A stretch of DNA of 64,000 bases, from positions 189,782,001-189,846,000 of the forward strand of contig NC_067401.1 in the NCBI RefSeq assembly GCF_016432865.1, in the 5' to 3' direction. Below are positions 1-64,000 of the stretch, in pieces. A program made the translations under genes and the position numbers. The notes under the pieces were generated by a model. The model saw only the letters and a program-made list of their open reading frames with translations, had not been told where the DNA came from and did not search any database. Every line of letters starts with the position of its first letter. Positions within the stretch are counted from its first letter, which is position 1. The DNA is from Antechinus flavipes. Taxonomy: Eukaryota.

Positions 1-830
1 CCATTTGCTTTTTTATTCCACTAAATCTATTTTTAAGGAGTTTTCTTCAGGTGATTTCTATGTTTCTTTTTCCAAATCATTTTGCAGAGTTCTATTTTCT
101 TTCCCCATTTTTCATCTCTCTTTTAGGATCCTTTTTGAATTCTTTCAAGACACCTTGTGAGATAGGGACAAACTCATATCACTCTTTGGGGCTTTATCTG
201 GAGATGATTTGCTTTTAGTATCCTTGGGGCTTGAGATTTGTTCTTCTCTTTCTCCATAAAAACTATCTATGGTCAAAGTTCTTTTTGCTTTTTTGCTCAT
301 TTTTTTAAAAGATTGAAGTCTGCTTTTAGAGCAAAGGGGACATTGTCCAAGCTTCTTCTACAGGTGATAGTGCCTACACTGGGGTTGGTGCTACCTAACT
401 TCCAGTTCTATGTGGGCAAGGCCAAATCCTGTGTTATTCTGGGGTTCAGGGGCTCACTATTTGCCTTTTCTATTTGTGTCGGATGTCTTACAGTTAATCT
501 GCTGATCTGCTGGCTTTCAACCAAAACAGAGCAGCCAATACTGCTGTAGACCCCTCCCATTATATCCCCTGGCCCTAGGTCCCCACCACCAAGGATCTCT
601 GCACTGTGCTTGTGCTTGGTCAGCTTCCTCTGATTGAAACGGATCTTTTCTGAATTTCTTCCAAAATATCTTCTCCTAGAAATTTGTTACACTCCAAATA
701 TCTGTAGGTTCTGTCACTTCAAAACCAATTTAGAGGCTCGATCTTGTGTTGGTCTGAGGGACATCAAGGAGAGTTCAGGTAAGACATGTCTCCTCTCCAT
801 CATATTAGCTTTGCTCCCAGGGGAGAGAAA
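1..830 (-). mobile_element. LINE-1 5' end (5'UTR and start of ORF1 region), body runs off the left edge
   Basis: 630-826 aligns by eye with the L1 5'UTR copy at 21770-21935. 1-240 resembles marsupial L1 ORF1-region sequence in antisense. Boundaries approximate. Confidence 0.7.
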
Positions 831-3800
831 TTAAGTTCAACTTCATTTGATCTGTAGTGAGTTCTAAACTATTTGTTTAAGTAAGTGATCCTTATACATC
901 AAACTCCATTCCTATCTCATTCTTTGCCTTTGGAAATCTTCTGAATCATGCTTCTAGCACAGGGAGTGTCTGATGGACACTCACCAAGATCAGAATCAAA
1001 AATGACTCATGGAAGAAAGAAGAGAGCTAAGACATTAATGTGGCTATTCATCACCCTTACTATATGGTATCACTTGTGGAAACTTGCAGGCATTTTTTGG
1101 AAGATAACCAGCAATTTCTCAGAGAGTCAAGTTCCCTGCCCTGGAGGAAGAACTTTTTATCTGTTATGAAATGATCCTCCTTCCTTTTCTCCTCTGCTGG
1201 CATATTTTTCTCTTCTCTAACCTCTCAACTTCCACTTTTCCACATATTTTTCCCCCTTTTTTTTTTTTAAATCTTGAAATTCATCTTTCATTTCTGATGA
1301 ATGTAAGCATGAATTCCAATCACCCTGGAGATAGAGACACTTCCCCAAAACTCACCAGCATTGATGTGGCATTTTGTCACAGTAGTTCTATGACAGATTT
1401 GACCACAAGATCAACAAACAAGAATGAAAGATGAATGAAGATAGAAAAAGCATTATGGCCTGGTTCTTCGCCATGGGTTGAGCTTTTATATTCTACAGGA
1501 TGAATTGGGAGGAAGGTATAAAAGGAAAGAAAGAAGAAAAAGAGGAAGGGAAGAAAGAAACAGGCATAAATAGTGTTTACTATGTGCCAGGCCCTCTGCT
1601 AAGCTCTAAGGATATAAAATGGAAGCAAAAAGATAGGCAATCTTTTGAACCATTTTAGAAAATAGAGGCTCCAGGAGAAGCTTACCAATGAGACAAGTAG
1701 GGCAAGTCTCATGAAGGGCTGTAAAGAGCAGGTTGGAAGGCTCCAAGGATGATTGGCTTCTCTAGGGCTAGAAAGCCCCAGGTGATGAAGGAAGTTCCAA
1801 GTGGAGCCAGCAGTAGAGAGGACATCGTGTTGAAATGCAGAAAAAGTCAAGAACAGGGCCAAGAAGGGAATTAATGAATCAGAATTCTATTTTTTTCAAT
1901 TCTCTAAGTTCCATTATGGGATTTTTTTTCTTATTCAAATTCTTTGTTACAAAAGATTGCTCTTTGAGTCAGGAAGTAGGGAGAGATATATTTGAAAATG
2001 AAGATGTTATAAACAAGGCAGGGATTAAGAAAGAAATATGAGGAAATGTCAGATGAGGAAATTCCCTATAGCAATATAAAACAGCATTCTTTCTGCAACT
2101 GTTAGAGAGTTCTCTAGGCACTAAGAGGTTGTAACTTTCCCAAGTTACATAGCTAGTTTGTGTCAGAGGAAGGACATGAATCTTGACCTTTTGAGTTCTG
2201 AGACTAGCTTTCCTTGTGCCATACTATTTCAGTGGAAAAACAAATAATATAAATTTTTTTTTAAGTTTTGTAAGTTCCAAATTATATAATTTAAATTATT
2301 GGTACCTGAATATTTATGCTTCTTGTTCTACTCTCTTATCTCGTTATGCATTATTTACTCTATTACAAAATCAAAATGACAGCCTAACATAGTAGATAGG
2401 AAGCTAGTTTTGGAGATGGATAATGACATAGCTTTAAATCCCTCCTCTGATTCTTAGCTCTATGACCATGACCAATTCAATTAGCCTTGGCAAATAATTG
2501 AATCTGTGTGTTTCATTTTTCTCATTCATAAAATGAATTGAGATCCAGTCTCAGGGATACCTATGCAAGTATATTTTCTTACTGCCACATTTTTATAACT
2601 GCCATAGATGATGGGAGAAGGAGAAGAAATCATGGAAATATAAAGGAATATTAACTAGGTTCCTCACGACCACCAAAAAAGAGAGGCCTTTTCAAAAAAG
2701 ACTGCAGCCTCTAGTTGCAGAGAACATGAGGACCAACCAAGATCTTCTTATATATGACCTTAGGTAGGATCTAAAACATGTGTCCCTCCTCACAGAGCCA
2801 AAGTTAATATGTCCAACTCTGTGGGGAAGTACAGCTCTTGCTATATCAGCAATTCAGCTCTGTCCTTCTCAGCAGCACTCATTCAATTCAACCAACATTT
2901 ATTTAGTTAGTTTTCAACCAACATTTATTAAACATTTGCTTTGTACAAGGAACTGTACTGATAGATTTTTCTGAAAGTCTAGCTTCCAATCTCTTGCAAC
3001 ATTGTCCCAAAGTTTCTCAATTCCTTATTCTTTTCACCCCCACCCTTTTCTTTCTCCTGTTCCTTCAATCCTCATTACTTTCTCTACCAATGTTTTTCAA
3101 GTTCTCATTCTTTTCTGCCCAGCCCTCCAGTACTCTCCTTTCATTGCTCACTTCTAAAGGAAGAAAGATTTCATCTTTGTATCAATGTAAAAATGGAAGG
3201 AGATGGGGATGTGAAATAAGAGGTCTAGAAATTAAGTTCTGTTTTGAAAATACTAATCTTCAAGTCTCTAGTATACAAAATCAGTTTAAGGTGAAAAGGG
3301 ACGTTAATTACAAATTATAGATCATATCCAATCCCTTCATTTGACAGACAAGAAAACTGAAACCAAGAAAGGTCAAATGACTTGAAAACACAAAGAAAAT
3401 TATTGGTGGAGTTGGAATTAGTCTCCTCACAATAGGGCTTATATATAAGCTATTCATTACCATAGTGACCTCTTAAAGTAGTTTTGAGCTCTTTCCTATT
3501 ACAAAGTGTCCTTGTTATATTTTTCAAAACTCACATTCTCCTTCTTGCTTCTAATGCCTTCTCCATTCATATTATTTTCTGTCTATACTACATAGTAAGC
3601 ATGTTCTTGCTCATTCTAGGAAAGCTACATATTGCCCTCAGAGTTCTAATGTACCCCAGGGACTTGGGACATCTTTCTTCTGTAATGTCATTGACTCAAG
3701 CCCCTACCAGTTATGCTCTGCTTATTTTTTAAAGAACAGTAAGTAGTGAATTTGACACTCTAAAAAGGTAGCTTTTACATAGAAATAGGGCAGCTAGTCT

Positions 3801-3910
3801 TGGGGAGGGAGAGAAAAAAATTAGAACACAATATTTTGCGAAAGTGAATGTTGAAAATTATCTTTCCATGTATTTGAAAAAATTAAAGTGCTATTAAAAA
3901 AAGAGAAATA

Positions 3911-4135
3911 GGGCAGTTAAATGGCACAGTGGATAGAGCATTGAACCTAGAGTCAAGATCACCTAAGTTCAGATCTGCTCTCAGATAGCTATATTATCCT
4001 GGGTAAGTCACTTAACCCTGTTTGCCTCAGTTTCTTCATCCGTACAATGAACTAGAGAAGGAAATGTCAAATGATTCCAGTATCTTTGCCAAGAAAACCC
4101 CAAATGGAGTCATGAAGATTCATACACTGAAATAG
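3911..4135 (+). mobile_element. Marsupial CORE/tRNA-derived SINE (MAR1/WALLSI-like)
   Basis: Head GGGCAGTTAAATGGCACAGTGGATAGAGC, B-box-like AAGTTCAGATC, core GCCTCAGTTTCTTCATC, and tail GAGAAGGAAATG...CCAGTATCTTTGCCAAGAAAACCCCAAATGG. Confidence 0.8.
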
Positions 4136-4537
4136 TTACTTCAAAAATTTAGCAACAACAAACATTTCTCCCCTACACCACCTTAGTCTCTGGGAGAATA
4201 AGCTTGAAATTTAGCATTTATTATGCCAAATTCCAGATGTGGTACAATTACCTCATGAATTTTTCCATTTGCAAAGGTCTCAAAGGTTGTCCCAAAAATC
4301 ATTTTTTACTCCCTGAGGCATTGATACTATTCTGGTTGAGAAGATCAGAATGGATTCTGACCCCTGAATTTTTGTGACTTATTCTCTCTATTTTTCAAAA
4401 CCCCTAAGGTCAGAGATTCCACTCCCTTCAATGGATGCCATGAGCGCATGCGCTAGTATTAGTCACTGAGATTCTTAAAGTGGAAAAGGCAAAAAGAAAT
4501 TATGGCTAAAACTAATAGATCTTTTTCAATTGCTCTA

Positions 4538-5620
4538 TGAATGGGATAAACTGAGTGAAAACCTCTCATAAGAGTATGGCATTGATTTATGCCTTAATTT
4601 TAATTTGAGATTTTACAGTAATAGGTTGAGCTATAGCTAAAAGCTGCAGGTGTTCAATTATCATAGATAAACAAACATTTCCCTCTTGTCTTCTTCCCCT
4701 TTTCTCCGCCCTCCTTCCCTCCCCCTCCCCCCCTTTTCAATAGCATTTAAATACCTAATAGGTAAAGTGTGTTTTGGAGTCAATATTTAGTCTCTGGGTA
4801 AATTAGAGCTCTCCAGCCAATGGGAGAAAAAGTCAGGAGGGGTGGGGGCTTATACATTAATGATGTGGTACTAGTGATGTGAGAATTGAGATGGGGAATC
4901 CCCTCTGGTCATTGCAGGTCCAATTTGAAAGAATTAAAAAACCTGAAAATCTGAGGCAAAAGGGAATTTTATTGGCACCAAGAAGCCAGCTTTGCCAGGA
5001 AGACAGACTTCTTAGTGGCAAGTTCCTGTCAGGGAACATGGCAAAGGTTAACACTGAGAAGAGAATATCTTCACAGTGGGCAAGAGTTCTGGCAGGCAGC
5101 TGTGCCAAGAAGAGAGGTTCCTTGGCAAAGCATAATCCTGTTTCAGACTTCTGCAGAGATTTGAAGTTCAGAATTGTCTTTTATTAGCAGTTTGAGGCTT
5201 GGCTTCCAGTCAAAATTGAATGAAAATCTCTCAGTGTTGTCACTGCCCTGGGGCCTAGATTTCCAGTTGAAAAGAGATTGCTTGGAATTTTAATTCAATT
5301 GATTCAATTATTCAATAGGAATATCAGATCCAGACCTCCAACTGAATGAGACCACTTAATTGAGAGTTGGAGCTACTGAGAGTGGTCCCAGACTAATAGT
5401 CAACTCAATAGAGGGTGCAATCACATCTCTGGCCAGATAACTTGGAAGGTATGCTTTTCCTAGGGGAGAGCCTGAGACCCCAATCTCCCTCTTACAGATT
5501 AAAGAGGACTCACCCCCATCATTAGGGTCTATATAATCTTGTGTTTGCAACTTGTGCTTTGCACTCTTCTACTGACCTTATTTGTTGGGAGTTGCCCTTT
5601 CTCCTGAGATTGTAATAAGT

Positions 5621-5654
<34 letters not shown>

Positions 5655-5708
5655 TTTTTACCTTGAGAGTCTCTGATATTAATTTAGGGAGGGGGGCACT
5701 GTCCCACA
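4538..5708 (+). repeat. 5' LTR of outer ERV, split by a solo-LTR insertion
   Basis: 4538-4860 and 5522-5708 together align with 17325-17697. Confidence 0.8.
4861..5521 (+). mobile_element. Solo LTR inserted in the outer ERV 5' LTR
   Basis: Inverted termini TGATG...CATCA, ATTAAA near the 3' end, 4-bp flanks TTAA/TTAG (TSD with one mismatch; the uninterrupted 3' LTR reads CATTAGGGTC). Confidence 0.7.
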
Positions 5709-5877
5709 TAGTTTTGAAGGCTTGTTCTAGGATATTTCCTGTTCATGAGGGGGTCTCTCCCATATTGAATCTTTGGGCAGGTGTCTTCTGGGAGATTTCT
5801 CCAAGGTCCTTGTACTTCACTTGGGAACTCCCACTTTGATCAGGTAAATTCCTAAGGAGAGAAAGCTTCTACATTAG

Positions 5878-6632
5878 TGATGTGGTGCTAGTGATGTGAG
5901 AATTGAGATGGGGAATCCCCTCTGGTCAGTGCAGAAAGCAAAACTGGAAATAGGCTAGTAAAAATAGAGGATTAATTTGCTCAGGAGATAAAGCAGCTGA
6001 GAAATTTGAAATCCATCAGGTAAATTGTGCACAATCTAGACAGGGCAAGAAACTGGTGAGGAGGGGAGAGATTCTGAAGTAGTTAGAGCTGGAAAGAGGA
6101 CTTTCTCTTTGACAAGAACTGGGGAATCACCTGAGTGACTGGGATTGGTATTGGAGGTTTTTAAGCAGTTAGAGTTTGTAAAAGGCTCCCATTTCCCTTT
6201 ACTATTGAGAAATTCTAAGCAGTTAGAATTTGTATGGGTTCTCCCATTTTCCTTTGGTAAGATTGGGTGAATCCTTCATCAAAGAGGACAAGATACTGTG
6301 AACCATGGAAAAATGATGTAATAAGACTCTGTGATTCCCTGATCTTTGAGGGAGGGGAGGTCCTAGGTCAGAAAACCCTGAATTTACTGGTTCTGATTTA
6401 CAACCCCCTCCCCACCCTTTTCACCTGGCCTTGGGGAAACTCCTAAAATAATTCCTACCTTCAATTCACTTAGAGATCACTCTTTAGTTTCTGTCCTCTG
6501 GAATAATCACTACCCATAACTGACCTGGAGATTACTTCCTCAATTCATCTGGTGATCATTCCCAATCCCAGGCCATAGAAGGCTAAATAAAATTGAATTC
6601 TGTCTCCCAAATCTTTGCTAACTTCCTAATCA
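5878..6632 (+). mobile_element. Second LTR-like element sharing its first ~55 bp with 4861-5521
   Basis: Starts TGATGTGGTGCTAGTGATGTGAGAATTGAGATGGGGAATCCCCTCTGGTC. AATAAA near 6586. The 3' end (…CTAATCA) is tentative and no TSD was found. Confidence 0.5.
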
Positions 6633-7065
6633 GGAACTAGCCCACTGAGAACTACTCAATGACAATAACCCCCCCTTTTTTTTGCCAGCTTCAATTTGCA
6701 GACTGAGACTGTGAATTCTTTCAAGAAACCTACTACACTGGCCTGGAGACCCAAGCTGTTAGGATGTCTCACTCCTCAACAAAAGGAACAATCTAAGATA
6801 ACTGGTTCTAAAAACTTATCTAGTGTCCCAAGAAGATAGACCTTTAGGAAGAATTGGGATGAAATACCGAAATTTATAGAGATTAAATGCTATTGTATTG
6901 TGTCCCATTTGGAGGAACTGTTACACACACAAGGGCTGGGTGTAAATTCAAAAGAGCCTTTAATACCCAGCTTGCTGACTCCAATGGCTGCAGCTCCAGA
7001 ATGCCCTTCCTCCAACCCCAGGAGGGGTCAAGAAAGGGAGCTTGATTGATTTAGAAAAGGGGTAT

Positions 7066-7080
7066 GAGAGAGAGAGAGAG

Positions 7081-7119
<39 letters not shown>

Positions 7120-7120
7120 G
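7066..7120. repeat. Compound microsatellite (GA)n(GT)n
   Basis: Read directly from the sequence. Confidence 0.95.
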
Positions 7121-8346
7121 ACAGAGACTGAAAGAGCTTGTGTTGTATCTTCTGTTTCTTTCAGTCAGAATTACAAAGGAAAAAATCTGGCTATTTGGAA
7201 TTATGCAAATAGTTTTTAGCTAGAGAGAGGAAGTAGTAGTTTTGAGCTAGGAAAAGTTTTTAAAACCAAAAAGAAAAAGAAAAAAACCTGACATGTTTCT
7301 GTGGTCCTATAACTGGCCAATTTGGATCTGCAAAAATAATTAAGGTAATAGAACTGCTAAAGCATTTTTAGCAGATTCTGGGGGGTTTTGAGATTAATTA
7401 TTGATTGGCCCCATCAATCAACTAATTTGAGTTAGTCTATTATATTTTTAAGTAGGACTAATTTACATGGCTAAAAGCTTTCGGAGGGTCTGAACCTGAG
7501 GCTTACAAAAAACTGCTCTCTCCGGGATTTTCCAGGCTTCTTTCCCTTAGAGAGGTTTGTGAAATCTGCCATTGCTAGGCTGGCTTCCCTCACTGGCATC
7601 AATTTTCCTGAGGTTCGTGCTGGTGCCCCAACATCTTCAACATGGTTCCTCAGCCTTTCTGGCAAGGAGGGTGAGTTAGTCATTGGGCTACAAAACAGTT
7701 GGATACCTGAATCCAAATTTTTCCAACCCTTTACCTCAGGGTCCTAAAGTCCACCAGTCTCTTAGCAACCTTTTTGTATGTTTCCCTCCCTTGTAGATAG
7801 ACTTGAAAGGGCAGTTTTTTACCATCCTAAATTTTGGGTGTTTAAATTGGGATTCTGATTCTGAAATTATGAGATAATTACTATTAACTAGTGCCTGGTA
7901 AAATTGTGAACTTGTTGATACCGGTGTAAGATTTTGGGAATATGTGTGCATTAATACTTCAGTATTGTGTTGCTATAAGAACTTTAAATTTGTATTTGAT
8001 TTGATCTTAAGTTAAAAAAAATAATATGAGGTGTACTTTAACATTTTGTCAGCCCTGCTGGATATGGGGTATAAATTTTGTGAAATTTGGCCCAAAGTTA
8101 TTTACATATTACCTTTATTATAAATCTTAAGGTTTATCTTGCTTTCTCCCTTTAACAAAGAAGTAAAAGCAAGAAAATTTGTTGTCTAGGAATATGTGTA
8201 ATTGTGAAACAAATTATATTTGAAAGCTATGTAATATGTCTAAAGATAAATAAGATGTTGAGAGATAAAGCACCCCAATAATGTTAGGGATCCCCATGTC
8301 CAGGGGTCTGTGATACTTACAGACATGGCAAAAGAATTTGCAAACT

Positions 8347-8492
8347 AGGGGCAGCTAGGTGATACAGTGGATAGAGCATCAGTCCTGAAGTTAGGAGGAC
8401 TTGAGTTCAAATCTGGCCTCAGACACTTAACACTTCCTAGCTATGTGATCCTGGGCAAGTCACAAATTGCCTTAGCAAAAAAAAAAAAACAA
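8347..8492 (+). mobile_element. WSINE1-like SINE with poly(A) tail
   Basis: GGGGCAGCTAGGTGATACAGTGGATAGAGC head, GAGTTCAAATC B-box, A-tail. Perfect 17-bp TSD AAAAGAATTTGCAAACT (8330-8346 / 8493-8509). Confidence 0.92.
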
Positions 8493-9330
8493 AAAAGAAT
8501 TTGCAAACTCAGTTTGTCTCCAAGTTAAGGGACAAACATTTATTACGCTGACAACTGTAATATCCCGGCTAACTTTCTGGAGGATCGCAGGACCAGCCTT
8601 GGTCTTAGTGGAAGAGTGAAGTAGGCAGGAGAACCAGCAGGAGGATGGTCAAAGATGGAGTGTCTCTATATCCAGTCCTCTCTCAGCCCTTAAATAATTC
8701 AGTATGACTACATCATTACAGCACACTAAGTATGTGTGAACTAGAGAAACATCATCTCATTAATCACACTGAGTAAGCACCCTGCTGTAAGTATCTTTGC
8801 TTCAGGTATACTTTTCTCAGTTCCCCAATATCTTTGGTCCTCTACATCTCCCGCTTTCTTTTGTTTTAGAACACAGATGGTCATGCTCTCTCTGACTTCT
8901 CAGGAAGGGAGGTGAAAACACCAAAAAGGAAATGGGAAGTCAAACCAGATATTGTTAGCAGGTTTCCTCTGAGCTGAAGGGTAATCGAAATAGGTATACA
9001 TAAATCCATCAGCATGGGAGGTTTTACACAAGCACATAGTAATATAATACAGGCTAGTGGTGACATAAAAAACATGAATCAATATAGTGATACAACAAAC
9101 AATACGAATATACATGTCCATAAGTCTTAAAAGGAGGATATATGAATAACAATCACATGTACACTTTCAGCAGCCAAGAGATAGCCCAAAACCAATCTAT
9201 TTTCCATTACTTCATGTGTCAGGGAATCCAGTGATTCCTGCAGATTTTGAAGTCCTGTAACAGTCTCATTAACAATTTTTGATGTTCATGAGTCAATTGC
9301 CATATTCATTGGGTTAACAGCCATGCTTTT

Positions 9331-12300
9331 TCAGTGGCACATGTAGTCAGAGATGGAATCATCTGATGTTTCTTGGGTCTTTTTCTTTGTTTCAAGGGTC
9401 TTCATCTCTTTCCAATGGACAAAGTAAATATGGCTCGTTGGCACCCATCTGATTCCTTCTCCATCTATAGAAATACAAGCAAACCCTCTCCCCCAAGCAA
9501 TTAACCTGTTTGGTTCCTTCCATTCATCACTTTCTGGATCTCTCCACATCACCTGACAATTATCTAAAGATAGTGGAGATGCTCGCACTGGGCACTCCTC
9601 TTCCAGTGAGTTATAAAACCTGTCTGCTGGATGCAGTGTATATCAAAAATAAAAAAAAAAGTGTAAAGAGCTAAATTTAAAAATTCTCTAGGGTTACCTG
9701 TGGCTCCCCCTTTCTTTTGTTTTTGGAGGAGCATCTTGATGTCTCTGTTTCTCCTCTATTACTATTGCCTGTCCTTGAGGATTACAAGATATGCCAATGG
9801 TGTGTAAAATCTGATACTGTGCACAAAAGTGTGCAAAATGTTTAGAAGTATATGCAGGTCCATTATCAGGTTTTATTGCTTGTGGTGCAGCCATAATTGC
9901 AAAAGCTTATATAAGGAATTCAGTGCCCCCTCCGGCTGTCTCTTTTGCTGCTGGTATTGCAAAAGTAAATCTTGAAAAGGTATCTACTACAACATGGATA
10001 AAAGACAGACGACCAAAAAATTTATAATGGGTCACATCCATTTGCCAAATTTCATTGGATCTCAAACCACAAGGGTTCTTCCCTGGAGGGAGTGTAGGAG
10101 TGTAGAAAGGAAGGCAAGCTGTACAGATTTTTACTATGCTCCTAGCTTCCTCTTTTGTTATCCCAAACTGCAAACATAAAGCTTGAGCAGCCTGATGTTA
10201 TTTATTTATTTATTTTATAGAGCAAAAAGTATTTTTATTTTTATTTTCTTTCTTTCTTTCTTTCTTTATTTTTTTTAGCCTGATGATATTTAGACTGAGA
10301 TTCTTGTGCTGCTTGAAACAAAAAAGTATTGGCTAACATGGTTAGAAGGCGATTTGCCTTTGAATTTCCATAAAAAATAGGACCTGGAAGTCCACTCTGT
10401 TAGAGAATGAACATGCAGGAAAGATATAAATCTTACCTGGATGCTTTCTCACTTGCTCTTGAAGTTCCTTAAAGAGCTGATATATATTAGAAGCTACAAA
10501 TTTTATTTGGGCTGTGACAATTCTTTGTACCACACCTACTGAATATGCTGAATCAGATATTATATTTAAACCTCCTAGATATTAAGAGCTAGCATGCTTA
10601 CATACAATTCATTTTGCTGAGTGGACTGAAAAGTTCTGACTACTTTCTTTATAGTTAAGTCATGAGAGTTTACAACACAAATGTTATGTTTGGATGCATC
10701 TCTAAAGATAAGTTGGTCCTTAAAGGTTTAACCTTAGAAACCTTTTCTTCAAAAATCCATTGCCAATTATGTAATAGCCAGGATATCTTTAATGAAGACC
10801 CGTGTGTAGAATTTGGAGCTGTGTCCAATAAAATTTGCCACTCTGGGATGGTTTCACAGCATACATTAATTTGTTCATTGGTTACAGAGAGGCTTGGAGA
10901 GACTTACATGAACTGATGCTAAGTGAAATGAGCAGAACCAGGAGATCATTATACACTTCAACAACAATATGAGGATGTATTCTGATGGAAGTGGATTTCT
11001 TTGACAAAGAGACCTAACTCAGTTTCAATTGATAAATGATGGACAGAAGCAACTATACCCAAAGAAAAGACACTGGGAAATGAATGTAAACTATTTGCAT
11101 TTTTGTTTTTCTTCCTGGGTTATTTTTACCTTCTGAATTCAATTCTCCCTGTGCAATAAGAGAACTATTCGGTTCTACAAACATATTTATATCTAGGATA
11201 TACTGCAACATATTTAACATACATAGGATTGCTTGCCATCTAGGGGAGGGGGTGGAGGGAGGGAGGGGAAAAATTGGAACAGAAGCGAGTGCAAGGGATA
11301 ATGTTGTTACCCTGGCATGGGTTCTGTCAATAAAAAGTTATTATAAAATAAAATAAAATAAATTGTTAATTGGTATAAAAGGTGTATATCTTGTCAGGAT
11401 TTATCCCGATAATTGTACTACTGGCTTAATGGCCTTTAATAAGATTATAGCCACAAGCACTGGGTAAGGAGTAAGGCTTTGTTCCAGTTTTGCTGGGAGG
11501 TTAACCTATTTTATCACACTGTGTCCTTGATGAAGGACTGCTGTGGATGCCTCTTTTGTAGCAAAAACTGATATTTCCAAGGGTTTCTGAGTAACTCTTT
11601 CAACCACATTGGATAAAGCCAGTTCAACTTCTCTCAAAGCCTCTTCAGCTTCTTTTGCAACCTGGCATGGTGAGTTTTAAGCACTATCTCCCCTTAAAAT
11701 GTCATATAATGATTGTAATTGATAGGTAGTTAGGGCCTAATGCTGGACACATCCATTGGATATCTCCTACCAATTTCTGAACGTCATTTAAGGTATTCAA
11801 CTTCTCTGTTCTTAAAGAAAGCTTTTGTACTGTAAGCATCTTAGGATATACTTCATATCCTAAATATTGAAAAGGAGCGTGCCTTTGAATTTTTTCTGGA
11901 GCTATATGCAATTTGGAATTCCTTAGTGTTTCTATGGTCTTTTGTAGACATGCTTCTAACATTTGCTTCTCAGGTGCACACCCCAAAGTATTGTCCATAT
12001 AATGTAATAATATAACTTTTGGAAATGTTTTTCTTACTGGAGTAAGAGCAGCAGCAACATACATTTGACACAGAGTAGGGCTATTTTTCATTCCCTGTGG
12101 CAAAACTGTCCATTCATATCTTTTATAAGGCTCACTAAATTAGTGCTGGGTACTGAAAAGGCAAATCTTTTCATATCCTCCTTATCTAGAGGGATAGAAT
12201 AGAAACACTCCTTAATGTCTATAACCCAAAGAGGCTATTCTCTAGGCAACTGAGTAGAAGATGGAAGTCCAGGCTGAAGAGTTCCCGTAGTTTCCATCTG

Positions 12301-12390
12301 TTCATTTACTTTTCTTAAATCAGTCAACATCCTCAATTTTCTAGATTTCTTTTTTTCAACAAATATAAGGGAATTCTCAGGACTTACAGA
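9331..12390 (-). pseudogene. ERV pol remnant (RT, RNase H, integrase)
   Basis: RT motifs LTDLRKVN, IDIKECFYSIPL, LPQGMKNSPTLCQ and YMDN (YMDD mutated). IN motifs WQMDVTH, VDTFS, DNGPAYTS, NPQGQAIV. Interrupted by an L1 fragment and an A-rich insert. Confidence 0.93.
10883..11359 (+). mobile_element. 5'-truncated LINE-1 (end of ORF2 plus 3'UTR) inserted in ERV pol
   Basis: GAGAGACTTACATGAACTGATGCTAAGTGAAATGAGCAGAACC, G-rich 3'UTR, AATAAA and A-rich tail. 15-bp TSD with 2 mismatches: AATTTGTTCATTGGT (10868-10882) / AAATTGTTAATTGGT (11360-11374). Confidence 0.9.
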
Positions 12391-12399
12391 AGGTTATAA

Positions 12400-13000
12400 G
12401 GTTGTAATATCCATCTCAAAGGAGTAGCACTAATTTCAGCTGCTATTGATCCTCCTATGCCAGACATAAAGATGTCTGCCTTAATTTTTGGCCAATGACT
12501 TGGCCAGCTGGCATCTCTAGTCTGTACAATCTGCACCTGTGTCTACTAACCCTTCCAATGGTATGCCATTTACATAGATAGTGAGCATAGGACGATCAGC
12601 TCTAACAGTTGCAATCCAGAATATTCCTAGATTCTGTTGCTTGGAGAGAAAAATCTGAATAAATATCATCAGATTGCCTATCAGGAGTGTGTATCAGTAA
12701 ACCTGATGCTACTGCTTCTCCTGGATGATGTCACACATTGTCTACCTGTATTAGTGACTTGGATATTAGCTACACATTCCCCAGTTTTCCAAATCAGTGT
12801 ATGATACTGTTTTGTAAGCACTCAGGAGGTAAAATGGTCAAGCCTACTGTGCCTGGAGGCAAAGGATCTATAGGCCAGACAGGGACAGATTTCACCTCTC
12901 CAGGGGATATCTCAGTAGTCCCAGCTGCATACAACTCTATTCTCCCCAACTGTAATCTCTTTCTCCCATCAGATTGCGTCTTAGCTGATTAATCATGTCA
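12400..13000 (-). pseudogene. ERV dUTPase-like plus aspartic protease remnant
   Basis: ELYAAGTTEISPGEVKSVPVWPIDPLPPGTVGLTIL (dUTPase-like N-terminal motif) and LVDTGAD active-site motif near 12529-12550. Confidence 0.75.
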
Positions 13001-13029
13001 GAGTACTGAACTTCTACAGACTTTCTGGG

Positions 13030-14596
13030 TGTAACATCGGCTGCCATCATGTCCCGAGTGTTTTTTGCCTGGGGTTCTGGAGCCTAGCCCTGCTGACTGT
13101 TTCCCTGAGTCAGTCTACATTCTAATACCTAATGAAAGCCTTTGTTGCATTTTGGACATGGGAATTTGGGTCTTGTTCTCCCACTCTGTTTTTTATGCCA
13201 ACATTAAGCTTTCAGATGCCTCCTTTACCACATTGAAAGCACTGATGAGTCTTGAAGCCTGCATCATAGCCTGGGTACAAAAGGTATTTGTGCCCAGTGT
13301 GGGCACAGTGTCTTATGATCTCCTCTAAAGGAGCATCCTTGTGTAGTCCTAGTATAATTCTTCTACAACCTTATTAGCATATTCTCTAGCAAGTTGTCTT
13401 ATAATTTCTGTTGCTGCATATTCACCAGTAGTTCATATGACAGCTGTCTGCAGATGTCCCAAGAAATCAGCAAAGGGGTCATTTGGACCTTGAATTATTT
13501 TTGTGAAGTCTTCCTCTCTATCTTGTCTTCCTTGGGAGGATGCCCCCTGCTTTGATAGCAGCAGAAGCAATTTGCTCATATGGTGCTATAAGGAAATTAA
13601 TCTGTGCTAAACTGTCTGGATAAGGACCTAAACCTGCTAGTTGATTAAAAGTGACTGGTACATTAACTCCAGGTTGCCTATTTCATTGGGTTTATATTCT
13701 ACAGAGTTCACTATACTCAGAAAGCCACAACAAGTTTTGTCTAGGTTCTAAACATGTTTTTGCTATAGATTTCCAATCAGTAGGGATTAAAATTTCATAA
13801 GCCAAATTCTCTAATAACATCTTAACATAAGATAATGTAGACCCATAAAGAGTGCAAGCCTTTTTCAGATTAAAAGGAGTATATCTTCTTTCTTGACCTG
13901 AAGAGTCAAACTCTTCAATCACAATCTATTGTCAAATCAGATGTATCCTGTCCTTCCTCTTTAGCTTTAACTAATGCCTTCTCTAATAGTGTCGTAGGGG
14001 ATGGACAAAACTGCCGCATGGGTGATGCTGATGATATCACTGCCCCTCCCATTACTCCTCTTCCCTCCACCCACAAAGGTGAAATTGAGGAGGGAAGGTC
14101 AGGAGATGGGAAATGCTTTAAAGGTGCCTGCTGAGAAGCACCACACTCCTTAAGTACATCAGCATGTATTTAACTCCTTTCTTGTCCAATTATCCATGCT
14201 TTTCAGTTGCTTTGACTGTACCATCCCTCTCCTGCTCTTTCTCTTCACACTTTCTTGTCTGACTGTTCACATTAAAATTTTTCTTTATTTTAAAACTTGT
14301 GATATTCCTTAAAGCCAATTATATTATGTTGTATATATAGAATGTTTCCTCAGGAATTGAATCAGGATTCTTTAGCATTGTAATATTCAATTAGTTGCTC
14401 TCCCACTAGTTTCTACATATCTGGCTCTAATTTTTTTTCTTTAGAGAACTAAGGAGACATGCACTCTAATATATTAAGAGAGTCCAGTGATCTGCTTCCA
14501 AGTTACCAACAAACTTTGCTTCTTTATTAACCTAACTATGCATTCTACACACTTCCCTTGGAGTGGGGAAGCCTCTTTTCTTAGTATTTGCCCCAT
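13030..14596 (-). pseudogene. ERV gag remnant
   Basis: Start MGQILRK at 14596, capsid segment (ORF 13692-13922), MHR-like FTKIIQGPNDPFADFL near 13440-13510, decayed Zn-knuckle near 13100-13165. Multiple stops and frameshifts. Confidence 0.85.
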
Positions 14597-15599
14597 TTCA
14601 GCTGAGAAAAAAATGAAAATGACTATTTAGCCCTTACCAAAGTTTCCTACTTGTCCATTTTTGTACTCACTCTAGGTCATAGGGACTTCTTCACTGAGTT
14701 TATGATCGTGTCAATCAAGCTGCTGAATGTAGGTCCTCACATCCAGAGCTTCAAAATGTAGTGTGCTTCTTTCAGTGCCCTATGTTGAGCACCAAAATGT
14801 AATGTCCGGGCTAACTTTCTGGAGGATCTCAGGACCAGCCTTGGTCTTAGTGGAGGAGTGAAGTATGAGGGAGAGCCACCAGGAAGATGGTAAAAGACGA
14901 AATGTCTCTATTTCCAGTTCTCTCAGTCCTTAAATACCTCAGTATGATTACATCATTACAGCACACTATGTATGAACTAGAGACCATTACATCACCATAC
15001 TAAGTATATGTGAACTAGAGAACTATCATCTTATTAATCACACTGAGTTAATACCCTGTTGTATCTTTGCTTCAAGTATACTTTTCTCAGAGTTCCCCAA
15101 TATCTGTGGTCCTCTACAGACAACAGCAAGCTAAGTTTCAAAAGGGATTAGCAAGGAACGAAGAGAAAAAAGATAGGTTTATAGGACAAAGTTAGACCAG
15201 AGCTTCATGTTACTTATTTGCTAATTTTATGGCTTACAAGTAGATTTGAGGGATGGTCTATTCACTATTGTCTCAGTAGCTTTGTTATCACTGACCAACA
15301 GATTATCTGACAGTCAATAGTTTATAGGACTATTGTAAGGCCAGAAAACTTTTACAATCATTGACAGATTGTTAGAACAATAGTACACTAAGATCAGGGG
15401 ACCTCAGAATCATTCATTCTAAAGCAGGCAACTTTTGAATCATTGACTGTTAGAAAAGAAGCACTATAAGGTTAGGGGACCTCTTCACTGCCATGTTTCC
15501 CTTAGAAGCTGTACCCCATCAAAGATATTGAGGTATCCCTCCAGAGGGAAGGAGCCTGGTTCCAGAATATTCAAGTAAGATTTTACTGAAATGACACCA

Positions 15600-15900
15600 G
15601 AGGGAGAACAGAGGTATTTACTGATTATAGTTGACCATTTGATAGAATGGGTGGAAACACCTCCCCTGACCTCTGCTGCCTTAAAGAGGAGTTAGTGGAA
15701 TAACATTGGGAAAAACTGTACCTAAGTATGGATTGGTAGAGAACAGTGATTCTGATAATGGAATATATTTTACTTGTAAGGTTTTATAAAAATAATGGGG
15801 AAGGATTGCAAATTTGAGTGGTAATTCCATATACCTGGGCATTTGTCTTCATCAGGGAAAGTGGAATGAATTAGATTCTTAAGAAACAAATTACTAAATT
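15600..15900 (+). pseudogene. Integrase remnant of outer ERV
   Basis: RYLLIIVDHLIEWVET, SDNG and FHIPGH.SSSGKV-like motifs, frameshifted. Confidence 0.7.
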
Positions 15901-16299
15901 GCCTTGGACCAAATGTTTGCGTATCTGAACATCTTTTAATATAGATTGGTTATTTTTGAGAGCTAAATTTACCTGAAGCTTTGACTAATGAGACCTGTTA
16001 TTTAAGATAAAATCTCTTGGGACTGGAGCTGATATTTGGAGTTTTGAATTCAGTATGACTATCTGATGGATCATCAAGCCAATAATCTACCATCAGAAAG
16101 GAATATGCCACAAGCTATTCAGAGGAATGTGATCCTGAATTTGTTACAGGTGAACATTAGTATTTGAGGAAGAATTGGGAAGACAACCTTGGCATCTGAT
16201 TAAGGTAGGATCCTTCTCAGTTTTCCAGTGGTGTTCCTTTGAATAAGAATCCACCTGATTATTCCTGAGTCTGGCTCAACATGGAATTGTTATTGCATA

Positions 16300-17150
16300 C
16301 AATTACCTGAAGTCAAACCAAGCTAAAGAATGCTTTATCCTGTCATGTATGTGCTCTCAGGCTGAGGCCTGGATGACCCCTGCTTTTTCCTCTTATAGCA
16401 AATTTCTATAACTAGGGCAAGTGTTCAGTAGAAGCTATGACCACAATTCAAGTATCTAAGATCTTGAAATTTCCTTTCTGAAAATATGTAGTCATTATAG
16501 CCTAAATAACTTGGCAAGTATTTGACCTAGTCATCAATCCAATCTGTTGTTAGATGCATATGTTTATTTACTTCTTTTAGTGTTTCTGTTGTTGCTGATT
16601 TTCCTGACAGGCATCTTTATTTGTGTAGAGTTACCTATTCTAATCACTGAGAACACAAATGTTTGGGGTGATAGATGGCTCCAGATGGAAGCTGGGAGTA
16701 CAAAATCCCAATTTGTGTTAAATAGGCTCATTAGACTCCAGGCCATGGTCGAAAATAACCACTAACCAGATGACAAAGGCACTAGATTTATTAGCAGATC
16801 AGATCATTCAGATTAGAGAAGCTTGTACTCCAGCACTATTTGTTGGCTGAAAAAGGTAAAGTTTGTGGGAAAATAAAATTTTTGCTGAGTGAAAATTGAT
16901 GATAATGGACAGGTAGTGAAGGAAATTGCTAAAGATATCAGAAAATTGGCCCATGCCCCATTTCAGAACTGATTCTCACCATTTAATACCTCTTGATGGT
17001 CTTGGTCTGGAGGCAGCTGGTGAAAATAGATTCTTTGGTTCTTGCTGATAGCTTTAAGTGGAGTCACACTACTCCCTGCTTCCCCTATTTGATATAGCTT
17101 ATTACAAGGGTAGTACAGACATCACTGGTCAGAATAGTAAAGATTGAACA
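16300..17150 (+). pseudogene. env (TM) remnant of outer ERV, ERV3/HERV-I-like
   Basis: LNRLIRLQAMVE..TNQMTKALDLLADQIIQIREA..YLLAEKGKVCGK..KIDDNGQVVKEIAKDIRKLAHAP across frameshifts (about 16700-16960). The immunosuppressive domain is partly deleted. Confidence 0.8.
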
Positions 17151-17324
17151 ACCTGGAGAGGGAAGACCAGTTAGATTTGGAGTATTAAAAGGACAGGATG
17201 AACCCCTGTAGGGAAGAAGGGACAAAAGTAGTCCAGAGGGATCAGAGACTGAGAACAAGATGGTTGAGGTAATGTATCAAGAATGGTGTGAGAAGTTTCC
17301 AAAGGTTAATAAATAAAGAGGGAT

Positions 17325-17697
17325 TGAATGGGATAAACTGAATGTGACCTTGATCTATGCCTTAATTATGACAAGACTTTGCAATAATAGATTGAGCTAA
17401 AGCCAAAAGCTGAAGTTGTTCAATTATCTTAGATAAACATTTCTCTTCTGTCACTCTTGGTAAGTTAGAACTTGACAGCCAATGGGAGAAAAAATCAGAA
17501 GAGGGAGGTGGGAAGAGCTTTTTTTGCATTAGGGTCTATATAATTCTGTGCTTGTAGTTTATGCTTTGCATTCCTTTATTGATGCTTTGTCTGATGGGAG
17601 TTGCCCTTTCTTGAGAGATTGTAATAAATCCTTTTTTTGCTTTTTACCTTAGAGTCTCTGATTTTAGCTTGATAATCAAGGGTCACTGTCTGGCACA
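17325..17697 (+). repeat. 3' LTR of outer ERV
   Basis: TG...CA termini, CCAAT, TATA (TCTATATAA), AATAAA, preceded by PPT and followed by TSD TCTA. Confidence 0.85.
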
Positions 17698-18539
17698 TCT
17701 ATAACTAATCAAAAACCCTTATCTTTGTTATGTGGTGGTTAGCTGACCAGAATCTGTTATGGAATATTGATGCATGCTCCATAATCTGTCTCCCCAATAT
17801 ACTTCCCTTTACATATCTTCACAAGACTCTCAGATTTTTCACATGGAGACACAATATTCCAGGCACTGTGTGTACAAGCCAGATTCTCACATACATATAG
17901 ATTTTTTTGTATCTATAGGTAACACAAAGTATCTATCTATCTATATCTTGTATGTACCTAGTTATTTACATGTAGTCTTATTGGAATATGTTTCTTGAGG
18001 AGAAGGGTTAATTTTTTTCCTTCCTTTGTATCCCTTAGCAAAGTGTCTGGAGTAAGTAAGCTCTTAATATGTTAACTAAATAACTGGTTAAACCAGGACA
18101 TGATATCTTTAACACAACCACAAGAACCACTGATAAGGAACTGTCCCTCTCCCATACATACACATGCTGTGTAACAAGCCTAAATGAAGATACCTCTCCT
18201 TGCTCTAAGACAGGAGTTCTTAACTTTTTTTGTGGGTGATGGGCCCCTTAAGCAATCCAGTGAAGAATATAGAACATCTCAAAATAATGTTTTTAAATGT
18301 ATAAAATAAAATGTGTAAAGCAAAAGATTACAAAGGAAACTAATTATATGGAAATAAACATAGGTGTTCCCCACCCATATTCACAGACTCAAAAATCTAG
18401 CTACAAACCTAAAGCAAAAGGTGTAACAAAATTAATTGTCCCCAAGTAGTAGATATTCCCTTTCTCTGAAACATATCCTAAAAAATTATTTTTTCTTCTC
18501 TGCCTTCACAGCCTTCTAAAACAGGGGCCAAATACTAAG

Positions 18540-19240
18540 ATGCTAAAATAACTTGAAAAATTCAGTAAAGCCAGCTAATCCCTTTTGAGATATGAATTAG
18601 TCTTTTAAATGAAAGAGTGTAATGTGGAACAATGAAAAATGATAGTTCATGACTCAGAATGACATTTAAATCAGTTTACTGAAGACAGAAGATGAACTCA
18701 AAGAAGAACTAAATTCTTTACTGTATAAACAGAAGAATGAAGCTAGAGAAAAGAAAGCTGTAGGGAGTCACATAGACCTGGAGAAAGAATATATAAGAAA
18801 GAAGCCACTTAGAACTGAGAGAACAGATAAAAAAGCATAAAGGAGAAGTGCTTGAATCAAATTTTTAAAATATATATTAATTCCACTTAATTAAAAAAAA
18901 TAAATAGTATTTTATTTTTAATTATATGTAAAGATAATTTTCCATATTCATTATTTTTGTAAGAATTTGAGTTCCATTTTTTCTCCAAGACTGCAAACAA
19001 TCTGATATAGGTTATACATGTACAAAGATGTTAAAAAATATTTCCACATTTTCATGCTGTGAAAGAAAAAAAAAAAAAAACAGAAAAGGAAAAAAACCAT
19101 GGGGGGGAAAAAACATTAAAAAGTGAAAAAAAGTATGTTTAGATCTGCAGGCAGATTCCATAGGTCTTTCTTTGGATATGGATAGTATTATTTATAATGA
19201 GTCTTTGTATTGCTGACGAGAGAGCCAAGTCAAATGCTTG
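18540..19240. mobile_element. Old LINE-1 fragments (ORF1-like piece on +, about 18540-18860; 3'UTR piece on -, about 18900-19240)
   Basis: A-rich coiled-coil-type ORF1 sequence followed by an antisense 3'UTR similar to the L1 3' ends at 43000 and 52030. Confidence 0.55.
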
Positions 19241-19761
19241 GACCAATTTGGCATGAGAGGTGTCAGGACTGAATCTGTATTGTTTAAGTCATCACACCAC
19301 TACCACTAAACATTACCCCCCAAACGGCAGTCTTGTATCTCTACTCCCCTTTGAGCTCCTTTTCCAGAGAATCCTGGAATCTTTTCTTCTGGACATGGAG
19401 GAAACACATTTCTTGGTTTCAAATGTTTACTTTGTCTTTATGAATTGTCATAGTTTGGCAAATTGTTAGTCCTGATTGTACATATTGGGGTTACAGTGTG
19501 GGAGAAAACAATTGAAAAGAAAACATCCCCAGAGAACAGCCTGTCTTTGCTAGGGAACTTAGGGCTAACAAAAAGATAAAGAAAATTACAGATCCTTTGA
19601 TACTATTTCCCTGAATAAAAAAAGAATAGTTATCCTGGGAAAACCCATCCATATAATGAGTTAATAGTAGGGTGGGGGGGGGGAATAGGAGTGTTTAAAC
19701 AACTCTAATTACCATCATCAATTTAAGAGTGTCACACTCAGCAGCATCAGCGTCACTTATT

Positions 19762-19980
19762 ATATAGCACTTACTATGTGCCAGACTGTGCTAAATATTT
19801 TACAAATATCATCTTCATTTGATCCCCACAATAATCCTGAGAGGTGCTATTATTGTTCCAGTTTTATAGATGAGGAAACTGAGGCAGAGTAATTTGCCCA
19901 GGGTCACACAGCTAGTCAGTGTCTAAAACAAGATATGAATTCATCATACCGACTCCAGGCCTGGTTTTCTACCCATTGCT
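19762..19980 (-). mobile_element. MIR/MAR1-like SINE
   Basis: Antisense core GATGAGGAAACTGAGGC...TTGCCCAGGGTCACACAGCTAGT. Confidence 0.8.
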
Positions 19981-21360
19981 CCAAATTCTCTCTATTCTTC
20001 TCCTAATACCTTTACCTTCCCCATATTTTTACCTTTACTTTCCCCCAAACCTTTTCTCTGAGGCATATGGATTTCCTTCCCCGTTCATTTCTCCCTTTCT
20101 CATCTGCTTTCTCACTCTTGTCCCCATCCTCTCTGCCTTAAATAGCCACTTTCCCATTTTTTAGTTCACAAGTCTGGGTCGGGCTGGAAGCCATTTGCAT
20201 CTAGAGATGGAGAAGATCAGAAAATGCAGGATGGGAGACCAAAAAGAAAGCATGGGGGAAGAAGCCAAATTTGTGTATATATCAGGACCCAATTAGTAAT
20301 AATCCATTCTCCAAATCCCTGTACTTGGGTAAATAATTTTTCTCTACATTCATTGCATCTGCAGGGATGCAATAAAGTGTTTCTTGGGTAATAGGTTATT
20401 TTAAATTGACTTAAGTATATGTCATTTTAGAGTTAGATCATCAATTCATATCCATTTTCAATACGAACTAGGTTTCATCAGCCTGACTCAGTATTAGGGC
20501 TTCAGACCTCATCATTTGACTGAAACTGTTTTCTCCAATGTGAGTAACAATTGCCAGATGTAATGGCTTTTTCTCAATTCTCATTCTTCTTGCCCTTTCA
20601 TCTTTGAGACTATGTATCACTCTCTTCTTGATCTAAGTTTTCATGACACTAATCTCTCCTGGTTCTCTTCCTACCTGTCTAACCACTCCTTTCAGTCACC
20701 CAGTCATGATTTGGGTGCTGTATTTGATTCCTTTCTTTCCCTTCTCCAAAGCCCATATCTGATCTATTACCAAGACCTGTCAATTTTACCTTTGTAACAT
20801 CTCTTTTATACACTCCTTTCTCTCATCTGACATTACCACCACCCAGTTTCAGACTTTCATCACTATACTATTTTAATAACTGTAGGTTGATCTGCCTACC
20901 ACAAGTCTCTTTCTACTTCAGTCCATCCTTCATTCTGCCTTTTGTTCTTACCTCCAACACTTAGCATATTTTTTGGCACATAGTAGGCATAAAATCAACT
21001 GATGGGCTGGCTAGGAAACAATGAACTGTGAAGTTCATCTTCTGAAGTCTAGAGATTTCTTTTTATTATATATAAAAGGAATGGAGCATCCTCACATATA
21101 AGGTGCTGGTACAGGTAGTATTCTTCTGTAATGATGTGCTGGGCCTTTTTATGAGTACTTGAAAAGAAAAGACAGGTAGGTAGACATCATTTTCACAGTG
21201 GTTGGAATAAATACTTGGGGCACATTCTCTGCATAAATTCAAAGCTGGAGCTACCTATCCAGAACACTTCCAAAAGCTCAGGGAAAGCCTAGTCTAGGTC
21301 TTGGTATATACACCTTAAAGTACTACTCACCCAGGCGCTTTGCAATACTTGTCTGGGTCC

Positions 21361-21935
21361 TTATCTCCTAGATTCTTTGAGTTTGTCAAACACTAGAATA
21401 CTATAATCATGGACTATTGTGTCTTGTGAACTTAACCTATTCCACTGATCAACTATTCTATTTTTTAACCAGTACCAAATGGTTTTGATGACCGCTACTT
21501 TATAATATAGTTTTAGGTCTGGAAGAGGTAAGCCATCATTTGCATTTTTTTCATTAATTCCCTTCTGTAGTTGTGTTGGACGTCCCACAACTAATTTGCT
21601 GATCCACTGGTTTCTGAACCACTGACAGAATGGTAAACACTGCTGGATTTTGGTTATAAGCCTCCTGATAGATTCCCCTGGTACTAAGAGACCACTTTGC
21701 CCTGGATCCCTGAGCTGCACCTGCGCTAGGCTGTCTTCCCCCACTCCCATGCTTGATTGAAACAGACCTTTTCTAAAGTGCTCCCAAAATTTCTGCAGGA
21801 AATTTGTTATACTCCAAATATTTGTGGGTTCTGTCACTCCAAAACTCGTTCAGAGGCTTGATCTGGTATTGATCTGAGGGAAGCCAGGAAAAGATCAGAG
21901 ACCTGTCTACTCTGCCATCTTGGCTCTGCTCCCCA
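21361..21935 (-). mobile_element. Internally deleted LINE-1: 5'UTR joined to a late ORF2 segment
   Basis: Minus-strand start GGGGAGCAGAGCCAAGATGGCAGAGTAGACAGG near 21935. ORF2 peptide [33 protein letters not shown] at about 21400-21550. Confidence 0.8.
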
Positions 21936-24423
21936 AAATTATAGCTCTTGAAACAGTCAGACAGAGGTGACACAGCTGGTGAATGCTGAGGTTGTTGAAT
22001 GCCTGCATGCTGGTTCTTCTTGCCTCTAGGTTCAGCCCTCTGCCACTACACCACCTGGCTAGCTAAAAAATTGATAATGGAAATTTCCAATTAGGAAAGG
22101 ATTCTTTCAGTGGTTTCTTATGAATCCAGGTTTTATTGGAATTCTCTTAAATTGCCCCAAGATGATTGGTTTTGTTTGACTTCCAGGTTGACTAGAAACT
22201 CTCCTGGGAAAGTACTGATTTATCATATTGCCTTGAGTATTTCTTGAAAGCAGTAGTATAGGACTTAGTTCAATGGGGAAATAAAAACCACAAAATGACA
22301 GATTCTGAACTTTGGTAGAAACACAGAAATCCTGAACATACATGAAAGGAATATTTTAATCTTCCTGACTGGTGCTCATTCAGCCTCAGCTTGAAGACTT
22401 CTCAAAACATCCTATTTTACTTTCTGACATTGCTAGGAAGTTTTTCCTTAATGTCAAGCCTAAAATTGCTTCTGAAATTTCTACCCTTTGCTCTTGGTTC
22501 TACTTCATATGGATAAAGAACAATTGGAATTACTCTTCCACATGCCAAACCTTCAGGTACTTCCAAATGTATCATGCTACAACATCTCCCCGACCCTACC
22601 CCAATCCCAGTCTTTTCTTCCTCACATTAAACATCCTCATTGTTTTTCAACTACTCTTCCAATGCTGGTAACTAAAATAAAGCTTAACTGATGTATTATC
22701 ATGAAAAATCTCAATACTGGATAACTATTAAGAAATATACTCTCTCCTCTCAGCAGAGAAATGAGTGGTTATGGAAATGGAAACCAGTCCAAAAGGGGTC
22801 CATGTCAATTAACTCTGTTTAAATGTCTTTCCTTTCTCATAAAGAAGAGATTCAGTGGTGAGGACAAGGCAAGTGAAAGGGAAATAACTGAGATATAAAA
22901 ACAAAAGACAATAAATATCACATAAGGACCAGAATCCAGGTATCCTTACTGAGCTAGTATTCTTTCCACTATATTTGGCCAACACTATATGTACCCACTA
23001 AAAAGTTTCCTAAACACAAAAGGAACTCACTTCATAAACTGGCTCAGCATGGTTGTTTATCAAAAGCTTCCTCGATGTTGATATTCCCTCAAATGGCCTC
23101 CGTGACCCTGGACCTTTTCTTTAGGGATGGGGCAGGGCAACAACTGGACCCAGATTGGGTCCTCATGATCTCCCCATACACTTAGTATTCCTGGCACACA
23201 GAAAATCCCCTCAGCTTCCAAGGATACAGATTTGGAATCCTCCTTCTACAATTTCTCCCGGTGTGGAAGAACTCTCATCAGAGGATCAGCCATGTGAGTA
23301 ATAAATGGGAACCCTAAATTTTGGAAATAAATGTGACACCTCACATGGGTGAATGGGGAAAGAGCTCTGCATCGGGAACTACAGGACCCAAGTTCAAATC
23401 AACTTCAACCAACTCTTCAGATCTCTATTTTCTCATCTGTAAAATGAGAATCCTAGAGCTAATAAATTCTAAAATCTTTCTAAGCTCTATAACCCATATA
23501 TGGTCCCACCCACACTGGATAAATGTCTTAGAAAAAAAAGAAGCTTGGAGAACAGGAAGTGAATAAGGGTTAAATGAAGAGAAAAATTGCCATTTACAAC
23601 TTGGCTACAATCTTTCTAGACTCACTTTACAGAACTCCCTTTTATGAACTCCCATTCTATACAAACTGACCTACTTATTTTTTTCTGTACAATGAGCACA
23701 ATCCTTATGAGTATATTCAGAATTCTCTGCCCAATGGTCTGTCAGAGCTGCTGGCTTCCAGAATTCCTTCTTCAATAGGCAGCTGATTAGCTGCAGTCTT
23801 TCTCCATCTTTAGTCATCCTTTTCAAATGGAGTGCTCTTATCTGCTAGGGAAATACAAAGCTCTTTCAGCTAGAGTAAAAATATTTTAAAATGTACATCT
23901 CTTATAGTTGTTTTCATGGAGTTTCTCATAACAATCCTGTGAAGGGAGTTGCTATGTTATCCCCATTTTATAGAAAAGGAAACTGAAAAAAGTTATGGAT
24001 CACAGAATTATAAAGAGTCTGTGGCAGAATTTGAACTCAAGACTTCCTGATGCCAAAGCTGGTATCCATTGTTATATTTAGCCATATATGAATGAGAAAA
24101 GAGAAATAGAAAGAATAAAGTTGGAAGTTTAGAAAAAGTAATAATAGAGGTAAAGAGGCAAAAATAAAGAATACAGAGGAATTGGAGGAAAGGGGGGAGG
24201 GGAAAAGGAGAAAGGAAGACCAAGACAGGAAACAGAAAAGCAAATAGCAATCAGTCAATAGGTAAAAAGAGTAAAAAGAGGGAAAGGAAGAAAGAAGAGA
24301 TAAATAAAACCTTGAAATAGACCAGGCCTAATGTCAAACCCAGCTTTCGAGGCTAGGAGAATTAGGGACAGATGCCTGCCTTGCTCCCACTCCAATTTCC
24401 AGACCTCCTTCCCAATTTCTCAG

Positions 24424-25816
24424 AGACTCCAATTCTATGATATGACTTCACTGTGATATCTCAGCCTAGTACAGGGCAATCTGCTACATGGCCCTGGGTT
24501 ACTTAGGTAGTCGTCTATATGACCTATGACAGTGAGGTTGAGAGGGCCAAGTTGAGAGTCCTAGGCACTGAGAAGGTACCTAAGGGGAGGTGTGTCTTCC
24601 TGAAAAGACAGGACCAGGTCATTGGCTGAAGTCTAAGGAGCATTTTGAAGCTCAGCAGTGAGCTAGTGATTCAAGCTTAAACCATTCCTTTGCCCCTATT
24701 CTGGTCCTCATGAGGTCCAGGAAAAACTCCAGCCCTTTCTACACTCTTACTAGATTCAGGAATTCCTTCTTCCAGTCCATCTTCCCACCTCTCAGTAGGG
24801 ACCAGAAGTTGGATCCCTAGACCTCCTATTCTTCTTGAACCCACTTATTTGGATTTCCCCCAAAATAGGACATAGGAGTTCTTATGTTCTCAGACTACAC
24901 CTTCATGCACACATCCCTTTCCTTCCTACACTACAGTGGCCTTCTTGCTACTGACTTTAGGACACGGGGTGCAGGAAATGACACCAGTGGCTTTAGCTGT
25001 CCTATAGCTATGAACTGGGAGGTGATGGCTTCTGGTGCTTTGCCTATAATGGCGAGTACTTCACTGCCCACAATCCAGCAAGCTGGACTTGGGGATCGTC
25101 CCTTCCAGAACCAGAAAGGAAGAGGAGACAGGTGGTGGTAGGCAGCCAGCTTTCAGCAGTATGAGCCTGGCTGCAGAGAGATTGTAGGAAGAGACTTTGG
25201 GAATTGCTATGGGCAGAGCTTAGAGGCCAGGAACCCAAGCCTCTAGGATACTAGGACTTTCTCTTGTCCAAGACTTCTTAGGCCTTGGATGAGATGAGTG
25301 TCTTAAATTTCTCCTTCAGAAAGAACCCATAGAAAATGTTAAAATTCCCAATTAGAGACAAGGAAAACACATTGAGAGCAATTCTCTACAAGGGTCTTAG
25401 TGGCAGTGGGGAAGTGGATGGATTTGTGTGTTTTTATGCCTCTGATCTCTTATTTTCTTTATTGTCAGGAGATTCTTGCAGACTTAATTGATAGGGAGAC
25501 TACAAGCCTACATAACCGGGGAGGGAGGGAAAAGCGGGGAAGGCAGGGGAAAGTGAATGGGGCAGTAAGGAGAGGTTAAGAAACTAAGACAACCCTTAAC
25601 CCTTAGTTCCTCATTATTGTCTCCATCTTTTATGTGAGTCTCCAGGAGGCCCTTGGGGAACACACCCTCAGATGGCTAGCATTTGATCTCTATCCACCTA
25701 ATATCACCCTGACCTGGCTTACAGATAAAGAACCTCTGAGCCAGAGACTTCAGGACCCTGAGGCTACCTGACCTAGAGGAGATAGGAACTGACCAATTTC
25801 ACCTAGACACCAAGTC
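24424..25816 (+). pseudogene. MHC class I-like (MIC-like) pseudogene: alpha1 24424-24657, alpha2 24975-~25246, alpha3 ~25607-25816 (SINE-interrupted)
   Basis: Hand translation across lesions. alpha1: L*YDFTVISQPSTGQS/YMALGYLGSRL/MTYDSEVERAKLR, with a phase-1 AG acceptor (24422-23) and a GTGAG donor (24658). alpha2: GNDT/L*LSYSYELGGDGFWCFAYNGEYF...TW...*AWLQRDCRKRLWELL. alpha3: HTLRWLAFDLYPPNITLTWLTDKEPLSQ...T*PRGD/GTDQ. Position next to MCCD1 matches human MICB. Confidence 0.8.
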
Positions 25817-26050
25817 TAGGTGGCACAATGGCTAGATCCCTGGGGCTAGAGTTAGGAAGACTTGAGTTCAAATGTGATCTCACTTACTACCTGTATGAGG
25901 CTAGGCTAGTCATTTAGCATCTGTCTGCCTCAGTTTCCTCAACTGTAAAATTGAGAAAATAATAGCACTTACCTCCCAAGGCTGTTGTGAGGATCAAATG
26001 AAATATTTGTAAAGCACTTGGCACAGTGCCTGGCATTTAATTAATATTGT
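25817..26050 (+). mobile_element. MIR/MAR1-like SINE inserted in the class I-like alpha3 exon
   Basis: CTAGGTGGCACAATGG head, GAGTTCAAAT, CTGCCTCAGTTTCCTCAACTGTAAAAT core, GTAAAGCACTTGGCACAGTGCCTGGCA tail. Confidence 0.85.
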
Positions 26051-28278
26051 TTCCCCTTCCCTCTTCTAGACCTACACCCCACCATCACCTACTCTTCTAA
26101 TGTTCAGAAATCATTCCTCCTTTGTTCATATTCATAGATTCTAACCTCTCTTTTCTTCACCCTTCAGGGAATAATCAGACACTTTCTCAGTGCTGAGCCT
26201 ACTTTAGGTGAGATCCCAGGGCAAGGGCAAGGGATAAAGAGCTGTGGGAGCTTAAGGCTAGATATTTAGGAGTTGAATGGAAGGAAAAGGATGCAAAGCA
26301 ATTAGATGTGCTTCTACCATTGTTTCTCTCTCATAGACCAAGGAAGAGACCATTCCTCAGAGGCATGGAGACAATAACACAGACACCTTCTCAAGTGAGA
26401 AATATAAAATATTTTTTCCCTATTACTGGAGGATTTTTCTCCCTCTTCATCAGCAGCCTTGGTTAAGAGTCTGGGAATTTAGTTTACATTAATTTATTCA
26501 CCAAAAATAACAACCTTGAGCTAGGGGATCTTCTGAGTATTAAAGAATTCTTAATTCAAACTAGGGAAAAGGGGAAATTGTTACACTAAGTCTCGGGACA
26601 AGATGAAATAAATATAAACAGGTTCAATAGAAATTTAGACACATTAGTAAATGATGGAACCCTAATGGATTAAGTTCAAAATAGGAAAGGCTGGTTGATT
26701 CCTTCACACTAGCCCTCTCAGGCTGCTGTAGACCTGGATTCCAGAGTTTGGTCCCTCAGTATTTCTATTCACTTACAAAAGACTGACTTTACTATATAAC
26801 AAATATTTATCAAGTCAGAACCTTTATGTCCAGCAATAGGAAGAGTACAAAGAATAATGATTCTTGTCCATAAGACAGTCCAGCTTCAGAGACAAAACTT
26901 AATATATACAAAACAATTAGATAACATCTAAGTACTAAATTGTGTGGCTCTTAGGTGTAATATAATAGTGAGAAAAGGCTGATGGCTTTTTAGGACTTGT
27001 GCTTAGTTCTCAACAGAAAGAAAGGAAAGGTATAGAAGCGAGGAAGGGTGAAAGCAGTACTAATAAAAAACAGAACCGAATATAAGAAATTGAGGTCAAA
27101 TGTATAGTAGTGTGTTTAATTTGGGGAAGGGGTTGGGGGAAACATTTTAGAAAAGGTATCAACAGACTGGAGTATCTACAAGAATCAGATGAAAGGCCAG
27201 GAAATTCAACATGGAGAATAACCTAGTATTTATGTAGCATTATGCCATTTAACAGATTAAGAAAATTGAGGCAGAGGTTGAATGACTTGTGCCCAGAGTC
27301 AGCCAGCTAGCTATGCATCAGAGACTGGGTTTGAACTTATTAGATCTTGTGTCCCACTATCAATCTACTTCAACACCTAGCTGAAGGGACACTTAGTAGG
27401 CACTTAATCAGTTGTATTTCCAGAATTCGAAAAGATATTTGGCTTGGCCCCAAAGCACAGAAATAAGCATTGAGTGAACATTGTAAAGGTACACAGGTAA
27501 AAGGAATTGATGAAAAGGAAACAATCAAAAAGTGGAATAAGTAGTTTAAGAAGATTCCTATCCCCTACACCCCACCCCATCCCACCCCATCCCCTAAGGT
27601 CCTCAGTTAAAGAACTGACCACTTCTCAGGATTACTAATAGATGTGTCCCGAACTGGACTGACAAGATGATCCTTGAGGTTCCTTCTAGCTCTGGGAATG
27701 ATTTTCTGTGAGTAAATAGTAAAAGTGAGGAGTTACAAAAGAAAAAGAGGGAGAAGCTAGACTGTGAGGAGGAGGAACAATTTATAGGAAAATGAGAGGT
27801 CAGTTCTTTTCAAATGAAAATTCAAATATTAAGCACAACACACTTTCCTATCAAAGTAGGACTATTTATCAAGAAGCCAGAAAGGATAGGCCTGGGGAGT
27901 AAGGTAGGAGGGGGTAGTGATCCTGCTCTGGGGAAACAAGAGCAGGCAAGGGTGAAAGCAATGGTAGGGATAAAAAATAAAAAGAATGAGTAGGAAACAC
28001 AGGGAAAAAAACCCTGTGAACCTGATTTAGGTTCACAAAGAACCTAAACTGGAACTACCTTAGCACTTAAGATCCAAAGGACAGTGGTGCCTGGTGGATT
28101 AAAATATTATATGCAGCCCAGGAACAGGAGTTCATGAACTCTGGGGTTGGCCAGTCTGAGGAGGGAACAAGAGCAGTGAAGCGGGCAGGGGCGGGGGACT
28201 GGGCAGGGCCCTGGAAGAAGTCAGTTCCTGGCAACTGCAAGGCAGTTTGGACATAACTCCCTCCCCAGCCCGACTGCC

Positions 28279-29096
28279 ATGGGTCTCCCTCTGCCCTGGC
28301 TCTCTCATTACTGCTACCGGTTCCTGCTGTCCCGGATCATGGCCCGCCACATCTCTCGTAGGGTCTGCTCCCAGAATGCTGGGCCACCTACAGAAGAATT
28401 AGCTACCGAAGAGACCAGGAAGACTCTATTCCCAAACAGGGTAAGAAGGGTGAGAATGGGGACTTGCATTACTTTAGACTGGGGGAAAAGAATTAGTCCA
28501 ATCCAATCCACCAACACCCACACCCACAGTCCCCTTGGGATAGAAACATCCAATTCTCTAATCCATACTAGAGTCCTTTCCCTTCCACTCCTCCCCCAAT
28601 TCCTTCATATAGCAGAGTCCATAAAGTCCTTGAACAGGTCCCTGGTTTAGGAGTTAATTATTTGTCAGAGGGGAGGGGCAGTTTCCTTTTTTTTTTTTTT
28701 TTTTTTCAGCAAGGCCATACTGTCCCTTTCATCCAGACATGAGACCAATATCTGCCCCTAGTACCTAATCTCTTCTACTGTCCTAATATAGCAGGAGGCC
28801 AGGCCTTGATTTCAAAAGAAGGGGTAACAGAAGAAGCAGTTTTTCTCTCCAGTAAACTCTGCATCACAGCCTAGTTAAGTTCCTCTGAATCCTCGGCATC
28901 TTCCCTCCAGGGTCCAGGCCACAGAAGAGCTGAACTGGCCCAGGCAGAAGAACTGCTGGAACAACAACTAGAGCTATATCAAGCCCTGCTGGAAGGGCAA
29001 GAAGGGGCATGGGAAGCTCAAGCCCTTGTACTCAAGATCCAGAAGCTCAAGGAGCAGATGAGGCGGCACCGAGACAGCCTGAGAGGTGATGCTTGA
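28279..29096 (+). CDS. MCCD1: Mitochondrial coiled-coil domain protein 1 (2 exons: 28279-28440, 28911-29096; 115 aa)
   Basis: GT-AG phase-0 splice. Exon 2 encodes GPGHRRAELAQAEELLEQQLELYQALLEGQEGAWEAQALVLKIQKLKEQMRRH, which I recognise as MCCD1. Arg-rich N-terminal targeting-like sequence. Syntenic, tail-to-tail with DDX39B. Confidence 0.93.
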
Positions 29097-29399
29097 GGGG
29101 ACCCATCCTTACCTTCATTCACTGGCTGAATCCAAACACTTCTAAGAACCCTTTTGCCCCAGGATCCTATCTTGTTCCCTCCTTTTCTGGAGAGCATCCA
29201 ATGAGGGGAAATAGGAACGCTCTCCTTCTAAGTAGGGTCAAGAAATGGGAAGGGGTACTCAAGGGAAGCCAGTCCTTCCTCATCCTAATTAATAATTGAA
29301 TCCCCTCACAATGATCCTATTTCCAGTCCCCTAAGATGACTTCCATTCTTTGCTCAAGGCTGAAGAGAAGAAAAAAACACCATCCACTGCCATCCCTCA

Positions 29400-29452
29400 A
29401 ATAAAGGAACAAAACCCTCAGACACTCGATACTTTTTTGTTTCATTTTTAGT
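29400..29452. terminator. Convergent poly(A) signals: AATAAA (+, 29400-29405, MCCD1) and ACTAAA (-, 29447-29452, DDX39B candidate)
   Basis: Signals seen directly, with U/GU-rich tracts downstream on each strand. Actual usage is inferred. Confidence 0.6.
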
Positions 29453-29639
29453 TTTGTTAAAAAAAAAAAAATCCGACAGGACAAATCAATAAGGGTGTTT
29501 GGGGGGATGACATGAACAGGGCCATTGGGGGTAGGGAGGCTGGGGGTAGGTGGCAGTAGTGTCTCCTTCACCCCCGCGCCCGAGTGTTCGGCTCCTGGGG
29601 AGAGAGAGTGTATCATACTCCAGGGACAGGCCAAGGCCT

Positions 29640-37301
<7,662 letters not shown>

Positions 37302-38169
37302 TCAGAAGTGAGAGCTAAGGAAGATAGGATTGGGAAAAACAAGCTGGTGATAAAAAGAAAAAAAATTCCCACCAACCTCCAGTTTTTTCCATATACCTTC
37401 CTCTTTTTAAAAATTTTGAGCTATTTCTTCTGGATAGAGAAAAACAGACAAGCTAGAATACAAAAATGAGGTTTGAGGACAGAGAGAAGTGGATTTATTA
37501 TTTTGGGGGGAGGGGCAAAATTTGAGTTGTAACAGATGTAGGAACCAGAGTAATAGAAAAAGATAAGAAAATGATGATAGTATGAAGCAACTACAAAGCA
37601 AAAGTTCAGTGGAAAATTTAGAAATACAAAGAGTTAAGGGGAAAAAATTTTTTTTATTTACAAAGAAGGGAGGGTCTGGAGCTGGAGCAAAGACTGCAGC
37701 AGCGTTAATATCTAACGACTTATAGAAGAAATAACTTCTTCCCACCCCCAAACCTGCAGCAACCAAAGGTATGATATTCATAGCTCGCAGAGTTCTAGTC
37801 TCATGACGAACACATTACGTTGCTGGTTGTTACTCAAGCCCCAGTCTGTCCAAGTCCCTCTTGAACAGGGACCTACCAGAGGTGGAGAACCTTAAAGTCA
37901 AAAGGCAAACGTTCTTCATCAATGGGAAGTAGGATGGGGAGACAAAAGAGTTCTTCACTAAGAGTATCACATTTCCCTTCCAACATTTTAATGGCTTGAA
38001 TCAAATGGGGAGGATCAAGGGGAAGAAAACTGTTGGTAATTTACAGACATGGGACCCAGAAACCTGTCCCTCTTATAAAAAGAATCAGGAGAAAAGACTC
38101 CATGGGCAGTGTTGCTTTAGATAAGACTGCATTGTCCGTATATTATACTCCCCACAAACATACTGGCTA

Positions 38170-39060
38170 AAGAGGAGACTGTGTCCCTCCCGACCTTCTC
38201 CAGCTGGAGTAGGGCCGCTGGCGGGGAAGAGGAGGATGGAGACAAAGCGCGTGAGATTACCAGAGGGGACTCGGCGGCTGGCACACAATGGCGCCACGGC
38301 CGCCATCTTGGGTCCTCCCCTTTCGCTCCCGGCCATCCCCTCCCCCCTGGGGGGGGGTTCTTCCCTCGCGGGCGGGGCGGGAAAAGAGGCGGAAATAACG
38401 GCCCCGCAGGGGCCAGGAGGCTAAAGCATCGCTCTTGGCAGGGATATTGGGGGTCTCTTGCTATCGAATGGGCTTAGAGAAGGATGGATGGATGTGGATA
38501 AAGGCCGTGGCCGCCGCTTACCTGAGCGGGGAAGAAATGCGTCTGGTGGCGGCAGCGGCGGCGACCGACGAAAGCGGCCTCCACTTCCGGTCCCCGCGTT
38601 CCCTCTCCCCTTTCCACCCCACTCTTTCCAGGATACCAGTGCGCAGACGCGAGGAACAGGAAGCAAGGCTCGAGGACCTCCTACGAATCAACCGTCCCGC
38701 GCATTAAAGAGATGCCCTCTGGATCGCCTGATTAGATGTAAACTATGAATTTCTTTTCAGTTCTTCCGTCACCTCTCTAATCAAAGTTGTGAGGGGAAAT
38801 TCACTTTCTCTTTTTTGTAAACCCTCCCCATACCACTACCCCGGACTCTCTTCTACTATTTTGCTTTTCAGTCAGGCTTGCTTAAAGCACTGCTTTTCAC
38901 TTGGAACGCAATGAATGGGTCGCGGAAGTGGCGGAACGTTCTCCCGGCGTCCTACGACTGCCGCAGTTGCCAAGGTGACCTAGACGTAGGCTAGGCTTTA
39001 CCGGGCCTCTGTGATGGGTATGACTGCTGAGGACGTGGGATGGAAGGAAAGGGAAGTAGA
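38170..39060 (-). promoter_or_regulatory. DDX39B CpG-island promoter and non-coding exon 1 (from about 38522 upward)
   Basis: High CpG density, YY1 motif CCGCCATCTT (about 38320-38330), ETS motifs CACTTCCGG (about 38582) and CGGAAGTG (about 38922), donor CTCAG|GTAAG at 38521. Confidence 0.85.
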
Positions 39061-40996
39061 TTTAGGAGTTCTGAAAGGGGAAGTAACTGAGCGCCCTCGT
39101 CTTATTTTTATCCTATGACCCTGCAGGAAGAAGGTTAATGGGCATGCCGCCATTCAGACAAGGAACCTTAGCGACCTCCTGGTGCAATCCTGCCAGTCAA
39201 CAAGCATTTATCAAGTGTCTACTGATGATGCAAGAAAAAACAAAAAGCAAAAAACCCAAAAAAAAACCCTACAGTCCAGGCCTCCAAGAACTAATACTCT
39301 AATGGAGATGTGTACATACAAGATAGAGAACAAAGGGAATGTAGTCTCAGAGAAAAGCACTGGGGATTGGGGGGGGGGGGGTGAGAGGGGACCTGTGGGA
39401 AGGAGGCATCTTGTATTGAGATTTGAGCAAAGTCTTCCCTGTAGCTGGGGTGGAGGGGAAGAGGAAGATGTCTGCACAGCTGACCAGAGAATCCCTCCCC
39501 CCCCTCCCCCGCACTGTCTTCCAGGCAGATGGGCCCACTTACGGATTTTGGAACAATGCTAACGTGTCATAACAAATTTATAAAGGATATATGACCACTG
39601 ACTTGCCACTGTCACAGGACATAGCTGGGTAAAGTTACTGGGTGCCCCAGGAAGGCAGCAGTTTTAAGGACCCAAAGATAGGGATGAAAAGCCTAAATTC
39701 AGGCACAAGGCTTCATTTTCCATTCCTCTTGCTGTTGCTTCCATTTTTGGGATCTACATTCACAAAAACTTGCCCCTTCTGCCTAGAGCCAGGGTGAAAT
39801 TCAAATGCTTTCTTGGGATGAGGGATATCTCATACCTTTATCACTTGTTGGAATATCATATAAATATAAACTGTAGTGTGAAATAATGGAGGGGAAAAAC
39901 AATGGATTTAGAGTGGAAGATTTGGGTACAAATTCCAGGTTTGCCTCTTATTTAAAATTGTGCTGCTTTCAAAAACTAGTTTTCCCCTTCTAGGAATTAG
40001 AACACGTAAGACAATGTGGAAAGTAAGGGAATTGGTTTGTCCTAAACTTAAATATTTCAAGTTTCAAAAAATGTTTTATCCTAAGTTTAATAAGTAATGA
40101 AAGTGAAAGGGAATGAAAAATGAAATATTATGAGAGATTCTTCCAAAAAAAAGAATTCTTACAAGTTTTCATAATTTATTTTATTGACATTCACATTTGT
40201 TTCATTTTACAATTGAATAGAACAATAGGAAATTAAAGTGTGGGAAAAGGAAAATAGAGAAGGATAGAGGACACTCACATAAGAACACCACTTGGAATAA
40301 AGAAAGTAAAACAAGTCTCTTCAAGAAATTGTGAGAAACAGAAAAAAAAAGGAGAAGTAACAGGAATGATGTAAAGATTATAAAAAGGAAAGAGCAGAAG
40401 AAAAAGAAACTCTTAAGAGTCACAAGATTAATAAAATTTTAGAGGTCAGCTAGTTTCATCACTGGTCAAAGGAACGCCATGCAGGGAAATCCATACACTT
40501 TGAAGGATGGTCCTTTAAATCAGAAGGCTACTAGGATTACTTAATTGATATCAACTGGGGAGAGATTTTGATCTACCTGGGAGAAATCTTAATAATAATG
40601 ATGCATAGCCTTTAATACTTTAAGGTTTGCAAAACATTTTACAAAAGTCATCTCATTTAATCTTCACTAGAACATTGTAATTACATGCAATTGTCTCCAT
40701 TTTACATATGAAAAAATTAAGTAACTTGTTCAGACACACAACTATTACCATGACTAGAGAGCAGTTATCAAAGTCAAGATTTTAAGGTAGATTTAGATTC
40801 TATGTGAAAGAAACATCATTCTCTGAGAATTTAAAAGGTCCTGGTAGGAGTTATGGAGCTAAAGATTTAGGATTCTACATGGGAGAATTACAGGGTAACT
40901 TCTTGCATTTCTGGAGGACTGATGGGAGAAAAGGGATATGGCTGGAGGACAAGGTATAAAGTTTTGGGAAGAGAGGAGATGATTAGTACAGAGTCC

Positions 40997-42094
40997 CTAG
41001 GCAGCAATCCGATAGTTGGGATGTATCTGGGGTCTGATGTCACAGACCATGCCAAGAAGTTGAGCCAGGACACACTCACGACTGTTCTGCTGAGAACTCT
41101 GCATGCTCTGTATCTGGCGCCGAGTTGCCTGCTCCACCTCAGCTGACAAGTTCCCCTGGGAACCCATGGCCTGTTTTGGAGAGGAGGGGGTAAGGTGGGT
41201 GAAGGCATTGGGAAAAGAGAAATAGGAAACAAAAAGTCCCAAGAGTGTGAGGTTGCCACAAGAGAAAGCAAGAGAAAAAAAAAGACCCAAATATGAATAT
41301 TACTCCTTCCCCTGAATATTTTATGTACAGACTATGCAAATTATACAAAAGCCATCGAGGCCACAGAGAGATATATGTACATTAAGACCCAAATTCCAAA
41401 AACTGAATTCCCCATCCACTTTAACATTATCACCTGACCCAGGAAGATTTTATATTTTCCACCCTAGCCCACTGCTATTTTCCACAATGGATATAAAAAA
41501 GCACAAACACTACCTCATAAATTCTGTGCTTTCCTGAGAGACTTCCCTCCACAAAAATATTTGAAAATGCTAATGTACCTCATAAAGGTCCCCATTCCAT
41601 TAGAGAAATTACCCTGATAACGTTTTCCAATATGCAATACATGCCAAATCTTACCGCTTGTTGCTTGCTCTGGAACTCCTGCTCCTGTTCCCTACGGTAT
41701 TGCTCTACCTCCATCTGAGCTTCTTCCTTGGCCTGTTTCAGACGCCGAGCCTTCCCTGGAGTGAAAGAAGGGAAGAACCACCTTTAGAAAGATAGTTTAA
41801 AGGGCACTTTCAACCAAAAGAGTCCTTCATGATCACCATGGTAGTTCAATTCTTTATATATCTCTAAAGAAATGCTTATATGTCTTTAAAGAAACGCTGG
41901 CATCTTAGGCTACCTCACATCCTACTTCTCTGTCCCCCTCCCCCCCATTCCTCTTGTAATTAAATTGGCCAATCCATCTAAAACCCTATTAGTTCCCCAT
42001 CAAGGCTCTCACTCTTTCGAGCATCTGCCACCTTCTCAGCTGCTCTTTTCTCAGCCTGCAGCAGTTGCTGGATGCCCTGAGATTGACTGGCCAT
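40997..42094 (-). CDS. ATP6V1G2: V-type ATPase subunit G2 (3 exons: 42013-42094, 41655-41755, 40997-41170; 118 aa)
   Basis: GT-AG junctions, total 357 nt. [48 protein letters not shown]...AMGSQGNLSAEVEQATRRQ...HPNYRIAA. Candidate AATAAA on minus near 40175-40185. Confidence 0.97.
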
Positions 42095-42964
42095 CTCTAT
42101 TTGTAAGTGGTGATGCTACCAAAGGTACCAGTTTACTGCCACTACCTCCACCCCCACACCCCACCACATGCAGCTATCCTTCTTCACTCCGTTGGGTCTT
42201 AGTGTCCCCCTGCTCTCGAAGTTTCCTCTTATTCCCAATTCTGGCTAATTATTCCACCTCATTCCCTTGCTCTTGCAGTAGTACCATCTGAGGGCAACAG
42301 AGACCAGATTATTGCCTGTTGGGGTGGAGGAGGGGTAGGGAGAGAAAGAAGTTTTCTAGCCTCTATTTTTTGACAGCATGAGTTCTACCTCATTCTCGGT
42401 TTTGGTGAATAGGGTTTCTGTGAAAGGTAAAAGAGATCATAATGGAAATTGAGGGCTATGAACATGAAGGACAATAAAGTCTGTGAGGAAGAGATCATCA
42501 CAGAGTGGGAATACAGATGATGAACCATTCTGGTTTTTCTCTAAATCTCAGCAATTCCATTCCACAATAACTAGCATTTGTTTAATGCTCTTAAGGCTTG
42601 CAAAATGCTTTACAATTTGGTCTCATTTTATCCATAAAACAACCCCAGAACGTACCTGCTATTGTTATCCCCATTGTACAAGTGAGGAAACAGAAATTAA
42701 ATGACTTGCCCCGGGTCACACAGCTAGTATGTGTGAACAGAGCACATTTGAACCTGGAAATACCTAACCTAAGATATTAATGTAACCTTGGGCAAGTTAC
42801 TTAAGGGAAAAAATATGTCCTCACTTCAATAACATGCCTCATGTTACTAATGTCACCTTTTTTGATCCTCACAACCCTGGGAGGTACATGATGTAATCTT
42901 CATTTTATAAATGAGGAATCTGAGGCAGACATAATGACTTGCCCAGGCTCACAATTATATATGT

Positions 42965-44240
42965 TCTTTTATTATTATTATTATTATAGCTTTTTATATA
43001 CAAAACATATGCATGGGTAATTTTTCAACATTGATCCTTGCAAAAACTTCTATTTCAACTTTTCCCCTCCTTCCCTCCATCCTCTCCCCTAAATGGCAGG
43101 TAATCCCATACATGTTAAATATGTTAAAGTATATGTTAAATATAATCTATGTATACATATTTATACAATTATCTTGTTGCACAAGAAAGATCAGATTTAG
43201 AAAGAAGTTAAAAATAACCTGAGAAGAAAAAACAAAAATGCAAGCAAACAATAACAGAAAGAGTGGAAATGTTATGTTGTGGTCCATACTCATTTCCTAA
43301 GTTCTTTCTCTGGGTGTAGCTGGTTCTGTTCATTACAGATCAATTGGAAGTGATTTGGATCCTTTCATTGCTTAAGAGAGCTAATTCATCAGAATTGATC
43401 ATCATGTAATATTGTTGAAGTGTATAATGATCTCCTGGTTCTGCTCATTTCACTTAGCAACGTTCATGTAAGTCTCTCCAAGTCTCTCTGTATTCATCCT
43501 GCTGGTCATTTCTTACAGAACAATAATATTCCATAATATTCATATACCACAATTTATTCAGCCATTCTCTGATTGATGGGCATCTACTCAATTTCTAGTT
43601 TCTAGCCACTATGAAAAGGGCTGCCACAAACATTTTTGCACATACGGGTCCCTTTCCCTTCTTTAATATCTCTTTGGGTTATAAGCCCAGTAGTAACACT
43701 GTTGGATCAAAGGAGATGCACAGTTTTATAACTTTTTGAGTATACTTCCAAACTGCTCTCCGGAATGGGTGGCTCCATTCACAACTCCACCAACAATGCA
43801 TCAGTGTCCCAATTTTCCCACATCCCCTCCAACATTTGTCATTATTTTTTCCTGTCCCCTTAGTCAATCTGACAGGTGTGTAGTGGTATCTTAGAGTTGT
43901 CTTAATTTGCATTTCTCTGATCAACAATGATTTGGAACACCTTTTCCTATGGGTAGAAAGTTTCAATTTCATCATCTGAAAATTGTTCATATCCTTTGAC
44001 CATTTGTCAATTGGAGAATGGCTTGATTTCTTATAAATTAGAGTCAGTTCTCTATATATTTTAGAGATGAGATCTTTATAAAAACCTTTAGCTGTAGAAA
44101 TGTTTTCCCAGTTTATTGCTTCCCTTCTAATCCTATCCACATTAGATTTATTTGTACAAAAGCTTTTTAACTTTATATAATCGAAATTTTCTATTTTGTG
44201 ATCAGTAATGACCTCTAGATCTTCTTTGGTCACAAATTCT
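42965..44240 (-). mobile_element. 5'-truncated LINE-1 (ORF2 C-terminus plus 3'UTR)
   Basis: ORF 43679-44233 contains REMQIKTTLRYHYTPVR and KCWRGCGKIGTLMHCWW. The antisense tail is T/ATT-rich at about 42965-42995. Confidence 0.93.
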
Positions 44241-44331
44241 TTCCATTTGAGATATTTCTATTTCTGTCTACTTGTTTCTTCATTTGTAAACTGAAGATAA
44301 TAGCATCTACTTACAAGAGTTGTTGTGATAA

Positions 44332-44854
44332 TGTTGAGGTCTAGATTTGGGGTACCTAAATGAAATTGGGGTTTAGTTGAGGTCTAGTGGCAGATTTGGG
44401 GTACAGGGAGTCAAGCAAAGCTCCCCTGCAACTCCCTTGGATTCGGCGGTAAATGAGGTCTAGTAGCGGCATGAGTTCCCAATAAAAGCATTTATTGGCC
44501 CGAGAGCTAGATTGATCAAAGAGGTTTATTATTGGGTAAGCAAGGTTAAAGTATAGGTGAAGGTAGAGATAAGGAGGGCACCGGACAGAGGGTCCAGTGG
44601 ACAGAGGGTCCTCACATGGCTAGCATGTTTGGAATCTCTGCAAAGAGGGAGTCCCAGCAGCTCCTTTTTATAATGGGAAATTTAGCTTGAGGGGCTTTTG
44701 GTGTAGCTCCAAAGTTGGCTCAGATCTGGGTGGGGCTGGGACAGGTCAGATCTTCTATTGGAATTCAAAGGGACCAGGATTTGTGAGTTAAAAGGTAATT
44801 TACATTATTAACTAGGAGAGGGTGGGAATCTAGAAAGGAATCTTTCCCACATCA
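44332..44854 (-). mobile_element. Solo LTR (ERV1-like) inserted in an older SINE
   Basis: TG...CA termini, perfect 4-bp TSD ATAA (44328-44331 / 44855-44858), minus-strand TATA and AATAAA. The SINE halves resume on both sides. Confidence 0.85.
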
Positions 44855-44918
44855 ATAACAAAAAATGAAATATTTGTAAAGTGTTTTGCAAACCTTAAAA
44901 AGCAAAGTAAATTCGTAT

Positions 44919-45554
44919 TGATGAGGTCTAGATATGGGGTACCTAAATGAAATTAGGGTTTAATTGAGGTCTAGTGCAGGTTTGGGGTACAGGGAGTCAA
45001 ATAGAGCTCCCCTGCAATCCCATTAGATTCCGCGCAAGGATATGGAATTAAATGAGGTCTAGTAAGGGTAGGAGAATCCCTTGTAAAGGAATTTACTGGG
45101 CTGAAAAGCTCGATTGATAAAAGAGGTTTATTATGGGGTTTGGAAGTAAGGTTAAAGTCTAGTTAAGGAAATCGATGAAGGTAGAGAGAGGAGGGCACCG
45201 GAAATAGGGTTCCAGTAGACAGAGATCCCTAGCGTGCCAGATAGAAGGCTCCAGCTTGACTCTTATAAGGAGAGATTTAGCTAAAGGGGCCTGTGGGTGG
45301 AGTCCCAAGTTGGCTCCTCTCTGGATTTCAGTGGGGGCTTGAGTTTGCTTGGTGGGGGTTGGGAAACCTGAGCAGATCATTAGAATGGGGGCTGGGACAG
45401 CATAGGCCCGGATCTTCTATTGGAATTCAAAGGGATGCTTTTGACCAGGATTTGTGAATCAAACATCCTAGCTTCCTGGATTGATAATGCATCAGCTAGG
45501 AGGGGTTAGGAATCAGAAATAAACTAATTCTTAAAGGGACCACAACCCACTTCA
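44919..45554 (-). mobile_element. Related LTR, 3' LTR of a truncated provirus
   Basis: Shares TGAGGTCTAG/TGGGGTAC repeats and other blocks with 44332-44854. A PPT (GAGGGGGGAA on minus, 45555-45564) abuts it, so some internal sequence is retained. Confidence 0.75.
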
Positions 45555-45939
45555 TTCCCCCCTCAAGCAGTTAAAACTTAAAGAGAGAAAAAAAAAAAAT
45601 TGGGGCAGAGTTTTTTATTGAGGCAGAATTGAAGAGTTCCTCCTTCAAGGATTTTCTGAGTTCAGGGGTCCCCTCTTCAGTATGATTAACGATTACAAGT
45701 CTGAGGCCAGGTTTGAACTCTAGAACTTTATCGACTCCCTGAGCTCCTCCTCCCTCTCTTCTGTCTCTTCCTCATTTCCAGTCCTTTGTTCAGTTTGTAA
45801 TTCTGTCTCATTTCTCCCCACATCCACCTTCTGCCAGTCCTTTGTGTCTTCTTCCCGGGTTCCTTTCTCTCCAGATTTTTCTCCCCTCCCCAGCCTCCAT
45901 TTTCCTCTTTATTTATTTAATTAATTAAAATTTAAAAGG

Positions 45940-46450
45940 CCAGACCCCAGCCCAACCAGCGAAGGCCGTCGGTGGTGAAATCACAGCAAAACTGTTCATC
46001 ATTCAAGCTTCTCCATTTCACGCCCCAGCCAAAGAGGAAAGCCCCTCCTCTTTCCCTACTCCTCCCAGGCCAGCGGAACCTTTGTCTCGAGCTCCGCGTT
46101 GTTTGTCCGGAACTGACAATGAAACAACTAGGTCGTTGTTGCTGTCCGCCTTGTTCTCCCCTAGCTCCTTTCCGATTCGTTTCCGCCCTTTTCCCTTCTG
46201 GCAGCCCGGCCTGAGGCGGGACTCCGGCACAGTTTAGCTGTGTTTAAGAGGTCTTATCTTCTCTCCACCGAGCTTCAGACAAAGAGTTTACCGCTCTTTT
46301 AGGCCTGGTGTTGCGATGATTTCTGCAAAACGATCGAGGGCCTAGAATTCCCAACTCTCCTGGAGACCAAGTCTTTTCACCTGACAATCATATTCCTTAT
46401 CCGTCATGTGATTGGGATTGGGCTAGATCTGGAGTCCTTAACTTCTGGAG
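45940..46450 (+). promoter_or_regulatory. CpG-rich island, probable NFKBIL1 promoter/exon-1 region
   Basis: Local CpG enrichment with ETS-like CCGGAA/GCGGAA motifs about 0.8-1.3 kb upstream of NFKBIL1 exon 2. A coding exon 1 could not be identified. Confidence 0.6.
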
Positions 46451-47224
46451 TGGGGTGGATCTATTCGGCTATCTCGGAATAACATTTAAAAATTATTAAA
46501 GAAAAGACTAAATTTCAGTTCGATGTTAGTGAAAATAGATTTCATTTTCCCCGACTCCAGAAAGCAGACATTTAAGGGCCCTACTCACTATTAGGGCTTT
46601 GCAAGGTAATATTCCCTGGTCAATTGGGACAGCCCTAGGGGGTCTCTCCTGCCTCCAACCTGAGGAGCCCTGAAGGAGGACTTGGGCCCTGCCCACTCAT
46701 AAAATATAAATATCAAAATATAAACAGATTATTATCAAATTAGGTGATCACAAAATCCATATTCTGAAGTTTTACCACTAGCCCAATGTTCCTCTACTAA
46801 AAAGATAATCAGTCTTCTTTATTGTACTTTCTGAACGTGACTAATGCGGAAATATGTTTTGCATGACTCCATATATAAATGGGTATCGAATTTCTTGCCT
46901 TTTCAATGGATTAAGGTGGAACTGAAGAGAGGGAGAGAATTTGGAATGGAAAATAAAATGACAAAACTATGTAATAGGAAAAAAGATTGTACTTTTTTAC
47001 GTAAAGACCCCCAAATAATTTTATCCCCATTCCAAAATTATATAGCTACTTAGCATAGTATCCTATAGGACTATACTTAAGTTTTGAGAAGACAGTTTTT
47101 ATTTTAAAACAACATGAAAGGTAGAAGTGTATAAAAGTGGAAATAGGGAGAATAGATGGGAAAGAGAGCATGGAGCTTATATTCTCTTCTGATTTTAATT
47201 GTTTTATTTTTTTCTCTTCTCCAA

Positions 47225-49435
47225 TACCCATCATGGGTTCTTCCTCTTAACAACATAGACATGAGCCATGTTTCAGAAGATATCTTTCTACAAGACATCT
47301 GAGCAAGGCTCAATCCCTCTTTCAACACCACCCAAGGCTGGATATTAGATGCTGGAGAACCACCACCACTCCCATCAAGCCTGTGCTTGCCATGATATCT
47401 CTACCCTTCAACTACTACTTTACTTTGGTGCTGATCCCACTTACCAGGACTGCCATGGGAATATTGTTGTGCATGCTGCTGTTCTTCAAGGTCCTAGTGG
47501 TGAGTCCACCCCTTATAAGGATAGCTTTGAAAGTGTCAGACAGTAATCTAAAATGAATCTAAGATGAAAGCAAAACCCTTGAGTTGCCTGGTTATGAATG
47601 AATTTCTTTGGCAAATGGGAATAATAATGATAGTTACCCTATCTATAGGATTTGTTGTGAAGGTCAAAATGGATAACCTATAACAGTTGTAAACATGAAC
47701 AAATAATATGTATGTAGCTGTGTTTATATATAATATATATGTATATAAATACACATATAAAGATTTCTATCCATGATGGGTTTATATATATTTATGACTA
47801 TATATATATACACATATATATGCATATATATATATTCACACATATATACTTATAATATGGATCCAAGATGGCACTCAAATAAGATTTTTACATCCATTCA
47901 TTTAGCTCCTACTCTTGCTTGCTTTCAAGATAGCAGTCATTTTTCTAATCTGCCTTTCCTGTCCAGATCTATTTTTTTCCCCAGTTCCCACTATTTTGCC
48001 CATGATAATGGTCTTCTGGCTAAAAGTTGGTACCCAAATGTGTAATTTTTCTTACTCTCCAGAGTGCCTATCCTCCCTCCTCCCCCCCCCCCCCATTATG
48101 TAATTTCTCTAGTGCCCAGATAAGACAGGTATGTGGTACAACACATAGAGTTCTGGGTCTGGAGTCAGGAAAACCAATCTTCCTGAATTCAAATATGGCC
48201 TCAGACACTTATTAGTGTGACTCTGGGCAAGTCACTTAATTTTGTTTCCTTCAGCTTTCTATTTAAATGAGCTGGAGAAGGAAATGGCAGTCTCTTTAAA
48301 GTGATTGAACAACAATAACAAAACCCAGGTAGTAACTATCAGTATTCTTATGAGATGAAAGCCACAGCAAACAATTTTGCCCTTTGACAATTTTAACCCT
48401 TGCCAACAGCCTACAAGGACTTCTTGCCTCCGATGACAAAATGTCCCACTTCCATGAAAATGAAGGATAAACAAGGAGAGACCTGAGGGGAACTTCTGGG
48501 CTGGAAAACCTCTCCAGAGAGTATTTGTAGAAATGAGGAAGAATCTTATAAAGAGAGAAAATGGAGACAAAAGCTTCAGGAGGAACTAGAGGATTAGTGG
48601 CAGGAGATGCTGGGGAGGTTTGAAGGTAAGAAAATCCCAACTAATGCCCTATAGGTATTTCAGTGGTTCCTCATCTCCCCCACTTTCCATGTCTTATTGT
48701 TTAGCTATTCCACATTAATTCCCATCCCTTTAATTTTTTTTGTCTCCATATCTTTTGACTCGCATCTGTCTCCTGACTATCTTCTGTCTGACCTTATTGT
48801 TTCTCTTCCTTCTCCCTCCTTAAGCCTTGCCATTTATATACCCATTGTTCCTTAGGTGATGAGGATGCTGCCTTAGATATCCCAGAGTCTGAGTCCTATT
48901 CTGTATGGACTGAATGTCTGGTCCAAGAACCTGCCCAGAAATAACGACCTCAACAAGCAACAGAGAGAGTCCAGCATCCAAAAAAAAATGTATGTCAGCC
49001 TCCTACCATGCTGGCAACAAGAAAATGAATGTCAGCTATGCCAAGAGCAAGCCCAGCCAAGGAAGAGATGAGGGAAAGCGAACTAAGAATGGCCAGGAAG
49101 CCAGGGGGCATTGTAGAGGAGACTGTAACAGGACAAAGCCCAAGAGAAACCTCACCAAGAGAGGGAACAGATTTTGGTGTTTGGGAGCTATACCCTGGCA
49201 CTGCCTTGGAAGGAAGGTCCCTGAGGCAATGGCAGCATCCTAGTAGCTGGGGACCCCACCCACAGATTGGAGAATCTTAAGGAAATATTTGAGGGTCCAG
49301 CAGGTTCAGTGGCATCCTGACCGATGCCTACAGAGATTTGGGGGCCAAATTGAGGCCAAAGAAAGGGAAAAAGTAATAGAAATTGTGACAGCTCTGTCTC
49401 AAGTCCTCAGTCAATATGCAGAAGGCCTAAAATGA
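47225..49435 (+). pseudogene. NFKBIL1: NFKBIL1 (IkBL) unitary pseudogene: exon 2 ~47225-47499, exon 3 48410-48625, exon 4 48856-49435
   Basis: Recognisable peptides FRRYLS, DAGEPPPL, HQACACHD..LLL..GADP..QD.HG, WRQKLQEELED, PEAMAA, LRKYLRVQQVQWHPDR..QRF..QIE, VTALSQ, EGLK*. Lesions: TAA 47248-50, two +1 frameshifts in exon 2, TGA 48484-86, TAG 48595-97, TAA near 48942, further frameshifts in exon 4, and no AG at the exon 2 acceptor. Confidence 0.93.
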
Positions 49436-50127
49436 TCTGGAAGAAAAAGAGAATGAGTACATTTAATATAAATAATGAAAACCACAAGATAAGGACAGAG
49501 AATAAGGACAAAATATGGAACCTGGAATAAGGAAAAAATTGAGTATGGAACTGTAGGAAAAGTTGATACCTGAATGAGGACAAATTGTGGGTTAGAGATA
49601 AAAACTGAGCTGGAGCAGTGGTGGGAGTTACTACCACTAAAGTCCCTTTTCTTCCTACTCATTTCCTAATAAAATATAGTTCCCCATCTTACTCTTGAGT
49701 GCTACTCTGCCTTTTTCCATCTATGTGGTTTCTATCACCTATGACATCTCCTTCCTTCCAGAATTCTAAGCCTATATAGTTCCATATGCCAGAGACCTAC
49801 ATGTGCATGTGATGTACTCTTAACCTATGACATCAGCTCATCCTGGCCACTCCATCCTCCCAAGATCAAGGCCCAGAGGCTTCAGCTTGCCTCACCAAAG
49901 CTCTCATCCCCTCCCTTTTCCCCCAAACTCCCCCTCTCACCCCCATCCCCCCACAACTTTTAGACCAAGTGCCTAAATCACCTCAACCCAGTTGTTTGTG
50001 GCTGGAGAAAGAGGCTTACTGTCAAGTCAAAAAAGGGAACAAAACTAGTCTTTTCTCTTCTCCTTCCCACCCCCTAACCTCTACCAGAACCACATCCTCC
50101 ACCCCCTTACTTCCACCCCCTCCCCCA

Positions 50128-50149
50128 GGGCTTTCCCTTTGCTGAGTCA
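50128..50149 (+). promoter_or_regulatory. Adjacent NF-kB (GGGCTTTCCC) and AP-1 (TGAGTCA) sites, candidate distal LTA/TNF enhancer
   Basis: Both motifs are exact matches 5 bp apart, in non-repeat DNA about 8 kb upstream of the TNF TATA box. Confidence 0.5.
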
Positions 50150-50879
50150 CTAGGATTTGAGGTGGAGGGTAGTTGAGACTAGGAGACCCTTCAAGAGGAT
50201 TGTAAGGAGGACAGAGTTAAGAGAAACCAAGAACAGAGAGGGAAGCAGCCCCTCTGTGGGGGAGTGGAATTTCAACTGCTAAAAATAACATCAGGGAAGG
50301 AGGAGGAAAGGCCAAATTGTGTAACCTGGATTGTCTATTCTTGGGTAACTTGAGGTCCACGCCCCAAAACTGGGCGTCTTGTTTCCCAACTGGAAACTAA
50401 AGCACGCGGATCAGACTTCTCAAGGAATTCAGACATCAATATCTTGGAAATACCACTAATCTACCTTCCAGCCCTTCTGCTTTTCAGAATCCAGTGACTT
50501 GTCCCAATTCTTAACCTCACCTCCATTCTTCCCTGCCTTATCCTTCTTCCCTACCCCCCAGTTCAAGACTGATTTTCCATCTCAGTTTCTACTTCCCTCA
50601 AGGACCCAGGAACTTCTGTTCTATAATCTAAGTGGTAATATTGGCCCAGTCTATATAGATCATTATCTTCTCTTCCCGGAAACAGTGGTTGAAGTTCTGT
50701 GCAGTGAAGGGGGCTTAGAAATCAGGTGGGGATTCCCATGGAGAGCGCTCCTTACTCTCTCCTCTGGCTTCCCCAAACCTCCCACCCTAGCTTCCAGGAA
50801 ACAGGAGTAGGAGTGGAAAGCAGGGTCTACTTCCCTTCCAGCCCACTCCTACCCAATTCAAACATTCTGCTTTAGTTTT

Positions 50880-51080
50880 GTTTTTTTAATGGTAGATTTT
50901 TATTTTCAAAATACATGCAAAGAGTTTTCAATATTCACCCTTGCAAAACTTTGTGTTCCAAATTTTTCTCCCTCCCTTCTCTCCTACCGCCTCCCCTAGA
51001 TAGCAAAATAATTCAATATAGATTAAACATGTGTAATTCTTCTAAACATATTTCCATATTTATCATTCTTCTTTAGTTTT
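50880..51080 (-). mobile_element. Short LINE-1 3'UTR fragment
   Basis: Antisense match to the L1 3' ends at 43000 and 52030. Confidence 0.7.
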
Positions 51081-52024
51081 ATGAGAAAGAGCTAGAAGCA
51101 AGGGAAGAAGATAATAGTGTCTCACTACCTTTTCATGCCTATGGGTACATGCTCATCTATGTATTACGTTAGAAACGAAATTTTTACATAACAGGGCTCA
51201 CAGCATGAGGGAGCCCCAGAGAGACGGAGCCAAGTAAAGGGCATTTAAGTGTAGGGTACTTTTGGGAAGATAAGTGAATAGAAAATGGAAGTGGGACACA
51301 TAGTCTTGAACAACAAAGTTTCCAATCACCTTTAATATTCGTTCATTCACCCTATTTGATGTCTAATTAGTTGCTGTCACATCTTTGTTCTCTCCAGTCC
51401 ACCATAGTTCAGGCCCTTTTCACCTGTACTATTGCCCTGGCTTCTTTCTATAGTTGCCTAATTGGTTTCCCATTATGGAGTCTCTTTCCTCTAAAATGTA
51501 ACTGCTAATTTTATATTTCTAAAGCACAAGTCTTAAGAAATCATAGGATAAACAGACTGTAGAATACACTATGCTCAGTATTTAAAACCCTTCCACAATA
51601 TGGCTCCAACCTATCTTTCCAGGCATCACACATTTCTTCCTCAGTTACAACTTCAAAATTAATGGTACTACTTTGCTTCCCCCAAAGCAACTCTCAGTTC
51701 TCTGTTTTGGGATCTTAACCATAGGTCATATATGTTCCATATCTAGAATTCTCGCCCTCCTCATCTCTATCTTCTGAAACCCTGATTCCCTCCAACACTC
51801 AGATAAAGTGCAATCTCTGGCAATTGATCTTTTCTGATCCTTCTAACTATTAAAGTCCCTCCTCTCAAAAGATTTTGTATTTATTTTATATACAATTTAT
51901 GTTCTCTTAGTTTTGTACATATTGTTCCTCTTTCCTCCTTCCTCCATTCTCACTCTAGTAGAATATAAGCCCCAAAATAAAAATTGGAGGGTTTTTTCCC
52001 CTCAGGATCCCCAAGATACATTTA

Positions 52025-52625
52025 GCTTTTTATTTTCAAAATGCATACAAATATAGTTTTCGACATTCACTTTTGCAAAATTTTGTGTTCCAAATTTTTC
52101 TCCTTCCCTCCCCCCCATTCAGCAAGTAATCCAATATATGTTAAACATGTGTAAATTTTCTATTCATAGCTCCACATTTATCATGTGCTACACAAGAAAA
52201 CTCGGCTCAAAAAGGAAAAAAAAATAGAAAAAAATCAAGCAAACAATGACAAAAACAGTGAAAATACTGTGTTTGATCCACATTCAATCTCCATAGTTCT
52301 CTCTCTGGATGCAGATGGCTCTTTCCATCACAAGTCTATTGGAATTGGTCTGAATCACCTCATTGTTGAAAAGAGCCATATCCATCAGAGTTGATTATTA
52401 TATAATCTTGTGTACAATGTTTTCCTGGTTCTGTTCATTTCACTTATCATTTAAGTCTCTCTAGGCCTGTCTAAAATCATCCTGCTGATCATTTCTTATA
52501 GAACATTAATATTCCATAACATACATATATCATAACTTATTCAGCCTTTCCCCAACTGATGAGCATCCACTCAATTTACAGTTCCTTGCCACTACAAAAA
52601 AGCTGCTACAAACATTTTTGAACAT
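52025..52625 (-). mobile_element. LINE-1 3' fragment
   Basis: Antisense 3'UTR and end of ORF2, homologous to 43000-43640. Confidence 0.8.
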
Positions 52626-55265
52626 TTTTGTATTTTAATTTGGAAATGTGGATATGTGAATATGGATGAGATTTTCTGAGACAGACAAGATTGAAGTATG
52701 GGACATAAGCCTTTTGAAGGGACAGTACGTTGTTCTCTGGGAAATTGAAGTTTTTCAGAGGGAACTGGCATAGTTTAGAAAGGACTATGCTTGAGCTATG
52801 AACAATCTAGCATCCAATTCTTTAAAAGTGCCCAGAAACTTCAGAATCAGAATGCAACGAGCACCAGAGTTAAGAATGGGAAAGTTTATGCCCTGGGAAA
52901 GAGGGTATAGGGAAGAGAGGGGACAGGAAATACTGGTACCTGGGCAACCCTCTCCCTTCTACCCAGAAGAACTTTTTTCTTTGTTTCTAAGCACATCGCT
53001 TCTTCCCTTACAGTTGTGTAAGATAATATATATCCAGGTATCTCCCATTTCCCAGGTACTATCTCTAATTTCTCAACTCTTCTAAAATCCTACTTTCAAA
53101 GTGTCTGACCCCCCCAGCCCTGAGGGGGTTCCCCAAAGATGAGGATGAAGTTCACTTTCTCTCACCACATAGTTTCCGGTTCTATGTCTCTTGTTCTGAT
53201 GCCGATAAAAATATTGGTTCCCTGGGGACCCTTAGCTTCCTCCCACCCGCTGGGGCCAGGCACCCAGGCATCCTGTGCCCCCAGGCAGCTGGGGGGGGGG
53301 TTAGGGATCCCCCTGATTAGTGACTCAGGTTCTTAACAGCTATGTGATAGAGAGGCATGAACTATGTCATGAACTCTAGGATCAAAGTCAAGAATTTGAC
53401 GATAGAAGTTGAATTGATATATTGGAAGTTTAGATTAGACGTACAGATTAAAATTAAGGTTGGAACAAAGGTTGTATTAATATTGAGGATAAAATGCCAA
53501 ATGAATTTGGAGGGTGAATTTTGACATCCTTGTGTGTGTGGTTGACTTGAGGTTAAGATCAGTGTTGGAATTGAGTTAGCATTGTGATTAAAGATGGAGT
53601 CAAATTTGAGTTAGAGCAATATTAAGTTCCAGGCTGGAACTGGGTTAGTTTTATTTGATTTCTCTTTCTATGTGGAGTCTCCAATAATTTCATTAATTTC
53701 TTTGGAAAAGCCTTCTTTCTCTATGTCACTATAAAGTTAGACGAGAGTCAATTCTACACATTATCACTCTTCATACCCAGGAAAATCCCCCAACCAACCA
53801 CCTTCCTCTTCACAGAAACTAAATCCTGCTCAATATCTGAAACTGAGATTGAAACTGAGATCTGCCCTTTCTGACATGATCCTAGTAGAATATCATAATG
53901 TCTTTTATATCAGGCACCTACTGCAGCCTTGGACTATTCCAGTATCAAAATGAGTTTATAATCCTTTTCTCATTCCCATTTCTCTCTCTCTCAGTTTTTC
54001 ACTCTCAATTCTTCAGTCTCTCAGTCTCCCTGGATTTTCCTCTCTTGGTCCTTCAGTCTTTGTCTCTGTCTTTCTGTGTCCCTCAGTCTCTCCCTGATTC
54101 TTTCATTTCTTGACACTCCCCATCCAGCTAGGTCCCTCAAACTTTCCAGACCTGTCTTTCATTCTCTTCATTTTCTTCTATTTCTCTCTGTACCTCAATC
54201 TTCCCCTCCACTCTGTTTTTGCTTTTCAAACTTCTCATCTTTCTGTCTTACTGATATTTGGATTGGGTATGCTTCATCTTTATTTGATTCCATTTTCTCA
54301 AGAACTCCCTGTCTTTTATCTGCCCACACTACCAAATGACTATAAAACTGTGTCAGAAAAAAACAAAAACAAAAACAGAAAGAAACAATACAAGAAAAGA
54401 TTGAAGAAACAGAGATAATAGAGAGATAGTGAGAAAAAGAGGCAGTCAAGCTTAGATACAAAGAAAAGGAATGGGAAATAGATAAGGGAAGGAAGGAGAA
54501 GTAGGAAATGACAAATGGCAAAGGGGTTAGAGACAAACTTGGGGGTGAGGGATAGAAAGATTTGAGAGACAAGAATGAATCACCATGCAAGTGTGTGTGT
54601 TTGTTTTGTCAGAGTGGAGAGAGTAAATTGAAGTACATTATGGCCAATACATCTTATATCATATGGGTAGCTCAGAAGATGGAAGGACAGCTATGTGCAT
54701 GGGAACTCTTGTCAGTTGACTACTGCTCACATGAACCATAATTTGACTGGCATGATTTATCACATAAATTATGATTAAGAAACTTATATCGAATATAGAA
54801 AAGATAACTATGCCACCTGTGAGCAAAACTATATGAGATTAGAAGAAGACAATTCTCTACAGACTCAATCTGGAAGAAGGAATCTTTATTACATGTGGCT
54901 ACATGATTTATTCTTTTTTAAAACTTAAGCAACACATGCTAGAGACAGGCAGATTTTTAGATGGGCTAAGGAATATGTAAATGGCAAATAGGATAGATAT
55001 AAATAGTGGGAAATGAGGGAAATAGGAGTTGCATAGTGGGGGGGGGGGAGAGTGCAGGGGTCATGAAGGAAATAAAGATCTGAAAGATTTCTGGAAGCTT
55101 TCCCAATTCAGTACCCTTCCCCCTTCATTTTCATGTCATCTTCCCCCTGAATCCTTCTAACTCTACTCCCTTTTCCCAGAACCCTAATCTCCTGGCCCCC
55201 AGCCTTAACCTCCTGGCCCCAACCTTTCCTGCCTTCAGCAAAAACACCAACTCCTTGTAAGCCCT

Positions 55266-55329
55266 GGGGGCTTCCCCGGGCCAGGCTAGAGCCCTGAACC
55301 CTCCCGCGCTATGCTGCTTCCTCTATAAA
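55266..55329 (+). promoter_or_regulatory. LTA proximal promoter: NF-kB site GGGGGCTTCCCC (55266-55277) and TATAAA (55324-55329)
   Basis: Motifs seen directly. The same kB site precedes the TATA box in human LTA (recalled). Confidence 0.85.
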
Positions 55330-55908
55330 GGGACTGAGGCGAGGCCCAGGAAGCCCAGCTCATAGCAGGTAGGGGCCCCTGGCTGAGATACTACTGAACT
55401 CTGAACCATTTCTCCCTGGCCCTTTAAAAAAAAAACAAAAAAAAAAAAAAAAAACCTGATTCCAATTATTTCACCATAACTTCCTGTGTCTATTATTTCT
55501 ACCTGCTCCTCTCTAGGTCTGCTTTGGGCTTGGTCTCCACCTCATCCTTTCTGAGTCTCTGACTTTCTTTCAATTAGTCTCTATTTGCTTCTGTTTCTGT
55601 TCCTCTCTGGCTGTTTCTGTTTCTCAGTTCTGTCAATCTCAATCTCTTTGTCTCTGTCTCTCTTTCTCTTTCTCTGTCTGTCTGTCTCTCTCTGTCTCTC
55701 CTCTTTTTCTGTCCACAAGTGTCTATGTCTCTGTCTTGATATATATAAGCTTCTTTATATCAGTGTGTTTTCCATATCTTCCTGTTTCTGTTTCTATACT
55801 CATTTCCTATTTCCTTTCTCTCTTTCTCCCCATCCCTAAGTCTTTCCATCCTTATCTCTTCCCTGGTCCCTTCTCTACTTTCTCTTTCTCTCTCCTCAGA
55901 TTCTCCCC

Positions 55909-56759
55909 ATGACCTCATCTGGAGTCCTATGCCTTCTGGGGGCACTGAGCCTCCATGCGCTTTGGCTGCAGCCACCAGAGGCTCAGGTGAGAAGCAACAG
56001 GACTGGGGGATAATTTGGGGATTGAGAGCTTAAAGGGGCAAGAAAGAAATCTTGGCCCTCTGGTACCTTCTTAATCATGTTCTTTCATAGGGGGCTCCCA
56101 ATCTTGATAACTCCCACTCATCTAGCCCAGCCCTACCCCAGACAACTCAACAGTTCAGCCAGAAGAGCCTCATAAGAGACATTCTCAAACCAGCTGCCCA
56201 TCTTGTTGGTAAGAATCTAGATGTTCTACCTTCTTCACTCCCCTCATAGACCCAAGCAACCAGCTCCCAGATTTCTCCTCCCTTAGTGGCCTGTATATGT
56301 ATTCTCCCCGGTCCCGTAACATTCCCTGACTTCTGTGTCTCTCCCCTAGGAGACTTCAGCGCCAAGGACTCTATACGTTGGAGAGCAAGCACAGATCACG
56401 CTTTCCTCCGACATGGCTTTTCTCTAAGGAACAACTCCCTCTTGGTCCCCACAAGCGGCCTCTACTTCATTTACTCCCAAGTTGTCTTCTCAGGAGCCAG
56501 TTGTTCTCAGGTTACTCCCACCCCGCTCTATTTGAGCCATGAGGTTCTCCTCTTCTCCACCAAATACCAAGTTCATGTACCCCTTCTGAGTGCTCAAAAG
56601 TCTGTGTGCCCAGGGATTCGAGGATCCTGGATGAAATCAATCTACCAGGGAGCTGTGTTCCTGCTCACTCAGGGAGATCAGCTATCCACTCATACAGATG
56701 GTATCTCTCACCTGCTTCCGTCCCCTAGTAGTGTCTTTTTGGGGGCCTTTGCACTATAA
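55909..56759 (+). CDS. LTA: Lymphotoxin-alpha (coding exons 55909-55986, 56091-56208, 56350-56759; 201 aa)
   Basis: GT-AG junctions, 606 nt. Signal peptide, [69 protein letters not shown]. 3'UTR ARE near 57165-57200 and AATAAA at 57410-57415. Confidence 0.98.
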
Positions 56760-58206
56760 AGAAATAGAAAAATAAAGAGAAAAATGGCTTCAAGGCCCAT
56801 CTCCATGTCCCTTCTTCTATTTCTACAGTTTCAAAGGTCCACATCACCAATCTCTGCTTCCAACATTGCTTCATTTCTTTCAAGTACTTCCCTTCTGTAC
56901 AACCTCCAAAGATGGAATTCTGGGTGGTTTGAAGGCATTCTAGAATGGGGGTTGAGGTGAGGACAACCATACACACCCTCACCCCTAAATCACTGTCAAA
57001 TTTTGGATTTAGAATTTCCCATACAAAAATAATGCCCATACAAAAATAATTTGTTTGGCTGGTTAGTAATCAGAGTGAGATTTAAGCTTGGTTGTGGAAG
57101 GGGAAGAGAAACAGGGTATGGAGGATAGGAATCAGGGATTGGTTGGGAGAAGGAATACAGAAAATTATTTATGAATGTTGAATATTATTTATTTATAGAG
57201 AAACAGAATGAGAAGAGGGAGCTAGAAAAGACAGAAAACTATCAAGGGAAGACTTATCAGGTAGATACAGAGGTAAAATAGAGAAAAAGTAGAAAAGGAA
57301 CAAGAGAGAGGGAAGGAGGTGGTTTGGGTGAGAAAGAGAAGGGCTTGTAAAAATGGTGACAGCAGAGTGCTAGGGACCCTGCCTGGACTTATGCCCTCAG
57401 CAAAGTTTCAATAAATATTTTTCCTCTGAGATTCCTGTCTGTCTGGTCTATTTAAAGGATTGGGGTAACACAGGGATTTTTGTGAAAGGGAAGACAAAAA
57501 AGAAGATAATAGTGGCCATATGAGAAGGGAAGGATACATGAGGAAATATGGGGGAGAAAAATACTTAAAACTAAGGGAAAATGAAAGTAATATGGGAGAC
57601 TTAGAAGATGAATGATAAAGATATGGGGGGAGTGATATCAAAGAATATAGGGGGCTTCCAGGAATATATACCCTGACATAAGGATGCTCTGAGATAATCA
57701 TAGATGATATGGGGGTCCTATATCAAGAAAATATTCCTGTAGACCAAGAATGAAACTGAAGAAATCCAGAAGTCAGAATGAAAGTAGAAGGATATTCCTA
57801 GGACTGATTTCATCTTTGTTGGGATGTCTCTACTCCTTTCCAAAATTCAGATTTTAAATGCCAACTTTCTTTCTTTTCCTCCCTTTCCTCTCAACAGAGC
57901 TCCAATCCCCCAGACCTCAGTGTATTCTTCTTTCAGGGTTCTAGACATCTGAATCTGAAAATCCCACTTAAGCCCTAGCCTTACTTGAAGAGTGTCTCAA
58001 GATTTAAGGGCCAGAGGCATGGGGAATCAGTTCAGGACATCTTCCCTCCTGAAATCATCATTGGGGTTAACCCTTAAGGGGAGTGATATCTCTGGACTCT
58101 TGGATTCCTTTAAGTCCAACTTTCCAATACCCGCCTCCATTAGGAGGAGGAAACTGAGAGGAGCTTGGGGAAGGTCCACAGGGCCCCCACAGCAGCTTCC
58201 TCCAGA

Positions 58207-58293
58207 TGAGCTCATGGGTTTCTCCACTAGGGAAGTTTTCCGCCCTCAGAGTGAGAACTTCTCCACACACACCCTGCCCTTGAGGCATATAAA
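58207..58293 (+). promoter_or_regulatory. TNF proximal promoter: CRE-like TGAGCTCA (58207-14), kappa3/NFAT GGGTTTCTCC (58216-25), GGAAGTTTTCC (58231-41), TATAAA (58288-93)
   Basis: Order and sequence match the well-known human TNF proximal enhanceosome elements. Confidence 0.9.
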
Positions 58294-58416
58294 GGCAGCT
58301 GCTCACTCATCAGTAGACAGAAGCTCCCAGAGAACATCAAGGAACTAATCAGAGAGAGAGAAAGACTACTCCAGGCTTTCTGACATTTTTACCCCTTTTA
58401 AAAACTCAAACCACTG

Positions 58417-58418
<2 letters not shown>

Positions 58419-58500
<82 letters not shown>
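58419..58500 (+). repeat. (CT)27(CA)14 compound microsatellite inside the TNF 5'UTR
   Basis: Counted directly; lies between TATA (58288) and ATG (58624). Confidence 0.95.
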
Positions 58501-58503
<3 letters not shown>

Positions 58504-58623
58504 GCACGCAAGCACTTTGTCCAGAGTCATTTGACTCTTTGCAACAAGGAACTACAAATTTGGACTTCAGCCTCTTCGACACAGCATCCTTGGAAAACTG
58601 AGCAGCTCCACCAAACGGGAATC

Positions 58624-60267
58624 ATGAGCACAGAGAGCATGATCCGAGACGTGGAACTAGCAGAAGAGGCACTCCAAAGGAAGGCAAGGGGGCCCCAAGG
58701 CCCTGGACGCTGCCTCTGCCTCACACTTATCTCCTTCCTTTTTCTTGCTGGGGCTACTATTCTCTTCTGCCTGCTGCACTTCGGTGTGATAGGACCTCAG
58801 AAGGAAGAGGTGAGATGCCTCACAATATTTGGCCATAAAAACAGGAACAGAAAGGAATTGGGAAAGGCAGGATAGATGGGGAAAGAGAGATAAGGATGTA
58901 AAGAAAAAGAGAGAGAAAAATAATAATAGAGTGATGGGGAAATTACAGTAATGAAAATAGAAAAGAAAAAGAATAATGGAAAGGAAGAAAGAGGGGGAGA
59001 ACTAAAGAGAAATATAAATGGGGAGATAGAAAGAGAAAGATGGAATAGGGAAGAAAGATATGAGAGAAAAGAGACAAGATGAGAATTATGAGAGGCATAT
59101 GTAGGTTCTTCTAAATATACATTCTAACCTCTGTCTTTTTAACTTTTTGTCCATAATTCATCATTGATCTCTTCTTTTTTCGTTCTTCTCTAGGAGCAAG
59201 ATGCCTTTCGTGACATGAAACCTTTGACTCAGAGAGTCAGTAAGTGTCCCTTGTTTACTATCCCAATCTCTTAAACCCTCATTTTCAAGTGGGATATACC
59301 TGGTTTGAGGCTGGTAATAGGATGAGGGAACAGATATTAGGGGACAGGAAGCATCTCTGAATTTTGGTGGGGAATGGCAGAGAGGAATGAAAGAGAGCTT
59401 AAGTTCAGTTTTTAACTTTCATTTCTTCCTTCTCTTTTCTCTCCCATTTTAGGATCTTGTCTCAGTGAAAGTGACAAGCCTGTAGCTCATGTTGTAGGTA
59501 ATTATCTGAAATTTTGGAAATGGGGCCAAATGGGGCCTGGAATCAGAGAATGGGCTAAGTCAATATGGAACTTTGGGGATAAAACAGAACCTATAGGAGA
59601 AGAAATATTAGAAAGGAAGGAAGGGGGAGAGGGTGGAAATGAACTGGATGGCTAGAACTGGAAGAAAAGGATGAAGAGGAAAGAAAGAATTCAAGGGATA
59701 AGATTCTATGGGGATGGAAAGAACCTGAGGGATATGACACAAAGAATGTCTTGAATTTTAGAAATAAGTTATGGGGAACAAAATGTGGAAGATGGAATTC
59801 AAAAGAAGCATGTGGATTTAACTTTTTCTTCCTCTTTCCCTACAGCTAATCCCAAGGCAGAGGGGCAGCTCCAGTGGTTGAATAGGAGTGCCAATGCTCT
59901 CCTGAATAATGGCATGGAACTGAAAGACAACCAGCTGGTGGTGCCTGCCACTGGGCTCTACCTGGTCTACTCCCAGCTCCTTTTCAAGGGAGAAGATTGT
60001 GCCAGCGAACCCCTGTTCCTCACTCATACCATCTCCCGGGTTTCATTGTCCTACCAACACAAAGTCAGCCTTCTTGCTGCCATCAAGAGTCCGTGCCAGA
60101 AGGCAACACAAGGAGCTAGGGAAGCTAATCCCTGGTATGAACCAATCTACCTGGGGGGTGTCTTCCAGCTTGAAAAAGGTGATAAGCTCAGTTCTGACAC
60201 CAACTATCCAAAATATCTTGACTTAGCTGAGTCTGGCCAGGTCTATTTTGGGATCATTGCTCTTTGA
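58624..60267 (+). CDS. TNF: Tumour necrosis factor (exons 58624-58809, 59194-59239, 59453-59497, 59846-60267; 232 aa)
   Basis: GT-AG junctions, 699 nt. [79 protein letters not shown]. Confidence 0.99.
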
Positions 60268-60789
60268 GAGAAGAAAGGAAATCATACTTGCCCCACTCCT
60301 TATCCCACAATTACCTTTATCAATCTTCCTCTGTGTTCCTTGACATGGAGGAAATCTGCCTTCCTTTGGGGGGATTGAGAAGTGGTTTAAAGACTGACAA
60401 CTAGAGTTTAGTTAAAGGGCATCAAGAAACTGCTATTAGCAGTTTTTATTATTTATTATTTATTATATATGACAGACCATAGAAATAAAAGGTCCAGAGT
60501 AATATAAAACTCTATCAAGAAATCCGTGCTGAAACAAATTAAGAATCTAGATCGAAACTGGGAACCAGAATGCCCAGCTCACAGAACCAGGCCACCCCTT
60601 GAAGCCTGACCTGAGGGAAAGGATTCTCTTTATTCTAGAATACTCTCTGAGATATATATAGCTGATCTAAACACTGAAATGAATCAAAATTCAGATCATT
60701 CCTATTCTATTGGCTGTAATTCAGGAGTCTTGCCTTTTTTCCCCCCTGGGACCAAACCTGGGGTGGCCTTTGTTATTTATGACTAGATA

Positions 60790-60865
60790 ATGTGTTTGTT
60801 TGTTGTTTGTTTATTTGTTTATTTATTTATTTATTTATTTATTTATTCTTGAAGATATTTATTTA
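60790..60865 (+). promoter_or_regulatory. TNF 3'UTR AU-rich element (overlapping ATTTA)
   Basis: TTTATTTATTTATTTATTTATTTATTTATT run preceded by (TTTG)-like repeats. Confidence 0.9.
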
Positions 60866-60918
60866 GGATGTTAGGATTCATGGGGGACCCAGATATTGAG
60901 GTTTCCCCAGCTTAGGAG

Positions 60919-60935
60919 TATTTTCTGTGAAAATA
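60919..60935 (+). promoter_or_regulatory. Constitutive decay element (Roquin-binding CDE stem-loop)
   Basis: TATTTTC-TGT-GAAAATA: 7-bp perfect stem with UGU triloop, downstream of the ARE as in mouse and human TNF. Confidence 0.9.
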
Positions 60936-61115
60936 GAACTGAACCAAGGGGTGCTCCTATTCTGGCCCCTCATCTACCCTCTCATCTGCCTATTTAAAAA
61001 AAATTTATCTGATATTATCACATTGTTGATTTAGTGGCTGTATGTCGCTGTATCTCTGAACCTCTGCTCCCCAGGGGAGCCATGTCTGTAAGCGCCCTAT
61101 TTGTCAGTGGCGAGA

Positions 61116-61121
61116 AATAAA
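61116..61121 (+). terminator. TNF poly(A) signal
   Basis: CAGTGGCGAGAAATAAACTTTGCTT, matching the conserved TNF 3' end. Confidence 0.9.
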
Positions 61122-62365
61122 CTTTGCTTTAAAAAGACTTGGAATTTAATGAGATTTGTTATTAAGTGATGAAAATGTTTGGGACATTACAATACATTTG
61201 AATTATTCAGTTGCTTCATTTCCTCTATCTGCCTCATTTCAAAGTAGGAAAATTTTCATTCCTGCCTCCCAATTCCTTCTTTCTAAGATGTAAGAGCCTT
61301 CTCTATAATCCTTTCCTCATCTCTAGTCCCTAAATTCTAAGATCATAGAATCCAAGAGATCTCACAGAGATAAAGACTAGAAAAGTATTATACCTTGATA
61401 CTTAGAGAAAAAGATCCCTTCTTATTTTAACAAGCCAATTGAGACCATCCTATAAGAGCTTCCTCAACACTACTCTTGGAAAAATTCCAATTATCATTAC
61501 TTATCCTTTCTTTCTTTACTCCTGTCATAGAGGAAGAAGCATTCCTTTTCCTCCACAAGTTCATATTCCTAGATCTCATCCTCTCCTACCTCCAGTACCC
61601 ATCTGCTTGACTCCTTCCCAACATCTACAAACATGTTCAGGTCTTTTCTAGTCATATAAAAACCTTCCCTTGACTATTGACTGTAGACACATCTGCTCTC
61701 CATTTCACTGTCAACTTCTTGAAAATTTCATTTATTCTCCATCTTCGTTTCTGTCACCCATACTTTCCTAGATTTCATGCAACTAGCTTCTGTCCTTTCC
61801 TCTGAAATCAACTTTTCTTCTTCAGTATCAATAACCAAAATTTATTTAGCCTGGGAAGGCAGGAGTCTATGGAAAAGAAAAGAGTCTCATGTTATGGAAA
61901 GAGGAGAAGTATGATTCTGTATGTATTGGGGAAAATCTCATATCAAATAGAGACTGAAAGGAAGAGATTTTGATGTGATTGGGAGTTAATTGTTGTCATC
62001 CAACAAAATGTAAATGGAACATCCTCCTTTCTCATGAATTTTTCAAATGTTACCAACAAAGAGAGGAAGTGTGTTATCTTGGAGAAAACATTAAACAGAG
62101 TGAAACACCCATCTCTGATAAATATTATGTGCTTACACAAATTATTAATGTCTCTGTAAGATCCTTAATCTATACAATGGGAGTTAAACTAGATCACCTA
62201 ACAATTGTTATTGTTCAACTCACCATTATAGAAATCACCACTACAATATATCTGACAAGGGATCATCATCTAATTTTTCCTTGAAAAGAAGAGGGAGTGC
62301 CCCACCTCTCTCCAGGTAGTCCGTTTCACCTTTGTACAGCTCTCTTTGTTAGGAAGTTCTTCCAA

Positions 62366-62737
62366 TGGATCTCTTCGATAAAGAGAGCCTTAATTGATCA
62401 AAGATGGACAGAAGCAGCTACACCCAGAGAAAGAACATTGGGAAATGAATATAAACTGCTTGCATTTTTGTTTTTCTTCCCGGGTTATTTATACCTTCTG
62501 AATTCAATTCTCCCTGTGCAATAAGAAAACTGTTCGGTTCTGCAAACATATATTGTATCTAAGATATACTGTAACCCATTCAACATGTAAAGGACTGTTT
62601 GCCATCTGGGGGAAGGGGTGGAGGGAGGAAGGGGAAAAATTGGAACAGAAGTGAGTACAAGGGATAATGCTGTAAAAAATTACCCTGGCATGCATTTTAT
62701 CAATAAAAAGTTATTTTAAAAAAAATTTTTTAAAAAA
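62366..62737 (+). mobile_element. Young 5'-truncated LINE-1 3'UTR insertion
   Basis: Perfect 15-bp TSD AGGAAGTTCTTCCAA (62351-62365 / 62738-62752), AATAAA and tail. Confidence 0.93.
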
Positions 62738-62944
62738 AGGAAGTTCTTCCAAAATCACAAAAATCACACCAAAATAATGGCCTCTTTACAATTATCCCAA
62801 CCTGTGCTGCTCCTAGTTCTGCCCACAGGAACCTATCAGAACAAATCCTATACATTCTCTATAGAACAGCCTTTCAATTGCTTGAAAAGAGCTATCATCT
62901 ATCCCCCTACCATGACTCCAAGTCCCTTTTTCTCCCCAGTTTCT

Positions 62945-63735
62945 TTCTTTCTTTTTTTTTTTTAATAATTTTTTATTGATAGAACCCATGCCAGGGTAAT
63001 TTTTACAGCATTATCCCTTGCATTCACTTCTGTTCCGATTTTTCCCCTCCCTCCCTCCACCCCTTCCCCGAGATGGCAAGCAGTCCTTTACATGTTGAAT
63101 GGGTTGCAGTATATCCTAGATACAATATATGTGTGCAGAACCGAATAGTTTTCTTGTTGCACAGGGAGAATTGAATTCAGAAGGTATAAATAACCCGGGA
63201 GGAAAAACATAAATGCAAGCAGTTTATATTCATTTCCAGTGTTCTTTCTCTGGGTGTAGCTGCTTCTGTCCATCTTTGATCAATTAAGGCTCTCTTTATC
63301 AAAGAGGTCCACTTCCATCAGAATACATCCTCAAATAGTATCATTGTTGAGGTATATAATGATCTCCTGGTTCTGCTCATTTCACTCAGCATCAGTTCAT
63401 GTAAGTCTCGCCAGTCCTCTCTGTATTCATCCTGCTGGTCGTTCCTTACAGAACAATAATATTCCATAACGTTCATATACCACAATTTACTCAACCATTC
63501 TCCAATTGATGGACATCCTTTCATTTTCCAGCTTCTAGCCACTACAAACAGGACTGCCACAAACATTTTGGCACATACAGGTCCCTTTCCCTTCTCTTTG
63601 GGGTATAAGCCCAGTAGAAACACTGCTGGATCAAAGGATATGCACAGCTTGATAACTTTTTGAGCATAGTTCCAAATTGCTTTCCAGAATGGCTGGATGT
63701 GTTCACAATTCCACCAACAATGTATCAGTGTTCTC
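62945..63735 (-). mobile_element. 5'-truncated LINE-1 (ORF2 end plus 3'UTR)
   Basis: ORF 63318-63623 LLGLYPKE...MFVAVLFVVARSWK...CPSIGEWLSKLWY, poly(T) at the left end. Confidence 0.92.
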
Positions 63736-63769
63736 CCCAGTTTCTTAGGGAAATCATACCCAGAGAATT

Positions 63770-63797
63770 AAGAATTTTCAATTCTGGGAATTCCAAT
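63770..63797 (+). promoter_or_regulatory. Candidate TNF downstream kB element (AAGAATTTTCAATTCTGGGAATTCCAAT)
   Basis: GGGAATTCC site with a degenerate upstream partner. Resembles the tandem kB element 3' of eutherian TNF as I recall it. Confidence 0.5.
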
Positions 63798-64000
63798 TGT
63801 TATCTGAGAAATTCCACACAATTCAGGTACACTTTCCAGATTTAGGGACCTGAGAGATCAGGGGAAGGACAATATTCCCTATGACCTGAGTCATAGAACT
63901 TGCAGGAAGTCAGGTGTTGGGTATCCCAATTTCCCTCCTTCACAGACTCCTTTCAGGGATCAAGGTTTCTTATACTCTCAGCTTTCTCCTTCCCTTTCCT

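Follow-up and report, generated by a model that had tools for sequence, protein, structure and literature searches.

A dead MHC class I-type gene lies beside MCCD1 in the marsupial Antechinus flavipes: its 3' end comes 2.46 kb before the start codon of MCCD1, and it is on the same strand. It is an unprocessed (that is, intron-bearing) and non-functional pseudogene, and very probably a member of the marsupial MIC family, the orthologue of an opossum pseudogene that has been catalogued as md_chain40. The window in which it was found, meaning the whole 64,000-nucleotide stretch of DNA that was analysed, has ~40% G+C and contains zero N. The features that matter for the argument are these:

24424..24657, + strand: remnant of the alpha1 exon (translations; Pfam MHC_I, E 2.7e-4; md_chain40 tblastn; three-species alignment)
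24658..24987, + strand: alpha1-alpha2 intron (GTGAGC donor, CACCAG acceptor)
24988..~25230, + strand: remnant of the alpha2 exon (translations; Pfam MHC_I positions 112-170, E 1.7e-3; weak PDB class I matches)
25607..25816, + strand: 5' two-thirds of the alpha3 (Ig C1-set) exon (PDB phmmer; Pfam C1-set; tblastn)
25817..26050, + strand: SINE-type repeat inside alpha3, 234 bp (copies of the repeat elsewhere; insertion common to Sminthopsis)
28279..28650, + strand: first coding exon of MCCD1 (Pfam MCCD1, E 2.7e-5; 93% identity to Sminthopsis crassicaudata MCCD1)
36912..37280, - strand: N-terminal coding exon of DDX39B (BAT1) (PDB DDX39B, E 1.3e-42)
56286-56759, + strand: last exon of LTA (TNF-family domain)
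59785-60267, + strand: last exon of TNF (TNF-family domain)

The anatomy of the relic is that of a class I gene taken apart by mutation. The alpha1 exon, flanked by an AG acceptor (24422-24423) and by the GTGAGC donor (from 24658), translates as TPIL, a stop, YDFTVISQPSTGQS, a -1 shift, YMALGYLGSRLY, a -2 shift, MTYDSEVERAKLRV...FLKRQDQVIG, a second stop, and SLRSIL. The first of these stops (TGA, 24438-24440) falls at an Arg position and the second (TGA, 24627-24629) at a codon that is Trp in opossum and in Dromiciops; the -1 frameshift is near 24484, the -2 frameshift near 24520, and 9 bp have been deleted near 24647. The alpha2 exon begins after CACCAG, carries at its 5' end an 8-nt deletion relative to opossum, and reads WL, a stop (TAG, 24994-24996, at a Gln position), LSYSYELGGDGFWCFAYNGEYF...SAV, a stop (TGA, 25162-25164, at an Arg position), and AWLQRDCRKRLWELL; its Cys101 has been replaced by Tyr (25009-25011) while Cys164 is retained (25183-25185), and its donor at ~25230 has probably changed from GT to GA. 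What is left of alpha3 reads ..SPSFM, a stop, VSRRP.., a shift (near 25650), EHTLRWLAFDLYPPNITLTWLTDKEPLSQRLQDPEAT, a stop, PRGDRN, a stop, PISPRHQV and a last stop: TGA at 25635-25637, at 25769-25771 (an Arg position) and at 25790-25792, and TAG at 25814-25816. Here Cys203 has become Trp (25673-25675). In all, seven stops interrupt the frame and it shifts at least four times; neither the disulfide cysteine pairs (101-164 and 203-259) nor an open frame is preserved, which fits a pseudogene.

The SINE-type repeat that interrupts alpha3 may have a tail extending to ~26070, and a possible TCTAG direct repeat flanks both its ends. The window has six other, diverged copies, and more of them occupy non-orthologous sites in the two marsupial loci used for comparison (L001, the Sminthopsis crassicaudata locus, and L002, the Dromiciops gliroides locus, 10 kb upstream of MCCD1); ARAGORN found no tRNA in the repeat. 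Past the SINE (26051-26140) nothing aligns convincingly by eye to the expected continuation of alpha3 (..VEVPS..Y.CLVEHQ..), and no leader, transmembrane or cytoplasmic exon of the relic was identified.

(A note on the DNA directly 5' of the alpha1 exon: 24060-24300 is a purine-rich, low-complexity tract with AAAGAGRAA runs, and neither a leader exon nor a promoter of the relic is recognisable in it.)

Much of this had been proposed in a sequence-only reading of the same DNA, and that description stands. The peptide strings that it quoted are all present, spread over different frames as they would be in a frameshifted gene, and its three exon-like blocks are alpha1, alpha2 and alpha3, in that order on the + strand with introns between. 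It had placed TGA stops at Arg codons: those at 24438, 25162 and 25769 do fall at positions that are Arg in class I proteins or opossum MIC, which is consistent with decay at CpG. It had both structural first cysteines lost, as Cys101 and Cys203 indeed are, and a SINE splitting alpha3, as the repeat starting at 25817 does.

Is a gene broken in so many places still demonstrably class I? For the Pfam scans each exon was read through with an X at every break. Thus joined, alpha1 aligns with positions 5-45 of MHC_I (PF00129) at 21.0 bits and alpha2 with positions 112-170 at 18.4 bits, each against a gathering score of 28.3; the simple sum for the two exons, which were scanned separately, is 39 bits. 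The alpha3 remnant aligns with positions 9-48 of C1-set (E 0.013-0.029; 16.3 bits against a gathering score of 21), a shortfall explained by the SINE, which leaves no more than the first half of the domain ahead of it. Scores below threshold are what a decayed gene compared with half a model should give; when only stop-free pieces are scanned, MHC_I yields nothing and C1-set a sub-threshold match. The sequence-only reading had named the lack of a significant MHC_I or C1-set profile match to a repaired translation as its refutation; the matches obtained, sub-threshold but in the correct segments and in the correct order, do not refute it.

In direct comparison with known proteins, the alpha3 piece matches PDB chains (phmmer) at E 6.5e-6 over class I residues 198-229, and the best 60 listed of its 1326 matches (E<=10) are all MHC class I or class I-like; conversely, a eutherian class I alpha3 protein finds a single tblastn match in a six-frame search of the 64 kb, and that match is the relic (E 0.001). 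The alpha2 exon has weak class I matches in PDB (residues 107-144). No class I chain appeared among the PDB matches of a second alpha2 piece or of a 40-residue alpha1 piece. A search of representative proteins with alpha3 returned three, none of them a marsupial MIC: the eutherian tblastn query just mentioned, which is a chimeric alpha3 triple, an Ig repeat protein of fish-like type, and an unrelated repeat protein. Separate alpha1, alpha2 and alpha3 exons, ordered and divided by introns, together with an alpha3 domain of the class I C1-set type, confirm the relic as a class I-type pseudogene.

That the likeness is due to chance, or that a live gene has merely been broken by assembly errors, is scarcely credible. 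The individual Pfam scores, all below their gathering thresholds, are what can be said for it; against it, three domains match the correct model segments in order and alpha3 reaches its E of 6.5e-6 in PDB. What refutes it outright is that an independent assembly, that of Sminthopsis crassicaudata, has identical stops and the same SINE.

The Sminthopsis comparison also dates the decay. Positions 5782-10405 of the Sminthopsis locus align over 23986-28695 of the window, the whole relic included. The two genomes share 1) the SINE, inserted at the same point; 2) the TGA stops at 25635, 25769 and 25790; 3) the replacement of Cys203 by Trp; 4) the -1 shift in alpha1 and the 8-nt deletion at the start of alpha2; and 5) a stop at one Trp codon (24627), TGA in A. 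flavipes and TAA in Sminthopsis. The gene was therefore already dead in their common ancestor, before the two lineages split, and it has been drifting since. Private to A. flavipes in this comparison are the TAG at 24994, the -2 shift and the change of Cys101 to Tyr (Cys101 is still present in Sminthopsis); likewise, at 24438 and 25162 A. flavipes has TGA and Sminthopsis TGG. Sminthopsis has deletions of its own, of 14, 32 and 16 bp. The exons have been conserved no better than the introns: ungapped identity is 85-92% in the former and 91-95% in the latter (91.5% in the alpha1-alpha2 intron). Nor do the indels come in multiples of three.

(An observation on that intron: its last 30 nt, 24957-24986, translate as LGHGVQEMTP, which agrees with opossum md_chain40 at 9 of 10 residues and is identical in Sminthopsis. 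Preservation of this kind, across so great a distance, is unusual in the intron of a dead gene.)

Beyond the dasyurids the trace becomes fainter. Dromiciops gliroides retains decayed orthologous DNA at this place, of which alpha1 remains, itself broken by a 17-bp deletion at the start of the exon and by frameshifts; a counterpart of window 24927-26413, which holds alpha2, alpha3 and the SINE, cannot be aligned in the Dromiciops locus. The matched blocks on either side abut there at 8030-8037, and the flanks align at ~68%. We found no lesion that all three marsupial orders share, and the opossum alpha1 is an open stretch of 88 codons. None of Sminthopsis, Trichosurus, Dromiciops and Monodelphis has an annotated gene within 10 kb upstream of MCCD1.

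From 5' to 3' the order in the window is relic (+), MCCD1 (+), DDX39B (-), LTA (+) and TNF (+), and the arrangement of relic and MCCD1 recurs in Sminthopsis and in Dromiciops. We take the human MHC map to have MICB, MCCD1, DDX39B, LTA and TNF in matching order and orientation, with MICB immediately upstream of MCCD1-DDX39B and, like the relic, on the MCCD1 strand. The assignment of the relic to a MICB-syntenic site, made at first sight of the sequence, is correct in this respect: MCCD1, DDX39B, LTA and TNF all lie 3' of it, landmarks that put the window at the 'inflammatory' class III boundary of the marsupial MHC and the relic where a marsupial MIC-family gene is expected, at the class III/framework boundary beside MCCD1-DDX39B. 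Human MICB and MICA are like the relic in having a class I-like exon structure of three domains; MICB is a functional NKG2D ligand, whereas the relic is dead and has no open frame.

The 24 kb of the window upstream of the relic hold an ERV-type reverse transcriptase and other repeats. (One open stretch, 11702-12103 on the - strand, encodes reverse-transcriptase palm and thumb (Pfam RVT_1, E 2.4e-18; RVT_thumb, E 2e-9) and is a fragment of an endogenous retrovirus; the DNA around it, upstream of MCCD1, is rich in repeats. The fragment agrees with the situation in opossum, where ERV-type LTR elements are concentrated between MIC and MCCD1 (Deakin et al. 2006). Three further stretches on the - strand, at 21361-21837, 43679-44233 and 63318-63623, resemble by eye fragments from the C-terminal end of LINE-1 ORF2, although Pfam has no match to the first of them.)

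(Another note, on the other end of the window: the TNF exon protein has 89% identity to its counterpart in Sarcophilus, 87% in Sminthopsis, 85% in koala and 78% in opossum; it is thus closest to dasyurid proteins, and the genome falls close to or inside Dasyuridae among Australasian marsupials. Between its receptor-binding domain (59785-60267, +) and that of S. crassicaudata there are 18 differences in 140 residues (87% identity), in contrast to the 91-95% found between the same species in neighbouring non-coding DNA. Either TNF has evolved unusually fast between these dasyurids or the gene model or sequence of one of them is questionable.)

To which class I family did the gene belong? Papenfuss et al. 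(2015; BMC Genomics 16:535, PMC4509613) used custom profiles in a survey of class I genes, and their supplement provided the marsupial queries: excerpts of 55-60 residues, searched with tblastn against the whole window. The alpha1 excerpt of md_chain40 has a sole match in the 64 kb, at 24420-24557 (E 7.7e-6). That of opossum MIC (md_MIC) matches 24441-24485 at 10 of 15 residues (E 5e-4), and that of wallaby MIC-like gives two consecutive matches that span the frameshift (E 0.014). A classical alpha1 excerpt from the devil has no match at E<=10 anywhere in the window. Alpha1 is thus closer to the MIC family than to classical class I.

The other two domains say less. The alpha2 excerpts of md_MIC and md_MIC-like find no tblastn match at 24988-25230, and what alpha2 has in common with the MIC family is the GFW motif, also present in HFE and AZGP1, and domain length only. 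By eye, alpha3 is ~46% identical to classical class I and ~41% to opossum MIC, and the 60 best-listed of its 1326 PDB matches are classical or H2-T/HFE-type chains, with MICA and MICB chains absent among them. With similarity in alpha2 undetectable and alpha3 not diagnostic, the MIC assignment rests on alpha1 and on orthology with md_chain40.

The relic might instead be what is left of a class I gene from outside the MIC family, classical or other, that stood near MCCD1 by chance: the best-listed alpha3 matches are classical, the T-R-P-x-G-D motif is of classical type, and the MIC and MIC-like alpha2 excerpts of opossum go unmatched. We nevertheless consider this very unlikely. Three MIC-family alpha1 excerpts match where the classical devil excerpt does not; in the sequence file of PMC4509613 the string SQPS occurs once, in md_MIC, and YMALGY is confined to md_chain40 and wallaby MIC-like; and md_chain40 has an alpha3 that is of MIC type in its C-terminal part (..NVEVPS..CLVEHQ.LN). 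The MIC-like label that the relic was first given is accordingly upheld, by the alpha1 matches and md_chain40, though not by the motifs then cited for it, RAK and NITL..PLS, which do not discriminate: strings of the RAE/RAK type recur in sequences of the MIC family (chain40, MIC-like and md_MIC), and at the NITL..PLS point opossum MIC has PDISLTW and reads PDISLTWLQDGKPT.

Opossum md_chain40 ('MIC2'; MonDom5 chr2:267606293-267607759, + strand) was described as unannotated, with in-frame stops, untranscribed, and was placed as a duplicate of MIC (PMC4509613). The relic is alike in being a class I-like sequence with in-frame stops that had escaped annotation, in its alpha1 signature, in the string at the intron end, and in exon spacing: measured from the start of alpha1, the following exons begin at 552 and 1347 bp in md_chain40 (PMC4509613) and at ~564 and ~1343 bp in the relic. 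The two are collinear (by eye) through alpha1, the intron end (LGHGVQ.MTP) and the start of alpha2, and share the alpha1 strings ILxYDFT..SQ, YMALGY, YDSEV.RA.LR and FLKRQ(D/E)Q.I..SL.SIL. A second md_chain40 excerpt matches Dromiciops alpha1 (68%, E 4e-5) and the intron-end string in both the window and Sminthopsis. They differ in their states of decay: md_chain40 still has an open alpha1, where the relic has two stops and two frameshifts, and in the survey md_chain40 was matched over the first 27 alpha2 codons and the C-terminal part of alpha3 (PMC4509613 models), whereas in the relic alpha2 is almost complete and alpha3 retains its N-terminal part. Similarity between the proteins and the spacing of the exons point to orthology, and md_chain40 would then adjoin MCCD1 in opossum.

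Opossum MIC (ENSMODG00000015810) has an alpha1 N-terminus of the same type as the relic, (L)RYDF.IVSQPS.GQS.Y..LGYL, and the MIC-like genes of opossum and wallaby (ENSMODG00000015796 and ENSMEUG00000008250) have LQYDLTV.SQ..YMALGYIN. Both MIC and MIC-like share with the relic GFW in alpha2, AF.FYPP.I.LTWL.D in alpha3 and the class III boundary region. The opossum genes are intact, however, stand on the opposite strand 50-170 kb from md_chain40, and have alpha2 domains unlike that of the relic by BLAST. As for opossum MIC, its place relative to the MIC/MILL clade is only a basal one (Belov 2006).

Did the death of this gene deprive the lineage of its NKG2D ligand? The sequence-only reading had suggested that, if the relic is MIC, the lineage has lost its MHC-linked stress ligand, which takes the relic to be the lineage's only MIC gene. 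We think this improbable. There are points in its favour: the relic occupies the MICB-equivalent site; the window is without another class I-like exon (none was found elsewhere in the 64 kb by tblastn with eutherian alpha3 and marsupial alpha1 excerpts); and a motif search, as distinct from a homology search, of the PMC4509613 sequences finds MIC-type genes from opossum and wallaby only, none labelled devil. Opossum, however, has this pseudogene together with intact MIC and MIC-like genes 50-170 kb away: on opossum chr2, MIC is at 267.43 Mb (-), MIC-like at 267.557 Mb (-) and ULBP-like at 267.519 Mb (+) (PMC4509613). In wallaby, a repeat-rich stretch of 33 kb separates MIC from MCCD1 (Deakin et al. 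2006). The window covers 24 kb upstream of the relic, and surviving paralogues would lie outside it. Ligand loss does not follow from a relic whose opossum counterpart coexists with intact MIC and MIC-like genes: the relic is an old fossil, and the loss of the lineage's stress ligand is not supported.

These observations suggest the following history. Australidelphian marsupials once had a MIC-type gene next to MCCD1, on its upstream side, placed and oriented like MICB. Orthology with md_chain40 would put a copy at this site in the marsupial ancestor, which thus probably had the gene too. It has since decayed in dasyurids, in Dromiciops and in opossum. In A. flavipes the decay shows in stops (three of them TGA at Arg positions, consistent with decay at CpG), frameshifting indels, the loss of two cysteines, the probable loss of a donor, and the insertion of a SINE in alpha3.

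A bolder construction can be put on the same facts: that the true positional orthologue of MICA/MICB is the relic rather than any MIC gene that survives in marsupials; that the ancestral therian MIC locus, beside MCCD1, died in marsupials before the American/Australasian split; and that the live MIC and MIC-like genes, further out and on the opposite strand, are paralogues that took over. This is conceivable but doubtful. In its stronger variant, dasyurids may be without any intact MIC.

What is already known is the opossum pseudogene md_chain40, of which the relic is very probably the orthologue in the dasyurid lineage. What is new is the anatomy of the relic, its persistence at the MICB-equivalent site in at least two Australidelphian orders, and its death before the split from Sminthopsis. 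Whether dasyurids have an NKG2D ligand is of consequence for how natural-killer cells recognise devil facial tumours; the relic does not show that they lack one. It does bear on two more general matters: the positional orthology of eutherian and marsupial MIC genes, and the turnover of genes for NKG2D ligands.

Follow-up and report, generated by a model that had tools for sequence, protein, structure and literature searches.

A probable unitary pseudogene of NFKBIL1 between ATP6V1G2 and LTA in dasyurid marsupials

Whether NFKBIL1, the gene for IkBL, is functional or a relic at its ancestral position in the MHC class III region of Antechinus flavipes was the question raised by a 64-kb stretch of its genome (hereafter the window), in which an initial annotation made from the sequence had read NFKBIL1 as a dead gene. 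In human, a review describes the protein as inhibiting NF-kB in innate immunity (PMC6028572), and PMC10082069, citing An et al. (2013), describes it as regulating the alternative splicing of immune genes. The gene is conserved in the class III inflammatory region from frog to mammals, including human; the wallaby gene has three exons and encodes 358 amino acids, with 77% identity between the wallaby and opossum genes, both of which are intact (Deakin et al., 2006; PMC1654159). Not all vertebrates have NFKBIL1, and its gains and losses have been tested against those of PRDM9 (PMC8892340). The reading that we favour, at a probability of about 0.9, is that the syntenic NFKBIL1 orthologue is a non-processed unitary pseudogene of the dasyurid lineage. 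On this reading, NFKBIL1 would have been disabled before A. flavipes and the Tasmanian devil (Sarcophilus harrisii) diverged, each lineage would then have added lesions of its own while the sequence came to drift at the rate of introns, and both dasyurids would lack IkBL.

Searches of the window by tblastn with the intact NFKBIL1 proteins of Dromiciops and Trichosurus identified a single copy. Residues 1–354 were covered in three exon blocks in shifting frames (E values from 2e-15 to 7e-55), and the sequence at 47.2–49.4 kb could be read as NFKBIL1 only with frame hops. The relic consists of three coding exons on the plus strand, the same strand as LTA, in the syntenic slot between ATP6V1G2 and LTA/TNF. 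Its introns of 910 and 230 nt interrupt the coding sequence at phase-1 junctions identical to those of Dromiciops. A 62-amino-acid stop-free C-terminal piece (49247–49432), searched against 1.8 billion representative proteins, retrieved NFKBIL1 proteins, the top match being devil protein P0001 with 85% identity (E 4.8e-21). Pfam analysis of a 65-amino-acid piece (47349–47543) gave sub-threshold scores of 20.6 bits for Ank_4 (cut-off 22.7; E 5.7e-4) and 17.4 bits for Ank (cut-off 21.1), which is what a degraded single piece should give. The order of genes in the window is MCCD1, DDX39B (-), ATP6V1G2 (-), relic (+), LTA (+) and TNF (+); it is identical in the devil locus (L001), and both the devil and the Dromiciops loci are collinear with the window. 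The tblastn blocks and the synteny thus agree with the initial annotation, which had described three exons at the syntenic position with recognisable motifs. A processed pseudogene was ruled out, since the introns are kept and the position is syntenic.

Lesions were scored against the Dromiciops codon frame by frameshift-aware protein-to-DNA alignment and by a three-way codon alignment of window, devil and Dromiciops DNA. The intact reference was the Dromiciops locus L002 (CDS 4001–4265, 5172–5399, 5655–6226), Dromiciops being the sole source of intact outgroup DNA. Relative to this CDS, the relic contains four premature stops and eight to nine frameshifting indels in total (Table 1). Both the ATG at 47233 and the ancestral TGA at 49433 are retained in the window, and four of four internal splice sites are canonical GT/AG. 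Translation from the ancestral ATG stops after five residues, and no downstream ORF is common to the window and the devil. Further changes leave the frame intact: in both window and devil the second coding exon has lost 3 nt at one site and 9 nt at another and the third has lost 3 nt at each of two sites, and the WHPDRF motif has become WHPDRC in the window (49311–49328). The codon alignment placed all four stops at exactly the coordinates read by the initial annotation and likewise recovered the two +1 frameshifts of its 'exon 2'; the additional frameshifts that it had noted in its 'exon 4' comprised one +5 and six -1 events in the last coding exon, and the change from DRF to DRC was seen in the alignment. 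One correction concerns its exon numbering: the marsupial gene has three coding exons, and the ATG lies inside that 'exon 2'. The first coding exon is the equivalent of human exon 2.

Table 1. Positions of the NFKBIL1 relic, its disabling lesions, its 5' region and neighbouring genes in the 64-kb window
Feature	Position	Strand	Characteristics
DDX39B, open collinear exons (mapped part)	30049-37200	-	Pfam tiling; last exon below 30049
ATP6V1G2, intact	42094-42014, 41753-41652, 41170-41000	-	tblastn with the Dromiciops 118-amino-acid product
Putative NFKBIL1 promoter and non-coding exon 1	45743-46559	+	Weakened CpG island; collinearity with Dromiciops
Polypyrimidine tract upstream of ATG	47190-47232	+	Dromiciops acceptor AG absent; alignment
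Relic, first coding exon	47233-47499	+	N-terminus and ankyrin repeat; GT donor at 47500
Codon-6 stop	47248		TAA in window, TAG in devil; common to both
+1 T insertion	~47346		First coding exon; common to devil
+1 C insertion	~47371		First coding exon; window only
Relic, second coding exon	48410-48625	+	AG acceptor and GT donor retained in window
TGA stop	48484		Second coding exon; common to devil
TAG stop	48595		Second coding exon; common to devil
Relic, third coding exon	48856-49435	+	Original TGA terminator at 49433-49435
CGA to TAA stop	48942		Third coding exon; common to devil
+5 A insertion in A-run	~48981		Third coding exon; window only
Five -1 deletions	~49010, 49056, 49078, 49238, 49249		Third coding exon; window only
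-1 deletion in C-run	~49254		Third coding exon; common to devil
LTA, intact, 201 amino acids	55909-55986, 56091-56208, 56350-56759	+	Canonical splice sites
TNF, open exons	58624-60267 (ATG 58624; last exon 59846-60267)	+	Pfam

Comparison with the devil locus separated old lesions from recent ones. Substitutions between the window and the devil amount to ~5.4% across the relic region, and the two are therefore different species represented by independent assemblies. Both have six disabling lesions at identical positions, four of them stops created by substitution and two of them indels. Seven others are found in the window only (one +1, one +5 and five -1), and three to four in the devil only, where a -2 deletion lies immediately before the TAA, CGA has become TGA within WHPDRF, the second coding exon has lost its acceptor (CAG to TGG) and the first donor has changed from GTGAGT to GTGATT. 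The only devil NFKBIL1 model, in GenBank (KAM9002966.1; 196 amino acids, labelled 'LOW QUALITY PROTEIN') derives from this orthologous relic, which has the six shared lesions, is without the seven window-specific indels and has lesions of its own. The model skips the TGA in WHPDRF; its annotation as a protein is a mis-annotation, and the underlying DNA shows a pseudogene.

The same comparison bears on the explanation that the gene is intact and that faulty sequencing or assembly has produced its stops and frameshifts. In favour of this, the window-only +5 insertion falls in a homopolymeric A-run, and consensus error could conceivably account for some of the single-base deletions seen in the window alone. 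Against it stand the four stops and two indels, which recur at the same sites in the separately assembled genome of another species, the neighbouring genes of the window, which are without frame errors, and the heavy replacement of otherwise invariant amino acids in the relic. The shared lesions therefore exclude assembly error and place the inactivation before the window–devil split, and we consider the probability that the gene is intact beneath such errors to be negligible. The initial annotation had read the locus as an old, lineage-specific loss rather than an assembly error and had proposed a check for disabling mutations shared across related species; the six lesions shared with the syntenic locus of a second species answer both points in its favour.

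Full-length orthologues were retrieved from Trichosurus, koala, Dromiciops, tammar, Monodelphis and bilby (six species of five orders), as well as from echidna, and a shorter predicted isoform (310 amino acids) from wombat. The intact marsupial genes of Dromiciops (P0142), Trichosurus (P0139), tammar (P0143), bilby (P0152) and opossum (P0148) have the same slot, exons and phase-1 junctions as the relic. Their proteins are open, 354–359 amino acids long and share 78–88% mutual identity, whereas the window copy contains stops and frameshifts and its conceptual translation is 61–68% identical to them. Two parts of intact NFKBIL1 can still be recognised in the relic, the ankyrin segment and, at the C-terminus, the WHPDRF...VTALSQ block. 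The loss is thus specific to dasyurids and not general among marsupials, as judged from two dasyurid species that are perhaps fairly close relatives; to speak of a family-wide loss would be an extrapolation. The bilby protein has 35 lineage-specific changes, compared with 34 in opossum and 14–20 in the diprotodonts and Dromiciops; these changes may reflect a relaxation of constraint that was already under way in the lineage from which bandicoots and dasyurids descend.

The pattern of substitution is that of a sequence drifting neutrally since the window and devil lineages split. Differences between the two were distributed over the ancestral codon positions as 14/24/19 (chi-square p = 0.27), with no excess at third positions, and divergence in the former exons (5.6%) was similar to that in the introns (5.2%; Fisher p = 0.70). 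In the intact LTA gene, by contrast, the corresponding counts were 5/4/10 and no indels were found. The NG86 dN/dS between window and devil was 0.61 and not 1, from small counts (16.5 synonymous and 38.5 non-synonymous), and transition bias may be expected to depress this value. At residues invariant in the other marsupials, 19–20% are changed in the relic, compared with 2–10% in each intact species when left out in turn, in line with the heavy substitution noted in the initial annotation.

At the 5' end of the relic, the aligned sequences read ...TTTTCTCAG/TCCAAG... in Dromiciops, ...CTCTTC/TCCAAT... in the window and ...CTCTTT/TCCAAT... in the devil. In Dromiciops, a CAG thus closes the polypyrimidine tract 13 nt upstream of the ATG; the window has TTC there and the devil TTT. 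A predicted opossum isoform (X2) joins an upstream exon just before the ATG, suggesting that intact marsupials use this acceptor. The loss of a splice acceptor proposed by the initial annotation is thus partly borne out: the AG is absent in both dasyurids, but the acceptor is a putative one, and all internal sites of the window copy are canonical. Side by side with the predicted opossum isoform, an open frame in the CpG island at the 5' end of DDX39B (38260–38470, +) resembles its N-terminal extension (tblastn 68% identity over 19 amino acids, E 1e-4; GRGGK.GGNNGPAG by eye), and the opossum model may start at the promoter on the DDX39B side and read across ATP6V1G2.

Further upstream, Dromiciops has a CpG island 1–1.5 kb before the NFKBIL1 ATG (GC 0.60–0.65, observed/expected CpG ~1.0). 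The collinear segment of the window, a putative promoter, has a GC content of 0.49–0.54 and a CpG observed/expected ratio of 0.76–0.86, and the devil keeps a strong island there (GC 0.65, ratio 0.93). The island is also the fastest-diverging part of the locus, differing by 14–19% between devil (L001:7392–7846) and window (45900–46400) compared with ~5% nearby. When changes in this segment were polarised with Dromiciops, the window lineage showed 28 strong-to-weak and 4 weak-to-strong changes and the devil lineage 55 weak-to-strong and 10 strong-to-weak, counts that are noisy as the alignment to Dromiciops is only ~64% identical; the devil pattern is like that of GC-biased gene conversion.

These features have to be weighed for a second alternative, in which the locus still yields a functional product of another kind, either a spliced non-coding RNA or a short peptide from an internal ATG. 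An ATG at 47349 would give ~76 amino acids with one ankyrin repeat, and the four GT/AG sites kept in the window, together with the CpG island, weakened here and strong in the devil, could serve a transcript. However, the exons evolve at the intron rate, in the devil the second coding exon has lost its acceptor, the internal ORF does not extend to the devil because the second +1 insertion is missing there, and the putative 5' acceptor AG is absent in both species. We give such residual function only a slight chance, and the pseudogene is presumably not expressed.

The genes on either side of the relic are preserved. Compared with Dromiciops, the three ATP6V1G2 exons showed 100%, 91% and 91% identity and no stops. 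The last exon of LTA, a gene without indels relative to the devil, matched positions 2–127 of the 127 in the Pfam TNF profile (E 1.4e-33), and that of TNF positions 1–127 of 127 (E 4.6e-36); successive exons of DDX39B tiled the DEAD profile from 2 to 165 and Helicase_C from 15 to 103. With open exons and full or tiled Pfam profiles, all four neighbours are clean, as the initial annotation had it; they remain under constraint, and the cluster is intact apart from NFKBIL1.

Other features of the window were recorded alongside. Two copies of the C/D-box snoRNA SNORD83 lie in DDX39B introns (35833–35908, -, 76.8 bits; 33794–33870, -, 55.3 bits); the presence of SNORD83 inside BAT1 introns is a known arrangement in other mammals. 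Upstream of DDX39B, an open segment with an MCCD1-like coiled coil (28875–29093, +) fits class III synteny. Long stop-free segments on the minus strand at 9334–12139 are integrase-like and reverse-transcriptase-like and have the look of retroelement remnants, and LINE ORF2-like stop-free segments were found at 43682–44257 (-) and 63321–63767 (-). The element at 43.7 kb helps to widen the gap between ATP6V1G2 and the relic, which measures 5.1 kb compared with 2.8 kb in Dromiciops.

If the syntenic copy is dead, a duplicate or retrocopy at another site could still supply the function, in which case the loss would not be unitary. The sequence examined was 64 kb here and 21 kb of the devil genome, which leaves room for such a copy. 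The relic, however, is the original copy and not a duplicate, because it occupies the ancestral position and retains its introns, and annotated NFKBIL1 was retrieved from seven other marsupials and echidna but from no dasyurid. A full-length NFKBIL1 query of the protein collections returned no full-length dasyurid protein, the devil model used as a query matched no dasyurid sequence there but itself, and the 109-amino-acid out-of-frame ORF at 48914–49240, used as a query for dasyurid transcripts or other assemblies, gave no match. None of the NFKBIL1 matches in Logan / ENA was marsupial. A compensating copy is in our view very unlikely, and these dasyurids probably have no other functional copy; the support for the unitary status of the loss is indirect.

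The age of the loss was approached in two ways, which disagree. A crude dating from lesion counts placed inactivation ~1.1 split-times before the window–devil split. Parsimony assigned 54 amino-acid changes to the shared stem and 12 to each tip; dating from these changes gave at least 2.8 split-times (bootstrap lower bound), with a point estimate that exceeds the stem and with saturated NG86 dS values, and under a crude clock the 54 changes exceed the expectation for a fully neutral stem. Together these results suggest that inactivation, or relaxation of constraint, took place well before the split. We lean slightly towards the view that constraint was lost tens of millions of years ago, in the early part of the dasyuromorph stem, because stem changes number 54 compared with 12 per tip and because the number of shared lesions (six) is similar to that of lineage-specific ones (seven in the window, three to four in the devil). 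On that dating every living dasyurid (devil, quolls, antechinuses and dunnarts), and possibly the numbat and thylacine, would be an IkBL knockout.

Lineage-specific gene loss is commonplace, and a unitary pseudogene is an ordinary kind of event. The NFKBIL1 case itself appears to be unreported: literature searches on the gene in marsupials and dasyurids turned up no description of its loss in dasyurids. In the same region, opossum has no NCR3, a gene that is a pseudogene in mouse, and no LST1 was found in marsupials (Deakin et al., 2006; PMC1654159). In those losses, as here, one immune-related gene has decayed or is missing while the flanking class III order is conserved; unlike NCR3 and LST1, NFKBIL1 was reported as conserved by Deakin et al. 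(2006).

The 'LOW QUALITY PROTEIN' model of the devil is the only trace of the loss, and its mis-annotation is flagged here. If the favoured reading is true, the devil and its relatives are natural knockouts of a regulator of NF-kB and of splicing, offering a natural experiment on the dispensability of NFKBIL1 and, to immunologists who study the devil and other dasyurids, a concrete difference beside LTA and TNF, one that may have immunological consequences. If the early-stem loss is also true, it may have some relevance to inflammation and cancer in dasyurids, a link to phenotype that is pure speculation, and a whole mammal radiation would carry out NF-kB/TNF control and IkBL-dependent splicing without IkBL.
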